Shown piece after piece: positions 1 to 32,000 of a DNA stretch of 32,000 nucleotides. The DNA is from Candidatus Saccharimonadota bacterium (GTDB lineage Archaea; Micrarchaeota; Micrarchaeia; Micrarchaeales; Micrarchaeaceae). The translations under genes and the position numbers were made by a program. Under the pieces are notes generated by a model that saw nothing but the letters and a program-made list of their open reading frames with translations, made no database searches and was not told the DNA's origin. The stretch lies in assembly GCA_963698035.1 (NCBI GenBank), contig OY969114.1:540001-572000 (forward strand), given 5' to 3'. The number at the start of each line of letters is the position of its first letter. Positions within the stretch are counted from its first letter, which is position 1.

Positions 1-580
1 GAAGCCATTCTCGTACGTGGCGTTCAGCGGAATCTACTCCATCGCCCCCATCTACATAACCATAATGTGCATGGGGACGATTGTCAGTATAATAGGCGGG
101 TACGCCAGCACGCTGCTCATAAGCGCTAATAAGGTAAAGGAGGTGCTGAAGTACAACGCGGCGATAGCGCTGGCAGAGATAGTGCTCCTCTTCGTTTTTG
201 TGCCGCTCTTCAAGGGGATGGGGTTTGTCGCGCTCATCTACGGAATAGTCCCGGTCGCCACCTCGATCCTTTTCGCGAGGGCGTCGGCAAAGCTCTTCAA
301 GCTGAACTTCAACTTCACCAAGCTCTACAGGATACTGTCAGCGAATGCGGTAGCGATGCTGATTTTTCTGCCGCTGATAGTACTCTGGGGCGCCAACTAC
401 ATACCATTGCTGATAACCGCCGTGCTCGGCATACTTCTCATCTATCCTGCGCTTCTCGCACTCTTCAAGGGTATAGATAGGCACGACATAGAGGCGATGA
501 GGACGATGACTGCGAAGATCCCAATAGTGAGTACAGTGCTAGGTCAGCTGCTAGGCTACTCCTCCAGGTTTGTCAGATGA
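1..580 (+). CDS. C-terminal part of a polytopic membrane protein, possibly a MOP/Wzx-type polysaccharide flippase; 5' end lies outside the window
   Basis: The frame is open from the window edge, with no stop before the GTG at 17. It encodes 187+ aa of consecutive hydrophobic helices with short basic loops. The family call rests only on general resemblance to flippase C-termini. Confidence 0.45.
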   Translation, partial: KPFSYVAFSGIYSIAPIYITIMCMGTIVSIIGGYASTLLISANKVKEVLKYNAAIALAEIVLLFVFVPLFKGMGFVALIYGIVPVATSILFARASAKLFKLNFNFTKLYRILSANAVAMLIFLPLIVLWGANYIPLLITAVLGILLIYPALLALFKGIDRHDIEAMRTMTAKIPIVSTVLGQLLGYSSRFVR

Positions 581-2173
581 TCCTCTCGCAAGCGCGCTAC
601 TTATAAAGTAGTCGAAGAGCGGCGCCGGCCTCCCAAGCTTGGACTTCAGCTCGGGGTGCGCCTGCGTTGCTACGCCAGGCGTATTCCTCCACTCCACAAA
701 CTCGACGAGCGAGTTGTCCGGGGTCGTGCCGCTTATCACGAGCCCCTTCGATTCGAGAAGCCTCCTGTACCGGTTGTTCACCTCGTACCTGTGCCTGTGC
801 CTCTCGCTTATCATGGTGCTTCCGTATGCAGCGTATGTCTGGGTTCCCTTCTTCAATCTTGCTGTCCACGCACCAAGGCGCATGGTTCCCCCCTTTCTCT
901 TTATGTCCCTCTGCGATTCCATTATGTCTATTACCTTATGCGGGGATTTACTGTTGAATTCAGAGGAGTTCGCTTTCGAGAGGCCGCAGACATTCCTTGC
1001 GTATTCTATGACCATGAGCTGCATGCCAAAGCATATGCCCAGGTACGGCATCGAATTCTCCCTCGCATATCTTATCGCGTTGATCATACCCTCGGTGCCC
1101 CGCACGCCGAATCCTCCAGGCACGAGAATCCCATCCACGCCCGATAGTGGGGAGAGGTCGCCATTCTCGAGTTCGGTCGACTCGATCCACTTGAGCGAGA
1201 CCCCCGCGCCATTCTTCGCGCCCGCATGCACTAGAGCCTCCTTCACGCTGACGTAAGAGTCCTTGAGGTCTGTGTACTTACCGACTATGCCAATTCTCAC
1301 GCCCTTCTTGGGAGCGGATATACTTCTCGTAAGCCTCTCCCAGTCGTCGTGCCTCTTCCTGTTTATCTTCCTTGCCGGAAGGCCGAGGTCCTTTATCAGC
1401 ATTCTTCCCAGACCCTGCTTCTCCAGGTACAAGGGCAGATTATATATGCTGCCGTTGTCAGAGTCGTCGAGCACCCTCTCCCTGCTTATGCTGCTATAGA
1501 GCGCGATCTTGTCCTTCGCCTTCTCCTCAAGGGGACTGCTGCCCCTGCATATTATGTAATCGGGCTTTATCCCGAGCTGCATCAGCGACCTCACGCCTAT
1601 CTGCGTCGGCTTGGTCTTCTGCTCCCCCACAACATCTATCTTCGGCACATATGTAAGATTGACGAAGGCTACCCTGCTCTTGAGCGCAAGCTGCCTCATC
1701 GCCTCTACAAAGTAGCTGTTCTCTATGTCACCTACTGTGCCGCCCACCTCTATAACGAGTGCGTCCGCTTTCTGGGCCTTTGATATGCTCTCTATGCGGT
1801 TCAGTATCTCGTTTGTCAGGTGGGGTATTATCTGGACATCATTGCCAAGGTACTCACCCCTCCGCTCTTTCTCTATAACTGTGCTGAAAAGCTTGCCGCC
1901 GGTTATCGAGAGGCTGCCGTCTAGGGTGGTGTTCATGAACCTCTCGTACATGCCGAAGTCCATGTCGACCTCGCTTTTGTCATCAAGAACAAAAACCTCG
2001 CCGTGCCTGTATGGGTTCATCGTTCCGCAATCGTAGTTTAGGTATCCATCGAATTTGACCGGCCGCACCCTGTAGCCGTAGAAACCGAGTATCTTCAAGA
2101 TAGAAGAGGTAACTATCCCCTTTCCCAAACCGCTTAGCAACGAGCCAAGTATTACAACATAAGCTGTGCGCAT
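551..2173 (-). CDS. pyrG: CTP synthase
   Basis: 540 aa. The N-terminal synthetase signature is 'VVILGSLLSGLGKGIVTSS'. The C-terminal glutamine amidotransferase has 'PYLGICFGMQL' (catalytic Cys) and 'RHRHRYEVN'. The 3' end overlaps the convergent ORF 1..580 by 30 nt. Confidence 0.97.
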   Translation of the reverse strand: MRTAYVVILGSLLSGLGKGIVTSSILKILGFYGYRVRPVKFDGYLNYDCGTMNPYRHGEVFVLDDKSEVDMDFGMYERFMNTTLDGSLSITGGKLFSTVIEKERRGEYLGNDVQIIPHLTNEILNRIESISKAQKADALVIEVGGTVGDIENSYFVEAMRQLALKSRVAFVNLTYVPKIDVVGEQKTKPTQIGVRSLMQLGIKPDYIICRGSSPLEEKAKDKIALYSSISRERVLDDSDNGSIYNLPLYLEKQGLGRMLIKDLGLPARKINRKRHDDWERLTRSISAPKKGVRIGIVGKYTDLKDSYVSVKEALVHAGAKNGAGVSLKWIESTELENGDLSPLSGVDGILVPGGFGVRGTEGMINAIRYARENSMPYLGICFGMQLMVIEYARNVCGLSKANSSEFNSKSPHKVIDIMESQRDIKRKGGTMRLGAWTARLKKGTQTYAAYGSTMISERHRHRYEVNNRYRRLLESKGLVISGTTPDNSLVEFVEWRNTPGVATQAHPELKSKLGRPAPLFDYFISSALARGSSDKPGGVA

Positions 2174-2226
2174 ACAATAGTTTAATCTACCAGGTTAAAA
2201 AGCTTTATGCGAAACGGGTGGTAATC

Positions 2227-2811
2227 ATGGTGAAGGAGCAGGAGGAAAAGGGTGGAAGCACCAGGGCTTTCATCGCAATAGAGATAAACCAGGCTGCAAA
2301 GGAGAAACTCGCAGCAATCGCCAGTCAGGTAAGGTCCAGCAGCGTAAAGGCGGTGCATCCAGATCAGATGCACATAACCATGGCGTTCCTCGGCGATATC
2401 GACAATGATTCAATTGAGGAAATTGGCATGCTGTTATCCGCCATGGAGCGCAACCAATTCGGCATATCCCTAATGGGGCTCGGCACATTCTCCACTAAGC
2501 GCCCCGGCGTGATATTCGCAAAGGTGCTTGACGGGGCCGAGGCGCTGGCGCTGATGTCTTCCTACATAAACGACGGCCTTGCGGCGCTAGGCATGACGGT
2601 CGAGGAAAGAAAATTCTCGGCGCACGTGACCGTAGCGAGAGTGAAGGATCCCAGCGCCACAGAGATAGACAAAATAAACAGCTTTGTAGCGGCGCACTCT
2701 GGAGATCTATTCGGGAGCTTCATCTGCAGCGGGATAAAACTTAAGGGCAGCATCCTTACCCCTAAAGGTCCGATATACCGCGACCTATTTACCAAGAGCT
2801 TCTCCCCTTAA
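2227..2811 (+). CDS. thpR: 2H-phosphoesterase family protein (RNA 2',3'-cyclic phosphodiesterase / 2'-5' RNA ligase, ThpR/LigT)
   Basis: It has the two H-x-T-x motifs of the 2H fold, 'HITMAF' and 'HVTVAR', at the expected spacing in a ~190-aa protein. I prefer the ATG at 2227 over the GTG at 2218. Confidence 0.85.
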   Translation: MVKEQEEKGGSTRAFIAIEINQAAKEKLAAIASQVRSSSVKAVHPDQMHITMAFLGDIDNDSIEEIGMLLSAMERNQFGISLMGLGTFSTKRPGVIFAKVLDGAEALALMSSYINDGLAALGMTVEERKFSAHVTVARVKDPSATEIDKINSFVAAHSGDLFGSFICSGIKLKGSILTPKGPIYRDLFTKSFSP

Positions 2812-2958
2812 ACCCCTCTCAAACTGCTCCATCGTCATGCTGCTGGCAAGCTCTCCATGTCTGTACAGCCTGTCCTCTAGCAGCACGTTGAAGCACATTC
2901 CGTGCCGATGTCTATCGCAACGTACCTTGCATCCGTGCCGAAAAGGTCAAGGGGTCAC

Positions 2959-2992
2959 GATAGTTATCTCCGATTGAGATAGTTATATAAAT
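2959..2992 (+). promoter_or_regulatory. Putative promoter of the rpoD-rpl18e-rpl13-rps9-rpoN cluster: TATA-like TTATATAAAT (2983-2992) preceded by and overlapping two copies of GATAGTTAT
   Basis: The 9-nt direct repeat occurs at 2959-2967 and 2978-2986 (19-nt period). An inverted repeat TATCTC(2965-2970)/GAGATA(2976-2981) lies between them. The TATA-like box is about 60 nt upstream of the rpoD ATG at 3050. Confidence 0.4.
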
Positions 2993-3049
2993 ATTCTTGT
3001 GCATAATTCTGATAGCTAATTGTAATCGGCTCTTGTGCTCGGCGAGTCC

Positions 3050-3625
3050 ATGAAAATCGATATACTAGAAGATAATGGCAGCACTTTGCGTTTCACCCTA
3101 AAGGACGCGGCTAATGCATATGCGAATGCGATAAGGAGGATCGCAACCGGCAGTGTATCTACATTCGCGATCGACACGGTCACTTTCTACGAGAATTCAA
3201 GCGTCATGTTCGATGAGTACATAGCGCACAGGATCGGCCTGATTCCTATAACAACGCCGGCCAAGGGCTACACTGAGAAGGACGAGGTGCTCTTCACCCT
3301 CGAGGCGGAGGGCCCCAAGACTGTGTATTCGAAGGATATAGCCTCGGCCGACAAGGAAGTCAAGGTGGCAAACGATGCCATTCCAGTGATAAAGCTTGCC
3401 GAGGAGCAGACGATAAGGATCGAGGGCAAGGCGCTCATGGGAATAGGAGCAAAGCATGCCAAGTTCCAGCCGGGTCTGGTGACCTACGACCAGAAGGGCG
3501 ACAGCACCTTTGAATTTTATGTTGAATCATTTGGTCAGATGCCATCCAGGCAAATAATTAATAAGGCTTTTGACGTGATAGAAGAGCAGCTGCGCGAACT
3601 ATTCGCAAAGGTAAAGAAGCTTTGA
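3050..3625 (+). CDS. rpoD: DNA-directed RNA polymerase subunit D (Rpo3)
   Basis: The sequence '[31 protein letters not shown]...[14 protein letters not shown]' is typical of Rpo3/RpoD. It sits in the conserved position upstream of rpl18e-rpl13-rps9-rpoN. The ATG at 3050 is preferred to the GTG at 3035. Confidence 0.9.
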
Positions 3626-3626
3626 A

Positions 3627-3733
3627 GCGGGGGTGGCAGAGCTTGGCCAAATGCGCAGGACTGAGGTGCGGAAATCCCGCTCGGAACTCCTGTGTCTTTA
3701 GTGACTGCGTGAGTTCAAATCTCACCCCCCGCA
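3627..3733 (+). tRNA. tRNA-Leu(GAG) with a 20-nt canonical-position (37/38) intron; no encoded CCA
   Basis: The acceptor stem is GCGGGGG(3627-3633)/CCCCCGC(3726-3732) with discriminator A3733. The anticodon stem is CAGGA(3656-3660)/TCCTG(3688-3692), with anticodon GAG at 3663-3665. There is a long variable arm (3693-3708) and a T-arm GTGAG-TTCAAAT-CTCAC (3709-3725). The intron (3667-3686) forms hBHBh': a central helix CTGA(3661-3664)/TCGG(3681-3684), 3-nt bulges at 3665-3667 and 3685-3687, and an inner helix GCGG/CCGC. Confidence 0.88.
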
Positions 3734-3745
3734 TAATGTGGTAAA

Positions 3746-4096
3746 ATGAAGATAAACGTCGAGAGGAATGACATCAAGGAATGGATGAACACCCTTAGCA
3801 GGGCCTCTTCCGCAAGCGGCTCGAAGAAGGTCTGGGGAAGCGTACTCTCGCTTCTTTCCGTGCCCGCAAGAAGGAGGGTCAGCGTCAACATCTACAAGAT
3901 AAACAGGTTCTCGAAGGAGGGGGACAACATAATCGTGCCTGGGAAGGTCCTCTCGGTCGGCGCTATGGATCACAGTGTCACCATAGCAGCCGTAGAGTAT
4001 TCCAAGAAGGCGCTCGACCAGCTCGGCGCAGCCAAGTGCAGAGTGATAGGACTAAACGAGATGCTAAACCAGAAGAAGGTAAACATAATAAGGTAA
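3746..4096 (+). CDS. rpl18e: 50S ribosomal protein L18e
   Basis: 116 aa. The motifs 'VWGSVLSLLSVPARRRVSVNIYKINRF...IIVPGKVLSVG...VTIAAVEYS' match the archaeal L18e pattern and the gene order fits. Confidence 0.92.
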   Translation: MKINVERNDIKEWMNTLSRASSASGSKKVWGSVLSLLSVPARRRVSVNIYKINRFSKEGDNIIVPGKVLSVGAMDHSVTIAAVEYSKKALDQLGAAKCRVIGLNEMLNQKKVNIIR

Positions 4097-4100
4097 TCAT

Positions 4101-4547
4101 ATGCAGAAGGATGGCAAACCGATACTGTTCGATGCGAACGGAAAGATACTCGGGAGGCTATCCACCATTGTCGCGAAGAGCCTGCTGAACGGCAGCGAGG
4201 TAGTCGTGGTGAACGCAGAGGGCGCGGTAATCAGCGGCGCCAAGAAGGTAATACTCGAAAAGTACAGGACCAGGGTCAACCTCAAGGAGAAGATGAACCC
4301 CGAACACTCTCCCTACTGGCCGAGGAGGCCCGACCTCCTGGTCAAGAGGATAATAAGGGGCATGCTCCCGTACAAGAAGCCAAGCGGCAAGGCCGCATAC
4401 AGGAGGCTCAAGGTCTACATCGGAATGCCGGAGGAGTTCGCCAAGGTGAAACCGGTGGAGATGGAGTCGAAGGACCCAAGAGGCATGTACGTCGGGCACA
4501 TAACGATAGCAGAGCTCTCAAGGCTGCTCGGCTACGAGCAAGGTTAG
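4101..4547 (+). CDS. rpl13: 50S ribosomal protein L13 (uL13)
   Basis: 148 aa. It carries 'GRLSTIVAKSLLNGSEVVVVNAE' and 'KRIIRGMLPYKKPSGKAAYRRLKVY', and has conserved synteny. Confidence 0.95.
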   Translation: MQKDGKPILFDANGKILGRLSTIVAKSLLNGSEVVVVNAEGAVISGAKKVILEKYRTRVNLKEKMNPEHSPYWPRRPDLLVKRIIRGMLPYKKPSGKAAYRRLKVYIGMPEEFAKVKPVEMESKDPRGMYVGHITIAELSRLLGYEQG

Positions 4548-4550
4548 TTT

Positions 4551-5102
4551 ATGGAAGAAACACAGAGTGCTGTACAGGTTGTTGCGCCAGCAGCTGTAGC
4601 TGCAACACCAGCGCCTGCTACAGCTGAACAGGTTAAGAAGCCTGCAAGGCAGAGGAGGGCGCCATCAACAAGAAGGAAGAGCGCAAAGAAGCCCGAGAAG
4701 GTAATACTTGTAAAGAGCAAGAGGAAGGAGGCGATAGCGAGGGCGTCGGTCAAGGCGGGCTCAGGAAGGGTCCGCGTGAATGGCGTCGACATAAACGCAA
4801 CCGAACAGGATATATACAGGAGTGTAATGCAGGAGCCGATAAACCTTTCAAACATAACGAAGGAGCTGGCAGGCAGGCTCGAAATAACGATAAATGTCAA
4901 GGGAGGGGGATCAAGCTCCCAAGCGCAGGCGGTGAGGAGCGCGATAGCAAAGGGAATATCTAAATTCGCTGACACCGATACGATTAGGAAGGAGTACATG
5001 AGATACGACAAGTCATTGCTGGTGGACGACTACAGAAGGGTGGAGCCGAAGAAATACCTTGGTCCGAAGGCGAGGGCGAAGTTTCAGACCTCATACAGGT
5101 GA
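4551..5102 (+). CDS. rps9: 30S ribosomal protein S9 (uS9) with a ~45-aa Ala/Pro/Lys-rich N-terminal extension
   Basis: The core is '[23 protein letters not shown]' and the typical C-terminus is '[25 protein letters not shown]'. At 183 aa it is longer than the ~135 aa usual for archaeal S9. Confidence 0.95.
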
Positions 5103-5106
5103 TACC

Positions 5107-5307
5107 ATGATGATGCCTATAAGATGCTTCAGCTGCGGTGCAGTTGTAGCCGACAAATGGGAAGAGTACGACAAGAGGGTCAACAAGGACCACGAGCAGG
5201 CCGGCAAGGTCCTCGACGACCTCGGTGTGAAGAGATACTGCTGCAGGCGCATGTTCATAAGCAATGTTGAGCTGATAGACGAGTTCATAAAGATAGGAAA
5301 GAAATAA
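5107..5307 (+). CDS. rpoN: DNA-directed RNA polymerase subunit N (Rpo10)
   Basis: The sequence '[21 protein letters not shown]...[20 protein letters not shown]' has the zinc-binding CxxC and CC signatures. The start is set at the ATG at 5107; the track start at 5059 would overlap rps9. Confidence 0.93.
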
Positions 5308-5343
5308 GGCAAGTAATAAAAGCAACGGCTACTGAATATGCTG

Positions 5344-5432
5344 GGGGCCGTCTGCTAGCTTGGTAGGCTTCTACCTTGGGGTGGTAGCGACCCGAGTTCA
5401 AAAGCAAACCGCTGAAAATCTCGGCGGCCCCA
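5344..5432 (+). tRNA. tRNA-Pro(GGG) with a 16-nt non-canonical intron in the T-loop (between positions 59 and 60); no encoded CCA
   Basis: The acceptor stem is GGGGCCG(5344-5350)/CGGCCCC(5425-5431) with discriminator A5432. The anticodon arm is CTACC-TTGGGGT-GGTAG (5371-5387), anticodon GGG at 5378-5380. The T-stem is CCGAG(5392-5396)/CTCGG(5420-5424). Removing 5403-5418 restores a 7-nt T-loop, TTCAAAT. The D-stem is weak: 3 bp plus a U-U mismatch. Confidence 0.75.
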
Positions 5433-5464
5433 CACAGTAAGAAAGGAATGCACAGGTTATTCGA

Positions 5465-6148
5465 ATGGAGGAAGAAAAAGCAGAGGAGATTATCGCCACA
5501 GGCGGGCAGCAGCAGGCATCGCCGCAGCTCCTCGCAAACCAGAACGATTATCTCGAGGCAGGCATCCACATCGCCACGAAGATGAGGAGCCCCGGGATGA
5601 AGCGCTTCGTATACAAGGTGAGGGACGACGGCCTCTACCTCTTGGATCTCAAGACGATAGACAGCAGGCTAAGGATCGCTGCAAACATGGTGGCTGCTTA
5701 CAACCCAAAGGACGTCATAGTGACCGCATCAAGGATCTACGCGATAGTCGCTGCGGAGAAGTTCGCCGAGATAATAGGCGCGAAGTTCATGCGTGGAAGG
5801 GTGACCCCTGGAGTATTCACGAACCCGAACAGGAAGGACTTCACAGAGCCCAAGCTAATAATGATAAGCGATTCAAGGAACGAGAAGCAGGCGGTGACTG
5901 AGGCCAGCAAGGTAAACATGCCCATACTCGCGCTCAGCGACACGGACAATTCCACCAAGTTCATAGACCTGGTTATACCGTCAAACAACCGCGGCAGGAA
6001 GTCGCTCGCGTTCATCTACTTCCTGTTGGCTAGGGAGGTCCTGAAAGCAAGGGGCGAGATAAAGCCCGACCAGGAGTTCGCCCACCAGGTAAGCGAGTTC
6101 GAGGCGAAGCTCGAGTCGAAGCCCCTCAGGCAGGAAGCGCAGTTCTAA
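5465..6148 (+). CDS. rps2: 30S ribosomal protein S2 (uS2)
   Basis: 227 aa. It carries 'YLEAGIHIATKMRSPGMKRFVYKVRDDGLYLLDLKKT-like' and 'PILALSDTDNSTKFIDLVIPSNNRGRKSL', and closes the rpoD...rps2 cluster. Confidence 0.95.
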   Translation: MEEEKAEEIIATGGQQQASPQLLANQNDYLEAGIHIATKMRSPGMKRFVYKVRDDGLYLLDLKTIDSRLRIAANMVAAYNPKDVIVTASRIYAIVAAEKFAEIIGAKFMRGRVTPGVFTNPNRKDFTEPKLIMISDSRNEKQAVTEASKVNMPILALSDTDNSTKFIDLVIPSNNRGRKSLAFIYFLLAREVLKARGEIKPDQEFAHQVSEFEAKLESKPLRQEAQF

Positions 6149-7030
6149 TTATAACGGTACAGCCACAAGGGCTGATATCAGGTACCCCAAAAGGGCGATG
6201 CCCATCGCAGCAAGGCTTACATTCTTGGCGAGCCTGTATGTCGCGTTGCGTTCATCGAACAGGCAGCGCACCGCGATGTAGGCTATCATCCCATCGGCTA
6301 TCGCTATCGGCACAAGGTAAGTCAGGTTGAACCTGAACGGCTCTATGAAAAAGAAGAGGAATATGCTTATCAGTATCGCCTCAAGATAGAGTATGAAGGC
6401 TATCTGCGCCGCCCTCTCCTTCCTCGTGTAGTGGACGAGGTTCCTGCTCTTCCTTGCTTTCTGGTCGCCGCGGTAGTCGCGTATCATCCCCTGTATCTCA
6501 CGTGCGAGCCCGCTAAGGAAGACGATGAAGAATATCGCCACTATGCCGGGCAGCAGCGTCGTAGTCACGACGAAGTTGCCGAAGAGGAAGGGTATAGCCA
6601 TAGAGAACGCTATGTAGGCATTGCCGAGCAGGAGCGTGTCCTTCAGCCTGTAGCTGTAGAGCATCGCAAGCAGCCCGAAGACCCACGCTATCATGAAGGC
6701 ATAGAAGTTTATGAAGGCGCTGGCCCCAATCCCTATGACTAGGCACACAACCGATATAACGAGCGCCGACCCCTTGCTTATCTCCCCGCTCACTATCGGC
6801 CTGTCGAAGCGGCCGTTGGCCCTGTCAGACGCGACGTCAAAGTAGTCGTTTATCGCAAAGGAGGCCATACTTATGAATATCGGCGTGATGAGGCTGAGCG
6901 CCAGGGTAAGATGGCCAGGCAGACCTCCAGCTATCAGCTCAGCGGCGAGCACGGCTACCACTAGCATGAGGCTGTGCTCTATCCTGGTAAGCCTGAAAAA
7001 TGCGCCTAGCTTTGTCAATCGATGCACCAA
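6149..7030 (-). CDS. UbiA-family prenyltransferase, probably digeranylgeranylglyceryl phosphate synthase
   Basis: 293 aa with 8-9 predicted TM helices. The Asp-rich motifs are 'NDYFDVASD' and 'RDYRGD'. The N-terminal 'RLTRIEHSL' is typical of archaeal lipid prenyltransferases. The start is TTG/GTG at 7030/7027. Confidence 0.72.
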   Translation of the reverse strand: MVHRLTKLGAFFRLTRIEHSLMLVVAVLAAELIAGGLPGHLTLALSLITPIFISMASFAINDYFDVASDRANGRFDRPIVSGEISKGSALVISVVCLVIGIGASAFINFYAFMIAWVFGLLAMLYSYRLKDTLLLGNAYIAFSMAIPFLFGNFVVTTTLLPGIVAIFFIVFLSGLAREIQGMIRDYRGDQKARKSRNLVHYTRKERAAQIAFILYLEAILISIFLFFFIEPFRFNLTYLVPIAIADGMIAYIAVRCLFDERNATYRLAKNVSLAAMGIALLGYLISALVAVPL

Positions 7031-7077
7031 AGATTAAATAATGTATACATGGATGTATTTTTAGATGGTTGGTTTTG

Positions 7078-7917
7078 ATGGGGGATGCGCTTAAGGATGA
7101 TACCAAGCCGCAGGGCGTAAAGCAGCAATCTGCGATCGAATTTATGGTAACCTACGCATGGGCGATACTGCTCATGGCGGTCCTTTTATCTCTCCTCTAC
7201 TTCTTCGTCATAGCCCCCTATTCGATAAGCCCGTCGAGCTGCAGCTTCGTGACGCAGCTCACCTGCAAGGCTGTAATACTCGGCACCAACGCCATGACGC
7301 ACAACACCATCCTGACGCTGCTCGTCACCAACTCGCAGCAGTATCCGATTGAAGGGCCCGCGCTCTTCGCCAACATAAACGGCGTGAACACCAGCAACAC
7401 AATCTGCACACCGTACTTCGTTCCGGCGGGGGGGCAGTTCCTCTGCCAGCTGACCTTGCCGGTAAAGACGAACATAAACTCGTTCGAGTCTGGCTACACA
7501 TACCTCAACGCCTCTAACTGCGGCTTCTCGCCCACTTATTCGGCGTCCTCCTGCTCAGCGTCCAGGCCAGTCACGTACGCCGGAAGCTTCAGCGCCAAGG
7601 CGCAGCCAGTATTCTCGCTCGGAGGCAACGCGATAAGTGTCACCATTACGTCTAACTTGAGCGCGCAGTACCTCAATGAACCCGTAACGCTCAATGGAAC
7701 CGTACAGCTTTTGGGCACTTACCTGCAGGGTGCGACTGTCAACTTCACCGAAAATTCAGTGATTCCAGTAATAACGCCGAGATACGCTACTACGGACGGT
7801 GCAGGATTGGCATACAGCCAGATCATGAGCGCTCTCCCAACTACTGTTGTGGTCACCGCCTCCGTACTTGGAATCACCTCAAATGGAATCTCAATAACGT
7901 TCACCACGGCACCATAG
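7078..7917 (+). CDS. Class III signal-peptide (archaeal type IV pilin-like) protein with a C-terminal Ig-like beta-sandwich region
   Basis: A short charged leader is followed by 'QSAIEFMVTYAWAILLMAVLLSLLYFFV' (Q+1, E+5, hydrophobic helix). A Cys-containing globular domain is paralogous to those of 8054, 22353 and 23009. The C-terminal pattern '...VTLNGTVQLLG..GATVNFTE...TTDGAGLAY...VVVTASV' resembles Big-type domains. The ATG at 7078 is preferred to the TTG at 7069. Confidence 0.7.
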   Translation: MGDALKDDTKPQGVKQQSAIEFMVTYAWAILLMAVLLSLLYFFVIAPYSISPSSCSFVTQLTCKAVILGTNAMTHNTILTLLVTNSQQYPIEGPALFANINGVNTSNTICTPYFVPAGGQFLCQLTLPVKTNINSFESGYTYLNASNCGFSPTYSASSCSASRPVTYAGSFSAKAQPVFSLGGNAISVTITSNLSAQYLNEPVTLNGTVQLLGTYLQGATVNFTENSVIPVITPRYATTDGAGLAYSQIMSALPTTVVVTASVLGITSNGISITFTTAP

Positions 7918-7963
7918 TCGGGTGAGGCAGCAATGCATGGCATATTTCAACTACCTTCTCAAA

Positions 7964-8053
7964 ATCCTCTTTCTACCGCTTCTGAAAGGCCTGCAACTGG
8001 CGGTAGCCATTTTATAACTTAGCTCATATCAGATAACACAACCGAGTGATTGC
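7964..8053 (+). promoter_or_regulatory. Conserved intergenic module (repeated at 22919-23008), including TATA-like ATTTTATAAC (8009-8018) and the leader 'ACACAACCGAGTGATTGC' before the start codon
   Basis: I aligned it by eye with 22919-23008 at a constant offset of 14955, roughly 85% identical. The TATA-like box lies about 40 nt upstream of the ATG at 8054. 'GAGTGAT' is a possible Shine-Dalgarno-like element. Confidence 0.5.
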
Positions 8054-9673
8054 ATGGCCAGATGGATCAGGGCGCAGAGCGCAATGGAGTATCTCACCAC
8101 GTACGGTTGGGCCATATTGATAATCGGCGTGGTTATCGCGCTTCTTGCAGCTATGGGGGTGTTCAGCCCCAACACCTATGTAAGCAATAGCTGCCTGCTG
8201 CCTGCCCAATTCCGCTGCATCACCGCAGTCCTCTCGGCCAACGGAATACTTTCCATCTCCATGCAGCAGAACACCGGCGATCCGATAAATGTTACCGCGC
8301 TCTACTGCAACAGCGGGCAGTCGATACCGACAAACACGTTAGCCATAACTAAGAAGTATCCTGGCATAGGCGGAAACGCCATCTATCTCGGCATAGGCGG
8401 AAACGCCACCTTCTCAGTACCATGCTTCCTCAGTTCGAACACGGAGTTCAGCGGCACGATAGGGACCATTTATCAAGGTTACCTGTTAATAAACTACACA
8501 GACATACCTACCTCTTTCATGTACACAACTGCCGGCTCTTTGGTGCTGAAGGTCGCGCAGGTGTCCACCACATCCATCATAGCCTCCCTCTCTTCCACTT
8601 CAATCTCCACCTCCATCTCCTCCACCACCCTTAAATCCTCTACAACCACTACAACTATACCTTATGTCCCTCTAACGTTGACAAATTCGCAAAGCACAGC
8701 CACATCTTCAAACTTCCAGCAGAGTGTAACCGTTACACCGAGTGCCTGCTCTGGATGTTACCCATACATAAACGCCAACTGGTCGAATGTCGAGTTCAGC
8801 ACCGGAGTCGGATCGAGTGGTCCGAGCGGCCCATTAGATGCATGGATAGAGAGCGGGGCAAGCAATACAGCCGCAAGCACACTCATCTGGGTCAATCTGA
8901 CCTCGAGTACAATAGCAGGAAGCGGAGGAACCCTCACAATATATATGAGCTTCATGCCGACTACTTCTCCTGTGACAAGTGGTTATACCGGCTACGCCCC
9001 ACAGTTCTTCTGTGCAAGCGGCTGTGCGCAAACCAGCTATGGTCAGTATGACAATGGGGAGAGTGTATTCACATACTACCAGCCTTTCGGCGGCCTTTCA
9101 ACCCTGCCTACAGGCTGGACACTGAGTGCAGGTGCAGACACGTTTTTGGCTAATTATACCACCATCAATGACATCGGCACCACGAGGGCAGGCTTATACT
9201 CGAATGTAGTATCAACAGAGCAAGTAAGCAACTTCCCAGTCAATATTGATGTATTCTCGAACCTCACACGGGGTGTGGTAGGCTCCGGAGCTGACGTGGG
9301 TGAATTTGGCTTGAGCTCAGGAACCATGACATCATCAACTTGTGGTATAGCTTATTATACGATTGTGGGAGTGACAAGTGCAAACAAGATAATAACTTGT
9401 ACTAAGAGCACGACCACAACCGGGAACACCGTAAGCTCATTGATACCCCAAGTATACTCTTTATATATACCGAGCAATTTAAGCTTCTCCGGGCTTTTCT
9501 CATACAGCAATCCAATAACAGGAACTATAACCGCTGTAGGTTCAGGAAATGATATCAAACAGTCAATAACAACATCATCCAACACTGTAAGTATGCCAAT
9601 ATATTGGATAAGGACAAGGGAACCTCCTCCAAACAATATCCAGCCCGCAGTCAGCTTCGGCTCTTTTGTCTAG
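8054..9673 (+). CDS. Class III signal-peptide protein: pilin-like N-domain + Ser/Thr-rich linker + large DUF2341/LamG(ConA)-like lectin-type C-terminal region (putative pilus-borne adhesin)
   Basis: The N-terminus is 'MARWIRA|QSAMEYLTTYGWAILIIGVVIALL' (R at -2, A at -1, Q at +1, E at +5). The linker is 'VSTTSIIASLSSTSISTSISSTTLKSSTTTTT'. The following region, 'IPYVPLTLTNSQSTATSSNFQQSVTV...NVEFS...LDAWIESG...STLIWVNL..IAGSGGTLTIYMSF...YDNGESVF', matches the DUF2341 pattern as I remember it. By my count there are at least 8 N-x-S/T sequons. Confidence 0.75.
   Translation: MARWIRAQSAMEYLTTYGWAILIIGVVIALLAAMGVFSPNTYVSNSCLLPAQFRCITAVLSANGILSISMQQNTGDPINVTALYCNSGQSIPTNTLAITKKYPGIGGNAIYLGIGGNATFSVPCFLSSNTEFSGTIGTIYQGYLLINYTDIPTSFMYTTAGSLVLKVAQVSTTSIIASLSSTSISTSISSTTLKSSTTTTTIPYVPLTLTNSQSTATSSNFQQSVTVTPSACSGCYPYINANWSNVEFSTGVGSSGPSGPLDAWIESGASNTAASTLIWVNLTSSTIAGSGGTLTIYMSFMPTTSPVTSGYTGYAPQFFCASGCAQTSYGQYDNGESVFTYYQPFGGLSTLPTGWTLSAGADTFLANYTTINDIGTTRAGLYSNVVSTEQVSNFPVNIDVFSNLTRGVVGSGADVGEFGLSSGTMTSSTCGIAYYTIVGVTSANKIITCTKSTTTTGNTVSSLIPQVYSLYIPSNLSFSGLFSYSNPITGTITAVGSGNDIKQSITTSSNTVSMPIYWIRTREPPPNNIQPAVSFGSFV
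8642..9118 (+). repeat. 477-bp block that appears 100% identical to 23599-24075 (direct orientation, offset 14957)
   Basis: I compared the two blocks base by base by eye. The alternative-frame ORFs 8755-9051, 8758-8955 and 8834-9031 have peptides identical to their counterparts at 23712-24008, 23715-23912 and 23791-23988. Confidence 0.9.
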
Positions 9674-9835
9674 CGAGCGCAGAGCTTGAACTGTCCAGAG
9701 TCCTCTTCCTACTGCTCCTGAATGGCCTGAAAGATACCTGTTGCCTCTGAAGAACTTGGAGAAGAATTCCACGTAGGTAAGCCTTGCGCCTTGTATCCCG
9801 GAGTCAAGAGTGTAATTAGGAAGGTCACACACTAG

Positions 9836-10714
9836 TCATACTGGCACAAGAAGCAGCAGTATCACATTGCCAAGGAGAATAGAAGCCACTACGCCCACAA
9901 ATATCGGCGCAGCTAGCGGAATCGCATTCTTGTAGACCGGTATCTTCAATGTTATTCTCTTGCCCCTGAGCTGACCTATCAGCCTCTTTGTTGCGAGCCT
10001 GTCGAATCCCTTTACTTTGGCGCGCATCCTATCTATGGCGCTCCGCGTCATCAGGTTTATCGCTATCATGTCTCCTTCCTCAATCCCCTTATAGTTGAGG
10101 TATTTCACCATGGACATGGTAATCGGCTTTTCGAAGAGTACGACAGAAACGGAGCCGAGCATCATCAGTATAAGAAGAGCTATCCCCGCAACGCCCACGC
10201 CAACCTCAAAGATGAGGAAAGCGGCAAACACGAGATAGACTGCACCTACAGCAAGCGCCTTAAGCAGGTCCTTCCTCCCTATTTCCTTACCTATCCGCAT
10301 GCCCCTCACCTTCGCTCTTGGTATATAATACAAAGGAACCGCGACAAGTGCGGCGATGCCGCCGCCCATGAAGACCGAGACTATGAACGGTATGCCAAAT
10401 TGTGGTATGTTAAAGAGAAGCGGCACTGCCTGGAACGGCAGTATGAGCGACAGCGCAGCAAACTCGAAGACGTCACCCGCTCCCAGGTAACCAGCTCTGT
10501 ATACAAGGTATCCGAGGCCCAATACTACCGTCGCTATTACGACGCTGAAGGCTATCGCAGAGGCGTTTAGGTACAGTACCGTAAGAAGGAGTCCGTACGC
10601 CACACTTCCATATGCGAATAGCTCCGGAATATTCCTCTTGTTGAAGAGGTCGAAGAGCATATATACTAGCGCGATAGCCACGAGGCTTACAAGCCTGAGC
10701 ACCAGTAACTCCAT
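9836..10714 (-). CDS. A24-family aspartic prepilin/preflagellin peptidase (PibD/FlaK/EppA-like)
   Basis: The two catalytic-Asp motifs are at canonical spacing: D22 in 'YMLFDLFNKRNIP' and D81 in 'YLGAGDVFEF' (GxGD). It is a polytopic membrane protein with a soluble insert (residues ~200-250), as in FlaK. It lies adjacent to class III signal-peptide genes. Confidence 0.82.
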   Translation of the reverse strand: MELLVLRLVSLVAIALVYMLFDLFNKRNIPELFAYGSVAYGLLLTVLYLNASAIAFSVVIATVVLGLGYLVYRAGYLGAGDVFEFAALSLILPFQAVPLLFNIPQFGIPFIVSVFMGGGIAALVAVPLYYIPRAKVRGMRIGKEIGRKDLLKALAVGAVYLVFAAFLIFEVGVGVAGIALLILMMLGSVSVVLFEKPITMSMVKYLNYKGIEEGDMIAINLMTRSAIDRMRAKVKGFDRLATKRLIGQLRGKRITLKIPVYKNAIPLAAPIFVGVVASILLGNVILLLLVPV

Positions 10715-10789
10715 AAAATCAAATCATATCAGAAGGCAAAATATATATCTTTGCGTTGAAAGACAATACTTGTGCTTGCGTGAGTTGCG

Positions 10790-13675
10790 ATGATAGATTA
10801 CGCTGAGATAGAGAAGAGATGGCAGAAGGCGTGGCAGGATGCAAAGGTCTTTGAGCCCGAGCCTAACGAAAAGGAGGGTTTCATGGTTATCAACGCCTTT
10901 CCGTATGTTAATGCTCCGTTTCATGTGGGTCATTACAGAGCATATGGAACCGCCGATACTTATGCAAGATACCTCCGAATGCGCGGCTACAATGTGCTGT
11001 TTCCATTTGGTTTCCACGCAACCGGCACACCTCTCACTGCATTTGCAAGAAGAATAGCCGTGAAAGACAGAGAACTATTCTATGAGCTTGAGCAAATATA
11101 CCATATCCCACACGAAGAAGTCATGAAAATGACAGACCCTGCTTACATAGCAGATTACATGATCAAAAGACAGGAGGCAATACTAAAAATGAGCGGGCTT
11201 GGAATAGACTGGGAAAGAAAATTCACAACAATAGACCCGCTATTTAGCAAAATGATAGAATGGCAGTTCAATAAGCTCTACAAAAAAGGGTATCTCATAA
11301 AAGGCGAGCATCCAGTGGCGTGGTGCACGCTTGAAAACCATGCGGTAGGAGAAAACGACACGAAAGGGGACGTCCACCCAAAAATAGAAGAGATTGTCGT
11401 GATAAAATTCAAGGACATCTCATCCGACGTATATTTCCCCTGCGCCACGTACAGGCCAGAGACAATATACGGGGCAACAAACATATTCGTGAACCAGGAA
11501 CTTACATACAATATAGCAGAGGTAAATGGCGCAAGGTATTACATGTCAAAAGACGCGGTATTCGCGTTGGCTAACCAGCTTGAAATAAAAATAATCGGCG
11601 AAATAAAAGGCAGCGAGCTTCTATCAAAGAAAGTGATAAATCCGGTCACAAAGGAGGAGATACCAGTTCTTCCAGGATTTTTTGTAAAAGCAGATGTAGG
11701 AACTGGAATTGTGATGAGCGTACCGAGCCACGCTCCCTTTGATTATGTTGCAATAGAGAGACTTAAGGCGAGCAACTATCCTGTTCCAAAAATAGAATAC
11801 AAGAAAATAATAGACATATCTGAAGATAAGGGCTTAAAAATAGGAAGGAGTCTTGCTGAAACGCAGGAATCTGGAGGGAAAGTTCTTCATCCAGAAATAC
11901 CGGCGCTCGCGTATCTAGAGCTTCTGAGTTCTGACCCCAATGCGCTAGACTCAATAATAGAAAAGGCGACAAAATTGATTTATAAAGAGGAATCAAGATG
12001 GGGAGTCATGCTTGTTGGTAAATATGCTGGCAAGAAAGAGGTAGAGGGCAGGGAAGGTCTCAAAAAAGATCTTGTTGAAAGCGGAGATGCGTTTCTAACC
12101 TATGAAATAGCAAACGAGGAACAGGTCCTTTGCAAGGATGGGACAGTGGTGGTTGTAAAAGTCGTGAACGATCAATGGTTTATAAACTATGGAGATAAGG
12201 CATGGAAGGAGGGAGTTAGAGGAAAGCTTAGCCTCCTGAAAATATACCCCCCGAAGCTGCGAGCAACCGTAGAAACTGCAGTTGACTGGTTGGATCTGAG
12301 AGCTGCGGAACGCGCCCACGGCCTTGGCACAAAATTCCCACTGAATCCAGACCATATAATCGAATCGCTATCAGATTCAACGATCTACATGGTATTCTAC
12401 ACCTTTATCCATTTGCTACGCTCCGCAAAAGTTACCCCAGAGCAACTTAAGCCAAAGTTTTTCGATTATGTGCTCTGCTCAATGGGCGGTCTTGCTGAGG
12501 CGGCAAGCGACACGGGAATAGATGAAGCGACAATAAAACGGTGCAAGGAATCTTTTGAGTACTGGTACAAGAAAACTTCCAGCCACACGGCAACGGAGCA
12601 CATATTCAACCACATAACCATGTATTTGTATAACCACCAAGCTTTGCTCCCAGAGCAGTATTTCCCAAAGCAGGTCGCGATAAACGGGATGCTGCTTTAT
12701 GAAGGAGAAAAGATGAGCAAAAGCCTGGGGAATCTTGTCCCGCTAGAAGACGGAATAGCAAAATATGGCGCAGACCAGCTTAGAGCAGTGTGCATAGCAA
12801 GTTCGGAGCTGGACAGCACGAATGATTTCGTATCATCTATAGCATTTGGCATATCACAGAAAAACGAGTTCCTTATTGGAACCGTCGATGCATTAAATGA
12901 GATGAGCGGCGTGGAGCTCGATAACAAAGACTATTGGCTTTATTCAAAGCTAAACACGAAGATAAAAAGGGCAACAGAATACATGGACGATGTCGAGTTC
13001 AGAGGTGCCTTCACAGAAATATTCTATAATTCTATAACCGAATTGAAATTATACCTAGAAAGAGGCGGCAAAAACCAGATAGTAATAAGAGAACTGCTCG
13101 AGAGCGTTGCTCTGATGCTGTCCCCAATAATGCCGCACTTCTCCGAGGAACTCTGGCATATGCTGGGTAATAACACTCTAGCAGCGCAATCCCGTTGGCC
13201 AACGGCAAATCCAGAGATGATAAACGAAAAAGTGGAAGAGGTAGAAAACATAATATCAAGCACGATAGATGACATAAACAATGCAATAGCACTTACATCA
13301 AAGATGGCTTCAAACAATGGCAAAATGATAAAGGAGATAAAGATAATAATTGCCGAGGATTGGAAGAGAAAGGCGCTCAATTCACTGATCGAAAAGAAAG
13401 AGATTGGACAGGTGATTAGAGAGAAAGAATTCGCAAACCTTGACAAGGAAATGTTCTCCAAATTCCTATCGCAGTTTATGAAAAAGATTGCAACATTGCA
13501 CAAGCTCCCCGAAATAACAAGCGACGAGCTTTATGCCGGATTCGTAAGCGCCAAAGATTACATAAAAAAGAAGAACAGTGCAGAGATAACTATAGAAAAA
13601 GAGAATCTATCGAAATCGTCAAGGGCCTCAAGGGCACTTCCAGGCAAGCCAGGTATTGAGGTGGTGTGGGAATGA
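10790..13675 (+). CDS. leuS: Leucyl-tRNA synthetase (archaeal type)
   Basis: 961 aa. The class I signatures are 'PFHVGHYRAY' (HIGH-type) and 'EKMSKSLGN' (KMSKS). The N-terminal 'IEKRWQKAWQDAKVFE' is typical of LeuRS. Confidence 0.97.
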   Translation: MIDYAEIEKRWQKAWQDAKVFEPEPNEKEGFMVINAFPYVNAPFHVGHYRAYGTADTYARYLRMRGYNVLFPFGFHATGTPLTAFARRIAVKDRELFYELEQIYHIPHEEVMKMTDPAYIADYMIKRQEAILKMSGLGIDWERKFTTIDPLFSKMIEWQFNKLYKKGYLIKGEHPVAWCTLENHAVGENDTKGDVHPKIEEIVVIKFKDISSDVYFPCATYRPETIYGATNIFVNQELTYNIAEVNGARYYMSKDAVFALANQLEIKIIGEIKGSELLSKKVINPVTKEEIPVLPGFFVKADVGTGIVMSVPSHAPFDYVAIERLKASNYPVPKIEYKKIIDISEDKGLKIGRSLAETQESGGKVLHPEIPALAYLELLSSDPNALDSIIEKATKLIYKEESRWGVMLVGKYAGKKEVEGREGLKKDLVESGDAFLTYEIANEEQVLCKDGTVVVVKVVNDQWFINYGDKAWKEGVRGKLSLLKIYPPKLRATVETAVDWLDLRAAERAHGLGTKFPLNPDHIIESLSDSTIYMVFYTFIHLLRSAKVTPEQLKPKFFDYVLCSMGGLAEAASDTGIDEATIKRCKESFEYWYKKTSSHTATEHIFNHITMYLYNHQALLPEQYFPKQVAINGMLLYEGEKMSKSLGNLVPLEDGIAKYGADQLRAVCIASSELDSTNDFVSSIAFGISQKNEFLIGTVDALNEMSGVELDNKDYWLYSKLNTKIKRATEYMDDVEFRGAFTEIFYNSITELKLYLERGGKNQIVIRELLESVALMLSPIMPHFSEELWHMLGNNTLAAQSRWPTANPEMINEKVEEVENIISSTIDDINNAIALTSKMASNNGKMIKEIKIIIAEDWKRKALNSLIEKKEIGQVIREKEFANLDKEMFSKFLSQFMKKIATLHKLPEITSDELYAGFVSAKDYIKKKNSAEITIEKENLSKSSRASRALPGKPGIEVVWE

Positions 13676-14349
13676 GCGGCACCCTCCACCTCGCAAAAAG
13701 ATACGACACCTTCATATTCGACTGGGACGGGACGCTTACCACGACAAAGCTGTTGCGCAAACTCAACGAAAAATTAAATCCGCATTGGCTCTACAAAAAG
13801 AAAAAGAGCACCCAGATGATCGACAGGTATTCGATAAGCATGCCGAAGAACCTGAACACCCTTAAGGCCAAGGTCATACGGAGGCACATTAGAAATGTCG
13901 CTTTGGAGAACGAACTCATCTCGCCCCTAGCTGACATATCTGTCTATTTTATCAGGCCGAAGCTGCATAACGATGTCAGGCGTCTTCTTGAGATTCTCAG
14001 GAAAAAGCGAATATCGATCGCGCTCTTCACGAACGGGGCACCCTACAGAGTAGTGAAAGAGCTCTCCTACCTTGGCATAGAGGACTACTTCTCTGCAATA
14101 GCCAGCGCGCAGTCTCTTGGCGCGCTCAAACCCAACCCGCTGGGCCTGAATGCCATAATAAACTCGCTCGGTGCAAGAAAGCGGAGCACAATATATGTGG
14201 GTGACATGGTAAACGACATAGAGGCCGCTAAATATGCAGGTATAGACTCGTGCGCACTGAGCTCCGGTTTCGACAGCTACAAGAGGCTGCGCAGCGCGAG
14301 CCCAAAATACCTCTTCGGCAGCGTCGAGCAGTTGATGGGCGCATTGTGA
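13672..14349 (+). CDS. HAD-superfamily hydrolase (phosphoglycolate phosphatase-like)
   Basis: Motif I is 'FIFDWDGTL' and motif IV is 'YVGDMVNDIEAAKYAGI'. The ATG at 13672 overlaps the leuS stop in an ATGA arrangement. Confidence 0.8.
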   Translation: MSGTLHLAKRYDTFIFDWDGTLTTTKLLRKLNEKLNPHWLYKKKKSTQMIDRYSISMPKNLNTLKAKVIRRHIRNVALENELISPLADISVYFIRPKLHNDVRRLLEILRKKRISIALFTNGAPYRVVKELSYLGIEDYFSAIASAQSLGALKPNPLGLNAIINSLGARKRSTIYVGDMVNDIEAAKYAGIDSCALSSGFDSYKRLRSASPKYLFGSVEQLMGAL

Positions 14350-14474
14350 CCCTCCGGCATTCCGATTCAATCGAACCGAATACAGAAAGTTATTTAAAGA
14401 TAGATTTCCAATAGGGCACTACATATACGGAGTAAGGCGGTTTCAGCGCTAATTCTACGTATGAGACGGATAGA

Positions 14475-14741
14475 ATGGAGGACGAATTTGGAGACCAAGG
14501 AGGAGAGAGAAGAGAGCGAAGAGGAGGAATGAACATCAAGTCCAACTACTTCCTGCCGAAGCCTGTAAAGATAGGCGATGAGGTGGAGGTGACCGTAGAG
14601 GCCGTGGCCTCGAAGGGCGACGGAATAGCAAAGAAGGACGGCTTTGTTATCTTTATCAAGGGCGCCAAGGAGGGCGATAAGGTGAAGGTAAGGATAAGCG
14701 ACGTCAAGGCAAGGTTTGCAATCGGGGACATAATCCAGTAA
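14475..14741 (+). CDS. Small TRAM-domain RNA-binding protein
   Basis: 88 aa. An Arg/Gly/Glu-rich N-terminus is followed by 'PKPVKIGDEVEVTVEAVASKGDGIAKKDGFVIFIKGAKEGDKVKVRISDV', the typical archaeal stand-alone TRAM pattern. Confidence 0.8.
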   Translation: MEDEFGDQGGERRERRGGMNIKSNYFLPKPVKIGDEVEVTVEAVASKGDGIAKKDGFVIFIKGAKEGDKVKVRISDVKARFAIGDIIQ

Positions 14742-14796
14742 AGCTGATTCCTGTCCGCACCATTGCGCCAGGCCTGCTGCAGAAGTGAGTGTTTCA

Positions 14797-15261
14797 ATGG
14801 CACGCATGCACACCAAGAAGAAGGGCAAGTCTAGTTCGCGGAAACCGCTCATCGAGAGCGCAAGCAATGATAGCGGCCTGAGCAAGGAGCAAATAGAGGA
14901 GCTCATAGCAGGGTATGCAAAACAGGGTATGGATCCCGCCCTGATAGGCGAGAAGCTGAAGAGGGAGCACAAGGTACTCTACATAAGGAAGGCTACAGGG
15001 ATGAGGATGCTGCAGATACTGCAGGAGAAGAAGCTCGCCGGCAGCATACCATCGGACATGTTGCAGCTGATGAAGAAGGCTGTCAACATGAGGTCGCACC
15101 TGGCATCAAACACGCGCGACACGCACAACAGGATAAGGCTCGGCAGGGTAGAATCGAAGATATGGAGGCTTGCGAAGTACTATATGCGCAGCGGAAGGCT
15201 CCCGAAAGGCTGGAGGTACGATCCAAAGCAGGCTGAGCTTCTTATAAGGGGTAAGGCGTAA
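14797..15261 (+). CDS. rps15: 30S ribosomal protein S15 (uS15 / S13e type)
   Basis: It carries 'MARMHTKKKGKSSSRKP' and the C-terminal 'HLASNTRDTHNRIRLGRVESKIWRLAKYY'. The ATG at 14797 is preferred to the GTG at 14785. Confidence 0.93.
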   Translation: MARMHTKKKGKSSSRKPLIESASNDSGLSKEQIEELIAGYAKQGMDPALIGEKLKREHKVLYIRKATGMRMLQILQEKKLAGSIPSDMLQLMKKAVNMRSHLASNTRDTHNRIRLGRVESKIWRLAKYYMRSGRLPKGWRYDPKQAELLIRGKA

Positions 15262-15263
15262 CC

Positions 15264-15833
15264 ATGGCGGTCCAAAGAGGGATAGACAAGTGGAAAACGA
15301 AGCGCTGGTTTACGGTCTACGCTCCCAAAATATTCAACGAAGAGAAGATATGCGAGATGCCCGCTGCCGACGAGAAGGCGGCGATGAACAGGAAGATAAA
15401 GGTCAGCCTCGATCAGCTCACCCACAACCCCCAACATGCGGCTTCGAACGTGGTGCTAAGGATCGTGGACGTCAACGGCGACGCAGCCCACACCAGACTG
15501 GTGATGATAGAGCAGGTCTACAGCTACATAAGGTCGCTTGTAAGGAGGTACAGGAGCGTGGCCTCGGCCGTGATTCCGATAAGCTCGAAGGACAACGTGA
15601 AGATGACTGTAAAGATAATAGCTATAACCAGGGAGAGGGTGACCACATCGAGACTCAAGGCGATAAGGAAGAGCCTCTTCGATTTCATAACAAGCTATTC
15701 AAAGGAGAACGACTCCGCCGCGATAGTCAGCTCGCTTATCGACGGCAGCCTGCAAGCAGGAGTGGGTGCGAAGGTCTCGAACATAACCCCGATCAACAAG
15801 ATAGAAATAAGGAAGCTGGAGATCGCATCCTGA
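15264..15833 (+). CDS. rps3ae: 30S ribosomal protein S3Ae (eS1)
   Basis: The N-terminus 'KWKTKRWFTVYAPKIFNEEKICEMPA' is diagnostic. It is 189 aa and starts 3 nt after rps15. Confidence 0.93.
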   Translation: MAVQRGIDKWKTKRWFTVYAPKIFNEEKICEMPAADEKAAMNRKIKVSLDQLTHNPQHAASNVVLRIVDVNGDAAHTRLVMIEQVYSYIRSLVRRYRSVASAVIPISSKDNVKMTVKIIAITRERVTTSRLKAIRKSLFDFITSYSKENDSAAIVSSLIDGSLQAGVGAKVSNITPINKIEIRKLEIAS

Positions 15834-15838
15834 CCATA

Positions 15839-16177
15839 TCAGCTTATCCCTATCAGAATTACCCCTATCGTTATTACAACTATCCCTACCCATCTCAGCG
15901 CCGGCACGCTCTCGGCAAGCACGAAGTAGGCCATCAGCGTGGCAAAGATGTAACTGAGCCCCCCTATGCCGTAAGCCCAGCTGAGATGCACCCTGCTCAA
16001 TATGTAGAAGTAGATAATGGTCGAAAAGCCGTAGACCACTACGCCGAGCGCCAGCCACTCTGCAACCAGCCCTATGCCTGAGAGACCGAGCCCGTATTTG
16101 AAGACAACCTGGCCGATTGCGCCAAGAAGGGTTGAGCAGATAAGTGCAAGCGCATACCTCGTTTTGTTTTTTATCAT
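15839..16177 (-). CDS. Small 4-TM EamA/SMR-like (DMT superfamily) membrane protein, second gene of a tandem pair
   Basis: 112 aa. The sequences 'LLGAIGQVVFKYGL' and the C-terminal 'LAESVPALRWVGIVVITIGVILI' resemble ArnE/ArnF-type or paired-SMR half-transporters. Confidence 0.6.
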   Translation of the reverse strand: MIKNKTRYALALICSTLLGAIGQVVFKYGLGLSGIGLVAEWLALGVVVYGFSTIIYFYILSRVHLSWAYGIGGLSYIFATLMAYFVLAESVPALRWVGIVVITIGVILIGIS

Positions 16178-16184
16178 CCGACCA

Positions 16185-16553
16185 CTACAACGTAAACGCG
16201 ATTATCACTATACCAAAGAATATCAGCGCCATCCCAGCAACCCTCTTCGAGTTTATCTTCTCCTTGAGCACGAAAACCGACAGTATCGTCACGAATATGA
16301 AGGTGCTAGCGAAAGTCGGGTATACTATGGAGAGCGGAGCCTTTGCGAGCGCGTACAGGTATACCACAAGGCTGAACGCGTATCCCGCCAGGCCTATAAG
16401 TATCGGCTTTCTAACAAAGGTGCGCAGCATCTCGCGCACCCCCTCTATCTTTTTTGTCATGCTCTTCTTGTAAAGAGTCTGCGAGAAAGAGGCGATCAGT
16501 GCCGCAACAAGTGTTATTAATATTACTAGATAGATATCCATTAATCTCCCCAT
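16185..16553 (-). CDS. Small 4-TM EamA/SMR-like (DMT superfamily) membrane protein, first gene of the pair
   Basis: It has the same architecture ('...FVLKEKINSKRVAGMALIFFGIVIIAF'). The start is uncertain: the ATG at 16553 or 16541 is more plausible than the track start at 16622, whose first 23 aa are non-membrane and low-complexity. Confidence 0.55.
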   Translation of the reverse strand: MGRLMDIYLVILITLVAALIASFSQTLYKKSMTKKIEGVREMLRTFVRKPILIGLAGYAFSLVVYLYALAKAPLSIVYPTFASTFIFVTILSVFVLKEKINSKRVAGMALIFFGIVIIAFTL

Positions 16554-16563
16554 CGGTGTATTC

Positions 16564-16806
16564 GTGCAGCCAAATGAACTCCTAGGACTCGCGCTTTCCG
16601 TCGTAACGATCGCGCTATTCATAATCGCACTAATCTTATTTATAAACTATGGTGGTAGCGCCAAGTTCTATGTGGTCGTGATCGCGGCATTAGTCATCGG
16701 CGTCCTCAACGCATGGATAATATCAAAGGAGGGCCGCAGGCGCAGTGCTCCTCGGGCAGCTGCCCCGCGAAAGAGGAGGGGTGCGAGAAGAGGAAGCCGC
16801 AGATAG
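16564..16806 (+). CDS. Hypothetical small membrane protein (2 TM helices + Arg-rich tail)
   Basis: 80 aa with a GTG start. There are two clear hydrophobic helices, then 'SKEGRRRSAPRAAAPRKRRGARRGSRR'. It has no recognisable family and its Arg codon usage is mixed. Confidence 0.35.
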   Translation: MQPNELLGLALSVVTIALFIIALILFINYGGSAKFYVVVIAALVIGVLNAWIISKEGRRRSAPRAAAPRKRRGARRGSRR

Positions 16807-16815
16807 CATGGTTCC

Positions 16816-19005
16816 ATGGATACATTGATAATCGCAGAGAAACCGAGTGTCGCCCTAAGGGTCGCAACCGCGATAGGCGGCGGCAAGCAGCTCCAGAAGC
16901 GCACGAGCGAGAAGGTAAGCTACTATGAGATAAGGGGCAAGGAAACGGTTTACATAGCGGCTGCGGTGGGCCACCTCTTTACGATTAAGCAGAAGGACAA
17001 GGAGAGGGGCTATCCGACCCTGGAGGTGGAGTGGGCTCCATCCTACTCTGTAGGCAGGGGCTCTGAATACACGAAAAAATATCTCGACGCGCTGGTGTCG
17101 CTATCGAGGCACTGTGACAAGTTCATAAACGCGTGCGACTACGATACCGAAGGGACGGTCATCGGCACCAACATAATAAAGTTCCTGAGCCACGGCATGC
17201 TCAGGCAGAACGCAAGAAGGATGAAGTTCTCCACAACTACAAACCAGGACCTCATCGAGGCGTACGCCGCCCTGTCGCCGCTAGACATAGACAACTTCTA
17301 CGCCGGGGAGACAAGGCACATACTGGACTGGCTATGGGGAATAAACCTGAGCAGGGCGCTGACGCACGCCCTAGTAGGAAAAAGCTTCAGCAAGTCACTC
17401 AGCACAGGAAGGGTCCAGGGGCCCACTCTCGCTCTCCTCTCAAGGCACGAGCAGAGCATAGAGAGATTCGTGCCAAGGCCATTCTGGAGAATAATGGTCA
17501 TGGCAGACAATGTTGGATTCTTGAACTCCAGGGGCGATATATTCGATAGGCATGCTGCCAGGGGGGCGTACGAGCGCACAAAGCAGTCGTCATCAAAGGC
17601 CGTAATCGAGAGCATAGACGCGGTTGAGAGGAAGGTTTATCCATATCCTCCGTTCGATCTCACCTCGCTGCAGATGGAGGCGAGCCGCGCACTGAGGATA
17701 GACCCGTCAAGGACGCTCGCTCTTGCGCAGTCGCTCTATGAGAGGTCCTACATATCCTATCCAAGAACCTCATCGCAGAAGCTGCCTCCTACGTTAGGGC
17801 TGCAAAGGATAATATCGGAGGTCTCGAAGAACCCGGAGTACGAGAAGCTCGCAAAGAAGCTTATACAGTCAAAAAGATACACGCCGAGGGAGGGCGCAAA
17901 GACTGACGAGGCTCACCCTGCAATATATCCGACAGGAATAATCCCCGAAGGCATAACAGACGAGGAGTTGCGGCTCTACGACATGATAACGAAGAGGTTC
18001 CTCTCCTGCTTCGCGGATTCTGCCACTGTGGCAAGGCTCCGCGTAGTGGCAGACATAGGTGGAGAGAAATACGTCGCGAACGGCGCAAAGATAACAGACC
18101 AGGGATGGCTCGGCTTCTACGATTACACAAAATTGGAGGAGAGGGAACTGCCAGCGTTTAAGAAAGGGGCGAAGCTCTTTGTATCGGGCGCAGACCTCAA
18201 GGAGATGCAGACGCAACCGCCTAAGAGGTACTCCAAGGCGACGCTGCTGTCGGAGCTCGAGAAGAGGAACCTGGGCACCAAGGCGACCAGAGCATCGATA
18301 ATAGACACCCTTTTCAAGAGGAACTACATAGAGGGCACAAGCATAAAGGTAACTAAGTTCGGGATGAGCGTCTACGATGCGCTGGAGAAGAACTGCAAGA
18401 TGATTGTGGATGAGGAGACCACCAGGAGGCTCGAGGAGGACATGGAGGATATATCAAAGGGAAAGAGGACGGAAGCCGATGTGATAGACGAGGGCAAGCA
18501 GCTGCTCCTCCAGGCGCTGAAGACCTTCGACGAGCACAAAACTGAGATCGCCGAGGCGATGAGGAAGGGTCTCTACGAGAGCGAGATACTCGGGAAGTGC
18601 CCGAAGGACGGCGGCAGCCTCGTGATAAAGAGGTCGAGGATGGGCAAGACCTTCGCTGCATGCGCCAACTATCCCAAATGCACGAACACATATTCGCTAC
18701 CGCAGGGCGCTTTGATAGTCCCAACCGGCAAGAACTGCGAGCACTGCCACACACCGATAATAAAAGTGATCGGGAAAGGAAAAAGGCCGTTCGAGATGGA
18801 TCTTGATCCAAATTGCATTACAAAGAAGGACTGGAATCCATTTGGCGTGCAGGTGCAGAAGGTGGAAGTCGCATCGCCAAAGCCAGTGGGCGAGATTGCA
18901 GCTACAGAGGCACCAAAGCAAAGGGCGAGGAAGGCAACGAAGCCGAAGCCTGTGTCGAAGGCGAGAAAGGCGAAGGCTGCTAGGGAAAAGGGAGTGGTCG
19001 AATGA
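16816..19005 (+). CDS. topA: Type IA DNA topoisomerase (archaeal TopA / topoisomerase III-like) with C-terminal zinc ribbons
   Basis: The Toprim start is 'LIIAEKPSVA'. The active-site Tyr lies in 'YISYPRTSSQKL'. Zinc ribbons are 'CPKDGGSL...CANYPKC' and 'CEHCHTP'. The tail is Lys-rich. Confidence 0.93.
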   Translation: MDTLIIAEKPSVALRVATAIGGGKQLQKRTSEKVSYYEIRGKETVYIAAAVGHLFTIKQKDKERGYPTLEVEWAPSYSVGRGSEYTKKYLDALVSLSRHCDKFINACDYDTEGTVIGTNIIKFLSHGMLRQNARRMKFSTTTNQDLIEAYAALSPLDIDNFYAGETRHILDWLWGINLSRALTHALVGKSFSKSLSTGRVQGPTLALLSRHEQSIERFVPRPFWRIMVMADNVGFLNSRGDIFDRHAARGAYERTKQSSSKAVIESIDAVERKVYPYPPFDLTSLQMEASRALRIDPSRTLALAQSLYERSYISYPRTSSQKLPPTLGLQRIISEVSKNPEYEKLAKKLIQSKRYTPREGAKTDEAHPAIYPTGIIPEGITDEELRLYDMITKRFLSCFADSATVARLRVVADIGGEKYVANGAKITDQGWLGFYDYTKLEERELPAFKKGAKLFVSGADLKEMQTQPPKRYSKATLLSELEKRNLGTKATRASIIDTLFKRNYIEGTSIKVTKFGMSVYDALEKNCKMIVDEETTRRLEEDMEDISKGKRTEADVIDEGKQLLLQALKTFDEHKTEIAEAMRKGLYESEILGKCPKDGGSLVIKRSRMGKTFAACANYPKCTNTYSLPQGALIVPTGKNCEHCHTPIIKVIGKGKRPFEMDLDPNCITKKDWNPFGVQVQKVEVASPKPVGEIAATEAPKQRARKATKPKPVSKARKAKAAREKGVVE

Positions 19006-19631
19006 TGGTTCCGCCAAGCTATAGAAAATTGAAGAGGGGTCCACAGGTAATACTGCCAAAGGACATAGGGATTATAATCGCTTATACAGGAATTGGCAAG
19101 CGGAGCCTCTGCGTAGACGCCGGGACAGGCAGCGGGTGGCTAGCCGTCTCATTGGGCAGAGTCGCTGGGAGAGTCGTTAGCTACGACATAAGGGATGATT
19201 TCCTTAAGATTGCGCAGAGAAATATTGAAATCGAGCAGCTTGACAACGTAGAATTGAAGAAAGGTGATGTTACAAAAAAAATAGAAGAGAAAGAAGCAGA
19301 CCTGGTCACGCTCGACTTTGCGAACTCGGACAAGGCGCTGAGGAATGCAAGAAAGGCGCTCAAGGATGGCGGGCATGTTGTAGGTTACCTGCCGCACATG
19401 GAACAGGTGAAAAAGTTCGTATCGACACTGGAGAAGCTGAAGTTTTCCAACATATACACAATAGAGATTATAGTCAGGGACATGTTGGTGAGAAAGGAGG
19501 GAATGAGGCCCTCCACCAAGGGCGTATGGCACACAGGCTATCTTGTATTCGGGCAGAAGCAGGCCGAGCGAGCTACCGCTCAGGGGTCTAAAAAGTGTGA
19601 CGTATGCAGTGCATACGCCACGGGTGGATGA
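19002..19631 (+). CDS. trmI: SAM-dependent methyltransferase, TrmI/Gcd14-like tRNA (adenine-N1) methyltransferase
   Basis: It carries 'KRGPQVILPKDIGIIIAYTGI' followed by the SAM motif 'VDAGTGSGWLAVSL' and 'VVSYDIRDDF'. The ATG overlaps the topA stop (ATGA). Confidence 0.68.
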   Translation: MMVPPSYRKLKRGPQVILPKDIGIIIAYTGIGKRSLCVDAGTGSGWLAVSLGRVAGRVVSYDIRDDFLKIAQRNIEIEQLDNVELKKGDVTKKIEEKEADLVTLDFANSDKALRNARKALKDGGHVVGYLPHMEQVKKFVSTLEKLKFSNIYTIEIIVRDMLVRKEGMRPSTKGVWHTGYLVFGQKQAERATAQGSKKCDVCSAYATGG

Positions 19632-19744
19632 GAATAGGGTTGTTGTAGAATACGCGTTAGCGTTAAAAAATGTGACTTAGAGTATTCGTTTAGGAGCATA
19701 TAAAAGGGTTTCGCCAGATGTCGTATACGACTGTAAATGTGGTT

Positions 19745-20071
19745 TTATCTGCCTCTGGCGCCTGCCTTGTACCTCTTTATGAGCTCTATGGCGTGGTCTA
19801 TCGCCTTCCTTACATCGCCGACAGTCCTCGCGCCGGTGCAGATTATTTTGCCATTCTTGAAAAGGAGGAGCGCCGCCTTCGGATCGTGAACCTTGAATAT
19901 CGCTCCTGGGAACTGCTCGGGCTCGTAGTCGACGTCCCTAGACAGCTTTGCCAAGCCGTAAAGATCAAGGTCTGTATTCAGCTCCGTATTGGCCACTATG
20001 TTGACTATAATGTAAGTGGGTTTCAGCACTACCGGCTTCTTGCCGTGTGACTTGGAGCTTTTTGCTGCCAT
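19745..20071 (-). CDS. Single-repeat TATA-box-binding-protein domain protein (half-size TBP, 108 aa)
   Basis: 'IVNIVANTELNTDLDLYGLAKL..DVDYEPEQFPGAIFKVHDPKAALLLFKNGKIICTGARTVGDVRKAI' matches one TBP repeat end to end. The ATG at 20071 is preferred to the TTG at 20089. Confidence 0.85.
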   Translation of the reverse strand: MAAKSSKSHGKKPVVLKPTYIIVNIVANTELNTDLDLYGLAKLSRDVDYEPEQFPGAIFKVHDPKAALLLFKNGKIICTGARTVGDVRKAIDHAIELIKRYKAGARGR

Positions 20072-20088
20072 ATAAAACACACCAATCA

Positions 20089-20111
20089 ATATATCTAAAA
20101 GTATATATATG
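20089..20111. promoter_or_regulatory. AT-rich, near-palindromic TATA region shared by the divergent half-TBP and rpl21e genes
   Basis: The sequence 'AATATATCTAAAAGTATATATAT' sits in the 75-nt divergent spacer. It lies 20-40 nt from the ATG at 20071 (minus strand) and 36-58 nt from the ATG at 20147 (plus strand). Confidence 0.45.
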
Positions 20112-20146
20112 TTCTACAACGAAACCTTTCTGCGAATTGTGATATT

Positions 20147-20449
20147 ATGACAAAGAGATCCCACGGGCTGTTTGTCGGCAGGACAAGGCACCTGGCCAGG
20201 CACCACAAACCCTCAAGGCTCAACACCGGCGCGATAATAAAGGAATTCTCCATCGGCGACATGGTATCCATAGTCCCGAAGGGCAACATGAGGAACATAC
20301 CTCACCCAAGATACAGGGGAAAGACCGGCACCATAATAGAGAAGAGAGGGCAGGCATACGTGGTAACTATAAAAATGATGAGCACCCATAGGACACTGAT
20401 AGTGCCGGCAATACATCTAGAGAAGGTCAAAAGCGCCTCTCCCTCTTAA
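20147..20449 (+). CDS. rpl21e: 50S ribosomal protein L21e (eL21)
   Basis: 100 aa. The sequence 'MTKRSHGLFVGRTRHLARHHKPSRL...FSIGDMVSIVPKG...PHPRYRGKTGTI' is typical of L21e. Confidence 0.93.
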   Translation: MTKRSHGLFVGRTRHLARHHKPSRLNTGAIIKEFSIGDMVSIVPKGNMRNIPHPRYRGKTGTIIEKRGQAYVVTIKMMSTHRTLIVPAIHLEKVKSASPS

Positions 20450-20954
20450 CATACGGTTTTGTGAACATGTAGAAGCGCTCGCCGCCCTGCAGCTCCCTCA
20501 TCACCCTCTCGGTTATAAGCTTTGACGGCTCCTGCAGCAGCGAGACCCTCTTGTTTATGTCTTCGAAACTCTCGAACCTCTTCTCGCTTCTCGCCTTGAG
20601 TATCGCCTCAAGGTGCTTCTTTCCGATTCCGGGAAGAAGCTCAAGCGAATGCTGCCTTATGTTGAGCGGCCCCGCATTGTTGAAAACATCAACGAACCTC
20701 TTCTCGTTCGCTATGATTATCCCACCCACCATCTTCTGCAGGCCGTTCTTCGATGTCTGGGTGAGCTCGTCATACCCTACCCTGGACTTTATCAGCGAGA
20801 CTTTCTCCCTCTCCTCCTTTCCTATGTAAACCTTCTCGCCCTGTGCCATAGTGGCGCCAGGCTTCGGGGTCACCTCCAGCAGGGTGAACCATTCCTCGCC
20901 TATCAGCTGCGCTACAGGTTCGGATTTGTTAGAAAAAGACTTTCCAGTAGGCAT
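20427..20954 (-). CDS. DUF655-family protein (helix-hairpin-helix, putative nucleic-acid binding) of the conserved rpl21e/rpoF/DUF655 neighbourhood
   Basis: It carries 'EPVAQLIGEEWFTLLEVTPKPG', 'NNAGPLNIRQHSLELLPGIGKK' (HhH) and 'ERFYMF'. The true N-terminus probably lies upstream (see findings). Confidence 0.8.
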   Translation of the reverse strand: MPTGKSFSNKSEPVAQLIGEEWFTLLEVTPKPGATMAQGEKVYIGKEEREKVSLIKSRVGYDELTQTSKNGLQKMVGGIIIANEKRFVDVFNNAGPLNIRQHSLELLPGIGKKHLEAILKARSEKRFESFEDINKRVSLLQEPSKLITERVMRELQGGERFYMFTKPYVKRERRF

Positions 20955-21030
20955 GAAGTCAAGGACGTATGCGTACTCCTCTCTTTCTCCTCCTGCATAT
21001 GCTCACTATATTTTTAGGTCCCATTCAAAC

Positions 21031-21361
21031 CTACTTCTGGTTTACTATAGAAAGTACCCTTTTTACTTCTTCATCGGTGAATGTTCTCCTTTCATTTGCC
21101 AGTATCTGCTTAAGCAGCATCTCGCCCTTTGGCATTATGTTGATTATGCTCATGACCGCCTGCCCAGAATAGTATCCCGAGAGCCTCCAGCGCCTTCTTG
21201 GTCTTCTGTTCCGTCACCTTTGCAACTACGAACTTCTTCGCATGCTCCATCGCGATCTGCTGCTCGTAGGTGAGCTCGCGCTCCTTCTTTCTGTCCTCAA
21301 GTATCTCGAGCACCTCGCTCAGGGAAGCATACCCATTCTGCTTCGACTCTTTGCCGATCAT
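21031..21361 (-). CDS. rpoF: DNA-directed RNA polymerase subunit F (Rpo4), reading frame interrupted by one extra nucleotide near 21165-21180
   Basis: The N-terminal part (21110-21361) reads 'MIGKESKQNGYASLSEVLEILEDRKK...YEQQIAMEHAKKF...KKALEAL' and is RpoF-like. The +1 frame continues as 'SGYYSGQAVMSIINIMPKGEMLLKQILANERRTFTDEEVKRVLSIVNQK*', ending at 21031. The total span of 331 nt equals 110 codons plus 1 nt. Confidence 0.75.
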
Positions 21362-21441
21362 CCCACCACTCTACCGATACCCCTAACGTATTTAATACTT
21401 ATAAGTGTTATTCTCTAATTGGGTATATAAAGGTTTTGAAA

Positions 21442-22347
21442 ATGGACCCTAAGCAGGCGTACGAGGCTGTTTTTGAAGAGGTAAAGAAGTACATCGTAGG
21501 CAACGAGGATACCATAAAGCTAATTTTCATAGCGCTCCTCGCCAACGGGCACGCGCTCCTTGAGGGCGTTCCGGGCGTGGCCAAGACCGCCATGACCAAG
21601 GCAATAGCGCAGACGATCGATGCCAGCTTCGGAAGAATACAGGGCATGCCCGACCTCGAGATAAAGGACATAATAGGCTACGCCTATATGGATGAGTCGC
21701 ACAACGTGGCGCTCAAGAAGGGCCCCATATTCAACAACATACTGCTCATAGACGAGCTCAACAGGGCGCCCCCGAAGACCACCACGGCGCTGCTCGAGGC
21801 GCTGGAGGAGCGCCAGGTCACGATTGGCAACTCCACCATACAGCTCGACAGGCCATTCATGGCGATAGCGACTCAGAACCCGCTCAACATAGAGGGGACC
21901 AGCTCGCTGCCCAAGGTCCTCGCTGACAGGTTCCTTCTCAGGATAGAGGTCACGTATCCTTCAATGGATCAGGAGGAGGAGATGCTGCGCATGAAGGAAA
22001 AGGAGGAGATAAAGGTCAATAAGGTACTGAGCAAACCAGACGTCATACAGATGCAGGAGATGTTAAACAGCGTCTCCATGTCAAACGAGGTGGAGGGATA
22101 CATAGCCAGGCTGGTCGACGCCACGAGGAGCGACATCCACGTGGTGATGGGCGCCAGTCCAAGAGCCGAGATAAGCTTCATGAAGTGCGCGAAGGCAAAG
22201 GCGCTCATAGAAGGCAGAAAGGAGATAACCATGGAGGATATAAAGTACCTGGCAAAGCCCGTGCTGAGCCACAGGATCGTTGCCAGGGCTACAGGCGGCA
22301 TAGGAGTAGGAGGAATAATAAGCGGATTGGTTGCTACACTGAGCTAG
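21442..22347 (+). CDS. MoxR-class AAA+ ATPase
   Basis: Walker A is 'LLEGVPGVAKTAMTKA' and Walker B with sensor is 'LLIDELNRAPPKTTTALLEALEERQVTI'. 'FMAIATQNP' and the C-terminal 'ASPRAEISFMKCAKAKALIEGRKEITMEDIK' are typical of MoxR. The ATG at 21442 is preferred to the TTG at 21436. Confidence 0.9.
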   Translation: MDPKQAYEAVFEEVKKYIVGNEDTIKLIFIALLANGHALLEGVPGVAKTAMTKAIAQTIDASFGRIQGMPDLEIKDIIGYAYMDESHNVALKKGPIFNNILLIDELNRAPPKTTTALLEALEERQVTIGNSTIQLDRPFMAIATQNPLNIEGTSSLPKVLADRFLLRIEVTYPSMDQEEEMLRMKEKEEIKVNKVLSKPDVIQMQEMLNSVSMSNEVEGYIARLVDATRSDIHVVMGASPRAEISFMKCAKAKALIEGRKEITMEDIKYLAKPVLSHRIVARATGGIGVGGIISGLVATLS

Positions 22348-22352
22348 GTGCG

Positions 22353-22856
22353 ATGTTGAAACCGTTTCATGAATATCTGAAAAGTGGCGGGGTGCTGGGC
22401 CAGTCTGCCATGGAAAACCTTATCACCTACGCATGGGCGATATTAATTATGGCAATCGTTCTCGGAGTGCTCTTTGCTCTCGGAGTCTTCAGTCCCGGTA
22501 CCTACATAAGCGATACGTGCGCTCTGCCGGCCGGATTTGAGTGCCAGTCATCCATGCTCGCAACCAATGGGCTGCTGACATTCACTGTGGTGCAGTTCAC
22601 CACCACTCCTATAGTGCTGACCGCAGTTGGCTGCAGCTCAAACCAGTCGACCCTCTACAACACCCCCCTCTCGCCGAAGGAAGGGCTCGAGATAGGTGGC
22701 AATGCAACCCTTACGACATTCTGCTACCAGGGTAGCACAATATTCAAAGGCGGCATAGGCTCCGTCTATCACGGTTATCTGGTAATAAACTACACGAACA
22801 ACGTCACGGGCTTGCCGTATCTTGCAGGAGGTGCAGCAGTCTTCAAGATAAAATAG
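22353..22856 (+). CDS. Class III signal-peptide (type IV pilin-like) protein, pilin domain only
   Basis: The N-terminus is 'MLKPFHEYLKSGGVLG|QSAMENLITYAWAILIMAIVLGVL'. The globular part is highly similar to 23009-23500 and shares long identical nucleotide runs. The ATG at 22353 lies 5 nt after the MoxR stop; the track start at 22185 would overlap MoxR. Confidence 0.75.
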   Translation: MLKPFHEYLKSGGVLGQSAMENLITYAWAILIMAIVLGVLFALGVFSPGTYISDTCALPAGFECQSSMLATNGLLTFTVVQFTTTPIVLTAVGCSSNQSTLYNTPLSPKEGLEIGGNATLTTFCYQGSTIFKGGIGSVYHGYLVINYTNNVTGLPYLAGGAAVFKIK

Positions 22857-22918
22857 ACCTTCTCCACCCACAATATCAATAACCTCCACCTGGCTGATCA
22901 AGCCTGAACCCGCTCAAC

Positions 22919-23008
22919 ATCACTTTCCTGCTGCTCTTGAAAGGTCTGCAACCGATGGCAGCTATTTTATAACTTAACTAATATCACATAACACAACCGA
23001 GTGATTGC
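22919..23008 (+). promoter_or_regulatory. Second copy of the conserved intergenic module, with TATA-like ATTTTATAAC at 22964-22973
   Basis: It aligns with 7964-8053 and has the same spacing to the start codon. Confidence 0.5.
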
Positions 23009-23500
23009 TTGGCCAGATGGGTAAGGGCGCAGCACGCCATGGAATACCTTGTCACCTACGGATGGGCGATCCTCATCATCATGATAGTCCTGGTCGTGCT
23101 CCTCGTTCTTGGCTTATTCAGTTCCGGTACCTACGTAAGCGATACTTGCACGCTGCCAAATGGATTTGAGTGCCAGTCATCCCTTCTCGTTACAAACAAC
23201 GGTCTTCTTACATTCACTGTGGTGCAGTATACCGGCACTCCTATAGTGCTGACCGCAGTTGGCTGCAGCTCAAACCAGTCGACCCTCTACAACACTCCTC
23301 TCTCGCCTCCGGAAGGGGTTGAAGTAGGAGGCAGTGCAACCCTTACGACAAGTTGTTACCAGGGTAGCACAATATTCAAAGGCGGCATAGGCTCCGTCTA
23401 TCACGGTTATCTGGTAATAAACTACACGAACAACGTCACGGGCCTATCGCATCTTGCGGTAGGCGCAGTAGTCTTCAAGGTCAAGGCGGTATCACCATAA
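23009..23500 (+). CDS. Class III signal-peptide pilin-like domain; N-terminal portion of a frameshifted paralogue of 8054-9673
   Basis: The N-terminus is 'MARWVRA|QHAMEYLVTYGWAILIIMIVLVVL'. The start codon is TTG where the paralogue has ATG. The ORF ends ('KVKAVSP*') exactly where the paralogue enters its Ser/Thr linker. Confidence 0.7.
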   Translation: MARWVRAQHAMEYLVTYGWAILIIMIVLVVLLVLGLFSSGTYVSDTCTLPNGFECQSSLLVTNNGLLTFTVVQYTGTPIVLTAVGCSSNQSTLYNTPLSPPEGVEVGGSATLTTSCYQGSTIFKGGIGSVYHGYLVINYTNNVTGLSHLAVGAVVFKVKAVSP

Positions 23501-24624
23501 TTACTACTACCCTTCTCTCTGCCTCGACCTCCGTCACCACCACCTCCATTAAATCCTCCACCACCCTAAAATCCTCCTCCACCACCCTAAAATCCTCCAC
23601 AACCACTACAACTATACCTTATGTCCCTCTAACGTTGACAAATTCGCAAAGCACAGCCACATCTTCAAACTTCCAGCAGAGTGTAACCGTTACACCGAGT
23701 GCCTGCTCTGGATGTTACCCATACATAAACGCCAACTGGTCGAATGTCGAGTTCAGCACCGGAGTCGGATCGAGTGGTCCGAGCGGCCCATTAGATGCAT
23801 GGATAGAGAGCGGGGCAAGCAATACAGCCGCAAGCACACTCATCTGGGTCAATCTGACCTCGAGTACAATAGCAGGAAGCGGAGGAACCCTCACAATATA
23901 TATGAGCTTCATGCCGACTACTTCTCCTGTGACAAGTGGTTATACCGGCTACGCCCCACAGTTCTTCTGTGCAAGCGGCTGTGCGCAAACCAGCTATGGT
24001 CAGTATGACAATGGGGAGAGTGTATTCACATACTACCAGCCTTTCGGCGGCCTTTCAACCCTGCCTACAGGCTGGGCATTTTCAGGCACTGCCTCCAATG
24101 TGGTGTTTGCCACCAACGACCTTACCATAATTGGCACTGGAACTACCAGGGTGAACTTATATTCAAATGTTGTATCAACAGAGCAAACAGTCAACTTCCC
24201 AGTTGATATTGATACATTGGCGAACTTCACGCTGCCAGTCTCGCAAATATTCGGCACAGGATTTGTTTTAGAAGGACCAACGCTTGCGACATCAGGATGC
24301 CCCGTGAATACGTACGCGGGGACGTATATTAGAAGCTCTAGTGTTGTCACAGTTTGCTCTGATGCTAAGATAAGGTCTGGCAATGTCGTATCATTGGTGA
24401 CGCAGGTTTGGACCACCTATATACCGAACACAGCATCTTTAACGAGCTATGCATCCTATACTAATCCGAAAACAGAAGCCATAAGCGCACCGACGGCAAA
24501 TGATGTTTATCAAGTATTCACAACACAAAACAGTATAATACCATCACTGATATATTGGACAAGAACAAGGACGCCGCCGCCAAACAATATCCAGCCCGCA
24601 GTCAGCTTCGGCTCTTTTGTCTAG
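23493..24624 (+). CDS. Ser/Thr linker + DUF2341/LamG-like region; continuation of 23009-23500 in another frame (no signal peptide of its own)
   Basis: This frame is open from 23368. It reads '..TIITTTLLSASTSVTTTSIKSSTTLKSSSTTLKSSTTTTTIPYVPLTLTNSQ...', colinear with 8054-9673. The span 23009-24624 is 1616 nt, which is 539 codons minus 1 nt. The track ORF (TTG at 23635) covers only the distal part. Confidence 0.65.
23551..23604 (+). repeat. Tandem 18/21-nt coding repeat (KSSTTL / KSSSTTL / KSSTT..) in the Ser/Thr linker
   Basis: The units 'aaatcctccaccacccta', 'aaatcctcctccaccacccta' and 'aaatcctccacaacc' follow one another. The paralogue at 8617-8650 has a single unit. Confidence 0.8.
23599..24075 (+). 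repeat. 477-bp block identical to 8642-9118
   Basis: See the entry for 8642-9118. Confidence 0.9.
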
Positions 24625-24677
24625 CAAGCTCAGAGCTTGAACCTGTCTAAAGTCCTCTTCCCGCTGCGATTTGGGAG

Positions 24678-26105
24678 TCAGCCCTTGGTGACTCCAAGGG
24701 GAACCATGCGCGCCACAATGTCCGATATTTTCGCCGCTTGTATGGTAGATACCACAGCGTCAACATCCTTGTAGACCCACTCAGCCTCCTCGCTCACCAG
24801 CTTATTGCTCCTCACCCTCATCTCTATGCCCTTCCTCTTCATCTCGTCCAGCGTCCTTGATGACGGAATCTCGCGCAGCGCCTGGTGCCGTGACATTACC
24901 CTGCCAGCTCCGTGGCAGGATGAGCCGAAGGTCTCAAGCATGCTCTCCTTCCTTCCTGAGAGTACGTAGCTCGCGGTCCCCATGCTGCCTGGAATGAGGA
25001 CAGGCTGCCCATGCGACCTATAGAGGGGCGTCACCTCCTGCCTGTCAGGCCCGAAAGCCCTGGTCGCCCCCTTCCTGTGAACATAAAGCTTCATCCTCTT
25101 CCCGTCAACAACGTGCTCCTCGAGCTTTGCGGTATTGTGGCAGAGGTCGTAGACAAGCTCCATCCCAAGCTCTTCTGCGCTTTTGCCGAACGTGTCCGCG
25201 AAGCTCTTCCTTATGAAGTGGGTCATTATCTGCCTGTTCACGAATGCAAAGTTTATCGCAGAGCACATCGCGGCCCAGTAGCTCTCAGCCTCCCTGCTGT
25301 CTATGCGGGCGTAGCCCAGCTCCGGGTCCGGAACGCTTATGTTGTTCCTCTTCTGGTAGTCAATGAGGATCCTTAGGTAGTCGCTGCAGATCTGGTGACC
25401 GTAACCGCGCGAGCCGCTGTGCAGCATCACCACCACCATATCCTTCTCAAGCCCGTAGAGCTTTGCTATTTTATCATCCAATATCTTGTCCACCTTCTGC
25501 ACCTCCGCGAAGTGGTTGCCTGCGCCGAGCGTGCCAAGCTGCTGCATGCCCCTCTTCTTCGCAAGGTCGCTGACTATCTCATAATCCGCTCCCTTCATAT
25601 GGGTCCCTTCCTCGACCCTCTCAGGATCGTTAGGGAAGCCGTAACCCCTCTCCACTATGTAGCCTACACCCTCTGTGGCTATCATTCTGAGGTCCTTATG
25701 GGTGAAGCCAAGCTGCATCTTACTTCCAACACCACTTGGCACGTTCCTAAACATTGCATCCATCAGGGTCTTTATCTTTGGCTTGAGCTCCTTCTCGGTT
25801 ATGTTCGTCTTTATCAGTCTTACCCCGCATCCGATGTCAAAGCCTATGCTACCAGGAGAGAGTATTCCGTCATCTGCATCGAATGCCGCCACTCCACCTA
25901 TCGGGAAGCCGTAGCCCTCGTGGCCATCCGGCATTACAAGCATGTTCTTTACTATCGAGGGGAGGCACGCCGCGTTGGCTGCCTGCCTCAGCGTCCTGTC
26001 TTTTTTCATATTCTCCATTATTGCAGAGTTTGCATATACCCTCACAGGAACCTTCATGTCACCCTCCTTTCCAAGCTCCCAGAGGTAATTATTTATCTTT
26101 TCCAT
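24678..26105 (-). CDS. rtcB: RNA-splicing ligase RtcB (3'-phosphate/5'-hydroxyl RNA ligase)
   Basis: 475 aa. It carries 'MPDGHEGYGFPIGGVAAFD', 'GAGNHFAEVQ', 'LHSGSRGYGHQ', 'CHNTAKLEEH' and 'SCHGAGR'. I see no intein. Confidence 0.97.
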   Translation of the reverse strand: MEKINNYLWELGKEGDMKVPVRVYANSAIMENMKKDRTLRQAANAACLPSIVKNMLVMPDGHEGYGFPIGGVAAFDADDGILSPGSIGFDIGCGVRLIKTNITEKELKPKIKTLMDAMFRNVPSGVGSKMQLGFTHKDLRMIATEGVGYIVERGYGFPNDPERVEEGTHMKGADYEIVSDLAKKRGMQQLGTLGAGNHFAEVQKVDKILDDKIAKLYGLEKDMVVVMLHSGSRGYGHQICSDYLRILIDYQKRNNISVPDPELGYARIDSREAESYWAAMCSAINFAFVNRQIMTHFIRKSFADTFGKSAEELGMELVYDLCHNTAKLEEHVVDGKRMKLYVHRKGATRAFGPDRQEVTPLYRSHGQPVLIPGSMGTASYVLSGRKESMLETFGSSCHGAGRVMSRHQALREIPSSRTLDEMKRKGIEMRVRSNKLVSEEAEWVYKDVDAVVSTIQAAKISDIVARMVPLGVTKG

Positions 26106-26343
26106 TCCACCATACTCATTTCAGTCCAATCGCTTTGAGAAGGCGCGCAAACTGCTTTTTGTCAACCCTTTCAATCTTCATATATCCTATTATCTCCCTT
26201 TTGTTTATCCCTATTAAAATATGACATGCTCCTATTTATTCATTTTCATTGCGATACTTAATATCGTGCCATATCTGAGTCTAGCGACCTTTCCGATGCT
26301 CAATCGACTGCTGTAGGAACTTGCGCCTTCAGGCGCGGAGGAG

Positions 26344-28059
26344 TCATTTTTTGTAATACAGTTTTAAATTTACGAACGACTGCGGCAGGAAAGTCTGCTG
26401 CATCGGTAGCGGAATGCCGTAAGTCGAAAGGTTTCCAATAATCGGATCGAGAACAAGTTGCCAGTTCGAGCAATTGTTGTTTACGAAATCAACCCAAGTA
26501 TAGTTGGAGTTGAGAACCCAACCTGTACCATTGAACACCGGATACGGACCCGAATTAAGTATTGCATATGATCCATTTGGCGCCGCTACGCAGAAGCTAC
26601 CATTCGCACCGTATAAGTAAAATCTGCTGAGGTTGTCGAAGTGCATGTAGATCATAGGCGTGTCGGGAAATCCAGATTGGTAATAGATGGGTGTGTTGTT
26701 CGGCAGCGCCTGCAGGTAGTTTGCTATCGGTGCGTTGCTGTAGAGCTGGTATTCATTGGACAAGTAGTTGTATACGTCAACCACAAACGCATTCTCAAGC
26801 AGCGCTAGCACTACAAGCCCGGCTATCGCACCCCAAACAATTTTCCTTGTTCTGCTGCGTGCCGATTTAACAAAGCTCACCGCTCCCATGGCAAGTAGTA
26901 TGGCTGTGGGCACCGCAAGAAGCATCAGGTACCTCGGGAGCTTTGGTGGAGTTGAATAGCTAAGCAAATTGAGGCTTATCGTGTTCGGGCCTATTGTAAG
27001 ATAAGCTAGTATGAAAATAATCCATGCAATGAAGAAGTAAGAGCTCTTCTCCTTTCTGAGCAAGAGATACAGGCTTACCGGAATCACTGCATAGAAGTAG
27101 AGACCTGCCTGGTTAATGTTGTAATCATATGTGCTAATAAAATAAGTTATCTGAGAAAGAGTCGACAGGCTGCCGCTCTGTAGCATTGCGACAATCTTAT
27201 ACGGAAACATATAAGGCAGGTAGTAACCGAATTCCAAAAACTCAGATGGGGCCCCGGCAGTCTGGGCATAACCATAAAGGCTTTGAAACTCCCAAAGTGG
27301 ATTCCCCGAGCCAGAAAGGAAATAACCGGCAATCAAAACTATCACAATCCCCAAGGCTATCCCGGCAACAGCAAATCCCACCTCTTTCAACGAAATCTTT
27401 TTGCATGAGGCCAAGAATACAGTGCACAGGAGCAAGAATACAATGAATTCGATGCTCTGTGGAGTAGCAAAAACGGAAAGTACAGCAACGGTCCCCGCCG
27501 TGAAGAGCCATTTTCCTGACTTGTATCTGATGCCGAGCAGAAATGCTAGGGCCATCAGCGCAGTCATGAACATCATTATTGTGTCATCGTCTACCGTTGT
27601 AGCGTAGGTCACAACTACTGGTGAAAGCGCCACCAATGCAGCAGCCAGAAGCCCCACTTTGTAGTCGTACATTTCTTTTGCCAGAAAGAATGTGATTGAC
27701 ACTGTGAGTAAATATGCTAGCACATTCCACATTGCACTCTGTACAGGTCCCGGCCCAAAGATGTAATCAAAAAAGGCTATAGGTACATTAACCATGAACC
27801 TAGAGAGGAGCAACGGCGGCAGTGTATATCCCGGAAGTGCTGTGTACGGGGAGTAGCCTGCTGATAAAGCATATCCTATCGCGGAATAGTACCAGTCGTC
27901 GCCTTCACTAGAAGGGCCTATAAAATATACCGCAGAGAAAACAACCGTGAATGCCAGGATTGCAGCAAGGCCAACATATCCTATTACTTCAGCGTTTTTC
28001 TTACTTTGACCCAAATGTCTTCGAAGCCCCTTCTTTTTCTTACTGCTATTTGCAATCAT
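26344..28059 (-). CDS. GT-C fold membrane glycosyltransferase, ArnT/PMT_2 (GT39/GT83-like) family
   Basis: 571 aa. A basic N-terminus and first TM helix are followed by the acidic loop 'SSEGDDWYYSAIGYAL', like the DE/DD motif of the first extracytoplasmic loop. There are ~12 TM helices and a C-terminal soluble domain with several N-x-S/T sites. Confidence 0.65.
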   Translation of the reverse strand: MIANSSKKKKGLRRHLGQSKKNAEVIGYVGLAAILAFTVVFSAVYFIGPSSEGDDWYYSAIGYALSAGYSPYTALPGYTLPPLLLSRFMVNVPIAFFDYIFGPGPVQSAMWNVLAYLLTVSITFFLAKEMYDYKVGLLAAALVALSPVVVTYATTVDDDTIMMFMTALMALAFLLGIRYKSGKWLFTAGTVAVLSVFATPQSIEFIVFLLLCTVFLASCKKISLKEVGFAVAGIALGIVIVLIAGYFLSGSGNPLWEFQSLYGYAQTAGAPSEFLEFGYYLPYMFPYKIVAMLQSGSLSTLSQITYFISTYDYNINQAGLYFYAVIPVSLYLLLRKEKSSYFFIAWIIFILAYLTIGPNTISLNLLSYSTPPKLPRYLMLLAVPTAILLAMGAVSFVKSARSRTRKIVWGAIAGLVVLALLENAFVVDVYNYLSNEYQLYSNAPIANYLQALPNNTPIYYQSGFPDTPMIYMHFDNLSRFYLYGANGSFCVAAPNGSYAILNSGPYPVFNGTGWVLNSNYTWVDFVNNNCSNWQLVLDPIIGNLSTYGIPLPMQQTFLPQSFVNLKLYYKK

Positions 28060-28290
28060 AAAGTGTCAAGCAATTCATGCAGATAAGTTATAAATACATA
28101 ACCATGGTAAAGTAACAGTTCAAGATTTTTACGGTATCGAAGGAAAGCCCGATTTCAAGATGTTTTATAGGTTCATGACTATAATATTCAAAAATATCAA
28201 AAGAAATGAATAAAGTCGCAAAGCCCATGAGAATGTAGAATTTAATAGTCTTGCATCCCATGTAACGAATTTAAGCCTTGCCGATTCATA

Positions 28291-29037
28291 ATGTTATCAG
28301 CGCTGATTAAGATGTATGATCTGGTAGTTGTGATACCCACGCACAACGAAGAGAGGTTCATAGGCGAGGCTCTGGACGGAGTTAACAAAGCCGTGTCAAA
28401 GTTGTTTAGCAAATACATTATAGCAGTGGCGGATGCCGTTTCTGTAGATTCCACAAGGGACATAGTCGAAAGGGCAGCAGCGAAGAACAGCAACATCAAG
28501 CTTGTAAAATACCCAAAGGCCGGAAGGGTCGGTCACGACATAATGCACACGATGCTGAAGTACAAGGCCAAGCTGTACTTCTACCTTGATGTTGACCTGC
28601 TGCCCAGCCTCAAGCACCTCGGTGTTGCTTTGAAGATGGAAAAGTGTGGATGTGATTTGGTGATCGGAACGAGGTACGCCCCATCAAGCAGGACAACTAG
28701 ACCGCGGCTCAGGCATGTCGCTTCAAAAATCTATAATAAGCTAGGAAATTTGCTCTGGAACGAGAAAATAACCGATCATGGCTGCGGTTTTAGGATTTTT
28801 GACGGAGAGGCGTTCGAAATAATAGCAAAAAGTTCAAGAGAGGAACACTGGGCGTGGGACAAAGAAATACTTCTCATAGCCAGAGAGAATGGCTTCAAGA
28901 TCTGCGAGGTGCCTATCCTATGGGTGGAAAGGCGCTCTGGAAGGACACCTATAAAGAGGCTTGCCGGAGATACTGTATATGAAGGTCTGGCGCTGCTGCG
29001 GCTGTTTTGGAGGTTCAGGATCAGCAACTGGTCTTGA
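28291..29037 (+). CDS. Family-2 glycosyltransferase, polyprenyl/dolichyl-phosphate sugar synthase-like (DPM1/GtrB/ArnC type)
   Basis: It carries 'DLVVVIPTHNEERFIGEAL', the DxD-like 'FYLDVDL', and 'GCGFRIF...EILLIARENGFKICEVPILWVER'. It is 248 aa with no TM anchor. Confidence 0.8.
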   Translation: MLSALIKMYDLVVVIPTHNEERFIGEALDGVNKAVSKLFSKYIIAVADAVSVDSTRDIVERAAAKNSNIKLVKYPKAGRVGHDIMHTMLKYKAKLYFYLDVDLLPSLKHLGVALKMEKCGCDLVIGTRYAPSSRTTRPRLRHVASKIYNKLGNLLWNEKITDHGCGFRIFDGEAFEIIAKSSREEHWAWDKEILLIARENGFKICEVPILWVERRSGRTPIKRLAGDTVYEGLALLRLFWRFRISNWS

Positions 29038-31069
29038 ATATCCTTATCACACTCGAGGAGCTGTCAGTGGCGTTGTACACTTCCTGGAAATTGGGCGAAT
29101 TCAAGAATCTGCTCTGGTTCATCGGCTCGCAGTTATACTGCGAGCCCTTCTGCGTTATGTTCTCTATTACCACGTAGCTTATATTGTACTGATTAATCAA
29201 GCCACAACTCGGGGCTAAGAAGAAACTGTTTATTGCCTGGCTGGCGCTGTTCGGATTGAAGTTGGGCTGGTTTATGCCATTGTTATAATTGTATGTATAG
29301 ATATCCAGAACCGTGCTCCTTCCCGCTATCGTACCCACAAAATCTTCCGTATAAACATAACAGTTAGACTGGAATATCGCATGGGGCGACGTGTTATTTA
29401 TTATCCAAGCGCTCGCGCTTATCTCAAGTGGTGTGGCTATCGTGTAAGGGCAGGCCAGTATGCACCAGTCAGCAAGCCATCCGCTGAAAGTTGCAAGGAA
29501 AAAGAGCGCTACCACAAGGACCTTCAGTGGTAAGCCGCGCCACCCTTTCTTCCATGTAAACATCTTGTAGAGCAGGAGAGTCGCGGCAAGGGCCAGGAAA
29601 AGGACAAACCACAGAGTTATCTTGTTGTTGTCCCCACCTGAGGGCTGCAAACTGTAAATATTAATTATAATGAAAGTTATAATAGCAGGTGCGAAAGCGA
29701 TAAAATTGGCCTTTCTGAAATATATGAAACCTATAACTCCGAGAGGCAGCGTTATGCCTATGGCCTCGAGCCAGAACTCTAGGTGCGCTATGAGGATCCC
29801 CCAGGGCGCAAGGTTTTGTGAATACCAATAATTCATATTTATTATCTGTGAGATAAACCCAGAATCCAGATGCTGTGACAGTATGTAAAAGACCAGGGGC
29901 AGTGCAATTGCTATGGCTATGGCTCCAAATACAATCCACGGCCAGACCCTGCGTTTTATCTCTACCATATTTATCCTGCCCCACTTCCTCAGCATGGAAT
30001 AGACAAACAGAACCGCGCAGAACACAAGAAGGAACTCTAGCGATACTGGATGTATGAGTGGCATGAGGCCTGTCAGGAGGCCGAGAAATGCCAGCGAAGC
30101 AAGCGACTTAGTTTCAAGCTTTTTCTTGATGGTGCCAGGTTCGAGGAACAGCATGTAAAGAGCAGAGATTATGACCAGCGCATAAGGGAAGCCGAGCAGA
30201 TAGTCATTCTGGATCACAAGATTCCCCTCAAATGGGTCTGTGAAGTTGAAGTAGGAAGAAGTTAGGAGACCACTGAAGTTTTGCTTACCCATGCTCTGTA
30301 TCAGTGTTGCTGGCATATTTGACGGCCCCCAGTTAAAATAATACCAGATGACGAAGTTGAAGCCCAAGCTGAAGAACAGGAACATCAATATTGCGACAGC
30401 CGATATTTTGTAGTTTTTGCATAGAAGGGTTAGGAAAAACATGAGCATACCTGCAAGCGAGAACCACAACAAGAATTTCATCGCATTGAATGCCCAGACT
30501 ATGCTGAAGCCGTTATAGAACAGGATTGCAGAGTAAAAGTCCGTTATGAAGGGAAAAACAGTTTTGGCACCATAGGAATAGGGATAAACCGGGGGAAAAC
30601 CCGTGTATATCAGCGACTGCCCGTAACCGAGATGGGCTAAAAGGTCCCCGCCGTAGTTTGAGCTCGCCAATACGGTGCCGTTCGCGCTATAGCTGAGGGC
30701 AAATGCCTGGAAAATAATCAGCATTGCAGCCAGCGCAAATATGCATGCATGGAGGCCTTTGCTTTTGCGTATCTCCGAGACAAACCCCTTTATGCTGAAT
30801 GGGTTGCTCTTCGACCTATTCAGCAGACAGTACGAAAGGAGCGCCTCAATCACTACAACAATCACGAGCGTCCAATCGAGGAAAACGCCGTTTATCACCT
30901 CTAGGGCCAGCACCATGTAAGCAGAAATCGCAAACCCGATCGGTATTCCGGCAGCGTACTGGAATATCCTCTTGTTTAAAAATCTGGAAAGGAAAAAGTT
31001 TACCAGGACTATGCCGAACACTATGCTGGCAACATAGAAAGCGATCCCCAGTAGTGGCGTAAGTAACAT
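29021..31069 (-). CDS. Large polytopic membrane protein with C-terminal soluble domain, GT-C-like (putative lipid-carrier-dependent glycosyltransferase); family uncertain
   Basis: ~682 aa from the ATG at 31069 ('MLLTPLLGIAFYV'), with more than 12 TM helices. An early loop reads 'SSNYGGDLLAHLGYGQSLIYTGFPPVYPYSYG'. A TATA-like 'TATTTAATTTAT' (minus strand, ~31087-31098) sits about 25 nt upstream. The 40 aa before that in the track ORF look non-coding. The 3' end overlaps the GT2 gene by 17 nt. Confidence 0.5.
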   Translation of the reverse strand: MLLTPLLGIAFYVASIVFGIVLVNFFLSRFLNKRIFQYAAGIPIGFAISAYMVLALEVINGVFLDWTLVIVVVIEALLSYCLLNRSKSNPFSIKGFVSEIRKSKGLHACIFALAAMLIIFQAFALSYSANGTVLASSNYGGDLLAHLGYGQSLIYTGFPPVYPYSYGAKTVFPFITDFYSAILFYNGFSIVWAFNAMKFLLWFSLAGMLMFFLTLLCKNYKISAVAILMFLFFSLGFNFVIWYYFNWGPSNMPATLIQSMGKQNFSGLLTSSYFNFTDPFEGNLVIQNDYLLGFPYALVIISALYMLFLEPGTIKKKLETKSLASLAFLGLLTGLMPLIHPVSLEFLLVFCAVLFVYSMLRKWGRINMVEIKRRVWPWIVFGAIAIAIALPLVFYILSQHLDSGFISQIINMNYWYSQNLAPWGILIAHLEFWLEAIGITLPLGVIGFIYFRKANFIAFAPAIITFIIINIYSLQPSGGDNNKITLWFVLFLALAATLLLYKMFTWKKGWRGLPLKVLVVALFFLATFSGWLADWCILACPYTIATPLEISASAWIINNTSPHAIFQSNCYVYTEDFVGTIAGRSTVLDIYTYNYNNGINQPNFNPNSASQAINSFFLAPSCGLINQYNISYVVIENITQKGSQYNCEPMNQSRFLNSPNFQEVYNATDSSSSVIRIFKTSC

Positions 31070-31301
31070 AATCTTCCTTTCGGGATAAATTAAATACGCA
31101 GTATTATAATTGTTGTTTTTAATTAGGATGCGCCCTTGCCGATCAGCCCGCTTGAAGCGGACTGCACTTACAATACCAATTGATATCACTTGATGTTATT
31201 TAATATATATCATCAGATTTTTAGGTGGTTTTTATTCGTTTTGCTGTGTAGCTTTTATCGTGGGAGAAGGCTTAAATAACAGAGAAGGCGAAGATGGTGT
31301 G

Positions 31302-31766
31302 ATGGATATTAAAAATTGTGATATTTGCAGATATGCTAAGCTTGATAAACCACTATACCAGACAAGATACTGGAGGGTTGTAATAGCAACAGACGACCAA
31401 AAACTGCTAGGTAAATGCTATGTTTCATTGAAACGGCATTGCGAGAGTCTATCGCAGATAGAGCCAGCAGAGTGGAACGATTTAAGAAAGCTCATCAAAA
31501 AGCTAGAGACTTCGTTTAAGAAAACCTTTGGTGCTACAATGTTCAATTGGAATTGCTATATGAACGATGCTTATCAGGTAAAACCTTCGCACCCTCACAT
31601 ACATTGGCATTTCAGACCCAGATATAACCATAAAGTTACTTTTGCTGGAATGACTTTCTATGACAAAGATTTTGGTCATGCATCAGTTGGAGAGAAAAGA
31701 AAAGTATCAGAAAAGAATTTGGAACTAATCAGCAACAAAATAAAGATGGCGCTTCAATTAGATTAA
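31302..31766 (+). CDS. HIT (histidine triad) family hydrolase
   Basis: The histidine triad is 'SHPHIHWHF' and there is an N-terminal 'CDICRY' CxxC. The ATG at 31302 is preferred to the GTG at 31260. Confidence 0.78.
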   Translation: MDIKNCDICRYAKLDKPLYQTRYWRVVIATDDQKLLGKCYVSLKRHCESLSQIEPAEWNDLRKLIKKLETSFKKTFGATMFNWNCYMNDAYQVKPSHPHIHWHFRPRYNHKVTFAGMTFYDKDFGHASVGEKRKVSEKNLELISNKIKMALQLD

Positions 31767-31780
31767 TATGAGAGAGATTT

Positions 31781-32000
31781 ATGGAAAAACAACGCAATGG
31801 TTCTATATCTAATTCCAAAGTCGAGCTTGAGAAGAAAATAGTCGACCAAGAAGCACTTTATTTTTATTATATAAACGAATTACAGATTCCAAGAGGTCGG
31901 TATAAAGATAAGGAAGAAGCAGAGCGCAGAATGCCAAAGGAAGAAACGACTGTATTTAAAACTGGAAATAAGAAACTTATCTTTGTTGGTGGAGTGCATA
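31781..32000 (+). CDS. Hypothetical protein, 5' fragment running off the window; possibly the start of a P-loop NTPase/kinase
   Basis: The frame is open from the ATG at 31781 to the window edge (73 codons). It ends '...KKLIFVGGVH', which looks like the strand preceding a Walker A loop. The region is AT-rich. Confidence 0.35.
   Translation, partial: MEKQRNGSISNSKVELEKKIVDQEALYFYYINELQIPRGRYKDKEEAERRMPKEETTVFKTGNKKLIFVGGVH

What the first reader, a model, noticed from the sequence alone, without database searches (positions are those of the whole stretch)
8642..9674. Mosaic paralogues: a diverged ~500-bp segment bracketed by perfectly identical blocks (cassette-like architecture)
Gene 8054-9673 and its paralogue 23009-24624 lie in direct orientation about 14.95 kb apart. 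Their similarity is strongly non-uniform. The promoter and leader are ~85% identical. The pilin domains are clearly diverged (roughly 40% aa identity by eye). Then 477 bp are identical (8642-9118 = 23599-24075), covering the end of the Ser/Thr linker and the first half of the lectin-like region. Next comes a diverged distal segment (9119-9628, 510 nt, versus 24076-24579, 504 nt); its proteins align but differ heavily after '..LYSNVVSTEQ..'. Finally 46 nt are again identical, spanning the last codons and the stop (9629-9674 = 24580-24625). Identical blocks flanking a variable block are the footprint of recent gene conversion. This is also the geometry used by recombination-based surface-variation systems such as the bacterial pilE/pilS type. 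Essential genes (leuS, topA, r-proteins) lie between the copies, so only non-reciprocal exchange would be tolerated.
Basis: partly seen in the sequence, partly recalled or inferred. Interest (0 to 1): 0.68.

Follow-up and report, generated by a model that had tools for sequence, protein, structure and literature searches.

The report
Recombining pilin–lectin adhesin gene pair
Two copies of a pilus-tip "sticky protein" gene in a tiny symbiotic archaeon (Micrarchaeota) were recently pasted over each other in their conserved parts while their variable half stayed different, a known way of keeping and reshuffling surface adhesins that I found no report of for archaeal pilins.

Summary
Positions 8642-9118 equal 23599-24075 (477 nt, no mismatch) and 9629-9674 equal 24580-24625 (46 nt). 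They bracket a 510/504-nt segment that is about 53% identical. Column shuffles never give a run above 39 nt.

One correction: copy B is not one ORF. Its pilin part (TTG start) stops at 23500, and the lectin part continues in the -1 frame after a 1-nt deletion.

The genes encode archaeal modular type IV pilins: class III signal peptide, pilin domain, Ser/Thr linker and an L-type-lectin-like (DUF2341-related) module. Synonymous divergence is saturated everywhere except in the identical blocks. An equally conserved protein segment, the signal/helix, is only 64% identical in DNA. So recent non-reciprocal recombination, not protein constraint, explains the blocks.

The block edges coincide with the family-wide conserved/hypervariable boundaries. 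Other Micrarchaeota paralogue pairs show the same but older mosaic. In one related lineage, alleles at a fixed locus keep about 98% identical flanks around unrelated variable segments, and one variable segment appears at two loci.

This is bab-like or pilE/pilS-like in geometry, but defining pilE/pilS features are absent: there are two promoter-bearing copies and no G4 motif. No switching could be shown for this genome.

Verdict: gene conversion is supported and a programmed cassette system is unproven. Interest is moderate.

The parts
7069..7917 (+). Upstream pilin-like gene (282 aa). It has a class III signal-peptide/helix motif (QSAIEFMVTYAWAIL) and an Ig-like C-terminal module.
   Evidence: ORF and translation. 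Weak Pfam Big_1 match, E 9e-5, below the gathering score. Repeat family D7 links its N-terminus to the other pilins.
7958..8053 (+). Promoter and leader of copy A. TATA-like TTTTATAA lies at 8010-8017 and the SD-like GAGTGATTGC at 8044-8053. The region is 81% identical to 22913-23008.
   Evidence: TTTTATAA occurs only twice in the window, once at each copy.
8054..9673 (+). Copy A, an intact 539-aa modular archaeal type IV pilin. It comprises a class III signal peptide and hydrophobic helix, a pilin globular domain (to about aa 170), a Ser/Thr linker (about aa 171-200) and an L-type-lectin-like / DUF2341-related module (about aa 200-539).
   Evidence: ORF. Homologues are Micrarchaeota proteins. 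AF2 model with pLDDT 72. Foldseek best hits are Emp46p, ERGIC-53, VIP36, legume lectins and GH16, E about 1e-5. 12 of 26 family members hit Pfam DUF2341, but the window protein itself does not.
8642..9118 (+). Identical block 1 (477 nt; the tract at 99.6% identity runs 8617-9118). It covers the end of the linker and the family-conserved N-terminal half of the lectin module (…IPYVPLTLTNSQ … SGYTGYAPQ … YDNGESVF … LPTGW).
   Evidence: Family conservation is 0.59. pS is 0.
9119..9628 (+). Variable segment of copy A (510 nt). It is the family-wide hypervariable C-terminal half of the lectin module. GC is 43%, against about 51-53% in the pilin parts and the identical block.
   Evidence: Identity to B is 53% in DNA and about 40-42% in protein, with dS 1.21 and dN/dS 0.47. 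Family conservation is 0.30. The B variable segment is its only detectable relative. GC.
9629..9674 (+). Identical block 2 (46 nt). It covers the conserved C-terminal strand (PPNNIQPAVSFGSFV) and the stop codon. A 3' UTR at 83% identity follows, to 9715.
   Evidence: Family conservation is 0.66.
9836..10714 (-). Prepilin (class III signal) peptidase gene next to copy A.
   Evidence: Pfam Peptidase_A24, E 3e-6, above the gathering score.
22353..22856 (+). Pilin-only paralogue B0 (167 aa), in tandem with B. It ends (…FKIK*) where the pilin domain ends.
   Evidence: It is 80% identical in protein to the B pilin part. dS is 0.46 and dN/dS 0.30.
22913..23008 (+). Promoter and leader of copy B. TTTTATAA lies at 22965-22972 and the SD-like element at 22999-23008.
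23009..23500 (+). Copy B pilin part (163 aa, TTG start). It is terminated by TAA after a 1-nt deletion near 23490-23493.
23473..24624 (+). Copy B linker and lectin module, in the -1 frame relative to its pilin part. The frame is open stop-to-stop (23368-24624), but it has no start codon before an internal TTG at 23635 and no signal peptide. It is therefore probably untranslated.
   Evidence: No X XXY YYZ slippery site or homopolymer is present at the shift (sequence read).
23599..24075 (+). Identical block 1 in copy B.
24076..24579 (+). Variable segment of copy B (504 nt, no stop codons, GC 45%).
24580..24625 (+). Identical block 2 in copy B. Homology continues to about 24667.

Best explanation
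A and B are old paralogues of a Micrarchaeota adhesin gene. The protein is a modular type IV pilin whose C-terminal module is an L-type-lectin-like (DUF2341-related) beta-sandwich. [quoted passage not shown]

The two copies diverged to saturation at synonymous sites. Since then, RadA-type homologous recombination has copied sequence non-reciprocally between the loci. The most recent event covered about 500 bp (8617-9118). A separate event homogenised about 46-120 bp at the 3' end. Older or weaker homogenisation is visible at the promoter/leader and in a small island around 'LYSNVVSTEQ'.

The tracts are confined to the parts of the gene that are conserved throughout the family. Two reasons are likely. 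Only those parts retain enough identity to start and propagate strand exchange. Converted variable halves may also be selected against, since keeping two specificities is useful.

The same conserved flanks are the natural crossover sites for swapping the hypervariable half. Such swaps between alleles and between loci are seen in a related lineage, so the family evolves as scaffold plus exchangeable variable cassette.

I read this as opportunistic recombination plus diversifying selection, like H. pylori babA/babB, and not as a dedicated high-frequency switching machine. Copy B currently carries a frameshift and a TTG start. At present it would yield only a pilin-sized product, and its lectin module would be an untranslated but still open copy.

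Shown: identity pattern, divergence statistics, fold, family conservation, and mosaics elsewhere. Inferred: adhesin role, direction and timing of conversion, and selective maintenance of the variable halves.
For: In the window:
- The identity pattern and its statistics.
- Nei-Gojobori estimates. Pilin globular part: dS 1.36, dN/dS 0.41. Variable segment: dS 1.21, dN/dS 0.47. Block: pS about 0.
- Control segment. The signal/helix is as conserved in protein as the block (0.65 versus 0.59) but is 64% identical in DNA with pS 0.80.
- The block edges match the family-wide conserved/hypervariable boundaries.
- The A and B variable segments are each other's only detectable relatives, so they are true paralogues and not separate imports.

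Protein identity:
- Lectin fold and the DUF2341 link.
- A prepilin peptidase gene lies next to A.
- DUF2341 proteins in archaeal T4P loci are predicted tip adhesins (PMC4858521).
- Lectin-module pilins are described in S. sanguinis (PMC9934059, abstract) and lectin-like minor pilins in Saccharibacteria (PMC11623550).

The same mosaic in other genomes:
- L016 pair: third-position identity reaches 0.90 in the block, falls to 0.2-0.47 in the variable part and is 0.79 in the tail.
- L073/L015 pair: tail 0.8-0.9.
- L014/L037 pair: pilin and block up to 100% identical per 20-codon window, variable part about 0.35.

Related lineage:
- Loci X, Y and Z share only a 445-465-nt block (86-93%) and a 59-74-nt tail.
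- A 191-nt identical tract lies inside the block between X27 and Z35.
- Locus-X alleles have 97.8-98.1% identical upstream sequence and block, an unalignable variable part of about 450-550 nt, and then 88-90% identity in the tail and downstream sequence.
- Allele Y19 equals Y17 up to about 80-100 nt into the block. From there it is 99.2% identical to X29 over 1,422 nt (12 mismatches), through the variable part, the tail and 360 nt downstream.
Against: - There is a single genome and no reads. Perfect identity could be exaggerated by consensus collapse of near-identical repeats.
- No other strain of this organism exists in the searched collections. Neither conversion direction nor any exchange of the variable part can be shown here.
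- Most within-genome paralogue pairs in other Micrarchaeota have a saturated pS in the conserved block (0.65-0.89). Conversion is therefore sporadic. Fragmented MAGs would, however, under-represent identical repeats.
- The related-lineage evidence comes from short-read metagenome assemblies in which chimeric joins are possible.
- The adhesin and host-binding role is inferred from fold and context only. The window protein itself misses the Pfam DUF2341 threshold.
Confidence: 0.72

Rival explanations
1. A dedicated two-locus switching system, as an archaeal analogue of pilE/pilS or of expressed/silent msp2 or vlsE cassettes. Copy A, next to the prepilin peptidase, is the expression site. The untranslated but open lectin module of B is a silent donor. 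The 477-nt and 46-nt identical flanks are maintained so that the variable half can be swapped at high frequency within a population, changing host-binding specificity.
For: - B's lectin module is out of frame yet free of stops over more than 370 codons.
- Identical flanks sit exactly at the variable-segment borders.
- In a related lineage the same variable segment occurs at two different loci, and fixed loci carry unrelated variable segments between conserved flanks.
- Essential genes lie between the copies, so only non-reciprocal events survive.
Against: - Only two copies come from the 776-kb source contig.
- B keeps its own TATA box, SD-like element, start codon and a pilin domain under purifying selection (dN/dS 0.30 against B0). 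It is not a promoterless 5'-truncated cassette.
- No G4 or other recognisable initiator is present.
- The frameshift is a plain 1-nt deletion with no repeat tract, so it is not reversible phase variation.
- Most paralogue pairs in other genomes lack homogenised flanks.
- No recombinant of this genome could be observed.
Confidence: 0.12
2. An assembly or consensus artefact. The two copies are merely similar in the conserved block, for example 90-97% identical. The assembler or polisher collapsed them to one consensus, producing perfect identity and possibly also the 1-nt indel in B.
For: - Identical repeats of about 0.5 kb exceed short-read length.
- Several related MAG contigs break or branch inside these genes. 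L037 1-127 is 100% identical to L074 4758-4884, both at contig ends. L001 and L002 end less than 400 nt after the gene.
- The B frameshift lies in low-complexity linker DNA about 110 nt upstream of the block.
Against: - Even a collapsed 90-97% block would still be far above the 55% background and the saturated dS of the flanks, so conversion would still be required.
- The order of the two direct repeats with 15 kb of unique genes between them is the only linear path through such a graph (inference).
- Both loci are embedded in a 776-kb contig.
- Analogous blocks at 86-93% identity are assembled separately in other lineages.
Confidence: 0.1
3. Strong purifying selection on the conserved half of the lectin module, or codon constraints, alone explains the identity without any recombination.
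For: The identical blocks coincide with the most conserved protein segments of the family.
Against: - All synonymous sites are identical over 153-166 aligned codons, while dS exceeds 1 elsewhere.
- The equally conserved signal/helix segment has pS 0.80.
- Other genomes' paralogues with the same protein conservation have pS 0.65-0.89 in this block.
Confidence: 0.01

Closest known systems
Helicobacter pylori babA/babB/babC adhesin paralogues (PMC4552749)
   Same: These are paralogous glycan-binding adhesin genes at separate chromosomal loci. Their N- and C-terminal parts are nearly identical and the middle region, thought to set the adhesin function, is divergent. Intragenomic homologous recombination (gene conversion) between loci makes chimeras and moves variants between loci. 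Some copies are out of frame.
   Different: The Bab proteins are bacterial outer-membrane proteins, not pilins. Their out-of-frame state is reversible through CT-repeat slippage, whereas copy B here has a simple 1-nt deletion with no repeat. Exchange is experimentally and epidemiologically documented for bab, whereas here it is only inferred. In the window the pilin (N-terminal) part is also diverged.
Neisseria pilE/pilS pilin antigenic variation (PMC2188579, PMC3547852)
   Same: A type IV pilin gene receives non-reciprocal transfer from a non-expressed copy elsewhere on the chromosome, and conserved segments flank the variable ones.
   Different: Neisseria has many promoterless, 5'-truncated silent copies, a G4-forming sequence with a cis-acting sRNA as initiator, and high frequency. 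The window has two copies, each with its own promoter and start codon, and no G4 motif. Here the variable part is a lectin module fused to the pilin, not the pilin head itself.
Modular type IV pilins with lectin modules: Streptococcus sanguinis PilC (PMC9934059) and Saccharibacteria PilX1 (PMC11623550)
   Same: A pilin N-terminal module is fused to a C-terminal lectin-like module that mediates or is proposed to mediate glycan binding. In Saccharibacteria this occurs in an ultrasmall episymbiont, and the PilX1 model resembles L-type lectins.
   Different: Those examples are bacterial. The passages I read from these papers do not mention paralogue gene conversion or a hypervariable half-module. 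The window protein has an archaeal class III signal peptide and a DUF2341-related module.
DUF2341-domain proteins of archaeal type IV pilus loci, predicted PilY1-like tip adhesins (Makarova et al. 2016, PMC4858521)
   Same: The domain family is the same by transitive homology: 12 of 26 relatives hit PF10102. The association with T4P genes is also the same, since a prepilin peptidase gene is adjacent.
   Different: The window protein does not itself reach the Pfam threshold. The passage found in that paper does not mention mosaic or recombining paralogues.
Concerted evolution of prokaryotic paralogues by gene conversion, e.g. archaeal mtrA copies (PMC4632066) and the prokaryote-wide survey (PMC6053082)
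   Same: Homologous recombination keeps parts of paralogues identical within a genome, including in archaea.
   Different: Judging from their abstracts, those cases homogenise whole functional domains of housekeeping genes. Here homogenisation brackets a segment that stays highly divergent in a surface protein.

Membership tests
Neisseria-type pilE/pilS antigenic variation | One expressed locus plus multiple promoterless, 5'-truncated silent copies | tested here: not met
   Only two lectin-module copies come from the 776-kb source contig. Copy B has a TATA box, an SD-like element, a TTG start and a complete pilin domain.
Neisseria-type pilE/pilS antigenic variation | Specialised cis initiator (G-quadruplex with sRNA promoter) upstream of the expressed gene | tested here: not met
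   No (G3+N1-7)x4 motif occurs on either strand anywhere in the window. Other, unknown initiators cannot be excluded.
Neisseria-type pilE/pilS antigenic variation | Observed non-reciprocal transfer of variable segments into the expression locus at high frequency | not testable with these tools
   No reads are available, and no second strain exists in the protein or contig collections.
Neisseria-type pilE/pilS antigenic variation | Conserved sequence blocks flanking the variable segments in all copies | tested here: met
   The 477-nt and 46-nt identical blocks bracket the variable segment.
bab-like recombining adhesin paralogues (functional analogy only, not homology) | Paralogues at separate loci with near-identical flanking parts and a divergent ligand-specifying middle | tested here: met
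   In the window, however, the N-terminal pilin part is also diverged.
bab-like recombining adhesin paralogues (functional analogy only, not homology) | Chimeras, and the same variant found at different loci among strains | tested here: inconclusive
   This is not observable for the window's organism. It is seen in a related Micrarchaeota lineage: X29 and Y19 are 99.2% identical from the block to the contig end, and locus-X alleles carry replaced variable parts. Those data come from short-read metagenome assemblies.
Archaeal type IV pilin (class III signal peptide protein) | N-terminal positively charged leader, a [KR][GA]|Q-type cleavage context and a hydrophobic alpha-helix; a cognate prepilin peptidase | tested here: met
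   The N-terminus MARWIRAQSAMEYLTTYGWAILIIGVVIALL is predicted as helix 4-33. The motif is conserved in 541 confirmed related loci. A Peptidase_A24 gene lies at 9836-10714. Cleavage itself was not tested.
Pfam DUF2341 (PF10102) / concanavalin-A-like lectin fold | Significant match to the family model | tested here: inconclusive
   The window protein has no Pfam hit at E<=0.01. 12 of 26 aligned homologues match PF10102, best E 3.4e-9.
Pfam DUF2341 (PF10102) / concanavalin-A-like lectin fold | Beta-sandwich (L-type lectin-like) three-dimensional fold | tested here: met
   The AF2 model has pLDDT 72. Foldseek gives probability 1.0 hits to Emp46p/Emp47p, ERGIC-53, VIP36, legume lectins and GH16, with TM-score on the target of 0.5-0.6. 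Confidence is lower (pLDDT about 50-70) in the variable half.
Diversity-generating retroelement target | A nearby reverse transcriptase and a template repeat differing from the variable repeat mainly at adenines | tested here: not met
   No reverse transcriptase was found among the 19 window ORFs scanned against Pfam; the smaller ORFs were not scanned. The A/B variable segments differ at about 47% of positions of all kinds, with indels.
Programmed -1 ribosomal frameshift gene | Slippery heptamer X XXY YYZ at the frame junction | tested here: not met
   The junction sequence GTC AAG GCG GTA TCA CCA TAA has no slippery site or homopolymer.

The most novel reading that the evidence does not exclude
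The pair is a working two-cassette host-recognition switch of a DPANN symbiont. The untranslated but intact lectin half-module at locus B serves as a silent donor, or acceptor, for the expressed pilus adhesin at locus A. Gene conversion through the 477-nt and 46-nt identical flanks changes which glycan or host the Micrarchaeon binds. As far as I could find, this would be the first recombination-based surface-variation system described in Archaea.
Probability: 0.12. Interest if true: 0.8.

Novelty: new member of a known kind. Interest (0 to 1): 0.48.

Why it matters
Micrarchaeota and other DPANN archaea live attached to host archaea, and how they recognise hosts is unknown. This locus points to a concrete candidate: pilins carrying a lectin module whose distal half is hypervariable. 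That half is bracketed by scaffold sequence which recombination keeps identical between paralogues, and in a related lineage it is swapped between alleles and loci.

If the variable half sets host or glycan specificity, host range becomes testable. One could compare variable cassettes with host identity across samples, or express the modules for glycan arrays.

It would also extend recombination-driven adhesin diversification to archaeal symbionts. This process is well known in bacterial and protozoan pathogens. In the eight literature searches I ran, I found no report of it for archaeal pilins.

There is a practical point as well. These genes break and tangle metagenome assemblies, so they are likely under-reported in MAGs.

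Tried and rejected
- **Exact-protein look-up of copy A.** Nothing on record in public assemblies, so provenance and population context are unavailable.
- **Two scans of JGI metagenome contigs.** I used an exact 30-mer at the block/variable junction and a degenerate 47-nt pattern for YDNGESVFTYYQPFGG. Both gave zero hits, so no strain comparison is possible.
- **PDB sequence search with the family profile.** No hit at E<=1. Only the fold comparison was informative.
- **Pfam on the window proteins.** No family for A, for either B part, or for B0.
- **Programmed -1 frameshift or slippage to rescue B.** Rejected: no slippery heptamer or homopolymer, and the linker repeat units are 18-21 nt, so they stay in frame.
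- **G-quadruplex initiator.** None in the window.
- **DGR-type mutagenesis.** Rejected.
- **rtcB fragment at locus A as a duplication scar.** Rejected: homology ends at 9715/24667, before rtcB's stop at 24678.
- **Independent acquisition of the two variable halves from different lineages.** Rejected: they are each other's only detectable relatives.
- **Intrinsic terminator in the conserved 3' UTR.** None found by the bacterial-type scan, which is not really appropriate for archaea.
- **Genome-collection scan.** It was seeded on the pilin N-terminal motif, so many of the 80 loci are pilin-only genes. 29 sources (28 fetched loci and the window) carry the lectin block.
Full report
**1. The observation**

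Exact comparison confirms that 8642-9118 equals 23599-24075 (477 nt) and that 9629-9674 equals 24580-24625 (46 nt), with no mismatch. The homologous unit is a whole gene with its promoter and 3' UTR: about 7958-9715 against about 22913-24667, in direct orientation, 14.95 kb apart.

Identity by segment:

| Segment | Identity |
|---|---|
| Promoter/leader 7958-8053 | 81% |
| Signal peptide and helix 8054-8167 | 64% |
| Pilin globular part 8168-8560 | 51% |
| Tract 8617-9118 | 99.6% |
| Variable segment 9119-9628 | 53% |
| Block 9629-9674 | 100% |
| 3' UTR 9675-9715 | 83% |

With background identity 0.55, the longest identical run in 2000 column shuffles was 39 nt, against 477 observed. leuS, S3Ae, topA and other housekeeping genes lie between the copies.

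**2. A correction to the finding**

Copy B is not one ORF.
- Its pilin part starts with TTG at 23009 and ends at a TAA at 23498-23500.
- The linker and lectin module continue in the -1 frame. That frame is open from 23368 to 24624, but it has no start codon before an internal TTG at 23635.
- Relative to A, one base is missing: GTATC-ACC against GTGTCCACC.
- There is no slippery heptamer or homopolymer at the shift. The linker repeats are 18-21 nt, so they stay in frame. Neither programmed frameshifting nor slippage-type phase variation is indicated.

Both copies keep TTTTATAA (8010-8017 and 22965-22972, the only two occurrences in the window) and an SD-like GAGTGATTGC just before the start.

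A pilin-only paralogue, B0 (22353-22856), lies in tandem upstream of B. It ends exactly where the pilin domain ends. B0 against the B pilin part gives dS 0.46 and dN/dS 0.30. The truncated B product could therefore still be a functional plain pilin.

**3. What the genes encode**

The closest relatives are all from Micrarchaeota / DPANN MAGs, at 45% identity or less. Only the two window ORFs come from the 776,853-bp source contig.

The N-terminus (…RAQSAMEYLTTYGWAILII…) is an archaeal class III signal peptide followed by a hydrophobic helix. A Peptidase_A24 prepilin peptidase gene lies right after copy A.

An AlphaFold2 model (pLDDT 72) shows three parts: a helix with a small beta domain, a disordered Ser/Thr linker (172-199), and a large beta-sandwich. 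Foldseek matches the sandwich to L-type lectins (Emp46p/47p, ERGIC-53, VIP36, legume lectins) and to GH16 enzymes. Twelve of 26 homologues hit Pfam DUF2341, but the window protein itself does not.

Three papers give context.
- DUF2341 proteins in archaeal T4P loci have been proposed as PilY1-like tip adhesins (PMC4858521).
- Modular pilins with lectin modules are described in S. sanguinis (PMC9934059, abstract).
- Lectin-like minor pilins are described in episymbiotic Saccharibacteria (PMC11623550).

So this is a modular pilin-lectin adhesin. Host binding is an inference.

**4. Why the identity means recombination**

Nei-Gojobori estimates:

| Segment | dS | dN/dS |
|---|---|---|
| Pilin globular part | 1.36 | 0.41 |
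| Variable segment | 1.21 | 0.47 |
| Block | pS 0 over 153 codons | – |

The duplication is therefore old. Both copies evolved under purifying selection for most of their history.

The family alignment shows that the identical blocks coincide with the conserved parts of the family (conservation 0.59 and 0.66). The diverged segment coincides with a family-wide hypervariable stretch (0.30).

Protein constraint cannot explain the DNA identity. The signal/helix segment is as conserved in protein (0.65), yet it is 64% identical in DNA with pS 0.80. In other genomes, paralogue pairs have pS 0.65-0.89 in the same block.

The A and B variable halves are each other's only detectable relatives. They are diverged paralogous sequence, not separate imports.

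The simplest history has several steps. An old duplication was followed by a recent conversion tract of about 500 bp. A separate short tract formed at the 3' end. Older partial homogenisation occurred at the promoter and in a small island around LYSNVVSTEQ, where pS is 0.23.

**5. Is it a family property?**

Twenty-eight of the fetched Micrarchaeota loci carry the lectin block, often as tandem arrays of two or three genes. Most paralogue pairs show no homogenisation. Three independent genomes do show the same mosaic in older form:
- L016 pair: third-position identity up to 0.90 in the block, 0.2-0.47 in the variable part, 0.79 in the tail.
- L073/L015 pair: tail 0.8-0.9.
- L014/L037 pair: pilin and block up to 100% identical per 20-codon window, variable part about 0.35.

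A screen of all protein pairs for discordant segments led to one related lineage, sampled in several ENA assemblies and one MAG. It has at least three loci, X, Y and Z, in different housekeeping contexts.
- The loci share only a 445-465-nt block (86-93% identical) and, in some pairs, a 59-74-nt tail. This is the same geometry as in the window.
- A 191-nt perfectly identical tract lies inside the block between X27 and Z35.
- At locus X, alleles with 97.8-98.1% identical upstream genes, N-terminal module and block carry unalignable variable segments of about 450-550 nt. They regain 88-90% identity in the tail and downstream sequence (X29/X32 and X27/X30; X29/X42 share the downstream 183-aa gene).
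- Allele Y19 is identical to Y17 up to about 80-100 nt into the block. From there it is 99.2% identical to X29 over 1,422 nt (12 mismatches), through the variable part, the tail and 360 nt of downstream flank.

So the variable half is replaced between conserved flanks at a fixed locus. One cassette also occurs at two loci.

Caveat: these are short-read metagenome assemblies and the contigs tend to end near these genes. The longest identical run between Y17 and X29 is 75 nt, which is shorter than the final k of 141. This argues against a purely in-silico chimera but does not exclude one.

**6. Mechanism and comparison**

The best reading is opportunistic RadA-type gene conversion confined to the conserved scaffold, combined with diversifying selection on the variable half. 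The same flanks serve as crossover sites for occasional cassette exchange.

The closest analogue in behaviour is H. pylori babA/babB/babC. Those genes have near-identical ends and a divergent middle, undergo gene conversion between loci, form chimeras and include out-of-frame copies (PMC4552749).

The pilE/pilS comparison holds only for geometry. The defining features fail: there are not many promoterless truncated donors, and there is no G4 initiator. High frequency could not be tested.

Gene conversion between archaeal paralogues is itself known (PMC4632066, PMC6053082). Elevated non-synonymous SNP density in hypothetical cell-surface proteins and in a pilus-machinery gene (a FlaJ/TadC homologue) has been reported for Nanoarchaeota (PMC6142677). 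I found no report of recombining pilin-lectin paralogues in archaea.

**7. Verdict**

- Observation: confirmed, with the correction that B is frame-disrupted.
- Interpretation: partly supported. Gene conversion is supported, a 'pilE/pilS-type' system is not shown, and cassette exchange is supported only in a related lineage.
- Novelty: new member of a known kind.
- Interest: moderate (0.48).
- The more exciting reading is that B's untranslated lectin module is a silent donor in a working switch. It is not excluded. I put it at about 0.12.

Noticed in passing
window 3627-3733 (+): Rfam tRNA match (44.9 bits) spanning 107 nt, probably an intron-containing archaeal tRNA. ARAGORN with its default settings found no tRNA anywhere in the window.
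   Followed up: no
window 26344-28059 (-): A 571-aa membrane protein with a PMT_2 (dolichyl-phosphate-mannose protein mannosyltransferase-like) domain lies about 1.7 kb downstream of copy B. It is a candidate for glycosylating the Ser/Thr-rich pilin linkers.
   Followed up: no
window 8618-8649 versus 23536-23606: The Ser/Thr linker contains an 18-21-nt repeat unit (TCCTCCACCACCCT[T/A]AAATCCTC…, encoding SSTTLK). It is present once in A and three times in B, and the 5' end of the identical tract lies inside this repeat.
   Followed up: partly
window 9119-9628 and 24076-24579: Both variable segments have clearly lower GC (43% and 45%) than the pilin parts and the identical block (51-53%) and than the window average (49.6%).
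   Followed up: no
window 23009: Copy B uses TTG where copy A has ATG, in an otherwise identical context (GATTGC[A/T]TGGCC). This is a second possible sign of reduced expression of B, besides the frameshift.
   Followed up: partly
window 29021-31189 (-): A 722-aa ORF with no Pfam family at E<=0.001. It was not examined further.
   Followed up: no
P0040 versus P0043 (= L006 923-2608); L025 1264-3012 versus L060 3926-5611: These are inverse mosaics. The variable half is 85% (respectively 72%) identical in protein, while the pilin domain (49%, 48%) and the conserved block (57%, 42%) are much more diverged. The same variable cassette therefore appears on different scaffolds in different MAGs. The segment boundaries were set automatically.
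   Followed up: partly
L074 4758-4884 = L037 1-127 (100%); L074 4386-4542 versus L014 1-157 (97.5%); all from MAG FK3.bin83: Contigs of this MAG end and overlap inside pilin-lectin genes. The 127-nt overlap lies at the ends of L074 and L037. This shows that the assembly graph branches within these genes, so such genes are probably under-represented or fragmented in MAGs.
   Followed up: partly
L083 3740-4690, L084 251-1201, L088 249-1199: In the related lineage a radA/Rad51-family recombinase gene lies four genes upstream of lectin locus X. This is probably coincidental.
   Followed up: no
L089 and L090 (both from sample ERZ27237460): Two locus-X alleles (P0030 and P0032) with unrelated variable segments co-occur in one sample. 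Their flanks are about 89% identical, so they represent two co-existing strains or species rather than one switching population.
   Followed up: partly

What the first reader, a model, noticed from the sequence alone, without database searches (positions are those of the whole stretch)
19745..20071. Half-size TBP: a stand-alone single TBP repeat
The ORF (ATG at 20071, stop at 19745-19747, 108 aa) aligns over its whole length to one repeat of the TATA-box binding protein. 'IVNIVANTELNTDLDLYGLAKLSRDVDYEPEQFPGAIFKVHDPKAALLLFKNGKIICTGARTVGDVRKAIDHAIELIK' carries the repeat hallmarks: an IxNIVA strand, Y-x-P-E-x-FPG, and LLxF..GK..x-TGA-[KR]. Canonical archaeal and eukaryotic TBP cores have two such repeats (~180 aa) that form a pseudo-symmetric saddle. 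There is no room here for a second repeat. The 5' side is a 75-nt divergent spacer shared with rpl21e. The 3' side is ~110 nt of non-coding DNA before convergent trmI. No other frame nearby reads TBP-like, so this is not one of the window's frameshift cases. The only extra sequence is a 19-aa Lys-rich N-terminal tail. One reading is a homodimerising half-TBP, a truly symmetric saddle resembling the postulated ancestral state, which would affect how promoter polarity is read. The other is a TBP-domain paralogue working beside a full-length TBP encoded elsewhere.
Basis: partly seen in the sequence, partly recalled or inferred. Interest (0 to 1): 0.78.

Follow-up and report, generated by a model that had tools for sequence, protein, structure and literature searches.

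The report
Single-lobe TBP of Micrarchaeota
This gene encodes only one of the two lobes that normally make up the TATA-binding protein, and in a whole group of tiny archaea (Micrarchaeota) this half-size gene occupies the place of the normal gene, so the DNA-binding saddle probably has to be assembled from separately made halves.

Summary
ORF 19745-20071(-) is a 108-aa protein made of one TBP lobe (Pfam E=1.6e-25; Foldseek top 44 hits all TBPs). It is not a truncation. 80 species-level Micrarchaeota genomes, including the closed A_DKE genome, carry the same ~105-115-aa gene under strong purifying selection (dN/dS 0.02-0.03). It is the positional orthologue of tbp: it lies divergent from rpl21e, exactly where all five checked two-lobe TBPs of sister lineages lie. 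The Phe pair, the central Asn/Val/Thr and the acidic stirrup are invariant, and its own promoter is a classical BRE/TATA.

It is probably not the only TBP-family gene. Published tables give two TBP genes in 20 of 29 Micrarchaeota genomes and in closed Mia14, and never three. I found a second single-lobe family (45-52% identical, never rpl21e-linked) in Micrarchaeia-labelled MAGs.

Best reading: the saddle is assembled in trans, most likely as a family-1/family-2 heterodimer (a split TBP), possibly also as a homodimer. No covalent two-lobe TBP was seen, but no whole genome could be scanned. No paper in the held library describes this.

The parts
19745..20071 (-). CDS of the 108-aa single-lobe TBP (family 1), stop codon included
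   Evidence: ORF list and sequence. Pfam TBP E=1.6e-25. PDB TBPs E=6e-35. Orthologues in 80 GTDB genomes. dN/dS 0.024-0.03.
19769..20014 (-). TBP lobe proper (residues 20-101): S1-H1-S2-S3-S4-S5-H2
   Evidence: Pfam envelope. In the AF2 model, residues 37-106 are confident and have TBP topology. Foldseek gives rmsd 1.0-1.6 A to TBP lobes. N24, V26, F54, F71 and T79 correspond to yeast N69, V71, F99, F116 and T124, using the offset from the 1ngm_A row. All five are invariant in the 35-sequence family alignment.
20015..20071 (-). N-terminal tail (residues 1-19). Residues 1-16 carry net charge +4. The sequence varies between orthologues except the VLKPTY motif just before S1.
   Evidence: Family alignments and charge count.
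19745..19768 (-). Short basic C-terminal tail (YKAGARGR, residues 101-108, net +3) and stop codon
20080..20083 (-). GGTG Shine-Dalgarno-like element, 9-12 nt before the ATG
   Evidence: A GGTG-like element is present in 49 of 79 distinct orthologous upstream regions.
20102..20113 (-). Promoter core: TATATATA box (20102-20109), preceded by BRE-like AA (20112-20113), 31-42 nt before the ATG
   Evidence: A TATTTAWA-type box occurs 36-45 nt upstream in 62 of 79 orthologous loci (shuffle mean 5.3, maximum 14). Positions -4/-3 are A in 52-53 of 60 aligned promoters.
20147..20449 (+). Divergent neighbour rpl21e, the positional marker that identifies this gene as the tbp orthologue
   Evidence: Pfam Ribosomal_L21e. 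rpl21e is the divergent neighbour in 85 of 93 TBP loci, and next to two-lobe TBPs in L006-8, L096-100.

Best explanation
The ORF encodes one lobe of the TATA-binding protein and is the direct descendant (positional orthologue) of the lineage's tbp gene. One lobe is only half a DNA-binding saddle, so the active factor must be a dimer assembled in trans. Each subunit supplies five beta-strands, one pair of DNA-kinking phenylalanines (F54, F71), the central Asn/Val/Thr minor-groove contacts (N24, V26, T79) and one acidic stirrup (E50-P-E52-Q) of the kind that binds TFB. The most likely partner is a second, separately encoded single-lobe protein (family 2) found in the same group of archaea. That would give a 'split TBP' heterodimer equivalent to the usual pseudo-symmetric protein. 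A homodimer is structurally just as feasible and may also form. [quoted passage not shown]

Shown here: the single-lobe architecture, its conservation, the orthology, the retained functional residues, the canonical promoters, and the existence of family 2. Inferred: dimerisation, the identity of the partner, and the absence of a covalent two-lobe TBP.
For: - Architecture and fold.
- Not an artefact: 80 GTDB species, all single-lobe, including the closed genome NZ_CP060530.1 and a 1.05-Mb contig. The window protein itself lies on a 776,853-bp contig.
- Selection: dN/dS 0.024-0.03 with synonymous sites saturated. F54, F71, N24, V26, T79, E50 and E52 are invariant.
- Positional orthology: rpl21e is the divergent neighbour in 85 of 93 loci. 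All five two-lobe relatives examined lie at the same place.
- Lobes are interchangeable in this clade: sister two-lobe TBPs have 65-88% identical lobes, with inter-lobe pS of only 0.45-0.5.
- S1 strand: it is unformed in the isolated-lobe AF2 model but formed in both lobes of the near-symmetric natural tandem P0006, pLDDT 92.6.
- A TBP function is needed: BRE/TATA promoters lie upstream of the gene in 62 of 79 loci.
- A second lobe gene: K03120 = 2 in 20 of 29 Micrarchaeota genomes, including 100%-complete ARMAN-2, never 3, and 1 in all 14 Parvarchaeota (PMC5864196 supplement). arCOG01764 = 2 in closed Mia14 (PMC5498576).
- Family 2 itself: found in 64 of 80 metagenome loci and never rpl21e-linked. 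NCBI names are 'Micrarchaeia' and 'Marsarchaeota', and the JGI name is TFIID TBP. Its contigs match family-1 contigs in tetranucleotide signature at r = 0.93-0.97.
Against: - No contig or genome was shown to hold both families, and no whole genome could be scanned, so a canonical two-lobe TBP elsewhere is not excluded.
- The column order of the K03120 row is taken from the supplement's other tables, not read from its own header.
- N-lobe versus C-lobe profile tests do not assign the families cleanly. Family 1 is only 2.5-4 bits more N-like than family 2, so a simple N/C gene fission is not demonstrated.
- 18 of 45 distinct family-2 genes seem to start with ACG. That would imply low expression, which fits a 1:1 partner poorly.
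- No dimer model could be computed.
Confidence: 0.55

Rival explanations
1. Sole homodimeric TBP. Two copies of this protein alone form a perfectly two-fold symmetric saddle that serves all promoters. Family 2 is absent from this genome or does something else.
For: The gene is the positional orthologue of tbp. All DNA- and TFB-contact residues are invariant. Sister TBPs with up to 88-92% identical lobes show that near-perfect symmetry is tolerated. Eight of 29 Micrarchaeota MAGs have a count of 1. A rpl21e-linked single-lobe type 1b and an independent half (P0246) exist in other lineages.
Against: The typical count is two TBP-family genes, including in 100%-complete ARMAN-2 and closed Mia14. 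A conserved second single-lobe family exists in Micrarchaeia MAGs.
Confidence: 0.2
2. Two alternative homodimeric TBPs. Family 1 and family 2 each homodimerise and serve different promoter sets or conditions, like the multiple TBPs of haloarchaea.
For: Both families keep the full set of DNA-contact residues. They differ consistently on helix and surface positions. The probable ACG start of many family-2 genes suggests unequal expression.
Against: Nothing distinguishes promoter classes. A 1:1 count per genome across a whole order is what a two-subunit factor would show.
Confidence: 0.12
3. Accessory single-lobe paralogue working beside a canonical two-lobe TBP encoded elsewhere (the first reader's second reading, analogous to Halobacterium TbpA or the Thermococcales monopartite proteins).
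For: Whole genomes could not be scanned. Known single-domain TBP proteins of Halobacteria and Thermococcales coexist with full TBPs (PMC3597702).
Against: The gene occupies the tbp locus itself. Conservation is extreme (dN/dS 0.02-0.03). No two-lobe hit carried a contig-length or locus-tag fingerprint of a half-TBP genome in three protein searches. Counts never exceed 2, although two single-lobe families exist in the group.
Confidence: 0.08
4. A single TBP-fold domain with a non-transcriptional nucleic-acid-binding role, like the N-terminal domain of RNase HIII.
For: The TBP fold is used that way elsewhere (PMC3597702).
Against: It is 55-60% identical to genuine TBP lobes, with the intercalating Phe pair and the TFB stirrup invariant. 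No catalytic domain is fused or adjacent.
Confidence: 0.04
5. Assembly or annotation artefact, or a decaying pseudogene.
For: The window does contain at least one frameshifted gene (rpoF).
Against: Independent assemblies from NCBI, ENA, JGI and Logan give the same length. The gene is present in 80 species under strong purifying selection.
Confidence: 0.01

Closest known systems
Canonical archaeal TBP (e.g. Sulfolobus acidocaldarius 1MP9, Methanocaldococcus jannaschii 2Z8U, Pyrococcus woesei 1PCZ/1AIS)
   Same: Same lobe fold and sequence family (41-44% identity to solved lobes, 55-64% to DPANN lobes). It has the same Phe pair, the central Asn/Val/Thr and the YEPEQFPG stirrup. It lies in the same genomic position as tbp of sister lineages, and it sits behind a BRE/TATA promoter.
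   Different: It has one lobe per polypeptide instead of two, so the saddle must form between chains. Its tails are short and basic rather than an acidic C-terminal tail.
Halobacterium TbpA-type single-domain TBPs (as summarised in Brindefalk et al. 2013, PMC3597702)
   Same: A stand-alone protein of one TBP domain that clusters with genuine TBP lobes.
   Different: TbpA is a non-essential, lineage-restricted relative of several full-length TBPs in the same cell. The present family spans at least 80 species, sits at the tbp locus, is under very strong purifying selection, and has no demonstrated full-length companion.
Monopartite TBP-domain proteins of Thermococcales (Brindefalk et al. 2013, Table 3)
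   Same: About 90-100 aa, one TBP-fold domain, not a misannotated TBP.
   Different: Those proteins are only distantly similar to TBP, form their own cluster, and coexist with a normal TBP. This protein is a close relative of true TBP lobes and keeps every DNA-contact residue.
Two-lobe TBPs of sister Micrarchaeia/Iainarchaeia lineages with homogenised lobes (e.g. P0006, P0396, P0405)
   Same: Nearest relatives (55-64% identity per lobe), with the same rpl21e-linked locus.
   Different: They are covalent tandems. They therefore look like near-symmetric fused versions of what is here encoded as a single lobe.
Family-2 single-lobe TBPs found here (e.g. P0243, P0504)
   Same: Single lobe of about 100-140 aa, with the same motifs (NIV, EPEQFPG, LFKNGK, CTG). 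Found in Micrarchaeia-labelled MAGs.
   Different: Only 45-52% identical, with their own signature (NIVVSADLHA, AVIILF, KYVI). They are never next to rpl21e (thermosome-linked in the acid-mine type), and many have a probable ACG start.

Membership tests
TATA-box-binding protein (TBP, Pfam PF00352 / K03120 / arCOG01764) | Sequence and fold of the TBP lobe (S1-H1-S2-S3-S4-S5-H2) | tested here: met
   Pfam E=1.6e-25, covering profile positions 2-85 of 85. PDB TBPs E=6e-35. AF2 plus Foldseek: the top 44 hits are all TBPs, rmsd 1.0-1.6 A.
TATA-box-binding protein (TBP, Pfam PF00352 / K03120 / arCOG01764) | Two tandem lobes in one polypeptide forming the pseudo-symmetric saddle | tested here: not met
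   There is one Pfam stretch only. No second lobe lies in the window or within +-10 kb in the fetched loci. NCBIfam TBP models score 58-101 bits against cut-offs of 181-347.
TATA-box-binding protein (TBP, Pfam PF00352 / K03120 / arCOG01764) | DNA-kinking Phe pair and central Asn/Val/Thr minor-groove contacts in each lobe | tested here: met
   F54, F71, N24, V26 and T79 align with yeast F99, F116, N69, V71 and T124 (offset; residue roles from established TBP-DNA structures). All five are invariant in the family.
TATA-box-binding protein (TBP, Pfam PF00352 / K03120 / arCOG01764) | Acidic stirrup that binds TFB/TFIIB (yeast E186, E188) | tested here: met
   Y49-E50-P51-E52-Q53-F54 is invariant. 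The function is inferred from homology only.
TATA-box-binding protein (TBP, Pfam PF00352 / K03120 / arCOG01764) | Orthology with the organism's tbp gene | tested here: met
   It occupies the same rpl21e-divergent position as the two-lobe TBPs of five sister lineages.
TATA-box-binding protein (TBP, Pfam PF00352 / K03120 / arCOG01764) | Binds and bends TATA DNA, recruits TFB and RNA polymerase | not testable with these tools
   Only indirect evidence: canonical BRE/TATA promoters persist in these genomes.
Split (heterodimeric) TBP: two single-lobe genes per genome | A second single-lobe TBP gene in the same genome | tested here: inconclusive
   Counts of 2 per genome in the literature. Family 2 exists in Micrarchaeia MAGs, with matching tetranucleotide signatures. 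No genome or contig was shown to hold both.
Split (heterodimeric) TBP: two single-lobe genes per genome | One gene derived from the N lobe and the other from the C lobe | tested here: inconclusive
   Family 1 is more N-like than family 2 in two profile tests (+4.3 vs +1.8 bits, and -3.9 vs -7.8 bits). Both are intermediate when compared with held-out N and C lobes.
Accessory single-domain TBP paralogues (Halobacterium TbpA, Thermococcales monopartite proteins) | Coexistence with a normal two-lobe TBP in the same genome | tested here: inconclusive
   No two-lobe candidate with a matching contig fingerprint appeared in three searches, and counts never exceed 2. Whole genomes were not scanned.
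RNase HIII / DNA glycosylase TBP-like domains | TBP-fold domain fused to a catalytic domain | tested here: not met
   The protein is 108 aa with no other domain. The neighbours are rpl21e and trmI.

The most novel reading that the evidence does not exclude
A whole archaeal order (Micrarchaeales, including the cultivated 'Ca. Micrarchaeum harzensis' A_DKE and ARMAN-1) has no covalent two-lobe TBP. It starts transcription with a saddle assembled in trans from single-lobe subunits: a family-1/family-2 heterodimer and/or a perfectly symmetric homodimer. Neighbouring lineages carry near-symmetric fused versions at the same locus. That would be a living series of the monomer-to-tandem transition long postulated for the origin of TBP. 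It would also be a natural test of whether promoter polarity can rest on TFB-BRE alone.
Probability: 0.6. Interest if true: 0.85.

Novelty: new variant of a known kind. Interest (0 to 1): 0.75.

Why it matters
TBP is needed for every transcription initiation event in archaea and eukaryotes. Its two-lobe pseudo-symmetry is a textbook example of evolution by duplication and fusion of a homodimeric ancestor, but no organism is known to run on unfused lobes.

If Micrarchaeales do, three things follow:
- The ancestral-state hypothesis becomes directly testable with natural proteins (dimerisation, DNA bending, TFB recruitment, orientation), without relying only on engineered halves.
- TBP architecture would be shown to be evolutionarily labile. 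This clade holds single lobes, near-identical fused lobes and even three-lobe forms.
- TBP-based genome annotation and completeness markers would need adjusting. NCBI currently labels most of these proteins 'hypothetical'.

A cultivated member (A_DKE) makes experiments feasible.

Tried and rejected
- Truncation or misassembly: rejected (independent assemblies, 80 species, dN/dS).
- A degraded second repeat downstream of the stop: none. tblastn extensions past the stop were low-identity noise, and trmI starts 113 nt away.
Only the monomer and the natural tandem P0006 were modelled.
- Whole-genome check for a two-lobe TBP. The single genome scan returned only the best 80 loci, all single-lobe. 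Looking for contig-length or locus-tag fingerprints in three protein searches found nothing, but each shows only its top 120 hits.
- Supplements of Krause 2022, Dombrowski 2020 and the mSystems 2021 paper held no usable TBP rows.
- The Mia14 gene list is not held, so the nature of its second TBP stays unresolved.
- Paralogous subtypes inside family 1 as the '2 copies': rejected. P0042-type and other subtypes are all rpl21e-linked orthologues, one per genome. The one MAG with two loci (CAYNNI01) carries two different lineage types and may be a mixed bin.
- Basic tails as a special feature: the family's pI (median 9.5) is like that of related two-lobe DPANN TBPs (9.4), so I do not stress them.
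- Linking family-1 and family-2 contigs by sequence overlap: there is none. Only MCM genes share 66-68% nucleotide identity.
- Literature searches for a prior description (ten searches) found only general mentions of single-lobe TBPs in archaea (PMC3597702, PMC7221094), nothing on Micrarchaeota.

Full report
**1. Observation**

- Pfam finds a single TBP repeat covering residues 20-101 and essentially the whole 85-position model (E=1.6e-25).
- All ten NCBIfam TBP models hit, but at about one third of their cut-offs, as expected for half a protein.
- Against solved structures, both lobes of archaeal TBPs (1mp9, 2z8u, 1pcz) align to the same stretch of the query, with E down to 6e-35.
- An AlphaFold2 model (pLDDT 81) gives H1-S2-S3-S4-S5-H2 with high confidence.
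- The 44 best Foldseek hits in the PDB are all TBPs. The rmsd is 1.0-1.6 A over about 70 residues, and the target-normalised TM-score is about 0.36, which means half a TBP.
- The neighbours are as described: rpl21e diverges 75 nt upstream and trmI (GCD14 family) converges 113 nt downstream, followed by topoisomerase I.

**2. It is not a truncation**

tblastn with 21 two-lobe TBPs hits only 19769-20023 in the 32-kb window. The identical protein is present in an independent Logan assembly, and in the collection it sits on a 776,853-bp contig.

A protein search returned 575 relatives. About 98 of the best 120 are proteins of 102-134 aa from Micrarchaeota MAGs (some mislabelled Marsarchaeota or Acidoferrum), on contigs of up to 484 kb.

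A scan of one genome per GTDB species found 310 relatives. The best 80 are all from Micrarchaeota. They include the closed chromosome of 'Ca. Micrarchaeum' A_DKE and a 1.05-Mb contig. In every one, the reading frame holds a single lobe. A six-frame profile scan of 1.3 Mb around all fetched TBP loci found no second TBP domain nearby.

Against its closest relatives the gene shows dN/dS of 0.024-0.03 with synonymous sites saturated. The core VLKPTY.V.NIVA...LDLYGLAK.S.D.DYEPEQFPGAIFKVH.PKAALLLFKNGKIICTGART is nearly invariant.

**3. It is the tbp orthologue**

rpl21e is the divergent neighbour in 85 of 93 TBP loci. It is usually followed by rpoF, DUF655 and often ksgA. The five nearest two-lobe TBPs I could place occupy exactly that position. 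They are P0009, P0013, P0396, P0397 and the Anstonellales protein P0405. The half-size gene is therefore what became of the lineage's own tbp gene. It is not an extra copy.

The other archaeal TBPs recovered in these searches, including those of sister DPANN lineages at this same locus, have two lobes. The single-lobe state is therefore a secondary reduction, not a relic.

**4. Functional residues and promoters**

The yeast TBP row gives an offset of +45. Using it, N24, V26, F54, F71 and T79 correspond to N69, V71, F99, F116 and T124. From the established TBP-DNA structures, these are the central minor-groove contacts and the two intercalating phenylalanines of a lobe. All are invariant in the family.

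The stirrup reads Y-E-P-E-Q-F. This is the acidic form that binds TFIIB/TFB in the C-terminal lobe of canonical TBPs (established knowledge; inferred here).

Upstream of the gene, 62 of 79 distinct orthologous loci carry a TATTTAWA-type box 36-45 nt before the ATG (shuffled expectation 5.3). The box is preceded by near-invariant A-A at -4/-3, like a BRE. 49 of 79 loci have a GGTG ribosome-binding site. In the window these elements are at 20102-20113 and 20080-20083.

These organisms therefore still use classical, asymmetric BRE/TATA promoters. They need a TBP activity. TFB-BRE contacts, which set polarity in archaea (Bell et al. 1999, as cited in PMC7289017), could do so with a symmetric or near-symmetric saddle.

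**5. The clade tolerates symmetry**

In the nearest two-lobe TBPs the two lobes are 65-88% identical to each other. The figure reaches 92% over the trimmed core of P0006. Ordinary, non-homogenised TBPs in the set fall below 45%, and the session-wide median is 51%. Between-lobe synonymous difference is only 0.45-0.5, below the saturation seen between species, which points to gene conversion or re-duplication. In P0006 the N-terminal tail (KKVPQPKF) is repeated in the inter-lobe linker (KKIPQPKF), as expected if a complete single-lobe gene was duplicated in tandem.

P0006 is predicted as a confident canonical saddle, with the central S1 strands formed in both lobes (pLDDT 92.6). In the isolated window lobe, S1 is not formed. 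This is weak support for the idea that S1 needs a partner lobe.

Single-lobe forms have arisen more than once:
- P0246 is closest to the lobes of P0410, P0407 and P0006 (75-81%).
- A rpl21e-linked 'type 1b' exists both as a single lobe and as a two-lobe protein (L166, L177-180 versus L170, L172).

**6. It is probably not alone**

Two published tables changed my reading.
- Golyshina et al. 2017 list two arCOG01764 (TBP) proteins in the closed Mia14 genome and one in most other DPANN genomes.
- Chen et al. 2018 list KEGG K03120 counts of 2 in 20 of 29 Micrarchaeota genomes. This includes ARMAN-2, which is 100% complete. Eight genomes have 1 and one has 0. All 14 Parvarchaeota have 1, and no genome has 3. 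I take the column order from the supplement's Tables S4/S5, not from the K03120 table's own header.
- The same 2-versus-1 pattern appears in the K09181 row. The paper says that acetyl-CoA synthetase is two genes in Micrarchaeota and one fused gene in Parvarchaeota. Linking the K09181 row to that enzyme is my own inference.

I seeded the one metagenome scan with two odd single-lobe proteins from the exhaustive search (P0243, P0204). It found a second family:
- It accounts for 64 of 80 loci, with proteins of about 100-140 aa.
- Its core is IQNIVVSADLHA.IDLYALSK.VK.VDYEPEQFPGAIFRI.EPKAVIILFKNGK.ICTG.
- It is 45-52% identical to the window protein.
- It is never next to rpl21e.

In acid-mine types it lies divergent from the thermosome gene. 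All ten proteins I predicted from these loci exist in the protein collection. JGI names them TFIID TBP (the K03120 name). NCBI assigns them to 'Candidatus Micrarchaeia' and to the same mislabelled 'Marsarchaeota' MAG series that carries family 1.

Family-2 contigs match particular family-1 contigs in tetranucleotide composition at r = 0.93-0.97. Two halves of one contig give a median of 0.885, and different family-1 genomes give 0.75.

Together with 'never more than two', this makes one family-1 gene plus one family-2 gene per genome, and no two-lobe TBP, the most economical picture.

**7. Mechanism and rivals**

My best reading is a TBP assembled in trans. Most likely this is a family-1/family-2 heterodimer (a split TBP), with homodimers possible.

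Profile tests do not map the families cleanly onto N and C lobes. Family 1 is 2.5-4 bits more N-like than family 2 in two independent tests, but both are intermediate. Fission of a homogenised TBP, and duplication of an already single-lobe gene, therefore both remain open.

The rivals are:
- a sole homodimer;
- two alternative homodimers;
- an accessory role beside an unseen canonical TBP;
- a non-transcriptional role;
- an artefact, which is refuted.

**8. Novelty**

Single-domain TBP proteins in archaea are on record:
- Halobacterium TbpA and the divergent Thermococcales proteins (Brindefalk et al. 2013, PMC3597702);
[quoted passage not shown] 2020 (PMC7221094).

None of the ten full-text searches found a description of the Micrarchaeota case, of its orthology with tbp, of a second family, or of the homogenised lobes in sister lineages. 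Comparative papers simply count 'TBP present' in DPANN genomes (PMC8407392). I therefore rate this a new variant of a known kind, with high interest if the absence of a covalent TBP is confirmed.

Noticed in passing
window 21031-21361 (-): The rpoF/Rpo4 gene is broken by a frameshift near 21165-21180. One frame matches residues 1-64 of the L002 orthologue. Another frame continues with ...MSIINIMPKGEMLLKQILANERRTFTDEEVKRVLSIVNQK. This is either a sequencing error or a real disruption.
   Followed up: partly
window 3627-3733 (+): Rfam finds a 107-nt tRNA (44.9 bits) that ARAGORN misses. It probably contains an intron, which fits the unusual broad-specificity splicing endonuclease described for ARMAN-2.
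   Followed up: no
window 7069-7917, 8054-9673, 23009-23500 (+): Three ORFs begin with near-identical archaeal pilin-like (class III) signal peptides, MARW[IV]RAQ[SH]AMEYL[TV]TYGWAILII. None of those tested had a Pfam hit.
   Followed up: no
L093, L094, L101-L161, L181-L190 (family-2 loci): There is a second, conserved family of single-lobe TBPs in Micrarchaeia-type contigs. It is never rpl21e-linked. In acid-mine types it lies divergent from the thermosome gene and upstream of a 210-aa ORF, an F420-ligase-like gene and a GT1 gene.
   Followed up: partly
e.g. L101 about 9920-9935, L112, L107, L094 (just upstream of the family-2 lobes): 18 of 45 distinct family-2 genes have GGTG[AG]T-NNN-ACG in frame. 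NNN is often a stop codon and ACG is invariant. Other members have ATG at that same position. This suggests a conserved non-canonical ACG start codon.
   Followed up: partly
P0006, P0403, P0316, P0396 (L098), P0405 (L096): Two-lobe TBPs of sister Micrarchaeia lineages have 65-88% identical lobes, and L098 has a run of about 44 identical residues. Inter-lobe pS is 0.45-0.5. This indicates concerted evolution or recent re-duplication.
   Followed up: partly
P0287-P0290, P0121 (272-283 aa): These TBP proteins have three lobes (an N-type lobe duplicated). All come from short contigs, so they may be real or may be assembly artefacts.
   Followed up: no
L012 (P0246), and L166, L177-L180 versus L170, L172: Further single-lobe TBPs lie outside the main family. 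P0246 is nearest to the lobes of two-lobe proteins (75-81%). A rpl21e-linked 'type 1b' occurs both as a single lobe and as a two-lobe protein. Lobe number therefore seems to have changed several times.
   Followed up: partly
L076 and L092 (MAG CAYNNI01): This is the only genome among the best 80 with two family-1 loci. They belong to different lineage types, and one lies at a contig end. It is probably a mixed bin rather than a true duplication.
   Followed up: no
L009, L044, L080 versus L181-L187: In some lineages MCM lies immediately downstream of the family-1 gene. In the acid-mine family-2 locus MCM lies about 9 kb downstream of the family-2 gene. The MCM genes share 66-68% nucleotide identity, so the family-2 contigs come from related organisms.
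   Followed up: no
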